In this document: positions 1-64,000 of the stretch, piece after piece
How the letters are laid out: each line of letters opens with the position of its first letter
How positions within the stretch are numbered: the stretch's first letter is position 1
NCBI GenBank assembly: GCA_964640195.1
Contig: CAZXIC010000004.1
Coordinates: forward strand, 22,435-86,434
Origin: an uncultured archaeon
GTDB lineage: Archaea; Iainarchaeota; Iainarchaeia; Iainarchaeales; GCA-2688035
Length of the DNA: 64,000 nt
Reading direction: 5' to 3'
The notes under the pieces: generated by a model
Seen by the model: only the letters and a program-made list of their open reading frames with translations
What the model was told of the DNA's origin: nothing
The model's database searches: none
Position numbers and translations under genes: made by a program

Positions 1-357
1 GGCAGGAGCAGGGGCAGCAGAAACGGCGGCGGCTGGATAATGATTGTTGCAATCGCCACTGGCCTGCTGCTTGCCCTCATCACGCCGATAATCGCCCAGG
101 TGATTCGCTTTGCAATCAGCAGAAGGAGGGAATACCTTGCTGATGCAGGCTCTGCCCAGCTAACGCGCTATCCCCAGAGCCTGGCGTCCGCGCTGCAGAA
201 AATAAAGGAGGACAAGGAGCCTCTGGAGGCAGCGAATAAGGCAACCGCGCACCTCTACATTGCCAATCCTTTGAAGGGCCAAAAGATTTGGATGAAATCG
301 CTTTTTGCAACACATCCTTCAATTGATGACAGGATTGCAAAGCTCAGGGCAATGTGA
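1..357 (+). CDS. htpX: HtpX-family M48 zinc metalloprotease, C-terminal part (5' truncated by window)
   Basis: AISRRREYLADAGSA and LFATHPSIDDRI motifs. Confidence 0.9.
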   Translation, partial: GRSRGSRNGGGWIMIVAIATGLLLALITPIIAQVIRFAISRRREYLADAGSAQLTRYPQSLASALQKIKEDKEPLEAANKATAHLYIANPLKGQKIWMKSLFATHPSIDDRIAKLRAM

Positions 358-401
358 ACAAAGCCCGCAGGGCCCAAAGCGCTGCCCCCTGCAGCTGCTT
401 T

Positions 402-1580
402 TCAGATTATCCTTTTAAGAACGAACTGCGGCTCAAAGCGCTGCAGGTCCTTGTATTCTTGCCCTGTTCCAATGAACAATACCGGCTTGCGCAATTTGTA
501 CAAGAGGGAGATAGTGGTTCCGCCCTTGCTGTCGCAGTCTATTTTTGTAAGGATAAAAGCGTCAATGCCAACCTCCTTCTCATACTCTTTTGCCTGCTGC
601 AGCAGCGCCTGCCCTGTGAAGGCTTCCCCGACATAAAGCTTCAGGTCTGGCTGCACAACCCTGACGATTTTCTGCAACTCGCCCATGAGGTTCCTGTTCG
701 TTTCCTGCCTTCCCGCACTATCAATCATGAGGCAGTCAATTCCCTTGCTCTGGGCGCTCTTCACTGCGTCAAATGCAACCGCGGCAGGGTCTGCGCCGTA
801 CTGGTGCTTTATCACCTTGATTCCAAGCTTTCCGGCGTGCTGCTCAAGCTGTTCAATTGAGGCTGCCCTGAAGGTGTCTGACGCAGCCCAAATCACGCCC
901 AGCCCTTTGCTGCGCATCAGAAAAGCAAGCTTTGCCATTGTAGTCGTTTTTCCCGCACCATTTGGGCCCAGAAAAAGAATCTTGTATGGCTTTTCCTTCT
1001 TGCTTCTGACATTCTTCAGCAGGTCAGGCTGCGCTGTCTGCATCATCTGCTGCAGGATTTCCCTAATTTCCTTCTTCACCCTTCCCCCCAAATCCTCGCG
1101 CCTGCCAATCTTTTTTCCAACCAGCCTTTCCTTTATCTCCTTGCTGATTTCCTCTGCCGTTGTCTGCTCAACGTCTGCCTCAAGCAGTGCAAGCTCCAGC
1201 TCCCAGAGCAATGACCCAAGGTCGCGCCCCTCAAGCTCTACCGTGCCTTTTACAACCGCCTTCAGCTTCCCCTTTATTGAAACACTGGGCTTTATCTCGC
1301 GTGCGCTTTCTGGGACAGAAACAGCCTCTTCTGCCAATTTTTCCGGGAGTGGCTCTCCCGCAACTTTTTCCCCTTCAACCGCCTTTTCGCTTTCCGCCTC
1401 TCCTGCTTTCTCCTCTTCAACACTCTTTCCTGCAACAGCCCCTGCTTCCTTTTCCCCAACAGCGGCTGCCTTACCCAAGCCTTCAGAAACAGCTTCTTCA
1501 GCAGCTGCCTTCTTTTTTACCGCCTTTTCCTTTACCTTTTCCGCGAATCCCTGAATCTTCTTTTTTAGTAGGTCAAACAA
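402..1580 (-). CDS. ftsY: SRP receptor FtsY
   Basis: GPNGAGKTTT, DTFRAA, DSAGR, TKID GTPase motifs; E/K-rich N-terminal region; downstream of prefoldin. Confidence 0.97.
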   Translation of the reverse strand: MFDLLKKKIQGFAEKVKEKAVKKKAAAEEAVSEGLGKAAAVGEKEAGAVAGKSVEEEKAGEAESEKAVEGEKVAGEPLPEKLAEEAVSVPESAREIKPSVSIKGKLKAVVKGTVELEGRDLGSLLWELELALLEADVEQTTAEEISKEIKERLVGKKIGRREDLGGRVKKEIREILQQMMQTAQPDLLKNVRSKKEKPYKILFLGPNGAGKTTTMAKLAFLMRSKGLGVIWAASDTFRAASIEQLEQHAGKLGIKVIKHQYGADPAAVAFDAVKSAQSKGIDCLMIDSAGRQETNRNLMGELQKIVRVVQPDLKLYVGEAFTGQALLQQAKEYEKEVGIDAFILTKIDCDSKGGTTISLLYKLRKPVLFIGTGQEYKDLQRFEPQFVLKRII

Positions 1581-1581
1581 T

Positions 1582-2067
1582 TCAGCTCACGCTTCTTGCT
1601 GCGTTGCCCTGCTCTCCCTCTTTTCCACTTCTTGCCTGCTCAGCCGCCCTTTGCCTTATCTGCGTGAAAAGCCTTTCGAAGTTTTTGATGTTCCGCACCA
1701 CAGCCTGCTTTTCCTGCTCGGCAGCAACCAGTGCCTTTTCAACTTTTTGCCTTTCCTCGCCAAGCTTCTTTCCGGCTTTTTCACTGTCAGTGTCAATCAG
1801 AACGTTTCCAGGCAGGCTGGTTTTCACTCCTCGCACTGCACCGGCTTTCGCTTCAGCGTATACCCCTGCTCCGAGCGAAACCAAAACGCTTTCATCTTTC
1901 TTTGCCTTGTGCAGTTCCTTTACCGCTTCCCTCGCCGTGAGAATCTCTGCAAGAGCCTGCTGCAGGTTGCGCTGCCTTTGCTGCAGCATCTCAAACTTTG
2001 TCACTTCGCTTCTGTACGCATCCATCAGCTGCCGCTCGCTTACCCTAATCTGCTTTTGTTTCTCCAT
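1582..2067 (-). CDS. pfdA: Prefoldin alpha subunit
   Basis: Coiled coils flanking VLVSLGAGVYAEA hairpin; conserved archaeal gene order. Confidence 0.9.
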   Translation of the reverse strand: MEKQKQIRVSERQLMDAYRSEVTKFEMLQQRQRNLQQALAEILTAREAVKELHKAKKDESVLVSLGAGVYAEAKAGAVRGVKTSLPGNVLIDTDSEKAGKKLGEERQKVEKALVAAEQEKQAVVRNIKNFERLFTQIRQRAAEQARSGKEGEQGNAARSVS

Positions 2068-2258
2068 TATGCCTCAACCTCTTTTGCTTCACTTATAAAT
2101 ATGTCGCTTCTCTTTAACCTGTTTTTGCTTCCAAACAGGCACAGCACTTTTTCAGCCGCAAAGCCGGCTGTCTTCGCTTTTACTTTCTTGCTGAAGCCCT
2201 GCTTTTTTCCCTTTAGTCGCAGTTCGCCTTCAACCAAAAAAACCTTCTCATCAGGCAT
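2067..2258 (-). CDS. rpl18a: 50S ribosomal protein L18Ae (LX)
   Basis: AEKVLCLFGSKNRLKRSDIFI motif; between eIF6 and prefoldin; start re-chosen at MPDEK. Confidence 0.85.
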   Translation of the reverse strand: MPDEKVFLVEGELRLKGKKQGFSKKVKAKTAGFAAEKVLCLFGSKNRLKRSDIFISEAKEVEA

Positions 2259-2262
2259 TTTT

Positions 2263-2925
2263 TCACGCTCCGCCCAGACATTCGTCAATCCTCGCCATTT
2301 CGTGCCCTGTCGTGTGCAGGCCAAGCAGCGCCGAGCTGCTGTTCGCTATTACACTGTTTCCAACGAATGCATCGCCGCAGTTTGCTGTTGAAGGCCTGCC
2401 CTCCAAACCAAAGTGTTTGCTCAGGGCAGCAAACTCTTTTTCCGTTGCCCCCGGGCTTATCAAAAAGCCCTTGTTCGTTGCAACAAGCCCAGCCCCGACC
2501 AGCCTGCTGCCTGCAACAGAGCCGTAAGCAAGGTCTATTGAAAGAAACCTCCCTAGCTGCTTCCTTTGCTTTTCTGAAAACAGCGTTGAGCAGACGCCAT
2601 TCCTGTCGTTTACAGCCATGTGGTTTCCCACTGCGGTAACATTTTCAACCCTCTTAACCCTTACGCCCATTTTCTGCAGCTCCTCAACTTCACGCTCTCC
2701 GATTATGCCTGAGGCAACCAAGCCCTTGTTGTTTGCGACAGCAAACACCCCAAGCAGGCTGCTGTTTGCAACCGTTGCTTTTATCGCCTCTAAGCCAAAC
2801 AAGTCCTTCACTGCCTTTGCCTCCTTTCTTGCGATGCTCTTTGGAACGAAAATAACCCTCTCGGTTGCAATGGAAAAGACCCCGACAAAAGGGCTTTGCC
2901 TCACTGTTCCGAGCCCTATCTGCAT
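2263..2925 (-). CDS. eif6: Translation initiation factor 6 (aIF6)
   Basis: SPFVGVF, LLGVFAVANNKG, G(S/A)GLVATNKG-type repeats, TTGHEMARI; synteny. Confidence 0.92.
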   Translation of the reverse strand: MQIGLGTVRQSPFVGVFSIATERVIFVPKSIARKEAKAVKDLFGLEAIKATVANSSLLGVFAVANNKGLVASGIIGEREVEELQKMGVRVKRVENVTAVGNHMAVNDRNGVCSTLFSEKQRKQLGRFLSIDLAYGSVAGSRLVGAGLVATNKGFLISPGATEKEFAALSKHFGLEGRPSTANCGDAFVGNSVIANSSSALLGLHTTGHEMARIDECLGGA

Positions 2926-2941
2926 TCAATTCAAACCTTTT

Positions 2942-3385
2942 TTATTTAAGCGTTCCCCTTTTGATTGCGGCTGCTTCCGCAGCCCTTTCAGCTGCCTTCT
3001 TCTCCTCTTTCTTGCGTTCTTTTTCAGCCTCTGCGGCAATCTCTTCTTCAGTTTTTTTCTTCTCCTCTTTCTTCTTCTCCTCCTTCTTCGGCACATGCAC
3101 TTTCTCGCTTTGCAGGAAAACGTTTGCCTTCCCCTTGTCCACTATGACCTTTATGTCAAGCTTTCTCGGCACATGCTCCCTGCCCTTCTTCCAAAGCTGC
3201 TGGTTCAGCTTGCTGCTCAACAGCACGTCTCTTTCCCCCAGCCTCAGGTGCTTGAAAACAAACCTTTTCAGCAGGGTAATTGCCTTGTTTGCCCTTCTCT
3301 TTTTTGGGAATGAGTACAGCTTTTGCAGCCCCACAGTAAATTTCCTTTCCTCAAGTGCTGCCTTTTCCTTTTTTCGCTTTGCCAT
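2942..3385 (-). CDS. rpl31e: 50S ribosomal protein L31e with K/E-rich C-terminal extension
   Basis: KKRRANKAITLLKRFV...LNQQLWKKGREHVPRKL; synteny. Confidence 0.92.
   Translation of the reverse strand: MAKRKKEKAALEERKFTVGLQKLYSFPKKRRANKAITLLKRFVFKHLRLGERDVLLSSKLNQQLWKKGREHVPRKLDIKVIVDKGKANVFLQSEKVHVPKKEEKKKEEKKKTEEEIAAEAEKERKKEEKKAAERAAEAAAIKRGTLK
2956..3031. repeat. 76-bp exact direct repeat, copy 1 (in rpl31e tail)
   Basis: Identical base by base to 4154-4229. Confidence 0.95.
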
Positions 3386-3404
3386 GCCCTACAACACCCT
3401 GCTT

Positions 3405-3626
3405 TCAATCCTTTTTTCTCCTCAGCGCAGCCTTTTCCCTGTGTTTCCTTTTCCTGTGCTGCTTCCCCAGGTCCACTTCGCCCCAGGAACGCTTTCCCTT
3501 AGGGTTCCAAATCCTTTTCCCTGCCTTTTGCAGGACCCATACCGGCGCGTTGGTCAGCCCAGGGCCTATCTTTTTCCTGCTGCTTATCAGGAAATCCTTT
3601 AACTCTTGGTCTTTATTCTTAGCCAT
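3405..3626 (-). CDS. rpl39e: 50S ribosomal protein L39e, C-terminally extended
   Basis: APVWVLQKAGKRIWNPKGKRSW resembles L39e core; directly upstream of rpl31e. Confidence 0.8.
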   Translation of the reverse strand: MAKNKDQELKDFLISSRKKIGPGLTNAPVWVLQKAGKRIWNPKGKRSWGEVDLGKQHRKRKHREKAALRRKKD

Positions 3627-3741
3627 AGCTGTCACGCCCAGCTGATGCGGATGCCATCTTCGCAATCCGAGCAGCCGGATTGGCTACTGCCTCGCTTTGC
3701 TCGGCTTGCTCGATGCCATGTGCTACTTACAACAGCCATAA

Positions 3742-4053
3742 TCATTTCCTCTTTATTTTTATCTCCCTCTTGTTTCTAAGTGCTTCCAGCAGCTGCCGCA
3801 ACTGCTCTTCGCTCAACTTAGCAGCGATTTTCCCGCTCTCATGCAAGTAAATTATCGCCTGAACTGCTTTAAGGTAAAGTTCTCTGTTAACGAGCTTGAC
3901 GTTGTTCAGCCTTGCCTTTGCCTCTTCGCTCAGCAGCGCTCTTACAACCTGGTTTAGCTTCGACTCTGCCTCAACCTCACGCTGCTTTTCTTCGTAGCGC
4001 TTCTTGATTTCCACAAGCCTCTGCTGCCTCAACCTTTCCTGCTCGTCATTCAT
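3742..4053 (-). CDS. PDCD5/TFAR19-like DNA-binding protein
   Basis: LLSEEAKARLNNVKLV, LSEEQLRQLL, EIKIKRK; follows rps19e. Confidence 0.9.
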   Translation of the reverse strand: MNDEQERLRQQRLVEIKKRYEEKQREVEAESKLNQVVRALLSEEAKARLNNVKLVNRELYLKAVQAIIYLHESGKIAAKLSEEQLRQLLEALRNKREIKIKRK

Positions 4054-4097
4054 TTTCCTTCCCAACCTCCAATCCAATGAATTCCTTCTGCACCCAC

Positions 4098-4784
4098 TTA
4101 GCCTGCATTACTCTCCAGCTTCCTTTCCGGTTCTTTTTCTTCCTTCACTTGTGCCCTTTTGATTGCGGCTGCTTCCGCAGCCCTTTCAGCTGCCTTCTTC
4201 TCCTCTTTCTTGCGTTCTTTTTCAGCCTCCTTTAGCTTCAGCCTTTTCTCCTCCTCTTGCCTGCGCAGCTCTTCCGCAACCCTTTTCTCTTCACCCGCCT
4301 TCTGCCCTTCAACAGTTTCCGGTTTCTCTTCCCTTTGCTTCCCTTCCAGGGCTTCGTGCTTTGCAAGAGCCGCGGCAACCTCCTTTGCCTTCCTGTTCAA
4401 GTAAGAGTGCCCCTTTCCCGTAATAACCCTGCCTTTCTTCTCTTTTTTCACATATCCCTGTTTCTCAAGCGTCTGCAGGCAGGTTCTTACAATCTTCCCG
4501 CTTGCTTTCCTAAAATGGTGCCTTTTTGTCCCTTTGTTTTTCTTTCCGCCATAGTAGGTGCGCAGACTCTCTGTCCCAAGCGGTCCTTCCTTAAAGACCC
4601 TGTACAGCACTGATGCAAGCCTTACGTAAAACCACAGCCTGTTGTCTGGCGCCCTTTCCCTGCTGGTGCCTGTTTTGACAAATGCAGCCCATTCCGGTGC
4701 CTGAATACCCTGTTTCCTTAAATCTGCCGCTATCTCAGCAAGCAGCTTTCCCGCAGGCACATCAAATACGCTCAAATAATCCAC
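4098..4784 (-). CDS. rps19e: 30S ribosomal protein S19e with long K/E-rich C-terminal extension
   Basis: PEWAAFVKTGTSRERAP, WFYVRLASVLYRV, ASGKIVRTCLQTLE. Confidence 0.97.
   Translation of the reverse strand: MDYLSVFDVPAGKLLAEIAADLRKQGIQAPEWAAFVKTGTSRERAPDNRLWFYVRLASVLYRVFKEGPLGTESLRTYYGGKKNKGTKRHHFRKASGKIVRTCLQTLEKQGYVKKEKKGRVITGKGHSYLNRKAKEVAAALAKHEALEGKQREEKPETVEGQKAGEEKRVAEELRRQEEEKRLKLKEAEKERKKEEKKAAERAAEAAAIKRAQVKEEKEPERKLESNAG
4154..4229. repeat. 76-bp exact direct repeat, copy 2 (in rps19e tail)
   Basis: Identical to 2956-3031; encodes EAEKERKKEEKKAAERAAEAAAIKR in both genes. Confidence 0.95.
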
Positions 4785-4972
4785 TCCAAAAATTTCAACC
4801 GCGCCTTTCGGCGCATTTGCTCAAGCGCGATTGCAGCGCGAGCTTCTAAAAATTAGAAGCCCTTAACCAATCTCCTCCCCAGCAAGGTTTTTAAAGGATT
4901 GGTTTTTACGCCAATCCTCTACCATATTTATTTAAATACAAAAGGGGCAGTTATTTGGGGGCGGTCTTTTTG

Positions 4973-5379
4973 GTGAAACCCGCAAAAAGTCCAAAGGGCA
5001 GGACTAAGAGAACCTGGCAAGGGAGTCTTTTATCAACAGACCCCTTCCGTGTTCAAGTCCGCGAGCCCCGCCACAAATATGAGATCAGCACCCTTGCTGT
5101 GGACCCAAATCTCAATTATTTCACTAGCCGCAGGGGACGTGAGGAGCATCGCGGGGTTGCAACGCGAAAGAGCGACTTCAAACAACTTTCTGATTTTCTC
5201 AAGAGCAAACAAACAGCAGAGTGCTTGGGTTCGAGGTTAAGTTAACTAAATTGGATAACGAGTTCAGAATTGTTAGGAAGGACGGGAGCTTATTGCATCC
5301 GCTGGCAGCAGGCCAAGTGCAGAGGCTGTTGAGGGGTTGGAGTGCAAGATATCCTCCAAAGAAAGCAAAAAACCTCTAA
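4973..5379 (+). pseudogene. Basic orphan protein with an apparent 1-nt deletion near 5207-5213 (or sequencing error)
   Basis: First frame stops at 5245; a shifted frame reads protein-like VLGFEVKLTKLDNEFRIVRKDG... to TAA 5379, overlapping the rnp4 stop. Confidence 0.5.
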
Positions 5380-5678
5380 CCCGTGTTTTTTCTTTTCTTG
5401 AACAGTGCACCGCATTCTTTGCACGTTATTTCAAGCATTGTGCCAGCTTCCCCGCTTTCGCTGTTTTTTCCTTCAACAAGGAAGGCGCCGCATTTTTTGC
5501 AGTAGCGCTTCTTCAGCTCTGCGGGAATCGGCGCTTTGTTCCTGCTGCTGATTCTGCGCGCCAGCCCAACATAGCGCCTGCTGCGCTCCGGATGCGCTGT
5601 GAATTCCTGTTCCGCCAACTCAAAAAGGCGCCAGATGCGCTCCAGGGCGATTTTTGCCCTTGCGTTCTTTGATGGCAT
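5376..5678 (-). CDS. rnp4: RNase P protein component 4 (Rpp21)
   Basis: IALERIWRLF, RYVGLARRI, KRYCKKC...CKECG zinc ribbon. Confidence 0.93.
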   Translation of the reverse strand: MPSKNARAKIALERIWRLFELAEQEFTAHPERSRRYVGLARRISSRNKAPIPAELKKRYCKKCGAFLVEGKNSESGEAGTMLEITCKECGALFKKRKNTG

Positions 5679-5777
5679 GAAAACACCTGCTGCTGCGCAG
5701 CAAAAACAATTGGGCGATAAAGCGTTTAAAAAAGGAAACTAAGGCATTTCAGCAGCTGGGCAAATCCAGATGGCAAT

Positions 5778-7373
5778 TTAAGGGAATAATCTCGGCTGCC
5801 CATCCTCTGCCAATAATCTTGATGCCCATGCTATCAAGCTTAGGGGTGCACCTGTCACCCCTTTGTTCTGACCGATGACATTGTCGCCGCCGAGCGTCAG
5901 GTCATAGGCGATAGAGACAAATAAATCCCTTAACTCCGCATCATATGCAGAAAGCCTGTGCCATCCTAACCAGACATTGCCTATTCCGCCCGGGCCCAGG
6001 CCATCTATATCATCGTCTTTTCCGTCAATATAATTATTGAAATAAAAGGAGGGCAACTTGTCAATTCTCCAGATGTTATCCTTGAAGGATGCAATCACAT
6101 TATTCAGCGTTTCATCTGCCGGCAGCATTCCTTCCCCATAAGTATGGCAGATTGCCCAGCTGGTCCTGTTAGCATGCGAGGTATCCAATACGCTAGAACA
6201 GCCCAATTGCGTCCAGACGAGAGTATCATCCTCCATGTGATAAATTCCCCAGCCGTTAGGCACTACATCTCTGTATACCGGGTCCGGGTACGCTTCGCAA
6301 AACTCATCTTTTTCTGTAAGATAAACGTCAAATATGAACTGAGCCCACTCACCGTATGGATATGTATCATACCCAAGTTCGCTCAGGGCAAGGCAGATGT
6401 CTGCGAAATGCAGCCGTTTATCGCGGTTTCTATCCAGCACTGAAAGCATAGCTATATTAGACCCGGAACTTGGAGTTATAAACTCTGCGGGAGTTCGGTC
6501 TGGGTCGTAGTACAGCCATTTTTCTACGATATTGGACTCAACAAAATCAGATATTTCCTGCCAGCCGTCCATGTTTTCCTGTTTTAGTGCGGATGCAACC
6601 ATCATAAGCCCTGCTGCTCCCTGGAAATCGTTCAGCTGCCCGTGGCCGCCTGTGCTTTCCACTCCTGCTAAGAAACACGGCCAGGTCCCTCTATCCTTAG
6701 TACCCCACCACAATGTACGCTGGTTTGCACTGGCGTCTGCTATTGCTTTGAGTGCTAGTTGCCTTGCCTTTTTGATGTATTTATCATTGTGAGTGGCGCG
6801 GTGCATATCGAGAAGTGCCTGCAGTTCCTGGCGGAAATAATAAAAGCTGCCCTCCTCAGTAGCAATGTTTCTATTGCTGCTGTAATATGTTGTGTAATAA
6901 AGGTCAAATGCTTGGGTTAACCGATTGTACAATAGAACTCTGTTTTCAGGGTCTGATGGCTCGTATGCTGGGTCTATCGTGGGCAAATCCAAAAATAGAG
7001 GTTTCAGGTGGTCGGAACTGTATGTTTCTTTTGGTTGGCAACTCCCGCAATCCCAGGGGCAGGTTTCACAGGTTTCGGCTCCTTTGCAGTCGCCGTCTTC
7101 GTCACATTCCGCTGGCAGGCTGCCCCTGATTCCGCTCGGTAAACACACGAAGAAGTCGTCTGGCCCTGTTGCCTCCGTTGTTCTGTCTTTCTGTACTGCG
7201 ATGCATCTGCCATCATCAGAGCAGGCATCGTAGGTGGTTTTTGAAGAGCATACTGCGCCTGTGCTGGCAACCAGGGCTGCGCCTGTTATGAGAGCAATAA
7301 CTATTGCTACAACTAATACAGCGCCCCCTATTAACAGCAGGTATTCCAAGGCGCCCTGCGCTTTGCTGCCCAT
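5778..7373 (-). CDS. Class III signal (pilin-like) N-terminus + Cys linker + probable alpha/alpha-barrel glycosidase-like domain
   Basis: KA/QGALEYLLLIGGAVLVVAIV prepilin motif; ETCETCPWDCGSC linker; helical aromatic-rich C-domain (ALLDMHRATHNDKYIKKA); cargo call tentative. Confidence 0.75.
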   Translation of the reverse strand: MGSKAQGALEYLLLIGGAVLVVAIVIALITGAALVASTGAVCSSKTTYDACSDDGRCIAVQKDRTTEATGPDDFFVCLPSGIRGSLPAECDEDGDCKGAETCETCPWDCGSCQPKETYSSDHLKPLFLDLPTIDPAYEPSDPENRVLLYNRLTQAFDLYYTTYYSSNRNIATEEGSFYYFRQELQALLDMHRATHNDKYIKKARQLALKAIADASANQRTLWWGTKDRGTWPCFLAGVESTGGHGQLNDFQGAAGLMMVASALKQENMDGWQEISDFVESNIVEKWLYYDPDRTPAEFITPSSGSNIAMLSVLDRNRDKRLHFADICLALSELGYDTYPYGEWAQFIFDVYLTEKDEFCEAYPDPVYRDVVPNGWGIYHMEDDTLVWTQLGCSSVLDTSHANRTSWAICHTYGEGMLPADETLNNVIASFKDNIWRIDKLPSFYFNNYIDGKDDDIDGLGPGGIGNVWLGWHRLSAYDAELRDLFVSIAYDLTLGGDNVIGQNKGVTGAPLSLIAWASRLLAEDGQPRLFP

Positions 7374-7412
7374 CAGCTATAATAGCATTCAAACTACTAT
7401 AAAACGGTTTTT
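7113..7412. repeat. 300-bp promoter + pilin-domain cassette, copy 1
   Basis: Matches 10652-10951; 7219-7412 identical, 12 mismatches in 7113-7218. Confidence 0.95.
7397..7412 (-). promoter_or_regulatory. BRE/TATA promoter, probably giving a leaderless mRNA
   Basis: AAAAACCG-TTTTATAG 24-39 nt upstream of ATG 7373; same at 10936-10951; similar TTATATAG at 12419-12426. Confidence 0.65.
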
Positions 7413-7609
7413 TTGCGGAAAAAAGCAGGTGGCATGGTAGCATGGTTTGAACCTGGCTTCAACTTGCCTGCCAGGCTTTGCATTCAGCCTATCAGCCTGC
7501 TGTAGCCCAAGGCAGCTGCTTTTGCCTCTGTATGCTATCTCAAAAATAAAACTGGCATTGCTTATTTGCTTCCGCACACGTCACTAAGTTTTTGTTTCGC
7601 ACCCGTCAC

Positions 7610-10600
7610 TTAAGTCGCCGTTTGCGTCGCGGTATCCCTCATAGCATCCGTCAACTGGCATTGCCCATTGTTGCATGAGCTGTACGCTTGGGGGTAATAG
7701 CAGATATTGCCGCAGCTTCCGCAATTGAACGGGTCTGTGCTTAAATCATACCCTTCGTCAATGTTGCTTGGCCATGTTAGAGTTTCCCAGCGTCTGAGCG
7801 GGTTGGTATATCTATTATCGCAATCATTGTCAATCCCGTCGCATATTTCCAGATAAGCCGGGCTGCATTCTAACGGATGTTCTTTAACGGCGTTCCAAGA
7901 GTAATTTGCAGCAGCCTCAACGCCGCCAACCTCGTTGTAGAACGAGTCCTCAATCATCCCCGCGGCATTATATAAGTAGGAAAGGTAAGACCATTCCTTA
8001 ATGCTTGCAATGTCATCAAAGGGAGCGGTGTACCATTTGAACCCGTACTTGTTATAAAGCTGCGGGGACATTCTAATCTTGTTCCAAAAATCATCAAAAG
8101 TATGCCACCAGCATTTTTGCTCATAGTCCCTGCTCATCAAATCCAGTGTATACCAGGTATATCCTGGCTTTCCGCCGTAACGAACCTGGTAATACTCGTC
8201 GCCGCCATTGTGAAACGGGCTCTGCATGTCATCGTCAGTCATAACCCGTACATCAGGGTCGTATTTTTTTATCTTGCTGAGGTATTCTTCCATGAATTCT
8301 GCTAAAAGCTGGTAATTTTCCAGCCCTCTTTTAATAGACCTGCTGTCCCTGTTGAATCCCCGGATTTCGTCAAAATTGATATAAATAAAATCAGACTCTA
8401 TTTTAGTCATTGTCGGCTCAATAAACGTTTTTTCATAGTCGTCGCAAAAAGAGGAGTCCGCAAAGGTTGTCCAGCCGCTGCGGTCAGGCTCCAGGCTTGC
8501 AGCAAAGTCGTAGTCAACCTTTATTTCAGAATCCGTCGGAATCGTCCCTGTAGGGTTTCTTTTTATCATGGTTTTCTTGCCGTCTAGTATATTCAGCGGG
8601 TCTATAGTCCCACTTTCAATCAGGCTGTAGTCTCTCCCTTCCTCGTATTCAGTGCTTCTGTCTTCATTGAAAACATGCAATCTTGTGTCCGGGGTTTCAA
8701 GAACATTATATAATTTGTCATTCAAGGTTATTAGTTCAAAATTGTCCAGCCATAATTCCAACGCCTCTGTACCCTGTGCCCTGGAGAAAAGGTTTACCTG
8801 TGTTTCGTTATTGTACGTAGAAAACTTGATTGAGTATTGGCCCCAGCTTCCACTTCTGGTTATAACTACACTCTGACCATATTCTATTCCGGCAGAAGAT
8901 TGCAAGCTAACTGTAACTTGGGGATTGTTTCCGTTGTTATTTTCCTCTATCTTTTTTGCCCAGAAAGTCAGCAGGTAGATTTGGTTTTCCCTTACAGTGA
9001 ATTTTGGAAAAGACAATTCTGAACTAAGGTCGCTGTTCACCAGATACTCGCTTGAACTAATGCCACGAAGAGCATGGGTAAGGCTCAGTTTAACAGAGCA
9101 ATTTCCAGAATAACTGGTGGTGCAGTCCCATGCCCAATCATCCCCGCTGTCTTCCGGCGTATTGTTTGAAAACATCCAATAATCGGGCTTTCCATTTTCA
9201 TCAGTGTCTTCTTCAAAATCAAGATTATTGAAATTAGGGGCGCCAGAAAATTCCGGTTCAAGGGAAACAGCATTATCCAAATTGTCAAATTTCATGGAAA
9301 CGTTCTGTGCATAAACCCCCTCAAAGTAATTAGGATTAAAATAGCTCAAAGCCATGGGGTTAAAGATGGATGTTACGTAGAAATGTCTCTTCTTAATAAA
9401 ATCCTTATGCCCCAAAACTAAATTTATATATGACTGAGAGCTTCCACTTGTAAGGCAACCTGGGCCACCTATCCAGATGGCGCTTGTCCAGAGATTATAC
9501 TTATATTTAGTCAATACCTCTACCCATTTTTCTTTTTCAGCTGATGCATCAATATACTCCCCCCCCCAGTAAAAAAGCCCTGTGCCATGAAACCCCCTCA
9601 CTTCCAGGTCAGGCCAGTCAGTTATTTTAGCATTGGGCAGGATTATCTGGTCTGCTTGGTAATTCAAAAGCCAGCCCAAAGAAACCGCACCATAAAATGT
9701 TCCTGCTGTGCTGTTTGCCAGAATAAGAATTTGGTCTGGCTCTATTAAAAGAATGTACCCCTGGTTGAACCCTTTTGTTAGCTCCTCGTTGATGTTGATT
9801 TCCTTTTCTTCCGCAAGCAATCCTATTGCAGAATCTGTGTTGGGGTTTCCGATTACAATCCTTTTCTGCGAAAGATCCCCTGATATGTCCTTAATCTCTA
9901 AATCTATTGTCCCTGCTGAACTCTCAAGTATTTTATCTTTAAGGTAACCAGCAGTAAAATTCTCGTATTCATCGTCCAAGTTTGCATAAATTTTCCAGTC
10001 TGAACCCAGGCCAGCGCAACTTCCTATTTCCAACTCTATTTCCTGGGGAAGCGGAATTATTGAGGCAGGGTCAATAAAATCGCCCTCCTCGCATTCCAGT
10101 GCCGGTGTACAGTCCTCGTCTGCTGTTCCATCGCAGTCCTCATCTAACCCGTTCCCGCATATTTCCGGCGTTGGTTCGATTGCGCCTATGCATGGTCCCC
10201 ATGTGCCTTCTGTGCATGTTTGGGTTCCGTATTGGCATTTTCCAACGTCTGTTGTTCCGCACTTTTTTGTTTTACCGGGTTCGCATCCTTCTGTTGGGCA
10301 GTCTCTTCCGCAGGTTTCGCTTGTTTCTCCCATTTCAGGATTGCATCCCTCTATTCCGCAGCAGATTAACAGGCTGCAGTCTTCGCATCCAGCCGTGCAT
10401 TCTCCTGTTTCGCATCTTCCGTTTCCGCATTCTGGCGGTGTTTCGCAGTCATCATCTTCTGTGTCTTGGTCTCCGTCGCAGTCATTGTCTAGTTCGTCCT
10501 CGCATTTTGTTTCAGTGAGTTCATAGTATTCCCCGTATTCGTCTTCCCCGCATCCTGGCCATGTTCCTCCAGTGCATATTTGTTGGCTTCCTTCACAAAC

Positions 10601-10912
10601 TCCTTTTTGTAATGGGCAGTCTGTTGTTTCGTCCTCAGAGCATGGTGTTGTTGGCAGGCTGCCCGTGATTCCGCGCGGTAGACATACGAAGAAGTCGCCT
10701 GGCCCTGTCGCCTCTGTTATTCTGTCTTCCTGCAGTGCGATGCATCTGCCATCATCGGAGCAGGCATCGTAGGTGGTTTTTGAAGAGCATACTGCGCCTG
10801 TGCTGGCAACCAGGGCTGCGCCTGTTATGAGAGCAATAACTATTGCTACAACTAATACAGCGCCCCCTATTAACAGCAGGTATTCCAAGGCGCCCTGCGC
10901 TTTGCTGCCCAT
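7610..10912 (-). CDS. Class III signal (pilin-like) N-terminus + Cys-rich repeats + GH20-like hexosaminidase with inserted CBM4/9-like module
   Basis: Prepilin motif; EIC(D/G)xxDxDCD repeats; QGYILLIEPDQILILANSTAGTFYG...ITDWPDLEVRG (GH20 domain 2 into barrel); NNLDFEED...YSGNCSVK (CBM-like); YINFDE candidate catalytic DE; true end probably 7584 after a 1-nt shift. Confidence 0.85.
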   Translation of the reverse strand: MGSKAQGALEYLLLIGGAVLVVAIVIALITGAALVASTGAVCSSKTTYDACSDDGRCIALQEDRITEATGPGDFFVCLPRGITGSLPTTPCSEDETTDCPLQKGVCEGSQQICTGGTWPGCGEDEYGEYYELTETKCEDELDNDCDGDQDTEDDDCETPPECGNGRCETGECTAGCEDCSLLICCGIEGCNPEMGETSETCGRDCPTEGCEPGKTKKCGTTDVGKCQYGTQTCTEGTWGPCIGAIEPTPEICGNGLDEDCDGTADEDCTPALECEEGDFIDPASIIPLPQEIELEIGSCAGLGSDWKIYANLDDEYENFTAGYLKDKILESSAGTIDLEIKDISGDLSQKRIVIGNPNTDSAIGLLAEEKEININEELTKGFNQGYILLIEPDQILILANSTAGTFYGAVSLGWLLNYQADQIILPNAKITDWPDLEVRGFHGTGLFYWGGEYIDASAEKEKWVEVLTKYKYNLWTSAIWIGGPGCLTSGSSQSYINLVLGHKDFIKKRHFYVTSIFNPMALSYFNPNYFEGVYAQNVSMKFDNLDNAVSLEPEFSGAPNFNNLDFEEDTDENGKPDYWMFSNNTPEDSGDDWAWDCTTSYSGNCSVKLSLTHALRGISSSEYLVNSDLSSELSFPKFTVRENQIYLLTFWAKKIEENNNGNNPQVTVSLQSSAGIEYGQSVVITRSGSWGQYSIKFSTYNNETQVNLFSRAQGTEALELWLDNFELITLNDKLYNVLETPDTRLHVFNEDRSTEYEEGRDYSLIESGTIDPLNILDGKKTMIKRNPTGTIPTDSEIKVDYDFAASLEPDRSGWTTFADSSFCDDYEKTFIEPTMTKIESDFIYINFDEIRGFNRDSRSIKRGLENYQLLAEFMEEYLSKIKKYDPDVRVMTDDDMQSPFHNGGDEYYQVRYGGKPGYTWYTLDLMSRDYEQKCWWHTFDDFWNKIRMSPQLYNKYGFKWYTAPFDDIASIKEWSYLSYLYNAAGMIEDSFYNEVGGVEAAANYSWNAVKEHPLECSPAYLEICDGIDNDCDNRYTNPLRRWETLTWPSNIDEGYDLSTDPFNCGSCGNICYYPQAYSSCNNGQCQLTDAMRDTATQTAT

Positions 10913-10951
10913 CAGCTATAATAGCATTCAAACTACTATAAAACGGTTTTT
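10652..10951. repeat. 300-bp promoter + pilin-domain cassette, copy 2
   Basis: See 7113-7412 (offset 3539). Confidence 0.95.
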
Positions 10952-10986
10952 GCTCGGAGAAACTGAAATGCCAGGCTTAAGAAGCT

Positions 10987-12393
10987 TTAAGGGAGAGTGC
11001 AGTCGCAGGTTATTCCAGCGCCTGATTCAAATTCCAAACACAGCTCGCAGATTTCCGCGTCTGTTAAAACACCATTGTAGATGCGCATGTCATCCACTCT
11101 GCCGCCCCAAAAGCCCTCTTCTCCGTTGCAGCGTGCGCCTATGAGAAAGTTGCCTAAGCTGGTCTCAATCCCAGTGCCTGTTAAAATTTCGAGCTTGCCG
11201 TCCACAAATATGTGAAAATACCGGTAATCGTCCTGGTCACTGTAGTAGGTCATTGCAATGTGATACCATCTCTCTGCAAGCAACGGGCTAACGATGGGGC
11301 CGAGAGCAAGAGGGTAGTCGCAGCCCCAAAACTTGAGGCGGTCACTACCATAATATATGTCCCAGCCGCTGCTATATGGTGAAACGCATGAGCCCTCGTC
11401 GGAGAATGGCGCAGGGGCGTCCCTCCTTGCATAAGGCGGTCCAAACGTGTCGGCGTTTGTATAAATCCATGCCGAGTAAGTGTATGTTCCCCATTCATTG
11501 AAACTGATTGAAGAGTCATCTCCAAAGTCAATGTAATAGTCCGTGTCTGTTCCAGTGTCAGGCCATTCTCCATTATTGACGTTTGTCAGGCTGAACGCTT
11601 GCTCATCAACACCAGTGGCATACGCTGCCCCGCCGTTCGGCCATGTTCCATGATTTGCCCCAACTTCATCCTGCGTGTTCCCGTTTCCTTTCCACCATGC
11701 CACGAGGTATTCCGACAAGCAGTCCGGGTCTTCTATGTCTGGTCTTCCATCGCAGTCGTTGTCTATTCCATCTTTGCAGTTTCCGTTGTCGGTTGATTCA
11801 TCTACGCCGAAGCCCCCGCATGTGCACAAGCAGTCGGCTGAGCAATCGGTTATTGAAGAGTAGTCGCATGTGTCCCTCCCGGCGCAGTAGTAGTCATAGA
11901 GAATAGCCCCTTCGCACCCGTCTAAATCATTGCAGTTTTCGCAAGGTGGAACTGTACCGCATGACGTGTCTGTTCCATCGCATGTTGGTGGGCAGTCCCC
12001 TGGGCAGCTTTCGTATGTTTCTCCTGCGTCGCATGTTCCGTCTCCGCAGCATCCTGCTGGGTCACAGTCTGGGTCTTCTGTTGCTGTGCATCCTGGTGGG
12101 CATGTCCCGTTGCATCCGTCTGGTATGCATTCCGGCTCGCCGTCTGTGTAGCCTCCAAACAGGCAAATGAAGAATTCCTCTGCCGTCTCTGCCTTTGTAA
12201 GCATGTCTTCCTGCGTTGGGACGCATCCGTCAGTGTCAGAGCACGCTTTAAAAGTCGTTTTTAAGTTGCAGATTATGTTCTGGGTTTGGTCTGGTGCTGC
12301 GCCCGCCAGCATTGCTATTACTATTGCGGCAACCAGTATGGCGCCCCCTATTAACAGCAGGTATTCCAAGGCGCCCTGCGCTTTCCGCTTCAT
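10987..12393 (-). CDS. Class III signal (pilin-like) N-terminus + Cys-rich repeats + LamG/concanavalin A-like domain
   Basis: RKA/QGALEYLLLIGGA; CKDGIDNDCDG; LVAWWKGNGNTQD...YTYSAWI...RWYHIAMTY...VDDMRIYNGVLTDAEI. Confidence 0.87.
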   Translation of the reverse strand: MKRKAQGALEYLLLIGGAILVAAIVIAMLAGAAPDQTQNIICNLKTTFKACSDTDGCVPTQEDMLTKAETAEEFFICLFGGYTDGEPECIPDGCNGTCPPGCTATEDPDCDPAGCCGDGTCDAGETYESCPGDCPPTCDGTDTSCGTVPPCENCNDLDGCEGAILYDYYCAGRDTCDYSSITDCSADCLCTCGGFGVDESTDNGNCKDGIDNDCDGRPDIEDPDCLSEYLVAWWKGNGNTQDEVGANHGTWPNGGAAYATGVDEQAFSLTNVNNGEWPDTGTDTDYYIDFGDDSSISFNEWGTYTYSAWIYTNADTFGPPYARRDAPAPFSDEGSCVSPYSSGWDIYYGSDRLKFWGCDYPLALGPIVSPLLAERWYHIAMTYYSDQDDYRYFHIFVDGKLEILTGTGIETSLGNFLIGARCNGEEGFWGGRVDDMRIYNGVLTDAEICELCLEFESGAGITCDCTLP

Positions 12394-12453
12394 CCACTTA
12401 TACTTATCCAGCGAACTACTATATAATTGTTTTTTTGCAGAGAAGGCGTATGA

Positions 12454-12621
12454 TGCGACCGCTGGGATTTGAACCCAGGTTGAGAGCTAGCTCCTAAGAC
12501 TTTCTTGGCTCACCTCCTGAGAGAAAAGCTGAGAAAGCCGGTTCAGAGCATTGGAAGGCTCTAGTGCTTAATGTCTTCTAAGGAACTAGTCCTTTAGAAG
12601 AAACCACTACACTACGGTCGC
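12454..12621 (-). tRNA. tRNA-Gly(TCC) with two introns: D-loop (~12569-12602) and canonical 37/38 (12489-12551)
   Basis: GCGACCG/CGGTCGC acceptor stem, AGAGC/GCTCT anticodon stem, CT-TCC-A|A loop, GGTTCAAATCC T arm; BHB central helix CTTC/GGAG. Confidence 0.92.
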
Positions 12622-13511
12622 ATTAACTCAATGGTCTCCTTGTGCGTAGGCACTTCTCCAGTTTCCCTAAATATTCTATACTTGGTTATGTGTTTTAAAT
12701 TTTTGGGTCTGATTGTTTTGAAGAAAATATCTAGCGGTAGTTGGTTGTAAATATAAACACTTTTTCCTGACGCACTTGCTGAGAATCCGAGGCTTTTCAG
12801 CGAATTTTTTATTTCTTCTAGGAATTTTGGGCTGCAGTTAATATATTCAATGACGCCTGCATTTTCTCTCCTCCTGTGGAAGCTTCCGTCAGTATCAAAC
12901 AGACCTCACAAATAACAACGCAAAAGTTTTTGGTCTTTTAGAATTTCTTTTTGGATTGCCATCCTGTTTTTTCTATCCCCCACAGGGAAATTACATTTCT
13001 CTGATAAAAATTCCTTAAGCTTTTTTGAATAAATCCTACACTTAACCTTGCCCCCGTGTATTAAAATTTTGGGTTGCAATCCGAATAGCCTAATAAATAG
13101 CCCTTGAACGTGCCTGCTTACGTAGTCATAATCAACAATAGCATTGCAACTAACGCTTGTTTCGTTTCCTGTTTCACAAACACACCCATCACCGGCCAGT
13201 ATCCCTAAAAATTCTGCCAAATCTTTGGAGAGGGCGGGCTCATTAATCTGCTTAGGGCCGCAGTTTGGCAGTTCCACGGTTTTAAGGGATTTGTATGCAG
13301 ATATATCTAACCCCGTCTTTTCATGTAGGAGTTGGATTCTTTTAACAGGCATCTTGCTTGATTCCTTCAAATACAGGAAAACCATGCACCTACTTATTTT
13401 CAGCAATCTTGCCATCTTACCCCAGGTAACACCCAACCCGTGTTTCAACTCTCTTAGCAATTCAGCCTGTTTTCCTTTCTCCAAGTCCAAAAAAAGATTT
13501 TTTTCAATCAT
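12612..13511 (-). pseudogene. HTH + double-motif LAGLIDADG endonuclease-like gene with in-frame TGA at 12906-12908; final stop lies inside tRNA-Gly
   Basis: LAEFLGILAGDG and YL*GLFDTDGS motifs; frame stays open to TAG 12612-12614; AT-richer than flanks. Confidence 0.85.
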
Positions 13512-13666
13512 TGTAGTGCTATAATATTAATTTTTTGGCGGTTATAAATACATTGGAAACAGAGCAGGCTTCCGCTGAATTTCAGAGGTGAAAAATTTCC
13601 GGCAAAGGAAATTTCGCCAGTTTTTTTAAATCAGGCTTGTTTAAATAGCTAGAATGGGTAAATTGG

Positions 13667-14305
13667 ATGAAAGGCAAACTGCTCGCAATAGAGGGAAGCG
13701 ATGCTTCAGGCAAGAAAACCCAGGCACTGCTGCTGCTTCAAAGGCTCAGGAGCGAAGGTTACAGGGCAGAGCTGATTTCTTTCCCGCGATACAAGGCATT
13801 CTTCGGCAGGCTGGTCAAGCGCTATCTGAAAGGTGAGATGGGCCCGATCCAAAGGCTGCCGCCTGAGCTGCCCGCGCTGCTTTACGCGCTGGACAGGTTT
13901 GATGCTGCAGAGGCGCTGGGTAAAAAGCTAAAGCAGGGCAGAATAATCGTTGTAGATAGGTTTAGCGCAAGCAACCTTGCTTACCAGGCAGCAAAGCTGC
14001 GGGGGAAAGAGCGCAAGGAATTCATCAAATGGCTCGAGCGCATCGAATCGCGCCTGCCCCAGCCAACCCTCACGGTTTACCTGGACGTTCCAGTCAGCGT
14101 TTCACAGCAGTTGATGCTCCGTGAGAGCAGGAAAAAAGACCTACATGAAAAAAACACCGCTTACCTCAAAGGCGTGCGGCGTGTTTACCTGCTGCTTGCA
14201 AAGCAAGGAAAGTGGAAAAAAATAGACTGCGTGCGCAGGGGAAAGATGCTTCCAAAGGCAGCTATCCACCAAGCGCTGTGGCGCGAAGCCAAAAAATACC
14301 TTTAA
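13667..14305 (+). CDS. tmk: Thymidylate kinase
   Basis: IEGSDASGKKTQ P-loop, LLYALDR, VVDRFSASNLAYQ. Confidence 0.95.
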   Translation: MKGKLLAIEGSDASGKKTQALLLLQRLRSEGYRAELISFPRYKAFFGRLVKRYLKGEMGPIQRLPPELPALLYALDRFDAAEALGKKLKQGRIIVVDRFSASNLAYQAAKLRGKERKEFIKWLERIESRLPQPTLTVYLDVPVSVSQQLMLRESRKKDLHEKNTAYLKGVRRVYLLLAKQGKWKKIDCVRRGKMLPKAAIHQALWREAKKYL

Positions 14306-14339
14306 ATTAGATTTCCCCGCAATATTTCTGGTTTTTAGG

Positions 14340-15287
14340 GTGGATTACAGCAGGGTGCTTTCCTTCTCCTTCAGCTGGCTTAAGGAGAAAAAGGCAGTCA
14401 AATACCTTGCACTGGGCTGGGCTGCTGCCTTAGCACTTATCTTGCTTCTTGCTGCCCTTGCATTGCTTCTTTTCAGGGAAACAATCACCAGCTTGCTTGC
14501 CGGCTCATTTTCAACCCTGGCAGGGCTTTTGCTTGAACCCTCGCTGGTTGAGCAAATGGTTGCAGTGTTTCTCGCTGCAGCAATTCCGCTATTCGCCCTT
14601 TTTGCCCTAGGGCTCCTATACATTCATGCATTAATGGTTCTGGCTGCCTTGAGGAAAGCAGGTCTGCCTGCAGCAGAGCTTTCCCCAATCAGGTTCATTA
14701 AATTGGTTGCTTCGTGCATTGAAAGCACTGCCCTTGCTGTCTTCTCAGCCTTTAACAAGAAGTACCTTGCGCTGCTGCTTGCCGCACTTGTTTTCGCTGC
14801 AGCAACATTCGTTCCAGACGATTTTGCAAGCATTGCAAGCGGATTGCTCGCTTTGCTGCTGCTTTCCCTCTACTCGCCTGTTGTCTTTTACAACGCAGTT
14901 AGGCAAAGCCACGCCCCTGTTATTTTTCTCTCCAAAGGTGTTTCAGTAGCCGCTGCCCTGAAAGCAAGCTGGTTTTTCACTGAAAAGAGGTTCTGGAGCA
15001 TAGTTGCAGCCTGGCTTGCCTTGTTTCTTGTTTCCTTGGCCTTGTTTGCACTGGCTTTTTTTGCCATTTCCCTTGCCCTAACAGCATTGTTCTTTTACCT
15101 TCTTTCCCTGTTTTCCCTGGCCTTCCAGATAGCATCCTTACTGACAGCCTTGGTTCTCCTTCCCTTTGCCTTGCTGGTTCTCTCATATGCAAAAGCAGCA
15201 GTCTACCGCGAATGCTTGGATGAAATGGAAGCAGAGAGGCTGCCTGCAGAAGCAGTTGCAGCAGCGGGAAAAACGAAAAAAGGTTGA
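14340..15287 (+). CDS. Polytopic membrane protein, unknown function
   Basis: Several long hydrophobic segments; AALKASWFFTEKRFWSI. Confidence 0.75.
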   Translation: MDYSRVLSFSFSWLKEKKAVKYLALGWAAALALILLLAALALLLFRETITSLLAGSFSTLAGLLLEPSLVEQMVAVFLAAAIPLFALFALGLLYIHALMVLAALRKAGLPAAELSPIRFIKLVASCIESTALAVFSAFNKKYLALLLAALVFAAATFVPDDFASIASGLLALLLLSLYSPVVFYNAVRQSHAPVIFLSKGVSVAAALKASWFFTEKRFWSIVAAWLALFLVSLALFALAFFAISLALTALFFYLLSLFSLAFQIASLLTALVLLPFALLVLSYAKAAVYRECLDEMEAERLPAEAVAAAGKTKKG

Positions 15288-15298
15288 ATCGAAATGAT

Positions 15299-15511
15299 TG
15301 CGGATGCCGGGGGTCGAACCCGGGTCACGACCTGATTGCAGCAACCTTTAAATCTGTTTTTTGGAAAAAAGGCTTTTGCGAAGCACTTTTTCCCCAGGCT
15401 TTTTTCCCACAGGAAAAAAAGGCTTTTGCGAAGCACTTTTTCCCCAGGCTTTTTTCCCACAGGAAAAAAGGCTGTGGCAAGGTCGGATCCTAACCACTAG
15501 ACTACATCCGC
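15299..15511 (-). tRNA. tRNA-Gly(GCC) with 141-nt intron at 37/38 (15334-15474)
   Basis: GCGGATG/CATCCGC, CGACC/GGTCG, TT-GCC-A|A, GGTTCGACCCC; clean BHB (TTGC/GCAA, AGC/GCT). Confidence 0.93.
15363..15473. repeat. 50-bp tandem repeat (~2.2 copies) inside the tRNA intron
   Basis: 15371-15420 and 15421-15469 identical except one A in a homopolymer. Confidence 0.95.
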
Positions 15512-15524
15512 TCCCGTAAGAAAA

Positions 15525-17216
15525 TTATCTTAACAACAATGCTTTTAAAAGAAATGCGATAACCACAATTCCCGCGAGTATTGCTGCAACCAAAACGGTT
15601 TCAACCGAAATGCTAGCTGGAACTTGCAGCAAAGGGCTTTCCTGGGCAGCTTCTTCACCAAAAGGGTTTTCCTTAACAACCCCGCCTTCCACTACAGTTA
15701 TTGTTGTCCCATAATCAAGGCCCGGCCCTGAAATGTGGACACTGTAGGGCGCGGTTGAAAAGTTTTCCACCCTGATTGAGTCTGTCGCCCTGCCGTACGC
15801 TTCTACCAAAACAGTTTTTTCTATTGTCTCAGCATTCTCAACAGTGAAGCGTGCCTCTGCTTCCTTTTCCCCCAAATTTTCCAGCGTTACCCGCATAACA
15901 AGCGTGTTTCCCTGCACCAGGGGCAGCAGCTCGCGTAGAATAACCAATGATTCCTCTGCCTGTTGTTCGCCTGAAACAATTTTCAGTTCAGCACTCTTTT
16001 CCTCACTTAGGCTGATTGCCTTGTATTTTCCTGTAAGGTGCTGGTTTGGCCGCAGTTCCTGGTTTATTCTAACCCGCCATCCAATGTTTTTCTCCTCCAA
16101 GGGCATGAACAAGATGATTTTCTCTTCGCTTTCGGTGATAAAGCCCTGGGGCAGGACAAGCAGGACAGGCGCTATCAGGCTGCTGTCCAGCATGTTTTTT
16201 ATCAAAATATTTAAATCGTGCCACCTGTTTGCCTGCAGCGTTTCATCCTGCAGCTGGATTGCAAGAATATTGTTGAAATACCCGGCCTCTTCAACCTCAA
16301 CAACCGGGTTTTTTTCAGTTATGCTGACTGCAGCGTCTTGCGGCTTTGTGCTGCGTACAGTTATTTTGGCTGTTGCCCCCGCAGGGTCTGGAAACGCCCC
16401 TCTGTAGAAGTGCGTGCCGTCCACAATCGTTGCTTCGCCGTAGGTCGGGTCAGCGGCTATCCAGCCGCTTTTTGGGTTAAACGCCTCTACCCAGGCATGG
16501 TTTCCCCAGCCTTCGCCGCTGTAGACAACGCCTGCAGCAAACCTTGTGGGAATTTGCTTTGCCCTGAGCATTGCAGCTGCAAGTGCAGCGAACTCGTCGC
16601 AAACCCCCCTCTTTGATTCAAGAGTTTGCAGCGCGCTGTATGTATCGGGATAGTAAGCAGAATCGTATGTGATATAGCCATGAGTCCAGTCTGTAACTTC
16701 ACGCAGGGTTTCAAGCCAGCTGCTTGAACTGAACGTGTTTAGGGCGATTGTCCTTATTCTTTCATCGTTTGATTCAACGTTCTCCGTGGCATCCAGGTAG
16801 TCAGCATGTTCTTTGATTGGAGTGTTTAGATTGCTGTCCTGCAGGTTGTTAGCACTGTAATCTGTTTCAATCACTGCCTCAATTTTGTAGCTGATTCTGC
16901 CCGTTTCCCTAACAGTGAAAACCGCGTACTTGTTTCCGTATTCGTCTTGCTGCCTGCTTGCCTTAACCGGTTTTCCGTTTATTGAAAGCGTTTCCTGCAG
17001 CGACACGATTCTCTGGCTTGTTGTTTCATTGAAGGACAGCAGCTCAAGCTTTACCTCGCCGTTGTGCAGCTGCCCGGTGATTTCACCGCTGCCAGCAACC
17101 GTGATTTTTGCTTTAACAGATTGCACGGTTACAGGGTTTTCAATCTCTGCAGTGCTGCAGCAGGGCAGCAGGATTGAAACAATGAAAACAGCCAAAAGAA
17201 CCCTGCCTTTATACAT
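15525..17216 (-). CDS. Secreted, C-terminally anchored transglutaminase-like protein
   Basis: Signal peptide; GVCDEFA, HAWVE, DPT catalytic triad; C-terminal TM. Confidence 0.9.
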   Translation of the reverse strand: MYKGRVLLAVFIVSILLPCCSTAEIENPVTVQSVKAKITVAGSGEITGQLHNGEVKLELLSFNETTSQRIVSLQETLSINGKPVKASRQQDEYGNKYAVFTVRETGRISYKIEAVIETDYSANNLQDSNLNTPIKEHADYLDATENVESNDERIRTIALNTFSSSSWLETLREVTDWTHGYITYDSAYYPDTYSALQTLESKRGVCDEFAALAAAMLRAKQIPTRFAAGVVYSGEGWGNHAWVEAFNPKSGWIAADPTYGEATIVDGTHFYRGAFPDPAGATAKITVRSTKPQDAAVSITEKNPVVEVEEAGYFNNILAIQLQDETLQANRWHDLNILIKNMLDSSLIAPVLLVLPQGFITESEEKIILFMPLEEKNIGWRVRINQELRPNQHLTGKYKAISLSEEKSAELKIVSGEQQAEESLVILRELLPLVQGNTLVMRVTLENLGEKEAEARFTVENAETIEKTVLVEAYGRATDSIRVENFSTAPYSVHISGPGLDYGTTITVVEGGVVKENPFGEEAAQESPLLQVPASISVETVLVAAILAGIVVIAFLLKALLLR

Positions 17217-17401
17217 TAAATCCCCCTTCTTTTCTCTTTCACGCTTTTTTCAATGTTGTGCCTTACCACATGATTGGTGCTTGCCTCAACCAGTTTGCGC
17301 AGCTCGTCCTTGGATGCCTTGACTGGCTGAAACAATAACTCGCCGCCGGGCCCCTCCATAAGCACATCGATTGTAATGCGTTTTCCCCCTTTACTCTGCA
17401 T
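17216..17401 (-). CDS. Small hypothetical protein
   Basis: 61-aa ORF whose stop overlaps the next start. Confidence 0.5.
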   Translation of the reverse strand: MQSKGGKRITIDVLMEGPGGELLFQPVKASKDELRKLVEASTNHVVRHNIEKSVKEKRRGI

Positions 17402-17424
17402 TCAGAAGAGTAATCTCGAACCAG

Positions 17425-17988
17425 CTATTTAACTCTATTGCCGGGTTGCACTGCTGCGTTGGCAGGGCAATTTTGCCTCTTTCTAAGTCCTAGCCAAATT
17501 ACAACCAGCACAGCCGCACCAAGCAACGGCAGCAACAGTTCGCTTGTTTCCGGCACAGGGGTTTTCGCAGTGTAAACAGTAAGCGTTTTACAGTTTATTT
17601 CTTGGCACGGGTCTATGCCTTCTGAAACCCGCGCATTTACGCTGTAGTTGCCCCCTTCCCATGTCTTGTCAACTCTGAAGGATAGCCCAAACTCCTTTGT
17701 TTCGCCCTCTGGAACGGGATTTGGTGGTCTGCCCGATTCGCTGTCAAAAGCCACCCCCGTGCCCCCTGAATCAAGAACCGCTATTTCAACAGTTGCATCC
17801 CCCGAGGCACTGTTGTTTCTTACGCCAACGGTTACTCTAACAGTTTCCCCCGGGGCTTCAAGTGGATTACGCACCACTTTTGGATCAATTTCGCAGGAAA
17901 CGATTTGGAACGGCGGCATGCCGGGCTCTGGCAGAACAGAGGGGAGCATCAAAAACCATGCAAGAAAAATAATTGCAATTCTGTTCAT
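17425..17988 (-). CDS. Secreted Ig-like protein with PEF-CTERM-like sorting tail
   Basis: Signal peptide, PGETVRVTVGVRN beta-sandwich pattern, VPETS + TM + RKR. Confidence 0.7.
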   Translation of the reverse strand: MNRIAIIFLAWFLMLPSVLPEPGMPPFQIVSCEIDPKVVRNPLEAPGETVRVTVGVRNNSASGDATVEIAVLDSGGTGVAFDSESGRPPNPVPEGETKEFGLSFRVDKTWEGGNYSVNARVSEGIDPCQEINCKTLTVYTAKTPVPETSELLLPLLGAAVLVVIWLGLRKRQNCPANAAVQPGNRVK

Positions 17989-18096
17989 TCTATTTGATTT
18001 ACTTTTTTGTTGTATTTAAATTTAAGCAAGCGGCATTAGCAGGTCGGCAGGGCAAGGTTTAAATATAAATTAACCCTTTTGTTAATTGGTGCCAAC

Positions 18097-18519
18097 ATGA
18101 CCAGGCCTTATTATTTCTTTGGCGCAAACAGGATTTTTCTGCCGAGGCTGCTTGGCGCATTTTTGCTGGCTGCGGCACTGCTGATGTTTATTTCTGCTTC
18201 CGGTCAAATGTTTGACACCTGGGATACGCTGCGGAAATATCCTGAGTGCATTGAGAAAAAGGATGAGGCAATTGACACGTTTGCACAAATCCAGTACTGC
18301 AAGCAGAGCTTGGCAGATGTCACAGGCCTGCATTTGAGGCCAGACCAGGCAAGGCCCACCACAAGGCAGTTTTTGATTACCCTGCTGCCGCCTGTTGCCT
18401 TGCTGTTCTTTTGGGCATCTGTCTTCCTGCTGGGCCTGATTTTGTACCAGACTGGTGTTGTCAGGTTCCTGCCGCAGCGCCCTGTTCAAAAGTCAGGGCC
18501 GAAAAGGGCAAAGAAGTAG
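18097..18519 (+). CDS. Two-TM membrane protein
   Basis: Two hydrophobic helices around a loop with two Cys. Confidence 0.7.
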   Translation: MTRPYYFFGANRIFLPRLLGAFLLAAALLMFISASGQMFDTWDTLRKYPECIEKKDEAIDTFAQIQYCKQSLADVTGLHLRPDQARPTTRQFLITLLPPVALLFFWASVFLLGLILYQTGVVRFLPQRPVQKSGPKRAKK

Positions 18520-18561
18520 GGTTTAAATCAGCCCTTGGTAAGAAAAAGAAGGAAAGTGGGT

Positions 18562-19857
18562 TTAGTACAGCGTCACTACCTTCACTTTTCCTGTTTCCTC
18601 TATTTTCCCCTTCTTCATCCCGACCAGGCACTTAATGCCTGTTTTTTCTGCTTGCTCAAGCAGGCGTTTTGTGACAATGCCGTCAAACACCACTGCATGT
18701 GCGTTGCGCTGCCTCTGCATTTCCTCTAACAGGTCTCTTACGCTTACCTCTTTCACTGCCTTCCCTTTCTCGTCCAAAAACCTTGCCTTTAACGTGTTGT
18801 TCAGTTCCTGCATAGGCTGGTTGAACTCGCCCAAATCATTGGGCTTTTGCAGCATTGCAGGCATTTCCTCTTCTTTGTGTCTGAACAAAAAGTCCCTTCC
18901 CCTCATTTGCCGGTTTCTGCCAGTGCCTCCTGGCTTAAACCGCCTTCCGCCCCTGCTTCTAGGCTTGAATCCCCTGCTGCTCTCTCTGCCAGCGCTTTCC
19001 CTGTAGCCTCTTTGGCGTTGGAACAAAGGCTTGTAGCCCCTTGCAAGGTCTCCCAATGACCGCTTCTTTTTCAGCGCTGCGAGGATTTCCTTCAGCGTGA
19101 GCTCTTCAACCTCTTTTCCAGCCGGGGCCTTTGCAATGCTGTCTATCTTTGCAAGCTGGCTTAACTGCCTTGCAATCAGGTCGCCTCCCCTGTCGCCATC
19201 AACAAATGCAGTGGTTGTCTTTTGTTTGCTCAATCCAATCATCGTTTCCGGCATGTTTGCGCCATTTATTGCAATGCAGTTCCGTATCCCATGCCTCAGC
19301 AGGTTTATTACATCAGCTCTGCCTTCAACGATTATAAGCTCGTCGCTCTTTTCAATGTCAGGGCCGGCTGGCAGCCTTTCTTTGCCGTATTCCTGCAGCA
19401 TAGCGCCTCTTAGCCCGCCCACTATCTCTTCAGCCAGTTCAGTGCTTTCAGGCATTGTTTCGCTCATTTTCTGCAGCAGTTCCTTTGCCCTCTCAGTAAC
19501 CGCCTTTCTCTTCTCCCCGCGAGTGTCATCAATTGCAACTGTTTTAAAGATGCTGCTGCAAGGGCCAACCTTGTCAACTGATTCTATGGCTGCGGCGAGT
19601 ATTGAGGTTTTGACTTTGTCCATTCCACTTGGAATCGTGATAAGCCCAGAGGTTTTCCCGCTGTGGGCCCTTGCGTCAACCTCTATCCTGCCCAGCTTCC
19701 CGTTTTTCTGCAGTTCCTTCAGGTCCAGGTCTTCGCCCATCAGGCCCTCGCTTTGGCCGAATATTGCCCCAATTATGTCGTGTTTGTCAACAACTCCTTC
19801 GATTGAAAACTCTATTCTAACCAGGTACTTTACAGTACTCAAGTAAGTCTTTGCCAT
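18562..19857 (-). CDS. dnaG: Archaeal DnaG-type primase
   Basis: GVVDKHDIIGAIFGQSEGL, IIVEGRADV, DGDRGG TOPRIM motifs. Confidence 0.97.
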   Translation of the reverse strand: MAKTYLSTVKYLVRIEFSIEGVVDKHDIIGAIFGQSEGLMGEDLDLKELQKNGKLGRIEVDARAHSGKTSGLITIPSGMDKVKTSILAAAIESVDKVGPCSSIFKTVAIDDTRGEKRKAVTERAKELLQKMSETMPESTELAEEIVGGLRGAMLQEYGKERLPAGPDIEKSDELIIVEGRADVINLLRHGIRNCIAINGANMPETMIGLSKQKTTTAFVDGDRGGDLIARQLSQLAKIDSIAKAPAGKEVEELTLKEILAALKKKRSLGDLARGYKPLFQRQRGYRESAGRESSRGFKPRSRGGRRFKPGGTGRNRQMRGRDFLFRHKEEEMPAMLQKPNDLGEFNQPMQELNNTLKARFLDEKGKAVKEVSVRDLLEEMQRQRNAHAVVFDGIVTKRLLEQAEKTGIKCLVGMKKGKIEETGKVKVVTLY

Positions 19858-20272
19858 TTGCTAATCACCCTTCTTTTTTTTTCTTGCAGAATTAGGGAAA
19901 CAGTGGTTGCCCAACTACCTACTCAGGCACTTCCACTTTTTCAAGCAATTTTTTTTCCGCCAAATGTCCGGCACTAAACTTCAGATGCAGCAAAGTTGCT
20001 GCGCGTTCCCCGCAAAGCGTTGCAAGGTTCCGTTTTTTTCAGCCATCCAAAAAGCGAAAAAAACAAACAAAAATGCTTTTTAAACCCATAATGGTTGTAA
20101 ATTTCCAAATTTTTAATTTACTGCGTTTCCGCAACATCTCTATTTTTGAAGCAACCTTCGTCGTTGCCCTAATCCTACAGAAAATTATGTATAGGAAAAA
20201 GAATAAAAAGGTGCTGTTTTTGGTGAAAAACCATTTATCTTTTTTTCTTCCCTTATCATTACCGGTTTTTCC

Positions 20273-20683
20273 ATGGCAAGGTACAAAAAGGGGGCAAACG
20301 CTGAAAGGGAACTAATCCACATATTGTTTGACCACGGCTTCAGCGTTGTCAGGACTGCGGGCAGCGGCAAAACAGCTTTGCCTGCGCCAGACATCCTTGC
20401 CCTGAAGCAGGGAAAGCAGCTTGCATTCGAGTGCAAGGCATGGGCTGCCGGGCATTTGTCCATCCCAACCGAGCAAATAAGCGAATTGGTCGGCTGGAGC
20501 AAGAGAGCCGGCGTTAAATGCTTCGTTGCCTGGAAGATTCCAAGGAAAGGCTGGTTTTTTCTGACTCCAGGACAGATGCATAAAACAAAAAAGTTTTATC
20601 TAATCAGCAGGAAGAATGCCCTGCGCAAAGCAATCAACTTGAATGTAATTGTCGGAACGCAAAAGCAGATCAAGCTGAAATAG
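20273..20683 (+). CDS. hjc: Holliday junction resolvase Hjc
   Basis: KGANAEREL, VVRTAGSG, PDILA, FECK. Confidence 0.93.
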   Translation: MARYKKGANAERELIHILFDHGFSVVRTAGSGKTALPAPDILALKQGKQLAFECKAWAAGHLSIPTEQISELVGWSKRAGVKCFVAWKIPRKGWFFLTPGQMHKTKKFYLISRKNALRKAINLNVIVGTQKQIKLK

Positions 20684-20757
20684 CTGCTGTTTCTGTTCAG
20701 GAGAAAATGCTTTTTAAACCTTCACAGCCAACTTTCTATTGTTAAGGGCTTTTTGTT

Positions 20758-20898
20758 ATGAGGCTGCATTTGGAAGACATGATAGCAGAGCTGCGCTTGC
20801 GCATTCAGGAAGGCAAGGGCCTGAGGAACAGGGTTCTGTTGCAGCAGGCTTTGAAGGCATTACAGGACTACAAGAAGGCAAACGAGCGAGTTGTTTAA
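20758..20898 (+). CDS. 46-aa helical microprotein, absent from ORF track
   Basis: MRLHLEDMIAELRLRIQEGKGLRNRVLLQQALKALQDYKKANERVV; fills the gap; TTTTTAAA upstream. Confidence 0.55.
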   Translation: MRLHLEDMIAELRLRIQEGKGLRNRVLLQQALKALQDYKKANERVV

Positions 20899-20916
20899 AG
20901 GCAACCGGCTTTTGGT

Positions 20917-21585
20917 TTACCCGCGCAGCCCCACCAGATAAACCATCGTCGCCAGAATGCTGCCGATAACCATTACAGTAACCACGGGTTGGGCAAATCC
21001 GCTTTCAATGGGGGTTATAAAAAGGTAGGCGCTTGCGGCAATCAAAGCAACCTGCAGCGCAATTAAAACACCGCTAACTCCCTTCGTGACCTTGCTTCCA
21101 AAGACCCTGTGCTTTAGTGCCCATGTGTCTCTTTCAGTGTTCGACAGCCTGCTTGCGAGTTCCCTTATGCTGGCTTTTGTCTGCTCGTTCAACTGCAGGA
21201 TATTTTTAACGCTCTGGTTAACCCTTGCCTGGAACATCATTGCCTGGTTTTCAATAAACAGCTGGTCTTCCCTAAATGCATTCAGGGCGCGCTTTTCAAC
21301 CTTGTCAGTCATCTCCTTTTCTGCTTTTTTTGCTTCCTCCCTGATAAATGCAACAAGTTTGGGCTTTTCCTCCTCAACGTAGTCCCTTACGATTTTGCCT
21401 ATCTCATTCTGCAGGACAGCAAATGTGTTTGCTTCAGCAAGCAGCAGCAGCCTTTTTGCCTGCTCTGTCCCAACGCCTAAGCCCCTGAGGGTCTTTATTA
21501 TGTTCTCCTCGCTTTCACCGCTTGCCACCATTCGCTGGATTACAGAGATGATGCTTGCCTTTTCAGCCCTCTTTTTTTCAGCCAT
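20917..21585 (-). CDS. Coiled-coil protein with two C-terminal TMs
   Basis: Start re-chosen at MAEKK; helical body, hydrophobic C-terminus. Confidence 0.75.
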   Translation of the reverse strand: MAEKKRAEKASIISVIQRMVASGESEENIIKTLRGLGVGTEQAKRLLLLAEANTFAVLQNEIGKIVRDYVEEEKPKLVAFIREEAKKAEKEMTDKVEKRALNAFREDQLFIENQAMMFQARVNQSVKNILQLNEQTKASIRELASRLSNTERDTWALKHRVFGSKVTKGVSGVLIALQVALIAASAYLFITPIESGFAQPVVTVMVIGSILATMVYLVGLRG

Positions 21586-21689
21586 TTTTTTTCCTTCACC
21601 GGCACTGACTATTAGGGCTTTTTGCTTAATAAAATTATTCCCCCGACAGTGGAAAAAGCTTAAATACAATTCCGCCCTATTAGGAATAG

Positions 21690-22196
21690 ATGGACCAGAG
21701 AATTCTGCTTGGGGGTGCAATTGTCTTCATTGCCATAGTAGTGCTGTCCTTTTACCTGTACCAGCAGCAGCTAAGCCAGCCTGTTGAAGAGGAGTTCGAG
21801 CCAGACTTTGGGGCAATAGCAACAGTTGAAGAAGGCACTGGTACGCCAGGAATCGAGGCTCCAACTTACGGCAACTGCCCAAACATTGAGAGCCAGTATG
21901 ACAGAGACTTGTGCTGGAGCTGGCAGGCTGGTGAAGAGAAGAATGTGCGCCTGTGCGACAACATCCAGGGCGAAAGTAGAAAGGTCATCTGCATTGAAGT
22001 CGTTGCAATTGAACTGCTTGACACGCAAATCTGCAGCCAGGAATTCCCAGACAACAAAGACAGGTTATACAGCTGCATAACAGGGATTGCAAGAGAAGAA
22101 CTGGATTACTCCCTGTGCGAGGCTATGCCTCCCCCCTACAAGGGAAGATGCCTTTATGCTCTTGAGGAAGAAGAGAGGCTGTACCCGCCGCAATAG
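21690..22196 (+). CDS. Membrane-anchored protein with Cys-pair helical repeats
   Basis: N-terminal TM; four C..I......C-type repeats. Confidence 0.75.
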   Translation: MDQRILLGGAIVFIAIVVLSFYLYQQQLSQPVEEEFEPDFGAIATVEEGTGTPGIEAPTYGNCPNIESQYDRDLCWSWQAGEEKNVRLCDNIQGESRKVICIEVVAIELLDTQICSQEFPDNKDRLYSCITGIAREELDYSLCEAMPPPYKGRCLYALEEEERLYPPQ

Positions 22197-22201
22197 CCGG
22201 G

Positions 22202-22546
22202 CTAAAGCAGCCGCAGCTTTCCGGTTATCCTGTCAAGTTCCTCTTCTTCAGCAGGGCCAATCGCAATGCAGGTTGGTTCGCCTTGCCTCACCTGCGTGAG
22301 GCCAGCATCTCTTACAAGTGCTGCGGGAAACTCCCCCTTAGCCTTTTTATACAATTCAAGCAGCTCTTTTTTACCCCCGGCCCTCAGGACAACTTTTTTC
22401 ATCCCCTGGGCGTACCACGCCTCAAAAACAGCGGGCGGCAGTTCGTTTAGGACTGCCATGCTGGCGTGTGCGGCCTGCGCCGCAATCTTCCCCCTGCCCA
22501 TGTGCAAATCCGTTCTTACAACGATTGCCTGCTTCAATGACATCAA
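22202..22546 (-). CDS. pth2: Peptidyl-tRNA hydrolase Pth2
   Basis: KQAIVVRTDLHMGRGKIAAQAAHA, DAGLTQ, IAIGP. Confidence 0.97.
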   Translation of the reverse strand: MMSLKQAIVVRTDLHMGRGKIAAQAAHASMAVLNELPPAVFEAWYAQGMKKVVLRAGGKKELLELYKKAKGEFPAALVRDAGLTQVRQGEPTCIAIGPAEEEELDRITGKLRLL

Positions 22547-22620
22547 AAGCCCCTTCCGTAAACTAATCCTTACCCTTCGCTTTTTTATTCCTATACCCGC
22601 CCTGATTTACTATCGTTGGT

Positions 22621-23256
22621 CTAAGTCGCATTTATTTTCATTAAGGCCGCCATTGTTTGCTTGGCGGCAGCAGTCATAAGTGTAAAATTCTTATCCCCAA
22701 TAAGCCTTTGCAGTAGTATTGAACTATCCTTTATTATGATTTTGGCTACTCCTTCATCAAAGCTTACACCTTCTACGCTGCTGCTTGCAACCCCCTTTTT
22801 TCTTTCTTCAAGAATTTTTACATAATCCTGTGCAATCTTTATTTGCTCATCCGTTGGTCTACCTTCTGTCACGGCTATTTTTGCTGACCTTATTGCAATG
22901 TCAAGGGCTTCTAAAGCACTTTTTTTGGTTATTGGCTCAAAGAGAGCTTTCACCGCATTGCTCTGCACTATTGCAATTTTTTCAGCAGCCTTCTTTTTTG
23001 CCGGGGGCAAATCCATAAAGCCTATTACATGCCTAATCACAGTAAAGCCAAGCATCTTTGTAGCGCTTCCATGTGATAGGTGCTTCCTCAAGTCAGCGTA
23101 TTCAGACTGCACAAATTCAGGAATTTTCATTGCAGCCAACCGCGTTCTAACAAACTCTTGCTCGCCGGTTCTGGCTTTTTCTGCAGCGGTTTTTGCTGCG
23201 GCTCTTATCGTCTGTTTGTGTAGCTTTCGCCATGCCCCGCTTTTACTAGGTTCCAT
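22621..23256 (-). CDS. Basic orphan protein
   Basis: ORF from MEPSK just downstream of iscU; no motif recognised. Confidence 0.6.
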   Translation of the reverse strand: MEPSKSGAWRKLHKQTIRAAAKTAAEKARTGEQEFVRTRLAAMKIPEFVQSEYADLRKHLSHGSATKMLGFTVIRHVIGFMDLPPAKKKAAEKIAIVQSNAVKALFEPITKKSALEALDIAIRSAKIAVTEGRPTDEQIKIAQDYVKILEERKKGVASSSVEGVSFDEGVAKIIIKDSSILLQRLIGDKNFTLMTAAAKQTMAALMKINAT

Positions 23257-23263
23257 ACAAAAA

Positions 23264-24793
23264 TCAGGGTTGTTTCTTCTTTTTATCCCTATAGTCTTCA
23301 ATCGCCCTGCGCAGGCCGTCCATTGCAAGCACGCTGCAGTGCATTTTCTGCGGCGGCAGGCCGTCAAGCTCTTTTGCGATTTTCTCCTTGTTTATCTTGA
23401 GCGCCTCTTCCAGAGTCATTCCTTTAACCATCTCAGTCAGTCTGCTGCTTGTTGCGATAGCTGCAACGCAGCCAAAAGTTTTAACCTTGATATCCCTGAT
23501 TATTTCCTCACCTTTCCTGTTCTTCACGACCTTTATATAAACCCGCATCAAGTCGCCGCAATTGTGAACCGCAAGCGATTCCGTAACGAAACTTTTCGAG
23601 TTTTCAATTTCTAGATTGCACACTTTACCAGAGTAGTGACCTTTTCCAATATGTGTTATTGGAATGAAAAGATGGTTTCCAGCAAACCACGAGTCGGTTG
23701 CAGGGGGTTTCTTAAAAATTAAGCATACGCCCAATATGTCTGCAAGATTTTTCATGCTATTTCGTTCCCCTACATGAATTCTGTATGCTTTCCTGTGTTT
23801 TGTCCCATCTTTGGAGGTTTTAGCTTGCTCTTCGTAGACAGAAGGGATTATTCTTTGTCTTAACAAGAGGGTCTTTATCTGTTGTGCCATCTGGTAGGAG
23901 ATTGTCGAGTAGCCTGCTCTAGGAATTTTTTTATTAACAAAACCGTCCCCTTTCCACAACCCCCAGATTAGGCTTTTTTGTTTCTCGACTGGCAAGAGCA
24001 TCATCCAGTGAGGAATTTTCTTATCCGCAGCCCCCTTTCCAAAAAGTGATTTGAATAACCTGACAATAAACACGTTATTTATTTTTACGTATGCTGTTTT
24101 CCTCTCCCTTAGAATTGTCTTCTTGGCTTCTACTCCAAATACTTTTTTAACTATCCTCTCCACGTCTTCTATCAAATCAGTTTCAGATGAATTAAACGTC
24201 AGCCCCATGTAGACTTTAGTTGTTTTATCTGTTAAATGACCCTCAGCCAAGTAATACCCGCATAGTCTCAAAAAATCTTCGTCCACTGAAATTTTTTCTG
24301 GAACCTGCTTACTTTTATAATCCCATTTTTTCTTTTTACTAGGGACATCAATAAATTCTCTATCTTTTTCTTCAACCGCTACTGGATAAACCGCAAGGTC
24401 ATGCTTACGAAGCTCATGTGCATGACACCATGCAGTTGGCAGTGTTTTCTTTCCTTTTGCAAAGAGATATTTCCCTCTTTGTGGCACCTTCACTGCCAGA
24501 ACCTCGTGTCCTGGCGTTAGGTATGTTACACCCAACTTGGTCTTGATTCTAATTATTTCGCCAGTGTATTTTCTAGAAATTGCCCTTTTTATTTGGTTGT
24601 AGTGCCCCTGATGCCCCAATACTTTTTCACATACATTAAGAGAGTCGATTGACCTGAATTCATCATTCGCATGAATCATTGAGCCCGGCGGCAAGCAAAC
24701 AGGATTTCCAACTTTGCCCAACCCGTCAGGGTTTTGCATTTCCCCGATGTTATGGGGCTGTCTAAACTCTTTCATCACCTTGTCAGAATACAT
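23264..24793 (-). CDS. iscU: IscU/NifU-type Fe-S scaffold interrupted by an intein
   Basis: Exteins join as GKVGNPV-CGD...TFGCVAAIA...KMHCSVLA (130 aa); follows iscS. Confidence 0.95.
   Translation of the reverse strand: MYSDKVMKEFRQPHNIGEMQNPDGLGKVGNPVCLPPGSMIHANDEFRSIDSLNVCEKVLGHQGHYNQIKRAISRKYTGEIIRIKTKLGVTYLTPGHEVLAVKVPQRGKYLFAKGKKTLPTAWCHAHELRKHDLAVYPVAVEEKDREFIDVPSKKKKWDYKSKQVPEKISVDEDFLRLCGYYLAEGHLTDKTTKVYMGLTFNSSETDLIEDVERIVKKVFGVEAKKTILRERKTAYVKINNVFIVRLFKSLFGKGAADKKIPHWMMLLPVEKQKSLIWGLWKGDGFVNKKIPRAGYSTISYQMAQQIKTLLLRQRIIPSVYEEQAKTSKDGTKHRKAYRIHVGERNSMKNLADILGVCLIFKKPPATDSWFAGNHLFIPITHIGKGHYSGKVCNLEIENSKSFVTESLAVHNCGDLMRVYIKVVKNRKGEEIIRDIKVKTFGCVAAIATSSRLTEMVKGMTLEEALKINKEKIAKELDGLPPQKMHCSVLAMDGLRRAIEDYRDKKKKQP
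23561..24697 (-). mobile_element. 379-aa intein with LAGLIDADG homing endonuclease
   Basis: Block A CLPPGS, block B LTPGHEV, LCGYYLAEG and IWGLWKGDG, terminal VHN/C. Confidence 0.95.
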
Positions 24794-24807
24794 TTTCCTG
24801 CACCTTC

Positions 24808-26022
24808 CTAACGCCTGTGCCCATGCGTATGCTCCACTTCCTGCTCAAACCCGCTGATGTCAATGCCCTTCCGCAGCGGGCTAATTTCCCTCAGCTTTTG
24901 CACAATTCTTGGCAGCACTTCCAGAACATATTCAATGTCTTTTGCAGTAGTGCCCCTGCCCAGCGTAAAACGCAGGCTGCCGTGGCACTTTACGTGCGGC
25001 AAACCGATTGCCCTGAGAACGTGGCTCGGTTCAAGCGAACGCGTTGAGCAAGCGCTGCCTGTCGAAGCGGCAATCCCCCTGTCGCTGAGCATCAAGACCA
25101 TGCTCTCGCCTTCAACAAAATCAAAGCCGAGGTTCGCGTTGCCGGGCAGCCTTGGTTCTCTTGCACCATTCAGCCAGCTGTTCCCAATCTGCAGGGAACC
25201 TTTCACCAGCCTGTCCCTCAGCCTTCTCTCCCGTATGCTCTCAGCCTTCATTTCCCTGGCAGCGAGTTTCAGCGCTTCCGCCATTCCGACAATCCCTGCA
25301 ACGTTTTCCGTGCCGCTCCTCAATCCTCTTTCATGGCCGCCGCCAAACGCAATCGGCTCAATTTTTACATCCGCCCTCTTGTACAAAAACCCAATGCCTT
25401 TCGGGCCGTAAAACTTGTGCGCTGAAGCGCTGAGCAAGTCAACCTTCATCTTTTCAACGTCAACCGGCAGCTTTCCAACAGCCTGCACCGCATCCGAATG
25501 GAAATAAACGCCCTTCTTCCTGCACAGCCTGCCGATATCCTTAACGGGCTGGATTGTCCCGATTTCGTTGTTTGCATGCATTATGCTTACCAGAACAGTT
25601 TCGCTGTTGATTGCTTTCTCCACGCCTGGCAATTCAACCAACCCTGATTTCGTTACCGGCAGAAATTCAGCAGAAAAGCCCTGCTTCCGCAGCTGCTCTG
25701 CGGGATGCAGCACAGCATGGTGCTCTATGGCGCTTGTAACCAGCTTATCCCCCTTTTTCCTGTTTGCATGCATAACTCCCTGCAGCGCAATGTTGTCTGA
25801 TTCAGTGCCTCCAGAGGTGAAGTATATCTCCTCTGGCTTTGCATTAATTGCTTTTGCAATGCAATCCCTCGCTTTCTCAATTGCTTCCCTCGCCTCCAGC
25901 CCAAAAGAGTGAAGGCTGCTTGCATTGCCGAACTTCTCGCTGAAATACGGCTGCATTGCTTTAAGCGCTTTCCTATCAAGCGGCGTTGTCGCAGCATGGT
26001 CAAGGTAAATCCTGCCCTTCAC
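24808..26022 (-). CDS. iscS: Cysteine desulfurase IscS/NifS
   Basis: IYLDHAATT, SAHKFYGPKG, STGSAC; start uncertain (GTG 26022 or ATG 26073). Confidence 0.97.
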   Translation of the reverse strand: MKGRIYLDHAATTPLDRKALKAMQPYFSEKFGNASSLHSFGLEAREAIEKARDCIAKAINAKPEEIYFTSGGTESDNIALQGVMHANRKKGDKLVTSAIEHHAVLHPAEQLRKQGFSAEFLPVTKSGLVELPGVEKAINSETVLVSIMHANNEIGTIQPVKDIGRLCRKKGVYFHSDAVQAVGKLPVDVEKMKVDLLSASAHKFYGPKGIGFLYKRADVKIEPIAFGGGHERGLRSGTENVAGIVGMAEALKLAAREMKAESIRERRLRDRLVKGSLQIGNSWLNGAREPRLPGNANLGFDFVEGESMVLMLSDRGIAASTGSACSTRSLEPSHVLRAIGLPHVKCHGSLRFTLGRGTTAKDIEYVLEVLPRIVQKLREISPLRKGIDISGFEQEVEHTHGHRR

Positions 26023-26054
26023 ATTGCCGCCTCTTTTCACTGCTTTTTTACTCA

Positions 26055-26375
26055 CTACCCGCACCTCCAGCATTTGCAGCCGTGCTCGTTGTAGTGCTCC
26101 TCCAGCGATTCAAACAGGTTTTTCCCCTTTGCCTCCTTCAGGAGTGTTTTCTTCAATGAGTAAACTATCTTCTTTCCATCCCTGCTTGATTCAACGAAAT
26201 TGCATTTCCTCAGCGCTGCAAGGCTGTGGCTTACCTTGCTCTGCTCCTCGCCAAGCTGCCGCGCAATCTCTGAAACGCCCCTGGGCTTTCCTTTCAGAAG
26301 CTGTATTATGGAAATCCTCAGGGGGTTTCCAAGAACCTCAAGGCAGCAGTGGTAAGGGATTGAACCATGCTTCAT
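26055..26375 (-). CDS. ArsR-family transcription regulator
   Basis: LGNPLRISIIQLL, QSKVSHSLAALR; YHCC and HGCKCWRC potential ligands. Confidence 0.9.
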   Translation of the reverse strand: MKHGSIPYHCCLEVLGNPLRISIIQLLKGKPRGVSEIARQLGEEQSKVSHSLAALRKCNFVESSRDGKKIVYSLKKTLLKEAKGKNLFESLEEHYNEHGCKCWRCG

Positions 26376-26409
26376 ATGAAATAGAATTCATGCCTTGTTT
26401 TTAAAAGGC

Positions 26410-26781
26410 TTACGGCATGTGCCGCCTGCGCCGTTGCCGGGCGATAGTTGCACCAGCCTTCCGTTTTTGAAGTTGTTTTCCCATCGGGAAGTTAAAACCC
26501 GTACCTGGTTCATCCAAAAGGCCTTGCAATAATCGCGAAATGCGACTATGGCCTAAGCCCGGTGCGGCTTTTTTCCTAATAACAGCCTCAGTAAACTCCT
26601 TCAGGCTACCGCACATTGGAAAGCCCGGCCAGTTATCTTGGCTTAATCGACGCAGGTTTATTTTTGCCTGCGCGATTAACGCTCTCGTTCTGGTTTGCGG
26701 TCCCTTTGGTCCAACAAGACCCTCTCTCGCCGGAGCGCTCTTGCCACTCAGACCCATCCTAGTAGTGCCCTTTTCACCCAT
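26410..26781 (-). CDS. Basic orphan protein
   Basis: 123-aa ORF ending ARQRRRRHMP. Confidence 0.5.
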   Translation of the reverse strand: MGEKGTTRMGLSGKSAPAREGLVGPKGPQTRTRALIAQAKINLRRLSQDNWPGFPMCGSLKEFTEAVIRKKAAPGLGHSRISRLLQGLLDEPGTGFNFPMGKQLQKRKAGATIARQRRRRHMP

Positions 26782-26806
26782 GTGCTCGCCTTCTTTTTTT
26801 CACAGC

Positions 26807-27133
26807 TTATCCCACTATTTCTTTCAGCTGCAGGCTCTTTGTAACCCCGTCGTTTCCCCACAAGTATGTAAAGTCCACTGGCTCGAGCCTGCCAACCCAG
26901 ACCTGCCTGTTTCCAGGATGCTCGTGCCCCTTCAGCGTGAAAAGGGGGTTGAATTCGACCAGTGCCTTGTTCCCGTCACAGCGGAGCAGCCTGAAAACAT
27001 GCCCTTCCTTGTCCTCCAGGCTGTCAAAATGCTGCCCCTCGCCCACGGTTACCTCGCTGTTTGAAACAGTGCTGCTGAACGGCGGCTCCCACCTGTGGAT
27101 AACGCTCTTCAGAACGAAAACTGCTTTCGGCAA
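26807..27133 (-). CDS. Hypothetical beta-rich protein
   Basis: TTG start with AGGTG upstream; native-looking codon usage. Confidence 0.6.
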   Translation of the reverse strand: MPKAVFVLKSVIHRWEPPFSSTVSNSEVTVGEGQHFDSLEDKEGHVFRLLRCDGNKALVEFNPLFTLKGHEHPGNRQVWVGRLEPVDFTYLWGNDGVTKSLQLKEIVG

Positions 27134-27225
27134 AAAAGCACCTGTAGGAAATAAGCTGGCGGGATTTAAATAGTTTTCTGTTTGAAAAGAGCAAACCTTA
27201 TTAATTTCCAATCAACCCTTACTTT

Positions 27226-27960
27226 ATGGCTTACAGGAAAAGCCCAGCTGAGCAGTTCCTGCTTTTAATTACGTTGGAGTGTGGCCATAACTGCCCTGAC
27301 TGCCTTTATGCAGAGGTTCTCGGGCAGGGGCACATGCCCTTTAAAATGGTTAAGGAAAAAATAGCCCCCCATATCAAAACAGGGCACCATGTTACTGTTG
27401 CAGGCGGAGAGCCAACTATCCACCCAAACTACTGGAGGATAATCAAAGTTCTTGCAAGCAAGAAACCGGAGTACCTGCAGGTTATAACAAACGGTGTTTC
27501 ATTTTCAAACAGCAAAATGCAAGCAACTGAATTCGCATCCCGTTTGGACAAAATGGCGGCTGTAACTCATACGCCACTACTTATCCGTGTTTCAGTTGAC
27601 GATTTCCATGCAAAAAGGCTCAAAGGCGGCGAGGTTGAGATGGCGAGAAGGGTCAAGGTTATCAGGGGTGCATTTAAAAAAGCCCATCATGTAGGGCTGT
27701 CTTTTTGCGCGGGATTAAAGAGGCGGCAAAGCGGCACAGCCCTAATAAAAAAATACCACTTACCGAGAGAGGCAACAGATTTTTTCCTATGGCAGAGAGG
27801 CAGATTTAAACAGGCTGGGACAGAACAAAAGATGGTAATAACCCCAAAAGGGGTTGTTTACTCAACTGAGCAAAAGATGCTTCTGAGGCAGGATGCTCTC
27901 GGGCGCTTGAGGGGGAAGACCTCTTTAGGACGCATTGTTAGGAAGAGAAGAGGCCGCTGA
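27226..27960 (+). CDS. Short radical SAM protein
   Basis: CGHNCPDC, AGGEP, ITNG, VSVD. Confidence 0.85.
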   Translation: MAYRKSPAEQFLLLITLECGHNCPDCLYAEVLGQGHMPFKMVKEKIAPHIKTGHHVTVAGGEPTIHPNYWRIIKVLASKKPEYLQVITNGVSFSNSKMQATEFASRLDKMAAVTHTPLLIRVSVDDFHAKRLKGGEVEMARRVKVIRGAFKKAHHVGLSFCAGLKRRQSGTALIKKYHLPREATDFFLWQRGRFKQAGTEQKMVITPKGVVYSTEQKMLLRQDALGRLRGKTSLGRIVRKRRGR

Positions 27961-28001
27961 CATGTTTTCACCGGAACACCACTCTAGCGGCAGCTTTTTA
28001 A

Positions 28002-29129
28002 ATGCCCTATTTTCCTTATTTTACCAGAATGCACCTGCACCAGGTAATCAGCGAGGCAGTGGACAATGTTGCTGCGGCGGACGAGAGGAGGAAAGGGATT
28101 GCGCGGCAGCTGCTGCCCTTGTGCAGCCAGAGCCTAACTGAACTGGAAAGCCGTGAGCTTTTGGAGGAAAAGCTCGTTTCTCCCATGCAAAGGGCTGAAC
28201 TGGATTGCAGCATCGCAGGAGTTGACTCGGGATTTGTTGGAAAGGACCTGCTTGCACTGGACCTTGTCCTAGTGAGGGCACTCGGAGTTGTGTTCAGCTA
28301 CAAAAAGGGAAAGGTTGCAAAGGCAGAATATTTCCCGAACCATTACAGTTTCCCACAACCCAGCCTGAGCAGCGGCAGCCTTGAGTTTGACGAGTTCCAG
28401 TGCAGCAAAAGCATCCAGCGCTTGCTGATGGAGGTTGGAACAGCAAAAGAGGTGATTGAACGTTTCAGCCCAAGCTACTGCTTTCTGGACGGCAGCATCG
28501 TTCCTCAATACGCTGACAAGCCGAGGAAAGACAGCAAAATCAAAAGCGCCTACCGCAGGCTGCTTGTGCAGTTCCAGTCATTGTATGCAGCAGCGGAGAA
28601 GAACAGCTGCGAGCTTGTTGCCTGCGTTGAGGACAGCAGGGGAAGCAGGTTCAGGGCAATTCTGCAGCGTGAACTGCTGCCAGGCAACGCCAGTTTGGCC
28701 GCGGAGCTGGACGACTGCTACGATGCGATTCTCCTTGATTACCTGCTCAAGCCAGGGCAGAGAAGCATGGCTTTTGCTTACACCGGCAGCATTAAGGAGC
28801 ACCCTATCCTAATGGACTTTGATGAAAGCTGGGCAAAGGCAGTGCACGCTTTTTACATCAAGCCAGTTGCATTTGACAGGCCTTTGCGGGTTGAATTTCT
28901 GCATCAGAACGGAAAATCCGGCTTGCGGCAGCACGCTGACCAAACCGCCTCGATTGTTTTTGCGCAGAGCTGCATGCACAGGGAATACGCGTATCCAGCG
29001 ATTCTTATTGAGGCAGACCTGCACGCAAGGCTTTCCCCAAAGGAAATTGAGATTGTCTACGACAAGATTTTAAACAAGTTGGGCAAGGGATTTAAATTGC
29101 GCCTGAGGCGTGATAACAGGCCGTTTTAG
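28002..29129 (+). CDS. nurA: NurA nuclease
   Basis: AGVDSG, FLDGS, YPAILIEADLHA; upstream of herA. Confidence 0.9.
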   Translation: MPYFPYFTRMHLHQVISEAVDNVAAADERRKGIARQLLPLCSQSLTELESRELLEEKLVSPMQRAELDCSIAGVDSGFVGKDLLALDLVLVRALGVVFSYKKGKVAKAEYFPNHYSFPQPSLSSGSLEFDEFQCSKSIQRLLMEVGTAKEVIERFSPSYCFLDGSIVPQYADKPRKDSKIKSAYRRLLVQFQSLYAAAEKNSCELVACVEDSRGSRFRAILQRELLPGNASLAAELDDCYDAILLDYLLKPGQRSMAFAYTGSIKEHPILMDFDESWAKAVHAFYIKPVAFDRPLRVEFLHQNGKSGLRQHADQTASIVFAQSCMHREYAYPAILIEADLHARLSPKEIEIVYDKILNKLGKGFKLRLRRDNRPF

Positions 29130-29138
29130 GTGATGTAA

Positions 29139-29321
29139 ATGGGAAAAAATGAAAAGCAGTTGCTTGTCTGCCCCCAGTGCGGCAGCACTGACATGCGCTG
29201 GCTGCTCGGCGGAAAGCTCGGCGACCAGTACAAATGCGGAAAGTGCAACTACCAGGGGATTGCCTTGAGGGGCAGCGCAAAGTTCATAAGGGAACTAAAG
29301 GAAAAGAAAAAAGCGGATTGA
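29139..29321 (+). CDS. Small zinc-ribbon protein
   Basis: CPQCGS...YKCGKCNY; AGGTGA RBS. Confidence 0.8.
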   Translation: MGKNEKQLLVCPQCGSTDMRWLLGGKLGDQYKCGKCNYQGIALRGSAKFIRELKEKKKAD

Positions 29322-29327
29322 CAGCAA

Positions 29328-30872
29328 ATGCCTGAGGAAAAGGAAATCGGGACTGTGATAAGTACTGCAGAGAGCCCGAGCCCGGGCAGCGTTGACTTTG
29401 TCGTGAGCAAGGGAACTGTTCACAGGGGGCAGTTTGTTGAATTCCCCTGCAGCGATGGAACAATGATTGCGCTTGTGAACGACGTTTTCAAGACAAACCG
29501 CTACTTTGAAAGGGCGGATTCAGTGAAGGAATTTGAGAGCAACGGCTCGGCTTTGTTTGAGCAGTTTCCCACAGCAGAGTGGGAGTACCTTGTCGCAAAA
29601 ACCAAGCCGCTGGGTGTGTTTGCTGCTGACGGCAGCACCAAGAGGCCGACTTTTCCACCTTCGCCTGGAACAAGGGTCAAAACCGCGTCATCTGAATCGC
29701 TTGAAAGATTCCTGAATTTCGACAAGGAAGCTGGGCTGCATTTGGGCGAAATAGAGCACCACTCGCTTCCCGTAAAGCTGAACATGTCAGCGCTGCTAAA
29801 AAAGCACCTCGCAATTTTGGCACTGTCTGGCGCCGGAAAGAGCTACCTGGTTTCTGTCCTACTTGAGGAACTGCTTGACAGGAAAAAACTACACGGCAGA
29901 ATTGCAACCGTTGTTTTGGACCCGCACGGCGAATACAGCAGTTTTGCAGAGCCTGTGAAAGGGAAAGGGCACAGAGATTACAGCAGCAAAACAAAGATGG
30001 TGAGAGCGAGGGACATCCAAATTGGCGTGCCAAAGCTGAGTATCGGCATTGTTGCAGGAATCATCCCTGGATTGAGCGGGCCGCAGAAGCGCGACCTCAG
30101 CAGGGCAATGAACAGGCTAAAGCAGGAAATGAGGCAGGGCGTCGGGCCTTTTGATTTAAACGACTTGAGGGATGCAGTCGCATCTGATGAAAGCATTAAG
30201 GAAAACAGCAAGGCGCCCCTGATTGGTTGGATTGACAGCCTGCGGGGAATGCACCTGTTTGCCAAGACAGACAATCCAAGCATTGCCGATTTGATAAAGC
30301 CAGGGCAGCTTACGGTAATCGATTTAAGTGACCTGGTTGATTTAAGGAAGAAGCAGATTATTGTCAGCTATTTCGCCCAGAGGCTGTTTTATGAGAGAAG
30401 GAACAAGAGTGTTCCGCCTTTCCTGCTTGTTCTGGAGGAAGCTCATCAATTCACCCCAGAGCGGGTTGCGGCAGAAACCGCTATTTCAAGGGGCATTATC
30501 AGGACAATCGCAAGGGAAGGCAGGAAGTTCGGCGCTTCCCTTTGCTTGGTGAGCCAGAGGCCTGTGCAGCTTGACACAACCGCCCTGAGCCAGTGCAACA
30601 CCCATATAATTTTACGTATCACAAACCCATACGATTTGAAGCATGTCGGTGAGAGCAGCGAGGGGCTTGACAGCAAAAGCCTGGACATGATTACTTCCCT
30701 GCGCGTTGGGGAAGCCCTCATAGTTGGCGAGGCAACCTGCTTCCCTGTTTTCTTCAAGGTGAGGAAGCGCAGGAGCATGGAAAGCAGGCACGAGATTCCG
30801 CTGGAGGAGGCTGCCCTGCGGTTCGAGGAGGGGAAAGAGAAAAAAGACAGCGAGACAGAGCAATTGCTGTAG
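29328..30872 (+). CDS. herA: HerA helicase/ATPase
   Basis: HAS-like N-terminus, HLAILALSGAGKS, DPHGEY, LEEAH, AREGRKFG, SQRP. Confidence 0.95.
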   Translation: MPEEKEIGTVISTAESPSPGSVDFVVSKGTVHRGQFVEFPCSDGTMIALVNDVFKTNRYFERADSVKEFESNGSALFEQFPTAEWEYLVAKTKPLGVFAADGSTKRPTFPPSPGTRVKTASSESLERFLNFDKEAGLHLGEIEHHSLPVKLNMSALLKKHLAILALSGAGKSYLVSVLLEELLDRKKLHGRIATVVLDPHGEYSSFAEPVKGKGHRDYSSKTKMVRARDIQIGVPKLSIGIVAGIIPGLSGPQKRDLSRAMNRLKQEMRQGVGPFDLNDLRDAVASDESIKENSKAPLIGWIDSLRGMHLFAKTDNPSIADLIKPGQLTVIDLSDLVDLRKKQIIVSYFAQRLFYERRNKSVPPFLLVLEEAHQFTPERVAAETAISRGIIRTIAREGRKFGASLCLVSQRPVQLDTTALSQCNTHIILRITNPYDLKHVGESSEGLDSKSLDMITSLRVGEALIVGEATCFPVFFKVRKRRSMESRHEIPLEEAALRFEEGKEKKDSETEQLL

Positions 30873-30985
30873 TTTTTAAAAAATTTCAACAATTTCAGAA
30901 ATTTTTTTCATTTTTGAATTGTTTTTTCCAAAAATTGCGATTTTCAGCGAAAATTTTTTAAATAACTTAAGCGTTTATTGTAACA

Positions 30986-31291
30986 ATGCCTTTAGGCCGC
31001 CTTGTTGCTGCAGCAAAGAGCAATACGCCAACTATCAATCCGAGAAAAACCCTAATGAATTTCATTGACGGCGATAAGCAGCCTGAGAAAAAGCCAAAGG
31101 CGGAGCAGCAGCCCAGCTGGCAGCAGTGCAAGTACATAAAGGACGCTGAAGGCAAAGCTGTTTGCACGCAGTACATGAGCAACTGCGCAAAGGAAAAATG
31201 CAAGCAGCGCTACATGCAGAGCGATTTCTTCTCTTACAGGAAATACCTCAAGAAAGAGGTCAAGAAAGCGGAACCAGTGAAAGGGCAATAA
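30986..31291 (+). CDS. Hypothetical four-Cys protein
   Basis: CKY...VC...NC...KC; start may be 31055. Confidence 0.6.
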   Translation: MPLGRLVAAAKSNTPTINPRKTLMNFIDGDKQPEKKPKAEQQPSWQQCKYIKDAEGKAVCTQYMSNCAKEKCKQRYMQSDFFSYRKYLKKEVKKAEPVKGQ

Positions 31292-31353
31292 ACAGCGGAA
31301 GTGCACTCTCTTTCTCCCTTGTTTAAATAGCCAAAAAGCGGTTTTTTATCAGA

Positions 31354-32883
31354 ATGCCCTTAACCCCCAACCAACTGTGGCTGACTGACGCAAAATACTT
31401 AGAGGACAAAAGGGCTGTGCTGGTTTGTTTCTCCCAACTTGACCTTAGGAGAACGTGCCGCATGCCCTTCTTTCCCTCTTTTTTCGTGGGCAAAGGGAAA
31501 CAAGAAAAAAAGGCCTTGCCTGCGCTAATTTCCTCCCTGGACTGCCAGCGCTTCAGGCTGGAGGAGAACAAAACTGGATTCAAAGTAACTGCTTCTACTT
31601 TCACTGACCTGAACAACCTGGCAAATTCGTTGTTCGAGGCAACGGGTTTCAGGGCGGTTGTTCTGCAGCCGGAGCGGCAGTTTTTGCTCGCAGCCGGCTG
31701 GAGCTACTTTGACTGCTTCCACTTCTTCTCGGAAAAGGAATTTGCCCCTGTTGAAAGCAGCCTGCTGCCAAAAGTAAAGCTGCCCTTCTTCTCGGAGCCG
31801 TTGCCAAAAACAGTTGAGCAGCTGCTTTCCCTTGATGCCATGGCAGCAGTTAGAACGCTCAGGTCAATTGCCGCAAGCAATGCACTGTGCTTGCCATTGG
31901 ATGCTTTGCCGCCTCACAATAGCATGAGGGCAGAGGCCTTGTTTGAGAATACCTTCTGGCAAAGCGGTGAAAGCCGGCAGCTGCCGCTTAATGCAGAAAG
32001 CCATGCAGGGCAAGGGCCTCTGCCCACGCTTTCAGGCGCGACACTGGTTGACTTCAGCCAGTTATGGCCGACTATCCTCACCAAGCCCTTTTACAACATC
32101 GGCAGTGATACGATTGACTGCGTTTGCTGCAAGCCCAGCAACCTGCAGAGCAGGAACCTGCTGCCCAGCACGCTTGTTTCCGTCCGGTTCCTGCAGGACG
32201 GGTTTTACTTTGACAGCCTTTTCCCAAGGTTCGCCCAGCGCTTCCACGCCGAAAACAACCAAAAAGAGGGCAGGCTTCGCAGGATGAGGGAATTCTCCCT
32301 GCCAATTGTCCCAGTGGGGCCTTTCAACAGGCACGACCAGGCGGTAATCCCATTGCACGATGCACTCAGGCTCTCAGCCCTGGGCAAAGCGGAAATCCTT
32401 TCGGTGCAATTGATGCATTGGTTTTGCTTAAAGCACGAATCTGCTTTATCTAAAAAAATAGTGCAATTGCAGAAAAAAATTTCCATGCTTGAAAAGGAAA
32501 TGCAGTTGTACGAAAGGGGTGCATTTAAAAAACACGGCTTGGGGGCACTGCAGCTGCTTGACGCAAATGTTGAGTTTCTCTTCAAGAAAGCAAAGCTGTT
32601 TGTCCTGTCAAAGCTGCTCACAGAGCTGCCCCCGCATCTGGGAAACAGGGAAAGCGCATTTTTCAGGCATGATGTAGGCAGCGCTGCCAACAGCGTGGCA
32701 GAGCTGATTTTAAGCAATTTCAAGTCATTCGCCCAGCAACAAGGCGGCAGGACAGTCTTGCTCGGCAACGGCAGGGCGGTTGTTAAGAGCGACAGGCCGC
32801 TTTCCCTGATTCAGCGCTTTAGCGAGGCGCAGAAAATCCCGGTTCTCATCAAGCCAAAGAATGGCCCCAAAAGTGGGCTTTGA
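31354..32883 (+). CDS. Degenerate family-B DNA polymerase homolog (PolB2-like, probably inactive)
   Basis: VDFSQLWPTIL...NIGSDTIDCVCC resembles motif A plus PolB2 Cys cluster; no DTD motif C. Confidence 0.7.
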   Translation: MPLTPNQLWLTDAKYLEDKRAVLVCFSQLDLRRTCRMPFFPSFFVGKGKQEKKALPALISSLDCQRFRLEENKTGFKVTASTFTDLNNLANSLFEATGFRAVVLQPERQFLLAAGWSYFDCFHFFSEKEFAPVESSLLPKVKLPFFSEPLPKTVEQLLSLDAMAAVRTLRSIAASNALCLPLDALPPHNSMRAEALFENTFWQSGESRQLPLNAESHAGQGPLPTLSGATLVDFSQLWPTILTKPFYNIGSDTIDCVCCKPSNLQSRNLLPSTLVSVRFLQDGFYFDSLFPRFAQRFHAENNQKEGRLRRMREFSLPIVPVGPFNRHDQAVIPLHDALRLSALGKAEILSVQLMHWFCLKHESALSKKIVQLQKKISMLEKEMQLYERGAFKKHGLGALQLLDANVEFLFKKAKLFVLSKLLTELPPHLGNRESAFFRHDVGSAANSVAELILSNFKSFAQQQGGRTVLLGNGRAVVKSDRPLSLIQRFSEAQKIPVLIKPKNGPKSGL

Positions 32884-32941
32884 TAACTATTTTTAAATTT
32901 TCCCTCTTTTAAAGTATTAACGCCTATTTTTGGTTTTCTCC

Positions 32942-33145
32942 ATGCCCGCAATGACAAGATTTGAGAGAGCAAGGCTGATTAGCGCAAGGGCGCTGCAGCT
33001 GTCGCTGGGCGCGCCGCCATTGGTAAAGCCCCCGAAGGGCACAAAACCATATGATTTGGCTAAGCAGGAATTGGAGCAGGGAGTGCTGCCCTTGGTTGCT
33101 TTAAGGAGACTGCCAAGCGGCAAACTGGAAAAGATAGCTGTTTGA
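32942..33145 (+). CDS. rpoK: RNA polymerase subunit Rpo6 (K)
   Basis: TRFERARLISARALQLSLGAP. Confidence 0.95.
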   Translation: MPAMTRFERARLISARALQLSLGAPPLVKPPKGTKPYDLAKQELEQGVLPLVALRRLPSGKLEKIAV

Positions 33146-33157
33146 GGGGGGCGTTTT

Positions 33158-33352
33158 TTGGGCAAAGCGGTTCCAAGGAGCATTAAAATCAGGGCAGAAA
33201 CGCTGTTGCTGCGCTTTCCAGAAAAATTCGGCCCGGATTTCGAAAAAAACAAGCGGTTGATTGACGAATTGCAGCTGCCGTTCAGCAGGTTTGAGAGGAA
33301 CATGGTTGCCGGCTTTATTACAAGGAAGATAAAAGAAAAACAGCTTAGCTAG
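33158..33352 (+). CDS. rps17e: 30S ribosomal protein S17e
   Basis: DFEKNKRLI, RNMVAGFITR. Confidence 0.92.
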   Translation: MGKAVPRSIKIRAETLLLRFPEKFGPDFEKNKRLIDELQLPFSRFERNMVAGFITRKIKEKQLS

Positions 33353-35412
33353 GCCTGAATTGGAACCTGCACCGGTTTTGTTGCGCCGTCCGTATCCTTG
33401 TTTCTTTCCAGGACATACAGGTTTGCGGATGCAGCCTTCCTCATCTCACTGTCGTGGGTTATTACAAAAATCTGTTCAACCATCTGCGGCAAATGCTGCT
33501 GGAACATGCTGCTTAAGGCGCTCACAGCGCTGCTGTCCAGGTTGTGCGTTGGTTCATCCAAAATCAGCCAGCCAAGGTTCTGCGTCAGGACAAGGGAGAA
33601 CGCTATCCTGATGCAGATTGCTGCCGCGCTTCTTTCGCCGCCGCTTAAAATTCCTTCAACCCTCTGCCAGCCGCCTGCCCTTGTCTTAACCTTCAACTCG
33701 TAGCTTCCTTCCTCCACGTGCATTTTTGCCGCCACAAAGTCCCTGTAGGGGTAAATCCCCTGCCAGATGCTTTCCATTGCCTGGTTGATTGTTTCAACCA
33801 TGGTCAAGCGCAGCTCGCTCTGCGTTGCCTGCAGCGAATTGTTGAAACAGAGGAGCTGGGCAACGCTGTTTTCAATTCTTTCAACTTTCCCCTCGGCATC
33901 CTGCAGCTGTTCTTTTGTCTTCGTTATTTTCAGCAGCCTTTCCCTCAGCTCCTTAACCAGTTCGCTGTTTGCTGCAATGCTTTTTCTGCTGCTTTCAATT
34001 GCAGCCTTTTCCTCAACCGCAGCCCTTCTTTTCGCCTGCAGCGCTTTTTCATCAAAGCTGAGGGCATGCAGCCGGCGTTCAGTTTTGTCTGCTTCTGTTA
34101 AAAGCAGTCCAAGCTGCCTTTCCTTTTCAGCCAGCAGTGCAATTTTTTCGCCCAAATGCTTTAACTCAATCCCGGCTGCCCAGAGCTTTTCTTTTTCAGC
34201 TGCTGTTTTTTCAGTTTTTTCCCTGGTTTGCTCCAATTTTTCTTCAATCCCTTCCATTTGCTTCTCAGCCTTTTCCCTGTCCAGAGCGAGCTTTCTCTGC
34301 CCTGCCTTGTTTTCATCTATCAGCTGTTCCCTTGTCTTTTCCTCAAGTTTCCTCCTGCAGACAGGGCAAACAGCTTTAATTCCCTGCAGCTGCAGCAGGT
34401 GTTCTCGCAGCTCATGTTCCTTCCCATCTGCAACAGCGATTGCTTTCTCTGTTTCACTCAGCTCTCTTTCTTTTTTCTTTTCCAGCGCCTGCGCTTCCTT
34501 CAATTCCTTTTCCTTTTTCTGCAGCAGTTCCCCCAGCTCCTTTTTCTCAGCCTCCAACCCAGCCTCTGTTTTGCCCTTTGATTCTTTCCTTGTTTCCCCA
34601 ATCGCCTTCTGCAGTTCCTCGATTTTTGCCCTGCTTTTGACAAGCAAGTCATGCAGGGAATTGAATTCCTGTTCCCTTTTCTCCAGTTCAGTAGCCTCTT
34701 TTTCCAAAAGCTGTGCAGCCTTCTCTTTCTCCTTTATCTTTTCCAGCAGTTCCTGGCTCTCAAGCTCCTTTTGCTCAGCCCTCTTGTGCAAATCCTTCTC
34801 CTCTTCCGGCAGCAGCATGCCCCTCTGCTGCTGCAGCCACTGCCTCTTGTCCCTTGCAGTGCCCCGTAGCCTGTTTGCAACACTTACCGCATTCGCCCTG
34901 ACTGTTTCATACTTCCTCAAGTCAAGCAGCTCGTCAAAGCGCTGCTTCCTGTCTCTTGGTGAGAGGCGCAGAAAGTAGTCTATTTCATTCTGCTCAGAGT
35001 AAACCGCCCTGCTGAAAAGGTTGTAGCCTATTTCAATCGCCCGCTCAACAGCCTTGTTCACGTCGCTTGGCTTCGGGCCTGCAACAAGTTTCCCTTCACA
35101 GTACAGCTTTGCTTCCGAGCTGCCGTGCCTCTTGATTGTTCTCTCAACCCTGTACTGCTTGTCAGCATAGTCAAACAGCAGCTGCACCGCAGCATCAGAT
35201 GCCTCATTCGGCCTGCTCTGAATCACTTCTTCCAGTGAAATTCTCCTTGCCTGCAGCCCTGGGAATGTGCCGAACAGGGCAAAGCAGACCGCGTCCATGA
35301 CGCAGCTTTTGCCGCTTCCCATCCGCCCGACAAGAACGTTTGTGCCCTTGCCAAACTCGAACGTGCTGTCTGCATGAGTCTTCCAGTTATGCAGCATTAC
35401 GCTGGAAATCAA
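33349..35412 (-). CDS. rad50: Rad50-like SMC ATPase (short, 687 aa)
   Basis: GRMGSGKS, CPVC zinc hook, LSGGE, LILDEPTHNLD, ITHD. Confidence 0.88.
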   Translation of the reverse strand: MISSVMLHNWKTHADSTFEFGKGTNVLVGRMGSGKSCVMDAVCFALFGTFPGLQARRISLEEVIQSRPNEASDAAVQLLFDYADKQYRVERTIKRHGSSEAKLYCEGKLVAGPKPSDVNKAVERAIEIGYNLFSRAVYSEQNEIDYFLRLSPRDRKQRFDELLDLRKYETVRANAVSVANRLRGTARDKRQWLQQQRGMLLPEEEKDLHKRAEQKELESQELLEKIKEKEKAAQLLEKEATELEKREQEFNSLHDLLVKSRAKIEELQKAIGETRKESKGKTEAGLEAEKKELGELLQKKEKELKEAQALEKKKERELSETEKAIAVADGKEHELREHLLQLQGIKAVCPVCRRKLEEKTREQLIDENKAGQRKLALDREKAEKQMEGIEEKLEQTREKTEKTAAEKEKLWAAGIELKHLGEKIALLAEKERQLGLLLTEADKTERRLHALSFDEKALQAKRRAAVEEKAAIESSRKSIAANSELVKELRERLLKITKTKEQLQDAEGKVERIENSVAQLLCFNNSLQATQSELRLTMVETINQAMESIWQGIYPYRDFVAAKMHVEEGSYELKVKTRAGGWQRVEGILSGGERSAAAICIRIAFSLVLTQNLGWLILDEPTHNLDSSAVSALSSMFQQHLPQMVEQIFVITHDSEMRKAASANLYVLERNKDTDGATKPVQVPIQA

Positions 35413-35501
35413 AATGCAACCCCAAAAAGTATTTGCACGAAAAGAAGTTAAATGTCTTTTATTCCAGTTAAGCCTGGCACAGCAGGCTCTAAAACCGCCG
35501 C

Positions 35502-35765
35502 TTAAACCAGCGTCATTTCCTGCATTTCGGCGTCCTCTACAAGAGGCAGGGAGTTCAGCTCTTTTGAAAGCATTTCAACAGCCCTGTCGTCCTTTTCAGG
35601 GACAGTGAAAGCCGCCTTTATCACCTCAACGCCAAAGCCGATTGGTATTTTCTTCGCGTCCCTGAATTGGCCGCTTCGCACGCCCCTGAGGCTTTCAATG
35701 GTTTCGTCAATCTTCCCCATGTCAGCAGCGTTTATTTTATAGATTACCACTGTTTTGCCCATCAA
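35502..35765 (-). CDS. ef1b: Elongation factor 1-beta
   Basis: PIGFGVEVI motif; follows the Zn-finger gene as in other archaea. Confidence 0.85.
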   Translation of the reverse strand: MMGKTVVIYKINAADMGKIDETIESLRGVRSGQFRDAKKIPIGFGVEVIKAAFTVPEKDDRAVEMLSKELNSLPLVEDAEMQEMTLV

Positions 35766-35797
35766 AGGTCACCAGAAAACCAGTTTATTTTCCTCAT

Positions 35798-35953
35798 TCA
35801 CGGCCCTTCGAACCCGCATTCAGGGCACCTGTATGCCTTTGCCGTGCGCCTGCACGCCTGGCACCTGACTATGGCTGACTTCCCGCATTTGGGGCACCTG
35901 AATTCCACATAGCCGCCAGCAACTTCCTTGTTGCAGGTGCTGCAAACCTTCAC
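35798..35953 (-). CDS. Double zinc-ribbon protein (DUF1610-like), absent from ORF track
   Basis: CSTC...FRCPKCG...RCQACR...YRCPECGFEGP; GTG start. Confidence 0.9.
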   Translation of the reverse strand: MKVCSTCNKEVAGGYVEFRCPKCGKSAIVRCQACRRTAKAYRCPECGFEGP

Positions 35954-36035
35954 GCCGAATCACCAGAAAACTCCAAAAAAAGGATTCCCTGAACCAAATA
36001 ATCTTGTAAGAGGATTCCTTAAAAAAGGCTACTGT

Positions 36036-36416
36036 TTATTTTTTCGGTCCAAGGGTTCTTGCAATAAACTGTGCAAAAAAAAGGTTTCTGTCAAAAGGTT
36101 GTCCTGCGGCCTCAGCCTTGTCTTCTGCCCGCAGTTCTAGTTCACTGATGTCAAACTGCTTTGCAAGCTGGTCGTAGGCCTTCAAAAAAACTTGCTTTGG
36201 GTTTCTGTACCCCGCTCTTTCACATGCTGTGCAAAAAAAAGGCATTTGGGCTGCTTCTGAAGCCATCTTCTCTACAGATGAAATTACGTTTTCCGGTCTT
36301 TTGACTTTTCTTTTGCGGGATCCCTGTTGAGCCACTGTCTCTAGCTGGGGTTGAGTTTTTTTCTTTCTCTTAAAAAGCCCGATTAGAGAAAATCGCCCGC
36401 TACTTGGTTTTTTCAT
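36036..36416 (-). CDS. Basic orphan protein
   Basis: K/R-rich N-terminus, single CxxC. Confidence 0.55.
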   Translation of the reverse strand: MKKPSSGRFSLIGLFKRKKKTQPQLETVAQQGSRKRKVKRPENVISSVEKMASEAAQMPFFCTACERAGYRNPKQVFLKAYDQLAKQFDISELELRAEDKAEAAGQPFDRNLFFAQFIARTLGPKK

Positions 36417-36488
36417 TTTGCAAAACCCCGTCTAATATATTCACTATTTCGCATCCTTTTAAACCTTTGCGCAGCAATTAGTTTTTTG

Positions 36489-36563
36489 GGACCCGTAGGC
36501 TAGTCTGGATGAGACTGCCCGGCTTCGGACCGGGTGACGGGGGTTCAAATCCCTCCGGGTCCG
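36489..36563 (+). tRNA. tRNA-Arg(TCG), intronless
   Basis: GGACCCG/CGGGTCC, CCCGG-CT TCG GA-CCGGG, GGTTCAAATCC; TTTTAAA upstream. Confidence 0.92.
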
Positions 36564-36651
36564 CTACGCGGCGAAATCCGCGTGTGATTTAATGGCATAC
36601 GAAGTATGCCATGTGCTCGCCCTTTTGGGCTCGCACTTGAAGGGCGGTTGG

Positions 36652-37068
36652 ATGAAGCTGGTTAGTGCTTGCCTGGCTGGAATGAATGTATGGCACGATG
36701 GGAGCAACAGGGCAAACCGGAAAATAATTGAACTGGTTAAGGCAGGGAAAGCGATTCCTGTCTGCCCGGAGCTTCGGGCTGGGTTTGGCATACCGAGGGA
36801 AAAGATGGAAATCAAGGGTGGCAGGGTTTTCACTGAAAGCGGCAGGGATGTAACAGAGCAGGTGCGGAAGGGAGCGCAGGAAGTGCTGCACATAGCAAAG
36901 CTTTTTGGCGTTAAAGAGGCAATACTCAAAAGCAAGAGCCCGAGCTGCGGCAAGGGAAAGGTTTACGACGGCTCTTTCTCCGGAAAGCTGGTTGAGGGAA
37001 ATGGTTTAACAGCGGAACTGCTGCTGCGGAACGGGATAAAGGTTTTAACTGAAGGCGACCTGGAATGA
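36652..37068 (+). CDS. DUF523 (2-thiouracil desulfurase family) protein
   Basis: LVSACLAG, PVCPE, ILKSKSPSCG, GNGLTA. Confidence 0.92.
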   Translation: MKLVSACLAGMNVWHDGSNRANRKIIELVKAGKAIPVCPELRAGFGIPREKMEIKGGRVFTESGRDVTEQVRKGAQEVLHIAKLFGVKEAILKSKSPSCGKGKVYDGSFSGKLVEGNGLTAELLLRNGIKVLTEGDLE

Positions 37069-37640
37069 GGCAGGGCAAGATTGTGGAAGAGTTTGATGTA
37101 AAGAACAAGAGCGGGGAAAAGCTGCGCGTTGTTTTCAGGCATCCGAGCAAGAAAGATGCCAGGCATATGCTGCGTCTGGTTAACAGCGCGAGGGACGAAG
37201 CAGAGTACCTTGGAATGCGGCACCATGAAACAATGCGCACCGAGCGGGAATTCATTGCAAAGCAGCTTGAAAACATGAAAAAGAAGAGAGGCATTTGCCT
37301 GTTCGTTGAGGTAAACGGCGAGCTTGCTGGAAACTCAGTGATTCGGCCACTTGAGTTTGATGTCTCTCCCCACGTTGGTCACTTCGGGATAATGCTACAC
37401 GAGAACTTCACCGGCATCGGCATAGGAACAAGGCTGATGCGCAAAATGCTGCAGCTTGCAAGGACAGAAACAGGGTTCAAGGTGATTGAAAGCGGTTATG
37501 CTGCAAAGAACCGGAGAAGCGTGAAACTGCACAGGAGATTTGGATTCAGGCGCTACGGCAGGTTTCCAAAAGAATTGCAGTTGAGAGACGGCACATACTG
37601 CGACCACGTGTACGTTTGCAAGACTATCAAGAAGCTCTGA
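37065..37640 (+). CDS. GNAT acetyltransferase
   Basis: FTGIGIGTRLM, NRRSVKLHRRFGF. Confidence 0.9.
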   Translation: MRQGKIVEEFDVKNKSGEKLRVVFRHPSKKDARHMLRLVNSARDEAEYLGMRHHETMRTEREFIAKQLENMKKKRGICLFVEVNGELAGNSVIRPLEFDVSPHVGHFGIMLHENFTGIGIGTRLMRKMLQLARTETGFKVIESGYAAKNRRSVKLHRRFGFRRYGRFPKELQLRDGTYCDHVYVCKTIKKL

Positions 37641-39023
37641 TTAAAGGAATTCCTCTTCCCCTTTCAGGTAGCCTGTCAGAAAGCTTGCGAATTCCTTGTT
37701 TTGCTTGAACAATTGAACAATCTTTTCTTCCTGCACTATCCTGCACAGCTTGTTTATTGCCTTCCTCAGCAGTTGTTTTTCAACCCTTTTCTCTTTCCGG
37801 AGGAAGTCCTGCAGAAAGCGCTCAACCTTTGTGTATTTCCTCGGCACCTCAATGACCCACCTGCCTGCCTCAATCCTCGGTCCAGCAAGAACTCTCTTGT
37901 GCGCCTGCAGGAATTCTCTGCTGTTTAACTCATCTGTTACAAAGGGCCCGACCTTCTTCATTGTTTTCTGCAGTGTCCTGCCTTCCACCTCAAAAACAAG
38001 CACTATTGCCCGCTTTTCATCTGTCCAGGCCTCGCTTCTTGTTACCTTGAATTCGCGTAGCTGCAGCTGCTTTTCAATTTTCCTCGCAAGGCGCTGTGCC
38101 TGCCCCCACACAATGTCTGCAAGCGCCTCCTTTGGATAGCCGAGCTTCACTGCAACCAGCTCTTTTTTCTGCAGCATTTTCCTCAACCTTGCAACGTTCC
38201 AGGGCCTTTCCTTGCGCGGGAAAAAGAACCTTTCATCAGGCTTTCTGAGGAATGCCCTGGCTGCAGCAACAATCCTTGAGAACTGGTTCAGTGAAAGCGC
38301 AGCTGCAACATTTCTGTTTTTGTCCACTGGGTCAACCACAACAAGCGGTGCGTCGTGGAAGCGTTTCCTTGCCTCTCCCTCCTTGTAGTAGCGCTGCAAA
38401 TCAATTACCGTGCCCTGCTTCCAGCTTGCGATTGCTTTAAGCGAATTTAGGAAAGAGCCATAGTGCAAAACAAGCAGTTCAACCACGTAGCCTGGAACGC
38501 TGCTCGCCTTGATGTCTGCACCATATGCCTTTATCCCCTTAAAAAACTGCCTCAGCAGCCTTATCTCAGCTCTGCTCTTTGCATTAAGTCTTTCTTGGAG
38601 AAAGCGGTTGTGGAAAGGGCTTCTGTCCACAGCGCTGAGCAGCAGCCCTGCCCTGCCTACCTTGTAGCTCGGCACTATTTCAACGTCAAACCCCTCGATT
38701 ACGCCCCTGATGTAAGGGTGCTCTGAGAAGGCTTTCTCCCACTGCATGCCCCTAAAAACCCTCTTGCCAATCCTCAGCCCTTCCCTTTCAAACTCTTTTC
38801 TTTCAAGTTTTTGCGGGAATAGGACGAATATGTCCAAGTCGTTGTCGCCCCTCAAATGCGTATCCCTGGCAATGCTCCCGCAAAGCAGCACTTCAACGTG
38901 CTTTCCCCCGCTTTCCCTTATCTGCCTGATTATTTTTGCAGCCAACTGCCTTTCCTTTCCTTTCTCCTTTTCACTTGGTGTAATCCTTGCAAGAATAATG
39001 TCAAGCATTTTTTGCACGGGCAC
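37641..39023 (-). CDS. cca: Class I CCA-adding enzyme
   Basis: GSIARDTHLRGDNDLDIF, EHPY, SAVDRSPFH, DPVDKNRNVAAA. Confidence 0.97.
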   Translation of the reverse strand: MPVQKMLDIILARITPSEKEKGKERQLAAKIIRQIRESGGKHVEVLLCGSIARDTHLRGDNDLDIFVLFPQKLERKEFEREGLRIGKRVFRGMQWEKAFSEHPYIRGVIEGFDVEIVPSYKVGRAGLLLSAVDRSPFHNRFLQERLNAKSRAEIRLLRQFFKGIKAYGADIKASSVPGYVVELLVLHYGSFLNSLKAIASWKQGTVIDLQRYYKEGEARKRFHDAPLVVVDPVDKNRNVAAALSLNQFSRIVAAARAFLRKPDERFFFPRKERPWNVARLRKMLQKKELVAVKLGYPKEALADIVWGQAQRLARKIEKQLQLREFKVTRSEAWTDEKRAIVLVFEVEGRTLQKTMKKVGPFVTDELNSREFLQAHKRVLAGPRIEAGRWVIEVPRKYTKVERFLQDFLRKEKRVEKQLLRKAINKLCRIVQEEKIVQLFKQNKEFASFLTGYLKGEEEFL

Positions 39024-39085
39024 TCACCTACTATTAGGTGGGAATTATTATATATGATTTAACGTTTTATATATTACGACCTACT

Positions 39086-40636
39086 GTGCCAGAGGAAAAG
39101 GAGCTGAAGGGCAAACTGCTGCAGAGCAGCAACAGCAACAGGGTTTTCGAGGCATTCCCCTACAACCTGTACGAGATTGTGCCTAAAAAATTCAGTGAGG
39201 AAGAGAGGCAGCTCGCCCAACTGTTTATAGACGTAATCCTGCGCAGGAGGGGCATCAGTGCATTGGCTGCGCGGCTTCCCGGAAAAAGCAAGCTGGTTGA
39301 GGAATTCAGGAAAGAGGTAATACAGGCTGTTGACGTAAACGAGCTGGTGCAAAAGCTGCCAAGCCCGCATCTCTTTACCCAGATTCTGCAAACCTTTGAA
39401 CCAATTGCAAAGGAGCTTGGCGTAAGCAACCCCAAGCGCTTTGCTTCCTTTGTCCTGGACAGGAGCGTTGGCTACAGGGAGCTCTCTGAGCTGATGGCAG
39501 ACGAAGCCCTGGAGGAAATAATGCTCAATGGCTTTGACAGAAACGCGTTTGTTACGCACAGGCGCTTTGGAAACTGCAAAACAGGGCTGGTTGCATCAGA
39601 GAGGGGCTTTGTTCTGCAGTTGATTAACAGGATTGCTGCAACAGCCAACAAGCAGTTCAACGAAGCCCATCCATTGCTTGATGCAAGGCTGCCTGACGGA
39701 AGCAGGGCAAACGCCACTTTTTCCTATGTAACGCCCTTTGGCCATACGCTCACAATCAGGAAGTTTACAAGGATTCCCCTTTCAATAATTGATTTGATTG
39801 AGAACAGGACAATTTCAAGCAAGCTTGCTGCCTTTCTCTGGTGCATGGTTGAGGGCATGTCAATCTATCCGATGAATTTGATTATAACTGGTGGTGCGGG
39901 CAGCGGGAAAACAACGCTGATGAACATCCTTGCGTCGTTCATTCCTTACAATGAAAGGATAATTTCAATAGAGGACACGATTGAGCTTGACTTGGGCGGG
40001 AGGGAAAACTGGATTCAGATGGAATCAAAGCCCAAAATACGCGACCTGCAGCCAGTGAGCATGGATGAGCTGCTTAAAAACAGCCTGAGGATGCGGCCTG
40101 ACAGGATCCTTGTTGGCGAGGTCAGGGGCGAGGAAGCGCAAACGCTTTTTGTTGCAATGGACACAGGGCACAGGGGCATTCTTGGAACGCTGCACAGCAA
40201 TACTGCAAGAGAAATGATGCTCAGGCTCAAAAGCCCGCCCATGAGCGTTGCAGAGCAAATGCTGCCCCTGCTTGATTTGGTTGTCGTGATGCAGAGGAAC
40301 TTTGAGAAAGGAAAAGGCGTTGTAAGGAGGATCAAGCAGGTTGCAGAGATTGGCAGGATGGAGGAAAAGGTGCTGCTTGGCAACATATTTGAGTACAGCG
40401 AGAAAACCGACAGCATTGAGAGGGCTGACTTGCCGAGCCATGCAGTTGAAACACTGGCTGCGCGGTGCGGGATGGGAAAGAATGAACTGAGGAGGGAAAT
40501 GCTTGTAAGGCAAAGAATCCTCGAGTGGATGCAGCTGAACAACATGAGGGAAAACAAGAAAGTTGAAACCCTCATTCAGCGCTACTATTTTGACCCAAAG
40601 GCTCTTTTGCAGATGATTGCGCGGAACTCTGGGTGA
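39086..40636 (+). CDS. Stand-alone CpaF/VirB11-family secretion/pilus ATPase
   Basis: DARLPDGSRAN, GGAGSGKTT, IEDT, LRMRPDRILVGEVRG. Confidence 0.93.
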   Translation: MPEEKELKGKLLQSSNSNRVFEAFPYNLYEIVPKKFSEEERQLAQLFIDVILRRRGISALAARLPGKSKLVEEFRKEVIQAVDVNELVQKLPSPHLFTQILQTFEPIAKELGVSNPKRFASFVLDRSVGYRELSELMADEALEEIMLNGFDRNAFVTHRRFGNCKTGLVASERGFVLQLINRIAATANKQFNEAHPLLDARLPDGSRANATFSYVTPFGHTLTIRKFTRIPLSIIDLIENRTISSKLAAFLWCMVEGMSIYPMNLIITGGAGSGKTTLMNILASFIPYNERIISIEDTIELDLGGRENWIQMESKPKIRDLQPVSMDELLKNSLRMRPDRILVGEVRGEEAQTLFVAMDTGHRGILGTLHSNTAREMMLRLKSPPMSVAEQMLPLLDLVVVMQRNFEKGKGVVRRIKQVAEIGRMEEKVLLGNIFEYSEKTDSIERADLPSHAVETLAARCGMGKNELRREMLVRQRILEWMQLNNMRENKKVETLIQRYYFDPKALLQMIARNSG

Positions 40637-41165
40637 GCTTAATGGAGAAAACCGTGCTGTACTTTGGCCCTGCCTTGTGCAGCAGCGACTGCATCAGCAG
40701 CACCCTTCCTACAAGGATTTTCCGGCTGAAGCCAACACAGCGCAGCCTCTCAACAAGCGCGCCTGTCTCCTGTTTACTTGCACCCCTGTTTCTTGCGAGG
40801 GTTACATGGGCGTGAAACCTTTCCTCATGCACGCCAATTGCCTGCTGCAATTTTTTATTCAGCAGATTGAATTCCTCGCTTCCCTTCCCAACGCCAATCC
40901 ACAACACCCTGCCCTTGAAATGCCCAATGCTGTTTAGCTCTGCTTCAAATGCAGTGAATTGCTCTAATTGCTTTGTTTGCTGCTGCAGTCTAGCAACGGC
41001 GTCTTTCGGCAGATAGCCGAGAAACTGCAGCGTCACGTGCAGGTTTTCAGGCAATACCTTCCGCCATCTCTCTTTTGGAATCAGGGGCAGCAACTTTTCC
41101 GCAATCTCTTCCTTCACCTTTTCCGGCAAATCCGCCGCAAAAAACAGCCGCAGGCTCTTATTCAT
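40572..41165 (-). CDS. thpR: RNA 2',3'-cyclic phosphodiesterase
   Basis: LRLFFA and two HxT motifs (NLHVTL, AHVTLAR). Confidence 0.93.
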   Translation of the reverse strand: MNKSLRLFFAADLPEKVKEEIAEKLLPLIPKERWRKVLPENLHVTLQFLGYLPKDAVARLQQQTKQLEQFTAFEAELNSIGHFKGRVLWIGVGKGSEEFNLLNKKLQQAIGVHEERFHAHVTLARNRGASKQETGALVERLRCVGFSRKILVGRVLLMQSLLHKAGPKYSTVFSIKLTQSSAQSSAKEPLGQNSSAE

Positions 41166-41181
41166 TCAAGGTCACGCCCCC

Positions 41182-41246
41182 AGCCGCAAACCCGGCTTGT
41201 GTTAATCGGATTCGCGAAGCGAATCCGATGTGCTCGCTTCGCTCGC
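41182..41246. repeat. Dispersed intergenic hairpin element, copy 1
   Basis: 31 bp identical to 46038-46068, then ATCGGATTCGC-GAA-GCGAATCCGAT hairpin and CTCGCTTCGCTCG. Confidence 0.88.
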
Positions 41247-41249
41247 GCC

Positions 41250-41855
41250 TCATTTCAACACCTGCCTGCATTCCCCTTCAAACCTGCGCAGCATTTCCTC
41301 ATTCTTGCGCATTTTGCTGTTTGCCTTTCCAACAATCCAGCGCAGGTAATCCTCATCAACCAAGATTTTTTCACCCTGCTTTACCGGCACCGACATTTCC
41401 TGTGTTCCCTGCAATTCAACCAAGAACTTTCCCCGCTTTGCAACTATTATGCCGCCCCTCTTCACGCCCCCTCTGCTCATTACGGCAAGTATTTTCCTCG
41501 CGTTTTCAAGCGTGTTGCAACCAAGGTGCAGGATAAACGGCTCCATTTTCATCCACAGCTCTCCCCTAGTTTTTTCACGTATTGCTTCTTTCACTTCCGC
41601 AAAACTCACCCTCCTGTGCCACCGCCTGTGAAAGCTTGCTTCCCTTTTGCTTTCCCCTTTCGGCAGCTGTATGAGCAGTATGCGCCCGGCGCATCCGCTT
41701 GAAGTGAAAAAGTTTTTTGTAGCTGCAACGAATTCGCACAGCGGCACAAGTTTTTCGTCGGCAAGGTTTTTTTCCACTGCTTCTGCAAACGTTTTCCTGT
41801 GCCTTGCTTTCACCATCCTGAAGCGCTTTTTGCCTACAAGCTTACTTTTTCCCAT
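41250..41855 (-). CDS. taw3: tRNA wyosine methyltransferase Taw3/TYW3
   Basis: FTSSGCAGRI, EPFILH, LVELQGT. Confidence 0.88.
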   Translation of the reverse strand: MGKSKLVGKKRFRMVKARHRKTFAEAVEKNLADEKLVPLCEFVAATKNFFTSSGCAGRILLIQLPKGESKREASFHRRWHRRVSFAEVKEAIREKTRGELWMKMEPFILHLGCNTLENARKILAVMSRGGVKRGGIIVAKRGKFLVELQGTQEMSVPVKQGEKILVDEDYLRWIVGKANSKMRKNEEMLRRFEGECRQVLK

Positions 41856-42475
41856 TTCAGTTCCCCGCCCAGTTCAAGTAACAATGCCTTGCCCAGTTTT
41901 ACTGCCCCGACATTGATGCACAGCGTTTTCCCCAGCTTTTCCTCGCCCACGCCTTCATGGCAGTGACCGCACAGGTGCAGCGCCGGCTCATACATTTCAA
42001 TTATTTCCCTTACTGCCCTGCTTCCAATGTGCTTTCCGCTGCTTGCTGTGTCAACAACTGTGCCGTAAGGCGGCAGGTGCGTCAAAAGGATTACGTTTCG
42101 CCTGCCTTTGAGAAGCTTTTCCAGCATTTCGCCAATTTCTTTTTCGCTGAGCAAAAACCTGCCAGGGTCGCCTTGTATGCCTCCACCAAGCCCTGCCAAT
42201 GTCCATTTCCCAAGAATGTACGTTTTGCCGTGCAGCGAAATCCCCTGCCTCTCCATCTCCTCCTGCACTGCCTCCGATTCAAGGTTTCCTGCAAAGCCAA
42301 GGACTTTCCACTGTTTCAGTTCTTCTATCACTTCCCTTGCCTGCGGGGCTCCGCCGAAATTGGTCAAATCGCCCAGAAGCAGAACCAACCCAATCTTATT
42401 ATGTATAAGTTTTTCTTTTATTGCCCTGAGGCTCTGCAAATCGCTGTGGATATCGCTCAAAACCAGTGCAAGCAT
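41834..42475 (-). CDS. Metallophosphoesterase (calcineurin-like)
   Basis: SDIH, GDLT, GNLE, THLPP, CGHCHE. Confidence 0.92.
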   Translation of the reverse strand: MLALVLSDIHSDLQSLRAIKEKLIHNKIGLVLLLGDLTNFGGAPQAREVIEELKQWKVLGFAGNLESEAVQEEMERQGISLHGKTYILGKWTLAGLGGGIQGDPGRFLLSEKEIGEMLEKLLKGRRNVILLTHLPPYGTVVDTASSGKHIGSRAVREIIEMYEPALHLCGHCHEGVGEEKLGKTLCINVGAVKLGKALLLELGGELKWEKVSL

Positions 42476-42526
42476 TAAGAAAACCTTTTTAATTTTCTGT
42501 GGACCATTAATATAAGGGGCTGGGAA

Positions 42527-43315
42527 TTGTTTAAAAAATTGCTTTTATTTCTTTGCCTTTTGTGCCTTTTTTCGCAGGCTTATGCTGCGATTTTTCTAGT
42601 TGAGCCTGTTGACACAAAACTGCAAAGCGGGCAGTCAGTCGCATTAGGCAGCATTGCAAAAGGCGAAACCCTGAGGCTTATTACAAGGAAAAAGAGCGAA
42701 CTGCCAGCGCAGTGGGACAGCATATCTGTAAACAGGGAAATGCTGCCAGAGGGCTGGGGCTTTGAGGAAATTGAAACCGACAAAACAATGATTGCACTGC
42801 TGAGCACACCCTCCAATGCCTTGGTAAGCACCCAGAGAATTCAATTCACCCTTTCAAGCAAAAGCCAGCCCGCTTTTGCAGAGACCTTCTACGCAGACCT
42901 CTCAGTGAGGGACAACCTGCTGACAGTAACGATTGAGAACCTCAATCAAGGGGTGGTTGTCGGCGAAACAGCGCAGTTCAAGCTGATTGCAAGCAACGAC
43001 TCCATTGCGGAGCATAACATTGCCATTGCAAGCGATTTGCCATCCTACTGGTTTGAACCAATGAGTGTGCGGGCAGAGCCGCACAGCACGCTGGCAGTCG
43101 ACTTAAACGTAAACGCGCTTGTATACGGCGAGAGGTCCTTTCGCTTTACTGTTTCCTCGCTGCATAATGATAGCGCTTTTAATTTTCCAGCGCTTCTCAG
43201 CGTCTCGCCTACGCTAAGGGGGAAGTACGTTTCTGCACTGTTTGGCTTTCCCTTCTTTTCGCCGGGACTGCTGCCGTACTATTTGCTTAACGGCTTTCTT
43301 TCCTTGCTCTCTTAA
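42527..43315 (+). CDS. Secreted protein with two Ig-like domains
   Basis: Signal peptide, beta-rich repeats, hydrophobic C-terminus. Confidence 0.7.
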   Translation: MFKKLLLFLCLLCLFSQAYAAIFLVEPVDTKLQSGQSVALGSIAKGETLRLITRKKSELPAQWDSISVNREMLPEGWGFEEIETDKTMIALLSTPSNALVSTQRIQFTLSSKSQPAFAETFYADLSVRDNLLTVTIENLNQGVVVGETAQFKLIASNDSIAEHNIAIASDLPSYWFEPMSVRAEPHSTLAVDLNVNALVYGERSFRFTVSSLHNDSAFNFPALLSVSPTLRGKYVSALFGFPFFSPGLLPYYLLNGFLSLLS

Positions 43316-43342
43316 ATTAGTTGAAAGGCAGGTGCTTTTGGC

Positions 43343-44926
43343 TTGGATAAACTGCGCGTCTATTCCCTGGATCTGGTCCAATTAATCGAGTCAGGCAAAA
43401 TAAGCACAAGAAGGCAGTTGAACGAGAAGAAGATTGAACTTTGCAAAAAGCACGGCATCGCGTCAATGCCAGGCAATCCCGCAATTCTTTCCTTCGCAAG
43501 GCGCAGAACTGCCAAATTGCTCAAACTGCTTTCAGTAAAGCCGACCAGGAGCCTGAGCGGCATAACGGTTGTTGCGCTGATGACAAAGCCCCACAAATGC
43601 CCCGGCACGTGCATTTACTGCCCAAGCAGCTTGCTGCCCGGCAGGGCAACGCCGAAGAGCTACACAGGCAAAGAGCCTGCAACAATGAGAGCCTTGAGCG
43701 CAGGCTTCTCGCCGGAAAAGCAAATTGCAAACAGGCTGCAGCAACTGGATGAAGCTGGGCACAGCACAGACAAAATCGAGTTGATTGTAATGGGCGGCAC
43801 ATTCCTGAGTCAGCCGCTGCGGTTCCAGCGCGACTTTATGCTCAGGGTTCTCAATGCAGTCAACTGCAAAAAATCACGCAGTCTTGCCGCAGCCATGGAA
43901 GCAGCTGAAAGTGCCAAGAGGAGAATAACAGGAATCACTTTTGAAACAAGGCCGGATTTCTGCTCTGAGCGGGAAATCAACAACATGCTTTCATTCAGCG
44001 GCACGAGATGCGAGCTTGGCGTCCAAACGGTTTTCGATTCCGTTTACAGGAAGGTTAATCGGGGCCACAGTGTTGCGGATGTTGTGCAAGCAACACAGCT
44101 TCTGAAGGACAGTGCCTTTAAGGTAACCTACCACTACATGCCAGGCTTGCCGAGTGTCAGCATACAGCAGGACAAGAAGGCTCTGAGGAAACTTTTTTCC
44201 GAGCAGCATTTCAAGCCAGACTCGCTAAAGATTTATCCCTGCCTGGTTATTGAGGGCACTGAGCTGTTCAAGCAATGGCGGCGAGGTCTTTTTGAACCAA
44301 TTTCAACCGAAAAAGCGGTTAAACTGCTTTCTAGTGTCAAGCGCTTTGTGCCCAGGTGGGTTAGGATAATGAGGGTCCAAAGGGATATCCCAGCACAGTT
44401 GATAGCAGCCGGCGTCAGGAAGAGCAATCTGAGGCAGGCAGTTCAGCAGGAAATGGAAGCGCATGACTGGAAATGCAGGTGCATCAGGTGCAGGGAAGCA
44501 GGGCTGCTGTTATTCAAAGAAAGCACAGGCGCTGAATTGCCCAAAGCACAAATTTTCGTAGAGAGCTACAACGCAAGCAATGGCAGGGAATTCTTCATTT
44601 CATCCGAGGACAGTGCAAGGCAATTGCTTTTCGGCTTCCTAAGGTTAAGGCTTCCGTTCAAGCCTTTTAGGAAGGAAATCGACAAAAACACAGCCCTGGT
44701 GAGAGAGCTGCGGGTTTTCGGCAAACCAATGCCGCTGCACCAGAGAAGCAGCGGCGCAATACAGCACAAAGGTTTGGGCAAGGCCCTCCTCTCTGAGGCA
44801 GAGCAGATTTCCCGTAACGAGTTTGATGCAAGGAAGATGCTTGTAATATCCGGTGCCGGGGTGAAGCCCTACTATAGGTCCCTAGGCTTCAGGGATGACG
44901 GCTTATTCGTTTCAAAAAGGCTTTAA
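43343..44926 (+). CDS. elp3: Elp3 tRNA U34 acetyltransferase (radical SAM + KAT)
   Basis: CPGTCIYCP, PKSYTGKEP, ETRPD, LKIYP, QHKGLGK, VISGAGVKPYY. Confidence 0.97.
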   Translation: MDKLRVYSLDLVQLIESGKISTRRQLNEKKIELCKKHGIASMPGNPAILSFARRRTAKLLKLLSVKPTRSLSGITVVALMTKPHKCPGTCIYCPSSLLPGRATPKSYTGKEPATMRALSAGFSPEKQIANRLQQLDEAGHSTDKIELIVMGGTFLSQPLRFQRDFMLRVLNAVNCKKSRSLAAAMEAAESAKRRITGITFETRPDFCSEREINNMLSFSGTRCELGVQTVFDSVYRKVNRGHSVADVVQATQLLKDSAFKVTYHYMPGLPSVSIQQDKKALRKLFSEQHFKPDSLKIYPCLVIEGTELFKQWRRGLFEPISTEKAVKLLSSVKRFVPRWVRIMRVQRDIPAQLIAAGVRKSNLRQAVQQEMEAHDWKCRCIRCREAGLLLFKESTGAELPKAQIFVESYNASNGREFFISSEDSARQLLFGFLRLRLPFKPFRKEIDKNTALVRELRVFGKPMPLHQRSSGAIQHKGLGKALLSEAEQISRNEFDARKMLVISGAGVKPYYRSLGFRDDGLFVSKRL

Positions 44927-44951
44927 ATAAGAAAAGGGTGTTTATTTTTGG

Positions 44952-45257
44952 ATGGGCATTGCAGACGAGTGGGTTTTATTCCTGGAGGAACACCCGCAGT
45001 TTTTTGAGTTAAGCAAAGGCGGCTTCTTCATTCCACTGCTCAAAGCGCTTGCATCTGAAGCCCAATCATTCAGCACGCTTCTTAGGAGGTTCCCAAGGGT
45101 TGAAAGACGGGACATGAGGCTGATTCTTGAGGCGCTGGTTAAATTGAAAGCGGTTGAAAGGATTAGGGTCAAGGACTGCATACTATATTCAGCAACGGCA
45201 GACGGCAGGGAGTTGCTGAGGATGTACAAAAAAACAAAGCCGTTTTTCGAGGTTTAG
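44952..45257 (+). CDS. Probable winged-helix protein
   Basis: LEALVKLKAVER...YSATADGRELL wHTH-like end. Confidence 0.65.
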   Translation: MGIADEWVLFLEEHPQFFELSKGGFFIPLLKALASEAQSFSTLLRRFPRVERRDMRLILEALVKLKAVERIRVKDCILYSATADGRELLRMYKKTKPFFEV

Positions 45258-45317
45258 GCTATCTTTTAAAAATATTAGCCCTCCCTTATATAGTAATATA
45301 CTAATTGGGGGCTGTTT

Positions 45318-45668
45318 ATGGCTAGAGCACTGATTGCTGTCCTCGGTGTTGGAAGGGGCACGTGGGGGCACATTGCAAGGCTGATTGCGGAAGAGGAATG
45401 GGACCAGATAATAATAGTTGGGAACGAGTGGGGCAGGGACAACTTTGCGCCAGGCAAGGAGGTTGACTGGGTTATCGTAAACAACAGGGCCGGATTCACC
45501 ATTTTGAAGGACGCAATCAAGCAAAAGCTGCCCGCTGTTGACGAAACCTGCGTTTCTCTGATAAGCGGCAGCGGCAAGGAGCACATGGCTCTGATCGCCG
45601 CCCTGAGGGAAGCAGGCAAGGGCTTCAAAATTGTTGTCTTAACTGGCGAGGGAGTAAAATACTACTAA
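45318..45668 (+). CDS. Small Rossmann-like hypothetical protein (CARF-like, tentative)
   Basis: LIAVLGVGRGT and VSLISGSGKEHMAL segments. Confidence 0.65.
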   Translation: MARALIAVLGVGRGTWGHIARLIAEEEWDQIIIVGNEWGRDNFAPGKEVDWVIVNNRAGFTILKDAIKQKLPAVDETCVSLISGSGKEHMALIAALREAGKGFKIVVLTGEGVKYY

Positions 45669-45679
45669 CCGGTTTTTCC

Positions 45680-46039
45680 ATGCCCTGGTTCTTTCTAGCT
45701 CTGCTAATTGCCGCCCTTTTTGTTGCCCTAATCCTTTTAATTAGAAAAATTCTACAACTGCGCAGGGAAGTGGAAGAACTTCGCTTCGGCAAGGCAAGCC
45801 AGGCAGTCAGATACGGCAGGCTCACAGAGCAGTTCATTCCGTTTGCAGGGCAGTTCCCCCACAATCCAGAGAACTTCCGCTTTATCGGCAGCCCGATTGA
45901 CGGCATTGCATTCGAGGACGATGCAGTAATATTCTGCGAATTCAAGGCTGCAAGCAGCGTGTTGAACGAAAAACAGCGCAGAATCAGGCAATTAGTGCAG
46001 GAGAAAAAAGTCAAATGGTTTGAATTCAACCTGCGCTAG
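45680..46039 (+). CDS. Membrane-anchored Holliday junction resolvase-like PD-(D/E)xK endonuclease
   Basis: N-terminal TM; GRLTEQFIP, RFIGSPIDGIAF, FCEFK. Confidence 0.85.
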   Translation: MPWFFLALLIAALFVALILLIRKILQLRREVEELRFGKASQAVRYGRLTEQFIPFAGQFPHNPENFRFIGSPIDGIAFEDDAVIFCEFKAASSVLNEKQRRIRQLVQEKKVKWFEFNLR

Positions 46040-46100
46040 CCGCAAACCCGGCTTGTGTTAATCGGATTGCTCCGCAATCCAATGTACTCGCTACGCTCGC
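46038..46100. repeat. Dispersed intergenic hairpin element, copy 2
   Basis: See 41182-41246; hairpin apex differs (GC-TCC-GC). Confidence 0.88.
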
Positions 46101-46108
46101 CTTGCCTG

Positions 46109-47161
46109 CTACCCTATCCTGTACCTGAGCAGTGCAGCGATTCCCCCAAGCGAAACAAGCTTTTTCCCTGCCTCGTGTTCTGAATTGACCAAATGCACTT
46201 CTCCATGCATCTGCTCCGCTTTCTGCATCAATTGTTCCACCTCAGCCCTGTTATGCAGTAGCGTTTCGTCTGCCACCAGCAGCTGCTGCACTGCGCCGAA
46301 CTCAACTGCTTTGCGCACCTGTTGCAGCCCGTACTCAACCAAACCGCTATTTTTCCCAAGCTCTGCAAGAATCGCTTCAATCATCTGCGTTTCCCGTACC
46401 AGCTGCATCTCCCGCATCATCTTATCCAAGGCGTTTCCCTTCAACAACTCCTGCAGCCCTGTTTTGCCAACGCTGTTTGTTGCGGCAAAGAAGAACTGTG
46501 TCTTCCCAGGCTTTCCCTTTTCCTCTAAAAATCTCCCAAAATCGCTTTTTGTAAACCCTGGTCCTGCAACGACAACCCGTTCAGCATCTGCCTCGCGTAT
46601 TTTTTCAAGCACAGCTGCAAAATACTTTTTCTTTACTGATTCGTCTTCTGTGCCGAACCTTTTGCCGGATTTGCCGCTTCCAACCCTGCCCTTTTCCTGC
46701 AGCTCGAATTCGCGAAGTAGTGCAAAGTCTGCCTGCTCGTCGTCAAGCACAACCAGCAGCACTCTTCCTTTGAGGGTCGCTGCAGAAGCTTTTCTCAGCC
46801 TTTCAACCTGGAAGCGGAGCAGGTTCCTTTTCTGTACCTTTATTGGCTGCCCCAGTTCAACGTCCAGAGATTGCTGCGCGCCTTTTTCCAGCAGCTCTGC
46901 CGGCTTTCCTTCAACGATTTTGCCTGAAATCCTCAGTTTTCCGCTGAACCTGTGGAATTCCACAGCATCTGTTTCAAGTGAGACAAACAGCTTGACCCTG
47001 TGGGGCTTCTCCCCCTCAGCCCTAGGCTTTATCTTCCTGTCAGTGCTACCGCTAACCAAGTCGCCCTTTTCAATCACCCTTTCCAGGTGCCACAGGTCAT
47101 CGCTTATCTCTGGAACAAGGCGCAGGAAGTTTTTCCTTTCGTCAATGCGCAGAATCCGCAT
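46109..47161 (-). CDS. pelA: Pelota mRNA surveillance factor
   Basis: DDLWHL, VAGPGF, HEAGKKLVSLGGIAALLRY. Confidence 0.96.
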   Translation of the reverse strand: MRILRIDERKNFLRLVPEISDDLWHLERVIEKGDLVSGSTDRKIKPRAEGEKPHRVKLFVSLETDAVEFHRFSGKLRISGKIVEGKPAELLEKGAQQSLDVELGQPIKVQKRNLLRFQVERLRKASAATLKGRVLLVVLDDEQADFALLREFELQEKGRVGSGKSGKRFGTEDESVKKKYFAAVLEKIREADAERVVVAGPGFTKSDFGRFLEEKGKPGKTQFFFAATNSVGKTGLQELLKGNALDKMMREMQLVRETQMIEAILAELGKNSGLVEYGLQQVRKAVEFGAVQQLLVADETLLHNRAEVEQLMQKAEQMHGEVHLVNSEHEAGKKLVSLGGIAALLRYRIG

Positions 47162-47233
47162 AATAAGCCATTATTGCAGGAACTTTTTAAAAGAAGCATT
47201 TACCCTAGCTAATCTAGCGCAGAAGTGGTTTTC

Positions 47234-49018
47234 ATGAAAAAAGAGCAGGGCAAACACAGAATAGCGGTCATTGATCTGGAGAAATGCCAGCCGCAGGGCT
47301 GCGGCGGATATCTTTGCTGCAGGGTCTGCCCAGTGAACAGAACAGGGAAAGAGTGCATTGTGGTGGACGAAGAGCGCAAGATTCCGGTTATTTCTGAGCA
47401 GTTGTGCATCGGCTGCCAGATTTGCGCGGTAAAGTGCCCTTTTGACGCGATTTCAATCATTAACCTGGTGCAACAGCTTGCACAACCGATTCACTCCTTC
47501 GGCAAGAACTCTTTCCGGCTTTACTCCCTTCCAGCAATAAAAAAGGGGGCTGTTGTAGGCTTGCTTGGAAGAAACGGCACTGGAAAGAGCACTGCCTTGG
47601 GCATCCTTGCTGGAAAAATCGTGCCGAATTTAGGCAAACTGGGGGAAAAGCCCTCCTATGACAACGCAATCGAGTTCTTTAAGGGAAAAGAGCTGCAGGC
47701 TTTCTTTGAAAAACTGAAGGAAAAAGGCAGCAGCTTTTCCTACAAGCCCCAGAACGTTGACGTGATTCCACTACACTTCAAGGGAACCGTGCAGGCATTC
47801 CTGGAAAAATTTGACGAAAAACACCTGCTTGAAAAAGTTGCAAAACAGCTTGAAATCGACACAGCACTCAACCACAAAGTCAGCGAATTGAGCGGCGGCG
47901 AGCTGCAGAGGGTTGCAATTGCAGCGTGCATGCTGCGCAAGGCTGATGTCTACTTCTTTGACGAGCCCTCCTCTTACTTGGACGTAAGGCAAAGGCTGAG
48001 GGTTGCAGGGCTCATAAGGCAGCTAAGTGAGGCAGGCTCCGCGGTTGTCGTTGTAGAGCACGACCTGGCAGTGCTTGACTACCTGAGCGATTACATCAAT
48101 GTCCTGTACGGGAAGCCGGCAGTGTACGGGATTGTTTCCGGCTCCAAAAGTGTTTTGAACGGCATAAACGAGTTTTTGCTCGGGTTCCTGCCCAAGGAGA
48201 ACGTGCGCTTCAGGGAGAAAGAGCTGCATTTCAGCTCAAGGCCTGCGCCGAAAACAATGAAGAGGAGCCCTTTGCTGCAGTTCCCTGTAATGGAAAAACG
48301 CTTCTCCTCCTTTTCCCTCAGGACAGCTGCCGGCGATTTGAGGCAGGGCGAAGTCATCGGCGTCCTTGGGCCAAATGCAATCGGCAAAACGACTTTTGTA
48401 AAAATGCTTGCTGGCCTGCTTAAGCCAGACAACACCAAGCTGGATTTCAATTTGAGGGTTGCCTACAAGCCGCAGTACATCAAGCCAAAGAAACGCGCTG
48501 CAGTGCAAAAGCTTTTCAGCAGCGGCATTGACACGCAGCTGTTCGAAACAGAGATTGACAGGAAGCTGCATGTAAAGGGTTTTTTTGACAGGCAGCTGAC
48601 AGAGCTGAGCGGCGGCGAGCTGCAGAAAGTAAGCATTGCAAGAACCCTTGCAATTGAAAGCGACCTTGTGCTGCTGGACGAGCCCAGCGCCTTCATTGAT
48701 GTGGAAGACAGGCTGAGGGTAGCTGACGTGATTCGCTCGGTCATTGACCTAAAGGGCAAGACTGCATTGCTTGTTGACCACGACATCCTTTTCCAGGACT
48801 ATGCGAGCGACAGGCTAATCGTTTTTTCCGGCATTCCTGCAAAGGCAGGAATTAGCAGCGAGCCCATGCCAATGCGCGATGGGATGAACAGGTTCCTGCA
48901 TGAAATGCAGGTTACCTTCAGGCGCGATGGCAGCACCGGCAGGCCGCGCGTTAACAAGCAGGACAGCAGGCTTGACAGGGAACAAAAGCAGAGAAACGAA
49001 TACTACTACACTGGCTGA
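47234..49018 (+). CDS. abce1: ABCE1/RLI ribosome recycling ATPase
   Basis: N-terminal Fe-S Cys motifs (CIGCQICAVKCPF), two ABC domains, TFRRD..TGRPRVNK. Confidence 0.97.
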   Translation: MKKEQGKHRIAVIDLEKCQPQGCGGYLCCRVCPVNRTGKECIVVDEERKIPVISEQLCIGCQICAVKCPFDAISIINLVQQLAQPIHSFGKNSFRLYSLPAIKKGAVVGLLGRNGTGKSTALGILAGKIVPNLGKLGEKPSYDNAIEFFKGKELQAFFEKLKEKGSSFSYKPQNVDVIPLHFKGTVQAFLEKFDEKHLLEKVAKQLEIDTALNHKVSELSGGELQRVAIAACMLRKADVYFFDEPSSYLDVRQRLRVAGLIRQLSEAGSAVVVVEHDLAVLDYLSDYINVLYGKPAVYGIVSGSKSVLNGINEFLLGFLPKENVRFREKELHFSSRPAPKTMKRSPLLQFPVMEKRFSSFSLRTAAGDLRQGEVIGVLGPNAIGKTTFVKMLAGLLKPDNTKLDFNLRVAYKPQYIKPKKRAAVQKLFSSGIDTQLFETEIDRKLHVKGFFDRQLTELSGGELQKVSIARTLAIESDLVLLDEPSAFIDVEDRLRVADVIRSVIDLKGKTALLVDHDILFQDYASDRLIVFSGIPAKAGISSEPMPMRDGMNRFLHEMQVTFRRDGSTGRPRVNKQDSRLDREQKQRNEYYYTG

Positions 49019-49023
49019 TTTCA

Positions 49024-49860
49024 ATGCACTGCGTTGAATCTCTTTTTAGAGACAAGCAAAAATTAAGGCAGTTTCTTGAAAAAATTCCAAGCAAGCCCTG
49101 TTTTGATTCCCTCAAAAAAGCATTTTTTGAGTCAATCGAGCAAAACTGTAGGGGTGTTGGGAAAGCAGCAGTGCTGAGCAGCGGCGGCGTTGACAGCACG
49201 CTAATTGCAAAAGCAGTTGCATGCAGGGTGAACAAGACCGAGCTTTTCGCGGTTGGGTTTAAAGGCAGCCCGGCACTGGCTGCTGCGGATAAGGCAGCAG
49301 ATTTCCTGCGGCTTCAGCTGCACAAAACAGAACTCAGGGAGAAGGAATTCAGAAGAGCAATCCCCGCTGTTTCACGGGTCATTGGCTCAAAGGACTTCCT
49401 GCAACTGCAGATTGCGCTGCCCCTGTATTTTGCAATGCAGGCAGCCAGCGAAAGCAAATTCAGGCACGTTTTCTGCGGTCAAGGGGCAGACGAGCTGTTT
49501 TTCGGTTACAATGAATTTAGGCAGCTGCTTAGCAAACACGATTACTACGCAGCAGAGGAGCTGCGCACGCAGCTGGTTGAAGGAATGTGGCAGAACAACC
49601 TTTCAAGAGATGGTGCGATTGCTTCCCACTTTGCCCTAACCCTTCACACACCCTATCTCTCCCCTGCGTTCGTTAGGGAAGCACTTGCATTTCCTGCGAA
49701 AGAAAGCCTGCATGGACAGCATGACCTATTGCGCAAACGCGTTCTGCGCCTGCTTGCATCAGAACTCGGATTGCCCAAGGAAATTGCGGAAAAGAGAAAG
49801 AAGGCAGTGCAGTACGACAGCGGTGTGAGCAAGCGGTTGAAGGAGATTCTGCAGAATTAG
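49024..49860 (+). CDS. Asparagine synthase C-terminal (PP-loop) domain protein lacking the glutaminase domain
   Basis: SGGVDS, GQGADELFFGY, KRVLR...KKAVQY. Confidence 0.85.
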   Translation: MHCVESLFRDKQKLRQFLEKIPSKPCFDSLKKAFFESIEQNCRGVGKAAVLSSGGVDSTLIAKAVACRVNKTELFAVGFKGSPALAAADKAADFLRLQLHKTELREKEFRRAIPAVSRVIGSKDFLQLQIALPLYFAMQAASESKFRHVFCGQGADELFFGYNEFRQLLSKHDYYAAEELRTQLVEGMWQNNLSRDGAIASHFALTLHTPYLSPAFVREALAFPAKESLHGQHDLLRKRVLRLLASELGLPKEIAEKRKKAVQYDSGVSKRLKEILQN

Positions 49861-50402
49861 CAGTTATCCTGCTCCACTTCATTAATCAGGGATTGTTTGT
49901 CTTGGACAACCACATAACACCTTGGTGTCGAATCAGGGCAAACACCAGAGCCATCAACGGTTACTTTCTTGTTGAATGTTACGTTCTTTGAATAGGAAGC
50001 GCTAAACCCTCCCCCCAGGCTCTTTTCGCACGTAATTGAAACAGTCACTGTAATGTTGTCAGCACTGCCATTTGCAATGGGGGTTGTTGGCGAGTAAAGG
50101 CAATCCTTCCCGAAAGAGTCGCTTCTCACGTTTGAGAAATAACCCGCCAAGTTATTGTTCGCCTGAGTGCTGTTGTACTCGCATACACTGCCAACAAGCG
50201 ACGCGTCAGCCACGGCATCGGCAGTGCTTTTGTCAAGGAGGTACCTGAAATTCTGCCATTCCCTTTTCACCTCAGCTGTTGCCCTTGCATAGCCTTCTCT
50301 TCCTTCTGCCCTTATGGCGGAGCTTGAAGTAGCTGCCGCTGCCGCAATCATCACCATCGCAATCAGTGTAATCACCACAGCATAGCTTCCACTGCTATTC
50401 AT
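49857..50402 (-). CDS. Minor pilin-like protein
   Basis: Short leader, G then hydrophobic helix; last of four overlapping pilin-like genes. Confidence 0.65.
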   Translation of the reverse strand: MNSSGSYAVVITLIAMVMIAAAAATSSSAIRAEGREGYARATAEVKREWQNFRYLLDKSTADAVADASLVGSVCEYNSTQANNNLAGYFSNVRSDSFGKDCLYSPTTPIANGSADNITVTVSITCEKSLGGGFSASYSKNVTFNKKVTVDGSGVCPDSTPRCYVVVQDKQSLINEVEQDNC

Positions 50403-50725
50403 TTTTCACCACAGAATTTTTTTTCATTCACCACAGCCTCTGAAAAGCCATTGTTTGGGTCCAATTCATACGAGTAGTTGCATTTGACGAATTCCCCTGC
50501 ATCTTTGTCAAAGCTGCCGCTCAAGCCAAAATCGCCTGCATCCTTGCCTAGGTAAAGCCCGACAATCGCTGCATCGCGTGTTTCCGCTGCAATTGATGAA
50601 AACACCCCAGCCTTTCCAGCTCCTGTGCCGTGCCCTGCTGCAAGGGCAAACGCCAACCCTATCACCAACAGCAGTGCAAGCGCTGCATCCACGCTGAAGA
50701 TAAAGCCTTTCCTCATTCCCTCCAC
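50399..50725 (-). CDS. Class III signal peptide protein (minor pilin)
   Basis: RKG/FIFSVDAALALL. Confidence 0.8.
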   Translation of the reverse strand: MEGMRKGFIFSVDAALALLLVIGLAFALAAGHGTGAGKAGVFSSIAAETRDAAIVGLYLGKDAGDFGLSGSFDKDAGEFVKCNYSYELDPNNGFSEAVVNEKKFCGEK

Positions 50726-51195
50726 GCCCTTAAAGTTATTTCCACAGGGTTTGGTCCCGAGTCAAAATCGCCTGAATCAAATTCCGCCTTGCTTATCCCG
50801 CCGCTGTTGACTACAACAATCCTCTTTACCTCATAGAAGTCTTTGCTGTCAGGCGTCCCGTCAGACCAACTGATTGTAGCGCCGCTTAGGCTAAAGCCGT
50901 ATGTTTCGGGAATTCCGAGCAGGATTCTCGCTTTTCTTGCACTAAAAAACTTGCTTGAGTCGATGCAGTTAACCAAATGCTCATTTGTTTCAGCAACCAA
51001 GCAGGTTGTTTCGTTGCTTGCAATCAGCAAATTTGCAGCATTTTCTGCCACTCGCCGCAGGTCATTGAACAGCCCCTCCTCTTTCTGGCTGTATGCCTGC
51101 ACTTCAACCGCCTGAACCAGCAGCCCGATTGCAGCTGTTGCAGCAACAAGCGAAATGAGGAAGTCAAGTGAAAAAATCTGCCCCCTTTCCATCAA
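50713..51195 (-). CDS. Class III signal peptide protein (minor pilin)
   Basis: ERG/QIFSLDFLISL. Confidence 0.8.
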   Translation of the reverse strand: MMERGQIFSLDFLISLVAATAAIGLLVQAVEVQAYSQKEEGLFNDLRRVAENAANLLIASNETTCLVAETNEHLVNCIDSSKFFSARKARILLGIPETYGFSLSGATISWSDGTPDSKDFYEVKRIVVVNSGGISKAEFDSGDFDSGPNPVEITLRAWRE

Positions 51196-51197
51196 AT

Positions 51198-51653
51198 TCA
51201 GCCCTCTGAAATAATCCTTATGGTTCCCCCGCAGGTGCCTTTGCTGCTGCTTGTTAGCTCAGGGATTAACTGCATTCCCCCCGGTTCTGCGAACGGCACC
51301 AGTGCCTGGATTGTCTCGCTTGCCCCAGTCTTAACGTCAAACAGCTCGTAACTCAACTTTAAGCTGCTGCCCTCAATCTCTATGTCACAGCCCTGCAGCT
51401 TGGTTTCACCAAGCACAGCGATTTTTGGAATCGTATAAGAAATATTTGCATACCCTGCCCCTGCGTCATCCAAAGCAGCGGAGCTTGAGAGCACAGCAGC
51501 AAGGTTCAGGCCAATTGAGTGCAGTTGCTGCCGGATGCTTGCACTGCTTTGCATTGCAGTTACCTGGCCGCTTACCACATTCAAAGAGCCGATGAAAATA
51601 AGTGCTGCAACCACTGCAAGCATGAAGTCAAAGGAAATCTGCCCTTTAGCCAT
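51198..51653 (-). CDS. Class III signal peptide protein (minor pilin)
   Basis: KG/QISFDFMLAV. Confidence 0.8.
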   Translation of the reverse strand: MAKGQISFDFMLAVVAALIFIGSLNVVSGQVTAMQSSASIRQQLHSIGLNLAAVLSSSAALDDAGAGYANISYTIPKIAVLGETKLQGCDIEIEGSSLKLSYELFDVKTGASETIQALVPFAEPGGMQLIPELTSSSKGTCGGTIRIISEG

Positions 51654-51694
51654 TCAATTAACTATAATGCGCTTGCCGTATTTAAAAATTAGCT

Positions 51695-53221
51695 TTAAAC
51701 CAGGCTTTCCCCTGTCATCTCTTTTGGTTTTTTCACCCCCATTATTTTGAGGATGGTTGGTGCGATGTCTTTCATTCCACCGTTGCGCAATCTGGCTTTC
51801 CTGAGCATTTCATCATTGCTTATAAGAGTAAGCAGGACAGGATTGAACCCGTGGCTGGGGTCAACCATGCCCTTGTCATCAAGCATATGGTCCGCATTTC
51901 CGTGGTCTGCCGTTAAGAAGGCAACATAGTTTTCACTCAGGGCTTTCTTTACGACTTTCCCAGCGCATTCATCCACAACTTCGCATGCTTTTATGGCCGC
52001 CTTTAAGACCCCTGAATGGCCAACCAAGTCGGGGTTTGCGTAATTAACCAGTATAAAATCGTATTTTCCTATCTGCTGCAAAAGCTTTTCAGTGACAGGA
52101 TAAGCAGACATCTCTGGCTGCTGGTCATAGGAGGAAACTTTTGGCGAATCCACCATTGCCCTATCCTCGCCTGCGTTCGGCTTATCCTCCTGGGAGTTGA
52201 AGAAAAAAGTAACGTGTGCATATTTCTCTGTTTCCGCTATCCTCAGCTGTTTCAAGCCGTTTGCAGCCAGCACCTGCCCGAGGTTATTGCTTACTTTTTC
52301 CGTGGGAAACGCAACCGGGAGGCTCCAGCTTGAATCATAGCTGCAGAAGCAGACGAAATGCACCCTCGCCCTGTGTTCCGGCTTTTCTGGGCAGAAATCC
52401 AAGCCGTTTACCATTGCGGTTATCTGCCTTGCCCTGTCTGACCTGAAACTGTACCAAATAAAGGAATCGCTATCCTTCAGCAGGGCAACAGGCTTGTCGC
52501 TTTCATCCACAATAACGGTTGCCTGCACGTAATAATCGGTTTTGTCACCCCTTTTGTATGCCTGCCCGATTGCCTCTTCCGCTGACTTTGCTCTGAATCC
52601 CTTTCCTTCAACCATCAAATCATATGCTTTTCTTGTTCTGTCCCAGTTCTTGTCCCTGTCCATGCCATAGTATCTGCCGATTACTGAGGCAATCCTGCCA
52701 GTTCCAAGCTTCTTCATCCTTTTTTCTGTTTCTTGCACGAGAGGCAGAGCCGAGCGCTCGGGCATGTCGCGCCCGTCCAGGCAGAGGTGCAGGTAAACCC
52801 GGCTGAACTTTTCTTTTTTGCACAGCTCAAGCAGTGCAAGCATGTGCCTGTAATCCGCGTGCACCCCTTCTGTGGAGAAAAGCCCCCCAAGATGGAGGTT
52901 TGAGCCTTTTTCCTTGCAGTTCTCTATCGCTTCAAGCAGGGCTGTGTTTTTGAAAAACTCCCCCGATTTTATCTTGCGGTTTATTAGCTCGTAAGGCTGC
53001 CATACTATCCTCCCGGCACCCATTGTGAGGTGCCCTACCTCGGAGCCACCCTGCACGCCTTTGGGGTTTCCAACATCATTACCTGTGCACTTTATCACTG
53101 CGGTTGGATAGTTTTTCGTGTAAAAATCGTGGTTAGGCGTGCTGCCCCTTGTGATGGCGTTTCCTTCGTAATCCCTCCCGTGGCCCCAGCCATCCCTTAC
53201 AATCAGTAAAACTTTTCTCAT
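51695..53221 (-). CDS. gpmI: 2,3-BPG-independent phosphoglycerate mutase (bacterial type)
   Basis: DGWG, GSEVGH, DGRD, GRYYGMDRD, AETEKYAHVTFF, TADHGN. Confidence 0.97.
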   Translation of the reverse strand: MRKVLLIVRDGWGHGRDYEGNAITRGSTPNHDFYTKNYPTAVIKCTGNDVGNPKGVQGGSEVGHLTMGAGRIVWQPYELINRKIKSGEFFKNTALLEAIENCKEKGSNLHLGGLFSTEGVHADYRHMLALLELCKKEKFSRVYLHLCLDGRDMPERSALPLVQETEKRMKKLGTGRIASVIGRYYGMDRDKNWDRTRKAYDLMVEGKGFRAKSAEEAIGQAYKRGDKTDYYVQATVIVDESDKPVALLKDSDSFIWYSFRSDRARQITAMVNGLDFCPEKPEHRARVHFVCFCSYDSSWSLPVAFPTEKVSNNLGQVLAANGLKQLRIAETEKYAHVTFFFNSQEDKPNAGEDRAMVDSPKVSSYDQQPEMSAYPVTEKLLQQIGKYDFILVNYANPDLVGHSGVLKAAIKACEVVDECAGKVVKKALSENYVAFLTADHGNADHMLDDKGMVDPSHGFNPVLLTLISNDEMLRKARLRNGGMKDIAPTILKIMGVKKPKEMTGESLV

Positions 53222-53589
53222 TCGACTATCTCCACCCCAATTTCTTTTCCGTTCGCGTCAAAGGCTTTGGCGCTTTCAAGAGAGAAGGGATAGGCAATTA
53301 TTAAATTTATCCCCCCAAAGCGTGCGAACGCCTGCATGTCAGCCCTGCTCGGCGTGTTATAAGGCCCTGGGTGCGAGTGAACGCTGCCTTTTGTGCCAGC
53401 AGTATAGGGCAGCAAATCCAAGCGGATGGAGCTGAATGTTTTCCCATAGGTTGATGGCAGCACAACGAATTCGTCAACCACTTTGCTGCCTTTCCTCTTG
53501 CATCCAAGCAGTGCAATGAACTCATTTGGATAGGTGTTTTTCGCGGCTTCTGCAATCGCAGCAAGCGTCTGCCTCTTGATTTTTAGCAT
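53218..53589 (-). CDS. JAB/MPN (JAMM) metalloprotease
   Basis: PNEF, GSVHSHP...PSRAD. Confidence 0.92.
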   Translation of the reverse strand: MLKIKRQTLAAIAEAAKNTYPNEFIALLGCKRKGSKVVDEFVVLPSTYGKTFSSIRLDLLPYTAGTKGSVHSHPGPYNTPSRADMQAFARFGGINLIIAYPFSLESAKAFDANGKEIGVEIVE

Positions 53590-54780
53590 CTACAAGCCTA
53601 AATAGAATAGGATTGTGGGAACCATTAAAAAGGCCATGCAGTTGCTTCTGCGCACTTTTGCATTCAAGGCAACAAGGCCAATTGAAGCTGCAACAGCGTA
53701 AACAGCCAAGCCCGGCAGCCCTGAAAAGAAGCCCACAAGCAATGTTATGAAAACCAGGGTCGCGAAATTGATTTTCCTGTAGGGAATGAGGTGAATCCTG
53801 CTTAAAACTGCCCTTGCAATCAGGTCAGCGGCAATAACGGCAAAGCCCAGCGCAAACAGGCAGGCTGCTGCAATGAAAAGCAACTGCTCGGCCTCAACAG
53901 CAACCAACTGCTTTATTGCAGCCGCGCTTCCAGTCCTTGTTTTCCCCCAAGCGAACAGCACAAAGAAAGCCAGCAGCATGTTTGCAGTGTTCACGCCGCC
54001 AAGCAGTATCAGGTAATCGGCAGTCCCAATCTTCCCAATGATTTTTCTAATCAGGAAGGCAGCCTGGCTTGAGCCAATGCCGGGAGTTAATGAAACCAGC
54101 GCACCGCCGAGCAGTGCAAGGAAAGCGTTTTTCATTGCCCTTTCCTTCTCGATAAAAAATGAGCCTATCTTTTGCCTGCACAGCCGCTGCTTTTTCCCGA
54201 TGCTGTACAGCAAGGTGCTTGCCCCAAAGAAGCCGGTTGCAAGGCAGAATAGCGGCTGTGCTATTGGCAGGTTTCCATGCAGGGCAGCTAAGCCAAGTAA
54301 TGCGCTTAGCGCAATAACCGTAAGCGTCCAGGTTCTCTTCCCTTTTTCAGCAAATGCCATCAGAGCAAGGACAGCAGCCAGCAGAAAAGGAATAGCCCCT
54401 GCAAGAAACTCGCTGCCCTTTTCCAGAAACAAAACAAACAGCGGCGCAACAGCCAGAGCCATAAGCCCGGCAGACAAGCCACCTATAATTGTCAGCCGCG
54501 TTGCAAGCAGCCCCTTCCCCTGCAGCAGCAGCCTGTGCCCGGGCAGAACCGCAAGGAAGGTGTCGTTGCTCGGCGCGCCAAGCACAACACTTGGCACGAA
54601 ATCAACGAATGTATGAACAATGCTCATGCTTGCAATAAGCAAAACAGCCTGCATGTTGCCTTGGGCAGAGAAAGCCAGCACCAGCAGGGCAATGGTGTTC
54701 ACGTGCAGCCCTGGAACCAAGCCAGTGAGGATTCCAAGAAAGCAGCCGACCAGAACAAACAGCAAGAGTAATTCTACCAC
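53590..54780 (-). CDS. TctA/DUF112-family membrane protein
   Basis: GILTGLVPGLHVN, VPSVVLGAP, LPGHRLL. Confidence 0.88.
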   Translation of the reverse strand: MVELLLLFVLVGCFLGILTGLVPGLHVNTIALLVLAFSAQGNMQAVLLIASMSIVHTFVDFVPSVVLGAPSNDTFLAVLPGHRLLLQGKGLLATRLTIIGGLSAGLMALAVAPLFVLFLEKGSEFLAGAIPFLLAAVLALMAFAEKGKRTWTLTVIALSALLGLAALHGNLPIAQPLFCLATGFFGASTLLYSIGKKQRLCRQKIGSFFIEKERAMKNAFLALLGGALVSLTPGIGSSQAAFLIRKIIGKIGTADYLILLGGVNTANMLLAFFVLFAWGKTRTGSAAAIKQLVAVEAEQLLFIAAACLFALGFAVIAADLIARAVLSRIHLIPYRKINFATLVFITLLVGFFSGLPGLAVYAVAASIGLVALNAKVRRSNCMAFLMVPTILFYLGL

Positions 54781-55133
54781 TGCTCAACAGCCTCCGCAAC
54801 CACTTCCAGCTGACCCTCGTACAACTGCACTTTCCCCTGAAGCCGGACAAATGAGTTTTTCTGCAGCAGTATCCTTTGCTCCCTGCTTGGGTTGAAAATT
54901 ACTGCCTTTATTTTGCCGCTGCCGTCATTCAATTGGAACAAAACAAAGTTGTCTTTGTAGAAAGCTGAGTCAACCTTTGCCTTGACGCTTATGCACTGCC
55001 CAAGCATTGCCTCGCTTATTTCGCCTATTTTTGTTTCCCTTGCCTGAAACGCTTGGCTGAGGAAAAAAAGAAAGAACGCCCCTGCAACAGATGTAATCAG
55101 AGCTAGCCTTGCGATGCTGTACCCCCTTAACAT
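54774..55133 (-). CDS. Membrane-anchored OB-fold protein
   Basis: N-terminal TM, LNDGSGKIKAVIF, GKVQLYEGQLEV. Confidence 0.82.
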   Translation of the reverse strand: MLRGYSIARLALITSVAGAFFLFFLSQAFQARETKIGEISEAMLGQCISVKAKVDSAFYKDNFVLFQLNDGSGKIKAVIFNPSREQRILLQKNSFVRLQGKVQLYEGQLEVVAEAVEQW

Positions 55134-55197
55134 TAAAGAACAGTGCTTGGAAGGAAAAGGATTAAAAGCAAGGGCATGTTTCGTGCTTCAACGAAGC

Positions 55198-55539
55198 TCA
55201 GCTTTGAATCAAGTTTATTGTTGCAAAATCAAACTTTGTGTTTTTCACTATGAGTGTTTCGATGTCACTCAAATCCAAGTCAGCCGCAGTTATTGTTTCG
55301 CTGCTCTTTATGTACAAGTCAAGCGTAATCGTTGAACCGCTTATGCCGAAGTCAATCTTTTCAATGGATGCAAAGCTGTCCAATTCGCCCATCTTGTTCA
55401 ATACGCTGAGCTTCAGCAGCTGCATCGCTGTGGTTGAATCGTTTATTGTAAAGAAGTAGCTCAGCACCGATGTACTTATCGCCAGTATAACGAGTGCGAC
55501 CAGCAGCACTTCAACGCTAACCTGTGCCCTGCCATCCAA
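55198..55539 (-). CDS. Class III signal peptide protein (pilin)
   Basis: RA/QVSVEVLLV. Confidence 0.82.
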   Translation of the reverse strand: MDGRAQVSVEVLLVALVILAISTSVLSYFFTINDSTTAMQLLKLSVLNKMGELDSFASIEKIDFGISGSTITLDLYIKSSETITAADLDLSDIETLIVKNTKFDFATINLIQS

Positions 55540-56056
55540 CGCTTATCTCCCCGGCACTGTTTTTTATTACCTCTACTGCCATGTACAGAGGGCCTTCCAT
55601 CGTAGGGCAGGAAGGATTTGCTCCTGCGAGCAGCGCAATTGAGCTGCTGCATTCAAAGCTTCCGCTGGGTCCAATGCACTCCTCTGCTTCAGAATAATCG
55701 CAAGGGCCTTCCTCGGGGTTTGCATCTGGGTCCCTGCAACCCACATTGCTTATCGTTGCGCTGTAATCAATTTTATCATCATCTGCATTGCAGCTCACGC
55801 TTGCGTTTGCCGGCAAAAACACGTGAATTGTTTTCTTGCTCTCACCGCTTGCTGCAGCCGCTTCGTTTATCGCGTCTGCCAGCCTCTGCGCTGCAATCTT
55901 TGCGTCAGCCAAGCGCTTTACATCCTCTGCTGCAGCAGTTGCCGTATCAACCAAAATAGGTTTTGTAACAGAATGGATGTAAATCAGCGAAACTATGATT
56001 ATGATTAGGAATTCAATGCTTATCTGCCCTTTTTTGTTCAGAACAGCGTGAGCCAA
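55517..56056 (-). CDS. Class III signal peptide protein (pilin)
   Basis: KKG/QISIEFLIII. Confidence 0.82.
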   Translation of the reverse strand: MAHAVLNKKGQISIEFLIIIIVSLIYIHSVTKPILVDTATAAAEDVKRLADAKIAAQRLADAINEAAAASGESKKTIHVFLPANASVSCNADDDKIDYSATISNVGCRDPDANPEEGPCDYSEAEECIGPSGSFECSSSIALLAGANPSCPTMEGPLYMAVEVIKNSAGEISVGWQGTG

Positions 56057-57027
56057 GCAAAATCACCGATTATGTTCAACGCAATGTATGCAGCCAGCAC
56101 TGCCGGCACCATCGGGGCGCTTTCCTTGACAGTTATTGCGTCCTCCAATTTCCCAGCCCTGACCAAGCCCTGCAGCTCTTTTATCTCCTCTGCTGTTACC
56201 CCCCTTGCTTTCCTGCTTGAAACCACTTCCCTCTGCTGTTTTATCGCTTTCTCAAACCTATTTGCAGCAAAGTACTTAATTAATTTTTTTACCCCTTCTT
56301 CTGGCTTTCTTTCCGCGCCGCTTCTGGTTTCAACAATCGTTTCAGCAACAATCATGCCCTCCTGCAAATCGCTTATCCTCAATGCTTTCCTCATCAAAAC
56401 CTTTGACATTGCGTACAAGCGCAGGAGGAAATACACCGCCCAAAACATGAGGATGATTAAAAGCAAATTGCCGGCAGCAGCAAACCCGCAGGCGAAGGAA
56501 ACACCTGCACCTATTGCGGCAGCCGCAAAACCCAGGGCAAACAGCCGCAGCTGCCTTAAAATCTTCTCTCCCTGCGCCCTGTTTCTGGCAAGCCTCCTCA
56601 TAGCCAAAAACACGCCGTAAGGCAGCATTGCGACTATGCTGAAAACAAACAGTGTGAAGGGAAAAATTGGCAGTTCAATTGCGGCAAAAAACGGCAGTGC
56701 GATAAAGCCAAGCCGGCTTAAAATGTTCGGGTTCAGCGGGTTTAATGCTGCCAAGCCTGCAAACAGCTTCACGTCGCCGCCAGCCCAGACGCCAGCCTTG
56801 TACAATACTAACGCAAATAAAAACATGCTGATTGTAGCAGCAAGGCAGTTTAAAAAAATCCCTGTGCTGCCTGCAAGTACTGCCCAGGCAGCATGCCCCA
56901 GCAAGCCAACGCAAAGCATAGAGGAATTCAGCCTGTTGCTGACAATCCTTTCCCTCAGGTCGCTTCTCGCAGCTATGATTAATGCAGCCAATGAAAACAA
57001 GAAGAAGAATAGGAAGGGGGAAAGCAA
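56038..57027 (-). CDS. A24 prepilin peptidase (EppA/PibD-like)
   Basis: SDLRERIVSN, WAGGDVKL, APMVPA; multiple TMs. Confidence 0.92.
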   Translation of the reverse strand: MLSPFLFFFLFSLAALIIAARSDLRERIVSNRLNSSMLCVGLLGHAAWAVLAGSTGIFLNCLAATISMFLFALVLYKAGVWAGGDVKLFAGLAALNPLNPNILSRLGFIALPFFAAIELPIFPFTLFVFSIVAMLPYGVFLAMRRLARNRAQGEKILRQLRLFALGFAAAAIGAGVSFACGFAAAGNLLLIILMFWAVYFLLRLYAMSKVLMRKALRISDLQEGMIVAETIVETRSGAERKPEEGVKKLIKYFAANRFEKAIKQQREVVSSRKARGVTAEEIKELQGLVRAGKLEDAITVKESAPMVPAVLAAYIALNIIGDFAWLTLF

Positions 57028-57042
57028 TGCAAAAACCCTTTT

Positions 57043-57219
57043 TTAATCGCTTTGCAGCAGCGATAAAATGGTGTTGTCCCTGTAGTCCAGTATTTCTCCC
57101 TGGGCGCTCAGCGCAACCCCTCTCAGTGCGTCAACAACCATTGCTGCGGCAATCGCCAAGGTTATGCCAAACAACGCCAGCAGCAGGTACTCCACTGAAA
57201 CCTGCGCCCTGCAGTCCAT
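57043..57219 (-). CDS. Small class III signal pilin
   Basis: RA/QVSVEYLLL; start re-chosen at MDCRA. Confidence 0.8.
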   Translation of the reverse strand: MDCRAQVSVEYLLLALFGITLAIAAAMVVDALRGVALSAQGEILDYRDNTILSLLQSD

Positions 57220-57242
57220 TGCGTTCACTTGGTTTAAGCTTT

Positions 57243-57515
57243 CTAGCATCCGGTTGGATAGGCTCCTGTTGGCTCATAGTAGCACGTTTCCGTGGGGTCG
57301 CCTCCCCAATCACATGCCCCTATCGCACTCGGTGGACAGCCCGCTTTACAAACGGTTTCCCCCCGAGTTGTTAATGAAGCACAATATGCCACGTCCTCGG
57401 GATTTGCCGTGTGGGTAGCTACCCCCGATATCAGCGCAATGACTATTGCTGCTACAAGCACTGCCCCGCCAATCAGCAGCAGGTATTCCAGGGCGCCTTG
57501 TCCTTTTCCGTTCAT
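57243..57515 (-). CDS. Probable major pilin
   Basis: KG/QGALEYLLLIGGAVLVAAIVIALI; own TATA (57569-57576) and strong RBS GGAGGGAGGT (57525-57534). Confidence 0.82.
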   Translation of the reverse strand: MNGKGQGALEYLLLIGGAVLVAAIVIALISGVATHTANPEDVAYCASLTTRGETVCKAGCPPSAIGACDWGGDPTETCYYEPTGAYPTGC

Positions 57516-57581
57516 CTGATTTTAACCTCCCTCCTTTTTGGGATGTATCCTTATTTTAGTTTTTTTAATTTATAAATGTTC

Positions 57582-57752
57582 CTATTGTTGGGCGCCAGTG
57601 GCTTTTCCTGCTTCCTCGCCTGCCCTTTCCTGCAGCTGCTCTGCGCTCCGCTTCAACAGTACGCCCACTATTGCTGCAACCGCAATCGCTCCTGCAACCA
57701 ACAGCAGCATTTCAATCGAGGCCTGCGCTCTTTCTTCCCCCAACAAGCTCAT
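57582..57752 (-). CDS. Small class III signal pilin (56 aa), absent from ORF track
   Basis: MSLLGEERA/QASIEMLLLVAGAIAVAAIVG; start overlaps upstream stop. Confidence 0.85.
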   Translation of the reverse strand: MSLLGEERAQASIEMLLLVAGAIAVAAIVGVLLKRSAEQLQERAGEEAGKATGAQQ

Positions 57753-58684
57753 CTAATCCCCCCGATTACCAAGCCTGAGGCAAACTCTGAAATGGAGTAG
57801 CATGTGAATGCCACTAATAGAAGGATTGGAATATATAAAAGGCTTTTGCTTATTTTGCCCTCCCTAGTAAGGGAAATCATTGCGCCGCTTGCAATCACTT
57901 CAATCAAGAGGTATGCCTGCAGCAGCAGGAGGATGAAGTTGTTTGTTTTGATTGAAGCGGCTGTCTCTGCCCCGGTCAAGCCAATCCCTGCCGCGGTTTG
58001 GCTAAACAAAAGCAGGGTTGTTGAAATCAAGCCAAGAATTATCGGCGCGACAATAGAGCCCGCGGCAATAATGAATATAACCTGCAGCATCGTTTCAGCC
58101 ATGCGCTCCTTTGCAATCCTGTGCATTGCCCTAACATCGTCGGCTATTTCGTCAAGTATGTCAGCCAATCCAGCCCCTGCTTTAATTGAATCAATAATTA
58201 TTGCAACAGTCCTCTTTATCAGCCTTGACTCAACGTTTGCAGCAAAGGAGTTCAAGCTGTTTTCAAGGTTTTCCCCCTCCTCCATTTTCCGCAGCACACC
58301 CTCCATTTCCCCACTCAGCGGGCCGTACTCCGAGGTTGCGATTTCCCTTAGTGCAAACTCGTAGGTGCCGCCTGCTTTGAGCGTGTCAGCCATTTGCTTC
58401 AGTGCATCAGGCATGGCGTTTTCAATTGCATCCATCTTCCTAACCGCAACCAGATAAGGGTAGCCGAGCAGTATGTCAATTACAACCAGGAATACAACGA
58501 GCGATATCAATGGTGTAACCGGCAGATTAAATGCGCTGATTGCCACAAACAGAGGGAAGGTAACAGCCAGTGCCAAAGCAGTTGAGAGCAGAGCCCACAA
58601 CTCTGCAGACACCTTGAATCTGCTCTGCTGCAACAGTTTCTTGTAGTTGGCGAAAAACCTGAAGCCGCGTTTTTCTTCAACCAT
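57749..58684 (-). CDS. Pilus platform protein (T2SS F/TadC family)
   Basis: MPDALKQMADTLKAG, YGPLSGE, GAGLADILDEIA. Confidence 0.92.
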   Translation of the reverse strand: MVEEKRGFRFFANYKKLLQQSRFKVSAELWALLSTALALAVTFPLFVAISAFNLPVTPLISLVVFLVVIDILLGYPYLVAVRKMDAIENAMPDALKQMADTLKAGGTYEFALREIATSEYGPLSGEMEGVLRKMEEGENLENSLNSFAANVESRLIKRTVAIIIDSIKAGAGLADILDEIADDVRAMHRIAKERMAETMLQVIFIIAAGSIVAPIILGLISTTLLLFSQTAAGIGLTGAETAASIKTNNFILLLLQAYLLIEVIASGAMISLTREGKISKSLLYIPILLLVAFTCYSISEFASGLVIGGIR

Positions 58685-58703
58685 TTTTCAATCCCCGCCT
58701 TTT

Positions 58704-59879
58704 TTACACGCTTGGCTGCGATGCTTTAATGTAAAACACGAATAAAATCAAAATAACCGGCATTACGACCAGGTAGATTATGGTAATGACAGGCATCGTT
58801 AGTGGCAGCATCTGCAGCCCCACAGCGGCTTTTTGGATGGGGCTGTTTCTGATGCTGCCAAGCACTGCAACCATTACAGGCATGACAATTGCCCCAAAGA
58901 TAAATATGACGCCGAAAAAGTTCATCCTCATGCCGAATTCCTTTACAGCTGTTCGCATCTCAAAAGAAACCTCTGCGGCAATTTCGCCCATGGATTCGCT
59001 TAAGTTGCCGCCTGTCTTCAAAGCCCTGACGATGTGGATTATTGCGTTTCTCAGCGCCTTGCTCTGCGTCCTCAAAGCCAAGTGCTTCAGGGCATCTTGC
59101 GTGTCAGTGCCCTCTTCTACCTCTGTTATTGCTTGGCTGAATTCCTCGCTTAGGGCACCATAGCCTGCTGTTGCAACAGCCTGAATCGTTCTATACAGCC
59201 CGATGCCTGCCCTTAAGCCGGTTGCCATATGCCTCAAGGCAAAGGGCAGTTCAGCGCTTACCTTTCTGCCCCTGGCAATTGCTTTCTGCCTTGGAATCAT
59301 TAAAAGGATGACAGTGGAGGCGAAAAAGGAGAGAAGCGAAACAAGCAAAACCAGTGCGATGATGGTCGCAGGGGGGAAACCCAAAATGCTTACAACAGCG
59401 GTTGTGGCAAGCAGAGAGATTACGCCGACAATTGTTGAGGCTGCAACTGTCAAGGCAAGGTACTGCTTGCTGCTATAGTGCATGTTTGCTGAGTACAAGT
59501 AGAATGAAAGCATTTCCATTGCGGGCAGTTTGCTTAATGCCTTTGCAATCGGCTTGAGGACAGCCTGCAGCTTCAAATAAACCCGTGCAAGCGCCCCTAT
59601 AAGCTTTGATCTCATTTCTGCCAGTTCTTCAACAGTTTGAATTTCAATCCCTGTTGCTATGCCCTCGGCGATAATGCCCCTCAGCTCGCCCAGGGTTCCG
59701 CCAACCTCTTCAAATTCAATGCCCTCAGCCCTGTACCTGTCCCTCATCCTTCTAACAATTTTTTCAACCTTTTGCATGTCAATCTCTGCTACGGTTTCTT
59801 CCGGAGGCGGTTTTGCTCTAAGAGCGCCCCGCTTTGGCTTCTCTGTAATTCTCTTCTTCAGGCTTTCCAAATCAGGCAT
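58704..59879 (-). CDS. Pilus platform protein (T2SS F/TadC family)
   Basis: ELPFALRHMATGLRAG, YGALSEEF, TGGNLSE. Confidence 0.92.
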   Translation of the reverse strand: MPDLESLKKRITEKPKRGALRAKPPPEETVAEIDMQKVEKIVRRMRDRYRAEGIEFEEVGGTLGELRGIIAEGIATGIEIQTVEELAEMRSKLIGALARVYLKLQAVLKPIAKALSKLPAMEMLSFYLYSANMHYSSKQYLALTVAASTIVGVISLLATTAVVSILGFPPATIIALVLLVSLLSFFASTVILLMIPRQKAIARGRKVSAELPFALRHMATGLRAGIGLYRTIQAVATAGYGALSEEFSQAITEVEEGTDTQDALKHLALRTQSKALRNAIIHIVRALKTGGNLSESMGEIAAEVSFEMRTAVKEFGMRMNFFGVIFIFGAIVMPVMVAVLGSIRNSPIQKAAVGLQMLPLTMPVITIIYLVVMPVILILFVFYIKASQPSV

Positions 59880-59887
59880 TTTCTAGC

Positions 59888-61576
59888 TCAACCGCCCTCT
59901 AATAAGAATTGTCGGGTTGCCACCTTCACATCACCGATGTCTCTGATGCCCTTCTCCGCTAATTGCTGCAGGAATGCCTCCCTCTCTTTCCATTCTGCCT
60001 CAATGTCCCTCTTGCTCCTGCCGGTGAAGTCGTGTAGTATGCTCAAAAACTTGATCGGCATATTGGTCCTTTCAATCGTATCTTTAACCGGGTCCCTCTG
60101 GAAAATGGTTTGGGTTTGCGCATGCTTCAGCAACACGCCGCTTACCTCCGCAATTTCCGAAACCCTCCTAATAGTCCCCTTTCTCCTGTCGTGTATTTTG
60201 TGCTCAACCAAAATGAAGTCCAAGCCGCTCAGCATTACCTCCGGCACATTCATTGGCGGGGAGGTGACTCTTACAATTGTTTCCTGCGGGCTATTCGCGT
60301 GAACAGTGCCCATGCAGCCGTCGTGGCCGGTATTTAGCGCAGTGAACAAAGTGAATGCCTCGTCGTGCCTTACTTCCCCAACAATTATCCTGTCAGGCCT
60401 CATCCTCAGGCTGTTCTTTGTTAGAATATCCAGGGTTAATTCGCCTTTTCCCTCCAATCCGGGCGGCCTTGCTTCAAGCCTAATCCAGTGTCGGAGCGGC
60501 AGCTTCAATTCAGCTGTGTCCTCAATCGTTATCACCCTCTCAGTGTCAGTGACAAATGCTGCAAGGCAGTTCAGCGTTGTTGTCTTTCCGCTGCTTGTAC
60601 CGCCTGCAATCAGTATGTTTGCCGGTTTTGCTCCAAACCCTTCCACGCACATCCACAAGAACCCTGCAACCTCTGCCGTAATAGTGTTCAGCTTGATCAG
60701 GTCAACTATGCTGTATGGGTCTGTCCTGAACTTTCTGATTGTGAGCGTCGGTCCCTCAACCGAAGCCGGCGGTATCGTTGCATTTACCCTGCTTCCATCC
60801 GGCAGCCTGGCGTCCAGCAACGGGCTGCTGATATCCACCCTCCTGCCGACCTGCCTTCCAATCCTGTTGATTAAGTCAACTATTTCCTTATCGCTGTAGA
60901 ATTCAATGTTGCTGGTCATCATTTCATACTCCCTGTGGAAGAGGTAAACGGGTTTTTTTGCTCCGATGACCATTATCTCCTCCAGTACATCATCCCCAAC
61001 CAGCGGGTCAATTATCCCATACCCGACCATTTCCCTTACAACATTCTCAGCGTAGAAATCGAAGCGCCTTTCCGGGATGTGCAGCTCGGGGCTACTCCTC
61101 AGAATATCAAGAATCCTCTGCTTGTACACCGCCCGGCGCTGCGCCGGGTCCCTAATCCTGTAGGGCGAAATCGTAATCAGCCTTGTTGCGGCTTCCTTTA
61201 TCGTGTTGATGATTGTTTTCTCTTGCTTTGTCGGTCTTGCAACTGGGACGAAGTAGTAGAGCAGCGGCTTGTCCGGCAGCCGGTAAATCTTCACCTGGTC
61301 GTAGGAGGCAATCTGTTTCTTTTCTTTCGCCTGCTCAATCTCTTTTTCAACAGCGCTTTTTTCAGGCAGTTTTTCCTCTTCAGGAACTGCTGCCGCTTCA
61401 GCTGCTTTCTCTTTTGCCCGCGCTTCTGCTTCTTTTTCAACCCCCTTCAGGGCTTTCTCTGCCTCTTTCCCGAGAGGCGCTTTTTCTTTCACTGCAGCTT
61501 TTTTCTCTTTCTCCGCTGCTTTCTTTGATGCCTTAAGCTTTTTGATTAGCTCAGCTAAATAATCTTCCTCAGGCAT
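59888..61576 (-). CDS. Pilus assembly ATPase (CpaF/VirB11 family)
   Basis: GGTSSGKTT, IEDT, LRMRPDRIIVGEVR, TGH..CMGTVH; start re-chosen at MPEED. Confidence 0.95.
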   Translation of the reverse strand: MPEEDYLAELIKKLKASKKAAEKEKKAAVKEKAPLGKEAEKALKGVEKEAEARAKEKAAEAAAVPEEEKLPEKSAVEKEIEQAKEKKQIASYDQVKIYRLPDKPLLYYFVPVARPTKQEKTIINTIKEAATRLITISPYRIRDPAQRRAVYKQRILDILRSSPELHIPERRFDFYAENVVREMVGYGIIDPLVGDDVLEEIMVIGAKKPVYLFHREYEMMTSNIEFYSDKEIVDLINRIGRQVGRRVDISSPLLDARLPDGSRVNATIPPASVEGPTLTIRKFRTDPYSIVDLIKLNTITAEVAGFLWMCVEGFGAKPANILIAGGTSSGKTTTLNCLAAFVTDTERVITIEDTAELKLPLRHWIRLEARPPGLEGKGELTLDILTKNSLRMRPDRIIVGEVRHDEAFTLFTALNTGHDGCMGTVHANSPQETIVRVTSPPMNVPEVMLSGLDFILVEHKIHDRRKGTIRRVSEIAEVSGVLLKHAQTQTIFQRDPVKDTIERTNMPIKFLSILHDFTGRSKRDIEAEWKEREAFLQQLAEKGIRDIGDVKVATRQFLLEGG

Positions 61577-61684
61577 CGGAAACCAGAATAAAAAGGGGGC
61601 TTCTAATATATATACTTTTTTAGAAAGCTGTGCAAAAAACAAGAAAGGGCGTTGACAAAAAAAAGAACCTGTTGAGGCTGGCAA

Positions 61685-63412
61685 TCATTTCTTTGAGGCG
61701 ATTTCTTTAAGCGCTTTTTCAATGAACTTGCCAAGCCTGACAGCGCCGATAACTTTTCCGCTCCGCAGCCTGACAGTAACACTGCCCTGCTTGCATTCCT
61801 TGTCGCCCACGACCAAGATGTAGTTTGCTTTCTGCCCCTGCCAGTCCCTTACCTTGTAAGAAACTGTCTCGTTCCTTGCATCCAGCTCAACCCGCAGTCC
61901 GTTTTCCAGCATATGCTTCCTTGCCTTCTCAGCATATGCCTTGTGCCTGTCCGCAATTGGAATCAGGGCAACCTGCACCGGGCTCAGCCATAAGGGAAAT
62001 GCGCCTGCATAATGCTCAACCAGGATGCCGAAAAACCTTTCCATGCTTCCGTACACAACCCTGTGAATCATAACCGGTTTCCGCGGCTTGTCGTCCTTGT
62101 CAATGTACTGCAAACCAAACTTTTCCGGCATTGAGAAGTCAAGCTGGATGGTTGCGCACTGCCAAGTCCTGCCTATCGCATCCTCTATGTGGAAATCTAT
62201 TTTTGGGCCGTAGAAAGCGCCCTCGCCCTCGTTTAACTTGAACCGCATCTTCTTTTTGCCCAGCGCCTTTTTCAGGGCTCGTTCAGCCTTGTCCCACACT
62301 GCCTTGGCGCCCATTGCGTCAACAGGCCTCGTGCTCAGCTCAACATGGTAAGGGAAGCCAAACACCCTGTAAAACCGGTCAACAAGCTCTATTACGTTGA
62401 TTACCTCTGCCTCTATCTGCTCTTCCGTGCAGTAGATGTGCGCGTCGTCCTGCGTGAATTTCCTCACCCTAAACAGCCCGTTCAGCACCCCTGACTTTTC
62501 ATGCCTGTAAACCGTGCCCAATTCAGCCATCCTAATCGGCAGCTCCCTGTAGCTGTGCCTTCTCGTTTTGTAGACAAGCATTCCGCCTGGGCAGTTCATA
62601 GGCTTTACAGCAAAGTCGACTTCATCTATTTTAGTTAAGTACATGTTATCCTTGTATTGTTCCAAGTGACCGCTTTGATCCCACAGTTACCGGTTTAGAA
62701 ACATTTGGGTGTTTATTTACACAAAGCCGGCTTTTCTGTGCTCTTCCCTCCAGAACCTTGCCAGCTCGTTCCACACAACCATTCCGCGCGGATGAATGAA
62801 CACGCAGCCCGGTGCTTCCGGGTGCATACTGAACAGGTCAAGCTGCTTGCCCAGCAGCAAGTGGTTTCTTTGCTCAGCCTGCTCTCTTTTCTGCAGCCAC
62901 TGCCGCAGCATCTTTTCCTTTGGGAACGAAATCCCATAAATCCTCTGCAGCATCTTGTTTTTCTCATCCCCCCTCCAATAGGCGCCGGCAACCTTGAGCA
63001 GCTTCACTGCCCCAATCTTATCGCTGCTTTTGAGATGCGGTCCCCTGCACAAGTCAGTGAATGAGCCATTGGTGTAAATGCTTACCTTTTGCCCAGGCAG
63101 CTCATTAATCAGCTCAAGCTTGTACTGCTGGCCTTGGAACAGCCTGAGTGCCTCCCCCTTCGAAAGCTCTTTCCTGACGAATTTTTCATTCCTCTTTATT
63201 ATCTCCCGCATCTTGCGCTCAATCTTTTCCAAGTCTTCCGGAGTGAATGCCTTTGGCGCATCAAAGTCATAGTAAAAGCCCTCGGCAATTGATGGTCCGA
63301 TTGCAAACTTCACTTCCGGATACAGTTCTTTCACTGCCGCAGCCATCACGTGGCTTGTTGAGTGCCAGAACCTTTCCCTGTCTTCCTGCTTCTTCCAGTT
63401 GATTTCAGCCAT
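61685..63412 (-). CDS. thrS: Threonyl-tRNA synthetase (bacterial type), one frame interrupted by two in-frame TAA (62717-62719, 62687-62689)
   Basis: HSTSHVMA, DLCRGPH, KPMNCPG, FTQDDAH, GAFYGPKID; both track ORFs are in the same frame. Confidence 0.93.
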
Positions 63413-63526
63413 AAAGGAAAAATAAGCCTGAATTGTTATTTAAAAGTAATGCGTTGTTAAGGCAGCAAACGAAGGAACCAGCAAACCCTATTTAATTGTT
63501 TAATGGCACAAATCCATTGTTGCCCC

Positions 63527-64000
63527 ATGATTTCCGCAAAGCTGTGCGTAAAGTGCAAGGGCAAGCTGTTGTGCGGCTTGAGCTACTGCCCGATTCTGCA
63601 GCGCTATTCCGCGAGGAAAAAAATCGTTTCAGGCATCAGGGGTAACGGCTTCACTGGAAGCAGCCCGCCAAGCCTGTTTGTTTCGTGGCGTGACTATCCC
63701 AAGGTGGCAATCGCCCCCCTGAGCCCTGCTGCAATTATGGACAGCGGGATGCTTGATTTGCCGGAGCAGTGGTTTGGCCTGCCGGCAGAGCAGATTGTTT
63801 CCTTCAGGGAGCGGTTGATAAGGAGCAACAAGAAACTTGATGTGCACGCAGCATCAAACCCAGACAGACAACTTGCTGACATGCAGGAGCTGGCGATGGC
63901 GGAAAAGCCGACCGCAATTGACGTCAGGCTGCACAAAAAGCCTGTGCCAAGGCTTTCCTTCCACGAAAGCGTTGCACCGCTTGGACCAAGCGCACCAATG
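63527..64000 (+). CDS. nreA: Archaeal Nre DNA repair protein (3' truncated by window)
   Basis: LCVKCKGKLLCGLSYCPI, GSSPPSLFV...YPKV, PEQW, APLGPSAP. Confidence 0.88.
   Translation, partial: MISAKLCVKCKGKLLCGLSYCPILQRYSARKKIVSGIRGNGFTGSSPPSLFVSWRDYPKVAIAPLSPAAIMDSGMLDLPEQWFGLPAEQIVSFRERLIRSNKKLDVHAASNPDRQLADMQELAMAEKPTAIDVRLHKKPVPRLSFHESVAPLGPSAPM

Follow-up and report, generated by a model that had tools for sequence, protein, structure and literature searches.

Two-motif LAGLIDADG homing endonucleases are represented in archaea by I-DmoI and I-Tsp061I, the genes of which lie inside bulge-helix-bulge introns of rRNA genes. A degenerate double-LAGLIDADG core is also present in the bacterial transcription factor WhiA, which has lost the catalytic motifs and their acidic residues and carries its helix-turn-helix (HTH) domain at the C terminus. 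Free-standing endonucleases that home without an intron are encoded by the seg and mob genes of T4-type phages.

Intronless homing by free-standing endonucleases has been outlined in general terms (PMC6083498). The same source deals with collaborative homing, in which the free-standing F-CphI adjoins an ORF-less group I intron of the cyanophage psbA gene (Zeng, Bonocora and Shub 2009; PMC6083498), the proposed logic being protection from self-cleavage by the intron, which the nuclease in turn mobilizes. For archaeal tRNA genes, introns have been proposed to protect against integrase-borne elements (Randau and Soll 2008, cited in PMC4090602), and intron gain has been treated together with mobile elements at these genes (Sugahara et al. 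2012, PMC3293823). The route by which archaeal tRNA introns arrive was left open after several routes had been tested, according to a 2026 preprint on Asgard archaea (10.64898/2026.10.13.758758).

The window analysed here, 64,000 nucleotides of one contig from an uncultured archaeon, holds a gene that bears comparison with all of these. With I-DmoI and I-Tsp061I, its best solved free-standing matches in profile and Foldseek searches (TM-scores normalised to the target of 0.66-0.73), the family shares the predicted monomeric double-LAGLIDADG fold, the motif order, archaeal hosts and a link to bulge-helix-bulge introns, but it is located beside the RNA gene rather than within it, directly against a tRNA end, and has an extra N-terminal HTH domain of ~90 residues, a predicted conserved promoter of its own and a stop codon borrowed from the tRNA. 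WhiA is among the Foldseek matches and likewise joins a LAGLIDADG core to an HTH domain, whereas in the tRNA family the HTH is N-terminal and the acids are invariant. T4-type intronless homing likewise involves an optional gene between conserved genes, presumed to cut the conserved neighbour and polymorphic for presence and absence; here, in contrast, the neighbour is a tRNA gene, the ORF overlaps it, the cassette lies at the spot that the tRNA's TATA occupies in empty alleles, and the family belongs to cellular organisms, both archaea and bacteria. The F-CphI case is alike in that a free-standing endonuclease gene adjoins a gene with an ORF-less intron, but there the setting is a phage, the intron a group I ribozyme, the nuclease of the Endo VII type and the interrupted gene one for a protein, as against cellular archaea, a bulge-helix-bulge intron spliced by protein, a nuclease of the LAGLIDADG type and tRNA genes in the present family; furthermore, an intron is missing from many copies of the tRNA family, and the introns that do occur share no sequence relationship. 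The integrase-borne elements resemble the present family in their tRNA landing sites, in partial tRNA copies beside the insert (L049 and L008) and in an intron gain tied to a mobile element, and differ from it since the tRNA family is a single endonuclease gene of ~1 kb with neither integrase nor recombinase, and its main class has no duplicated tRNA fragment. Our literature search found no paper describing tRNA-flush endonuclease genes paired in this way. We consider it likely that the gene is a recently inactivated free-standing homing-endonuclease gene with an N-terminal HTH and an I-DmoI-type core, belonging to a tRNA-flush family.

Results

The endonuclease gene and its stop codon

The HTH and double-LAGLIDADG gene, a probable pseudogene, occupies 12612..13511 of the minus strand. 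Translation of 13511-12612 (-) with table 11 yields 299 residues and a final stop with a single internal stop, beginning with the ATG at 13511-13509 and closing with ATG CGA CCG TAG. The TAG (12614-12612) consists of positions 8-10 of tRNA-Gly(UCC), G1 of which is nucleotide 12621, so that tRNA positions 1-10 are the final 10 nt of the frame and the spacer between ORF and tRNA is zero. The frame with one TGA, ending in tRNA positions 1-10, is thus as the sequence-only reading had described it. The cassette lacks its own stop codon, and because its 3′ end abuts tRNA position 1, translation stops at the first in-frame stop that the tRNA supplies. This stop is made of universal tRNA nucleotides, U8-A9-G10 here and U13-A14-G15 in a paralog.

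The frame is beyond chance, given a Pfam LAGLIDADG_3 match (E 2.2e-9), an intact ortholog in the genome G016 with 61% identity and dozens of further homologs. The N-terminal HTH domain covers about residues 12-61 (13329..13478, minus strand); HTH_3 and other HTH models align to residues 12-61 of the ortholog, though with sub-threshold scores; among 14 family members, 3 are matched by HTH_3 (best E 3e-6), and the domain is helical in the AF2 model of the 61% ortholog (pLDDT 92.2). The first LAGLIDADG motif, LAEFLGILAGDG, with its conserved acidic residue, spans residues 98-109 (13185..13220, minus strand), and the second, YL*GLFDTDGSF, residues 200-211 (12879..12914, minus strand), where it is broken by the TGA. 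G-D-G of the first motif and D-T-D-G of the second are invariant in all 14 aligned members, and each of the two LAGLIDADG helices has a conserved terminal acidic residue, as is found in the monomeric two-motif type. In Foldseek searches with the ortholog model, I-Tsp061I, I-DmoI and intein endonucleases were the best matches (E 2e-9 to 1e-6), and a PDB profile search matched VMA intein endonucleases and I-DmoI. The model displays two predicted pseudo-symmetric alpha-beta-beta-alpha-beta-beta-alpha domains, as in monomeric LAGLIDADG endonucleases. The HTH-LAGLIDADG identity that had first been proposed from the letters is hence borne out by Pfam, by AF2 and Foldseek and by the HTH models.

The in-frame TGA is codon 202 (12906..12908, minus strand) and closes the 201-aa frame in the list of ORFs. 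The position is Arg in all aligned homologs (8/8), and TGA is the commonest stop among the long ORFs of this genome (372/961), which together rule out recoding. An independent assembly from a public DNA run (X1), possibly of the source sample itself, has no differences over 12559-13700, TGA included; the TGA is therefore real in the DNA, and an assembly error is ruled out as far as a run that may be from the same sample can do so. Since a conserved Arg has given way to TGA, a codon that serves as an ordinary stop in this genome, the window copy is most likely a recent pseudogene. A change of a CGA-type Arg codon to TGA would have left the second catalytic motif, which falls behind the TGA in this copy, untranslated, and the full-length enzyme would no longer be made.

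The tRNA-Gly(UCC) gene and its introns

By cloverleaf parse, the overlapped gene is a 168-nt precursor tRNA-Gly(UCC) with two introns (12454..12621, minus strand). Exon 1, positions 1-20 (12603..12621), opens with the 10 nt that end the endonuclease frame and is followed by a bulge-helix-bulge-like D-loop intron of 34 nt between positions 20 and 21 (12569..12602), the boundary of which could move by 1 nt. Exon 2, from position 21 to 37 with anticodon TCC (12552..12568), is separated by a 63-nt intron at the canonical 37/38 site of the anticodon loop (12489..12551) from exon 3, which runs from position 38 to discriminator A (12454..12488). ARAGORN misses this gene with default settings, and its -i call of Phe(aaa) is wrong in view of the cloverleaf parse; once both inserts are removed in silico, it calls a 71-nt tRNA-Gly(tcc). 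The D-loop insert folds with a 4-bp central helix AGTG/CATT, an 8-bp inner helix, a first bulge of 3 nt and a second of 2 nt, or 3 nt if the mature D-loop has 6 nt, and is on this predicted structure a bulge-helix-bulge intron at 20/21. In the 37/38 insert the central helix is CTTC/GGAG and the outer helix is the 5-bp anticodon stem. The gene for the splicing endonuclease EndA is present. The predicted ORF-less D-loop intron begins 19 nt into the tRNA that the endonuclease ORF overlaps. An Rfam scan of 11000-15000 with E up to 1 reported no tRNA and no group I intron; a weak c-di-GMP-I-GGC match within the start of tmk (27.1 bits vs 59) was taken as chance.

Association with tRNA genes across genomes

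Two sets of homologs were surveyed: set 1 comprises 74 of 86 matches from 43 of 61 related genomes, without the 12 matches whose frames measure 569-1316 aa, and set 2 the best 80 of 568 relatives in public contigs. By 3′-end windows, in 60 related genomes 59/74 free-standing homologs of set 1 end inside or beside a tRNA gene, as against 13/959 other ORFs of at least 200 aa in this genome, counts that ignore kinship, the genomes being related and not independent samples. Only tRNAs with an acceptor stem of 7 bp and a canonical T arm are recognized by the tRNA finder, and the only inserts it detects are those of the D-loop and anticodon loop. With this finder, 29/74 ORFs enter the 5′ end of a tRNA, 14 are followed by a tRNA after 1-80 nt, 16 enter a tRNA 3′ end in antisense orientation, 7 have an upstream tRNA only and 8 have none by the automatic rule, 3 of which have one by eye and one of which runs off its contig. 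Among the best 80 of 568 in set 2, the tRNA-associated classes hold 38, 20, 7 and 1 members and 14 have no tRNA; the 3′-end windows give 65/80, bacteria included.

The endonuclease-tRNA layout is not chance. A survey of homologs for tRNA adjacency and stop overlap, which the sequence-only reading had named as its check, thus came out in its favour, stop codons lying very often within the tRNA. Its view of tRNA 5′ ends as the target agrees with the position of the main class and not with that of whole clades that abut the 3′ end in antisense; other clades sit behind a tRNA with a duplicated 3′ fragment. In a quick ML tree of 75 proteins, each endonuclease clade pairs with one tRNA species. The three copies in this genome all enter tRNAs (Gly UCC, Glu CUC and Leu UAG), and tblastn of 75 family proteins against the genome returned these three loci only, without further copies or relics, the region upstream of tRNA-Val(GAC), which has an intron, included. 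Contacts between tRNAs and other ORFs of this genome involve ordinary genes (HisRS, TtcA-like, HerA-like and others). Small-genome archaea carry the family widely, with 0 to 6 matches per genome, and it is present in several bacterial phyla, where its members share the flanking layout and have tRNA-Ser genes as hosts.

In the overlap class, neither local alignment against shuffles nor self-BLAST detected a 5′ tRNA fragment displaced to the upstream side of the gene. Exceptions with a displaced tRNA fragment are L008, L037, L049 and L065; the 5′ fragment upstream in L008 lies below the score cut-off and was seen separately, and L015, L033, L036 and L049 have a 3′ fragment downstream. Two ARAGORN calls, a tRNA-Arg with a 904-nt intron on C2 and a tRNA-Gln with a 1186-nt intron in L008, were not accepted as real introns.

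Promoters

The TATA box of the endonuclease gene, TATTTATAA, is read directly from the letters at 13550-13542 (-), where a TATA had been placed at about 13542-13548. It lies about 30 nt ahead of the ATG, which implies a near-leaderless mRNA, and this spacing is like that of the tRNA promoters of the genome. Just upstream of the TATA is a conserved motif, TTCAGCGGAAGCCTGCTCT (13561..13579, minus strand), found upstream of 15/74 homologs by strict regex and, as an nhmmer profile of motif and TATA, upstream of 34/74; in the whole 1.19-Mb genome the profile matches the three endonuclease promoters only. As judged from these matches, the endonuclease cassette brings a conserved promoter of its own, predicted to consist of motif and TATA.

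The tRNA side differs between the classes. TATA-like hexamers at -42..-24 occur in 19/32 ordinary tRNAs of the genome and in 23/26 tRNAs downstream of an endonuclease stop, and are depleted in overlapped tRNAs (19/61). Ahead of tRNA-Gly(UCC) this region is G+C-rich and without such a hexamer, and with zero spacer the claim that no room is left for a tRNA promoter between ORF and tRNA holds good. Within the ORF, 47-59 nt ahead of the tRNA, is a TATA-like run, TATAGAATATTTA, which the ortholog also retains; as an internal promoter it could drive the tRNA with a leader of roughly 25 nt. The cassette probably takes over transcription of the tRNA. The genome has an RNase P RNA gene (95.8 bits).

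Empty alleles

The comparison with empty alleles that had been called for was possible at the locus of tmk and tRNA-Gly(UCC), tmk being the divergent neighbour both in the gene-bearing G000 and G016 and in the gene-less G020, G021, G004, G018 and G013. In these five genomes of a related genus the locus has no endonuclease gene, and a 57-79-nt spacer carries the TATA TTATTTAAAT; the cassette thus occupies the spot of the tRNA's own TATA in the empty alleles. The homing reading fits, because the same locus exists with and without the gene. Between G000 and G016, however, the endonucleases are 61% identical, close to the 54% of tmk, and long vertical descent with losses may therefore also account for the gene. 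Proteins of the Arg(UCG) clade are 65-80% identical between genera, and the few shared flanking proteins 43-71%.

D-loop introns and the endonuclease

D-loop introns are present in 24/70 archaeal tRNAs with an endonuclease gene on the 5′ side and in 2/66 other tRNAs at the same loci. The two sets agree in this (12/34 vs 0/35 in set 1; 12/36 vs 2/31 among the best 80 of 568 in set 2), and in this genome such introns are found in 2/3 endonuclease-flanked and 2/32 other tRNAs. A 3-4-3 (or 3-4-2) bulge-helix-bulge at the same place of the D-loop can be drawn for 12/13 inserts of set 1 and 11/14 of set 2, as compared to 24/650 shuffled sequences.

The intron-endonuclease link is statistical. The earlier suggestion that endonuclease and intron spread together is upheld in so far as the two co-occur, but the intron is not obligatory and its sequences are unrelated between tRNA types, which argues against one co-mobile intron; repeated local gains fit at least as well as joint spread. 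A D-loop intron is absent from the closest ortholog (G016) and from further copies linked to Gly(UCC), as it is from 13/25 overlapped tRNAs of set 1 and all 14 bacterial endonuclease-flanked tRNAs; conversely, tRNA-Val(GAC) and tRNA-Lys(UUU) of this genome have D-loop introns without an endonuclease gene. In tRNA-Glu(CUC), genes without the endonuclease are intronless in 8/8 cases, a count biased against intron-bearing alleles by the intronless query. The stems of intron-bearing tRNA-Glu genes vary between genomes yet still pair, and these compensating differences argue that the genes are functional.

Discussion

The most plausible history of the gene in the window is that of a free-standing homing endonuclease that has recently been inactivated. 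The gene would spread through cleavage of tRNA alleles that lack it, repair of the cut copying it in, and the tRNA would then be transcribed from the endonuclease promoter within one transcript and released by RNase P, a cut that may also strip the mRNA of its stop codon and make expression self-limiting, as the sequence-only reading proposed. Located about 20 bp into the tRNA, the intron at 20/21 would split the recognition site of the enzyme, and one may speculate either that it shields the resident allele and travels with the gene, as in collaborative homing, or that it is an insertion conferring resistance, selected where the enzyme cuts.

The combination of HTH and LAGLIDADG core also invites comparison with transcription factors, and the genes could be domesticated, vertically inherited WhiA-like regulators, each controlling the promoter of the adjoining tRNA, so that adjacency would reflect an operon and not the footprint of homing. 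The presence of the family in 43/61 related genomes and the higher identity of Arg(UCG)-linked proteins between genera (65-80%) than of their flanks (43-71%) are in keeping with such inheritance, the conserved promoter motif could be the operator for the HTH, Foldseek also finds WhiA in RNA polymerase complexes, and LAGLIDADG_WhiA weakly matches 5/14 members. Both catalytic motifs are nevertheless invariant in 14/14 members, genomes differ in copy number (0 to 6 matches), and within one genus the locus is filled in one genome and empty in five. Nonsense-mutated copies such as that of the window exist as well, and the use of both tRNA ends and strands together with duplicated tRNA fragments looks like insertion, all of which leaves regulation an unlikely explanation.

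Two further accounts retain the endonuclease. The genome is small and its spacers are short, and a free-standing endonuclease gene of an ordinary kind might be packed by chance against a tRNA with its own internal promoter, for which the TATA-like run 47-59 nt ahead of the tRNA is at hand; the stop overlap would then be inconsequential and the intron unrelated, as D-loop introns without the gene and genes without introns might indicate. This is difficult to reconcile with adjacency in 59/74 and 65/80 homologs (the latter from the best 80 of 568) against 13/959 controls, with the strict mapping of clades to tRNAs, with D-loop introns in 24/70 against 2/66 tRNAs, or with TATA-like hexamers in 19/61 overlapped tRNAs against 19/32 and 23/26, and we regard it as quite improbable. 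A relic of an intron-encoded endonuclease, once inside a bulge-helix-bulge tRNA intron and later moved to the flank with an ORF-less intron left behind, is suggested by the closest solved relatives, encoded in archaeal rRNA introns of that kind, and by relatives that lie between tRNA parts (the 5′ fragment of L008; the 3′ fragments of L015, L033, L036 and L049). In the overlap class, however, the upstream side of the gene yielded no displaced 5′ piece of a tRNA, a complete acceptor stem lies downstream of the window ORF, and bacterial members, which are unable to splice such introns, share the flanking layout, so that of the explanations considered here this origin appears the least probable.

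A wider hypothesis, which we put forward tentatively and which may well prove wrong, is that tRNA-flanking LAGLIDADG endonucleases drive the gain of non-canonical tRNA introns in archaea. The enzymes would cut their cognate tRNA genes around position 20/21, and bulge-helix-bulge insertions at the cut would be harmless, being spliced out, and would make the allele immune; such insertions would have been fixed repeatedly in various tRNAs and lineages, always at the same place.

The layout itself is unusual, with a gene at the spot of the tRNA's TATA in empty alleles and a borrowed stop codon inside the tRNA. The predicted enzymes would be natural nucleases with high specificity for tRNA gene sequences and may interest meganuclease engineers. 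One odd-position class of introns, that of the D-loop at 20/21, is statistically tied to one class of mobile gene with testable enzymology. If the intron-gain hypothesis is true, it would provide a concrete and testable route for the arrival of archaeal tRNA introns, and would directly support the long-standing view of introns as a protection of tRNA genes against mobile elements.

Results

On the minus strand of the window, the HTH-LAGLIDADG frame, a predicted free-standing homing-endonuclease gene, opens at ATG 13511 and runs for 201 codons (table 11 translation) to a TGA at 12906-12908. A further 97 in-frame codons lie past this TGA, and the frame ends ATG CGA CCG TAG, with the TAG at 12614-12612. 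The neighbouring tRNA-Gly(UCC) has its G1 at 12621, and its positions 1-10 are therefore the final 10 nt of the endonuclease frame; the stop codon does lie within the tRNA, as the sequence-only reading had it. Default ARAGORN made no call for this tRNA and ARAGORN -i a wrong one. With the T arm and the 7-bp acceptor stem as anchors, a cloverleaf parse located a D-loop insert of 34 nt and one of 63 nt at 37/38, and in-silico removal of both yielded an ARAGORN call of a 71-nt tRNA-Gly(tcc). The TATA box of the endonuclease gene is found at 13550-13542 (minus strand), about 30 nt 5' of the ATG, and a 19-nt promoter motif (13579-13561, minus strand) directly precedes it. One neighbour gene encodes a class-III-signal-peptide protein and the other, divergent, is the thymidylate kinase gene tmk (13667-14305). 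The start of tmk is covered by a match to the c-di-GMP-I-GGC riboswitch model (13664-13741, plus strand; 27.1 bits, gathering score 59) that is probably due to chance. At 15299-15511 (minus strand), 1.8 kb from the endonuclease locus, a tRNA-Gly(GCC) is interrupted in its anticodon loop by a long insert (ARAGORN -i, 119 nt; cloverleaf parse, 141 nt) and has no adjoining endonuclease gene. The source genome is an archaeal draft of 1.19 Mb with 88% completeness, and its closest named public relatives, among the matches listed, are labelled Candidatus Iainarchaeum.

The read-through protein combines a helical N-terminal region with the LAGLIDADG motifs LAEFLGILAGDG and YL*GLFDTDGSF and matches Pfam LAGLIDADG_3 (E 2.2e-9). 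G-D-G and D-T-D-G are invariant in 14/14 aligned family members, and the 14-member profile retrieved, among solved structures, VMA-intein endonucleases (E 8e-14) and I-DmoI (E 1e-4 to 1e-6). The intact ortholog of another genus, 61% identical and at the same tmk/tRNA-Gly(UCC) locus, gave an AF2 model with pLDDT 92.2, for which Foldseek ranked intein endonucleases, I-Tsp061I and I-DmoI highest and WhiA further down. HTH models matched residues 12-61 below their cut-offs, and HTH_3 was matched in 3/14 members (best E 3e-6). On these matches, HTH-LAGLIDADG, the name originally given to the gene, is fair.

The TGA column holds Arg in 8/8 aligned homologs (YLRGLFDTDG), and TGA is the commonest stop in the source genome (372/961 long ORFs). 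An independent assembly of a public DNA run covered 12559-13700 with 0 differences. The second catalytic motif lies beyond the TGA, and a truncated product would end before it. The loss of the window endonuclease appears recent because the remainder of the frame is intact, and the locus probably represents an inactivated member of a homing-endonuclease family lodged in tRNA genes.

Searching with 75 family proteins (tblastn) identified three copies in the source genome, all of which run into a tRNA. The paralog on contig 8 is intact (343 aa) and its TAG occupies positions 13-15 of tRNA-Glu(CUC), and a third, divergent gene of 321 aa on contig C1 (C1:76519-77484, plus strand) reads 48 nt into tRNA-Leu(UAG). 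This C1 copy has the same promoter motif (C1:76452-76492) and was absent from the matches of the first protein search. In total 86 family matches were found in 43/61 genomes (60 related genomes and the source genome). Of these, 74 (set 1) were assigned to classes by automatic rules; the other 12 have longer frames (569-1316 aa) and are probably inteins or fusions. By these rules 29/74 ORFs extend into a same-strand tRNA from its 5' end, most commonly at offsets -10 and -15, which place the stop at U8-A9-G10 or U13-A14-G15. At 14 loci a tRNA begins 1-80 nt past the ORF, at 16 the ORF enters a tRNA from its 3' end in antisense, at seven the sole tRNA is just upstream, and at eight there is none, though a tRNA was seen by eye in L008, L052 and L066 and L038 runs off its contig. 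Two more of these eight, L056 and L068, form a two-member clade in which the ORF adjoins the start of a thiolase-like protein gene, not a tRNA. The expected adjacency of homologs to tRNAs is thus evident in 59/74 loci by the 3'-end windows as compared with 13/959 other ORFs (15/961 source-genome ORFs of >=200 aa, of which two are endonuclease genes). The proposed targeting of tRNA 5' ends describes the 29 overlapping ORFs but not the 16 antisense ones.

A wider set of public relatives (set 2, the best 80 of 568, one genome per species, 2/80 records shared with set 1) comprised 38 overlapping, 20 downstream, 7 antisense and 1 upstream-only loci and 14 with none. Archaeal labels in these best 80 were Iainarchaeum, Woesearchaeota, Pacearchaeota, Nanoarchaeota, Nanohaloarchaea, ARMAN-5, Aenigmatarchaeota and Hadarchaeota. 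The bacterial records, which are paired with tRNA-Ser, were labelled Moran-, Colwell-, Lipton- and Magasanikbacteria, Omnitrophota, Nitrospira, Elusimicrobia and Chloroflexota. At 13 bacterial tRNA-Ser loci (L144, L150, L156, L161, L163, L173, L175, L176, L179, L181, L184, L187, L190), labelled as candidate-phyla-radiation lineages, Omnitrophota, Nitrospira (one complete chromosome), Nitrospirae and Elusimicrobia, the gene is directly upstream of an intron-free tRNA at offsets of -38 to +79. One Chloroflexota-labelled record, L167, has tRNA-Val(GAC) as its partner.

In a quick ML tree of 75 family proteins with SH-aLRT support, the proteins group by the tRNA species touched (Ala CGC; Glu CUC; Val GAC + Val CAC; Gly UCC/GCC/CCC; Pro GGG; Leu CAG; Leu UAG/UAA; Gln CUG; Thr CGU + Thr GGU/UGU; Arg GCG; His GUG; Arg UCG), and the clades cut across families of the host order. 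Geometry may vary inside a clade: Gly-clade copies at UCC and CCC meet the 5' end in sense, those at GCC the 3' end in antisense. This suggests that the ORF 3' end faces acceptor-stem sequence in both geometries, the same word being read inward at both tRNA ends. At tRNA-Thr(GGU/UGU) or tRNA-Gly(GCC), all members of some clades enter the tRNA from its 3' end in antisense orientation (L028, L030, L035, L039, L044, L045, L050, L054, L055, L057, L059, L070; L004, L006), and at some loci the ORF's 3' extension takes in the entire tRNA. In clades tied to Val(CAC) and Thr(CGU) the ORF lies downstream of an intact same-strand tRNA (L015, L033, L036, L049, L021, L024, L041), and in 4/7 of these loci (L015, L033, L036, L049) a stray T-arm and 3'-acceptor fragment is located immediately 3' of the ORF; that of L049 has 27 nt identical to the resident tRNA and a different acceptor strand. 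This layout looks like insertion into a tRNA with replacement of its 3' part. At L008 a fragment of a tRNA 5' part and then a T-run (L008:1308-1345) precede the endonuclease gene, and 50 nt downstream there is a complete tRNA with an intron (L008:2460-2586), which shares its first 14 nt with the fragment; ARAGORN joins the two into one tRNA with a 1186-nt intron.

The pair of endonuclease gene and tRNA-Gly(UCC) has tmk as divergent neighbour both in the window and in G016, the genome of the intact ortholog. The comparison with empty alleles proposed from the sequence could be made and speaks for mobility, as in five other genomes of the genus of G016 tmk and tRNA-Gly(UCC) are just 57-79 nt apart with no gene between them. 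Their spacer is conserved and has a TATA (TTATTTAAAT) at about -34..-25, with no recognisable retention in alignment with endonuclease-bearing alleles. Because empty alleles hold this short spacer, the cassette measures about 1 kb and reaches from close to the start of tmk as far as tRNA position 1; it lies where the tRNA's TATA is found in empty alleles and carries its own predicted promoter. The profile of motif and TATA was found upstream of 34/74 homologs, and its matches in the source genome are limited to the three endonuclease promoters. Identity between the source genome and G016 is 61% for the endonuclease and 54% for tmk, a comparison that alone cannot tell gain from loss. Between genera, Arg(UCG)-clade proteins are 65-80% identical as against 43-71% for the few shared flanking proteins, most flanks being unshared. 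In G004, G018 and G013 (L073-L075, L077, L078) the 5' side is empty and tRNA-Gly(UCC) is directly followed by 1.2-2.2 kb of DNA that is absent from this position in G016, G020 and G021.

D-loop introns, counted among tRNAs detectable by the cloverleaf finder, are enriched beside endonuclease genes. With the ORF on the 5' side, set 1 had introns in 12/25 overlapped tRNAs (11/24 plus L046_47, first filed as a bystander at -133) and 0/9 downstream tRNAs, compared with 0/14 other, 0/12 antisense and 0/9 upstream tRNAs. In set 2 archaea the counts were 8/27 overlapped and 4/9 downstream, against 0/5 antisense and 2/26 other, both of the latter being tRNA-Gly(GCC) about 200 nt upstream of an endonuclease gene; set 2 bacteria had 0/14 with the ORF on the 5' side and 0/9 other. 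The source genome had 2/3 versus 2/32 others (Val GAC, Lys UUU). The archaea of sets 1 and 2 together had 24/70 versus 2/66. No P value is given across related genomes since these are not independent. The intron-bearing cases span at least six tRNA types (Gly UCC, Glu CUC, Val GAC/UAC, Arg GCG, Gln CUG/UUG), and intron identity between types is close to the shuffled level.

In the window insert, AGTG of the D loop pairs with CATT at the insert 3' end in a 4-bp helix flanked by bulges of 3 nt at the 5' joint and 2 nt at the 3' joint (3 nt with a mature D loop of 6 nt), and the inner helix has 8 bp. Such a 3-4-3 or 3-4-2 motif just before A21 was found in 12/13 D-loop inserts of set 1 and the source genome, in 11/14 of set 2 and in 24/650 shuffled controls. 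The source genome has an EndA gene (170-aa frame). Stems of intron-bearing tRNA-Glu differ between genomes yet pair, so these genes appear to be in use. Two source-genome tRNAs, tRNA-Val(GAC) (C3:46692-46796, minus strand) and tRNA-Lys(UUU) (C32:3775-3935, plus strand), also have D-loop introns of bulge-helix-bulge type at this position; each has a TATA of its own, and neither an endonuclease gene nor a relic of one lies upstream.

In ordinary tRNA genes of the source genome the TATA lies at about -36..-28. Of these genes, 19/32 show a TATA-like hexamer at -42..-24, as do 23/26 tRNAs downstream of an endonuclease stop but just 19/61 overlapped tRNAs, though the context of the latter is A+T-rich. 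The tRNA-Gly(UCC) of the window has none at -42..-24; its nearest TATA-like run falls within the ORF, at a distance of 47-59 nt. For the Arg(UCG) clade, the TATA of the downstream tRNA contains the endonuclease stop TAA. An RNase P RNA gene is encoded in the source genome (95.8 bits, cut-off 84).

Discussion

As overlapped tRNAs are TATA-poor and RNase P RNA is encoded, co-transcription of ORF and tRNA with release by RNase P is plausible. If it occurs, a cut at tRNA +1 would, judged from the geometry, strip the stop codon from the endonuclease mRNA, as the sequence-only reading had it.

The recognition site of the LAGLIDADG fold is about 22 bp. The constant intron position, about 20 bp from the ORF end, would be accounted for if such a site, together with the HTH, spans 20/21. 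The intron could shield the resident allele and be co-converted with the gene, i.e. collaborative homing, which is defined for cyanophage F-CphI (PMC6083498). Alternatively, spliceable insertions could arise or become selected at the cut site as resistance alleles, in the spirit of the Randau and Soll proposal as cited in PMC4090602. The joint spread of endonuclease and intron, suggested in the sequence-only reading, has the 24/70 versus 2/66 enrichment in its favour, which both versions would accommodate, and is opposed by unrelated intron sequences between tRNA types and by intron-free endonuclease-bearing alleles, closest ortholog included. These two observations favour the putative resistance insertions, or at least many independent events, over co-conversion.

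Free-standing homing endonucleases, LAGLIDADG enzymes in archaeal bulge-helix-bulge rRNA introns, collaborative homing and integrase-borne elements targeting tRNA genes are already known. Sugahara et al. (2012) reported a link of a recombinase-bearing element with the gain of introns and with a stray fragment from a tRNA 5' part. A full-text literature search, with most subscription journals outside its coverage, returned no description of LAGLIDADG genes flush with tRNA genes or of a link to D-loop introns, and the family is widespread and apparently undescribed. The original observation at the window locus was confirmed, and its interpretation is supported in part only, with family-level adjacency and intron enrichment behind it. 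The main interest lies in the family-wide pattern of lodging in tRNA genes and its tie to introns at 20/21.
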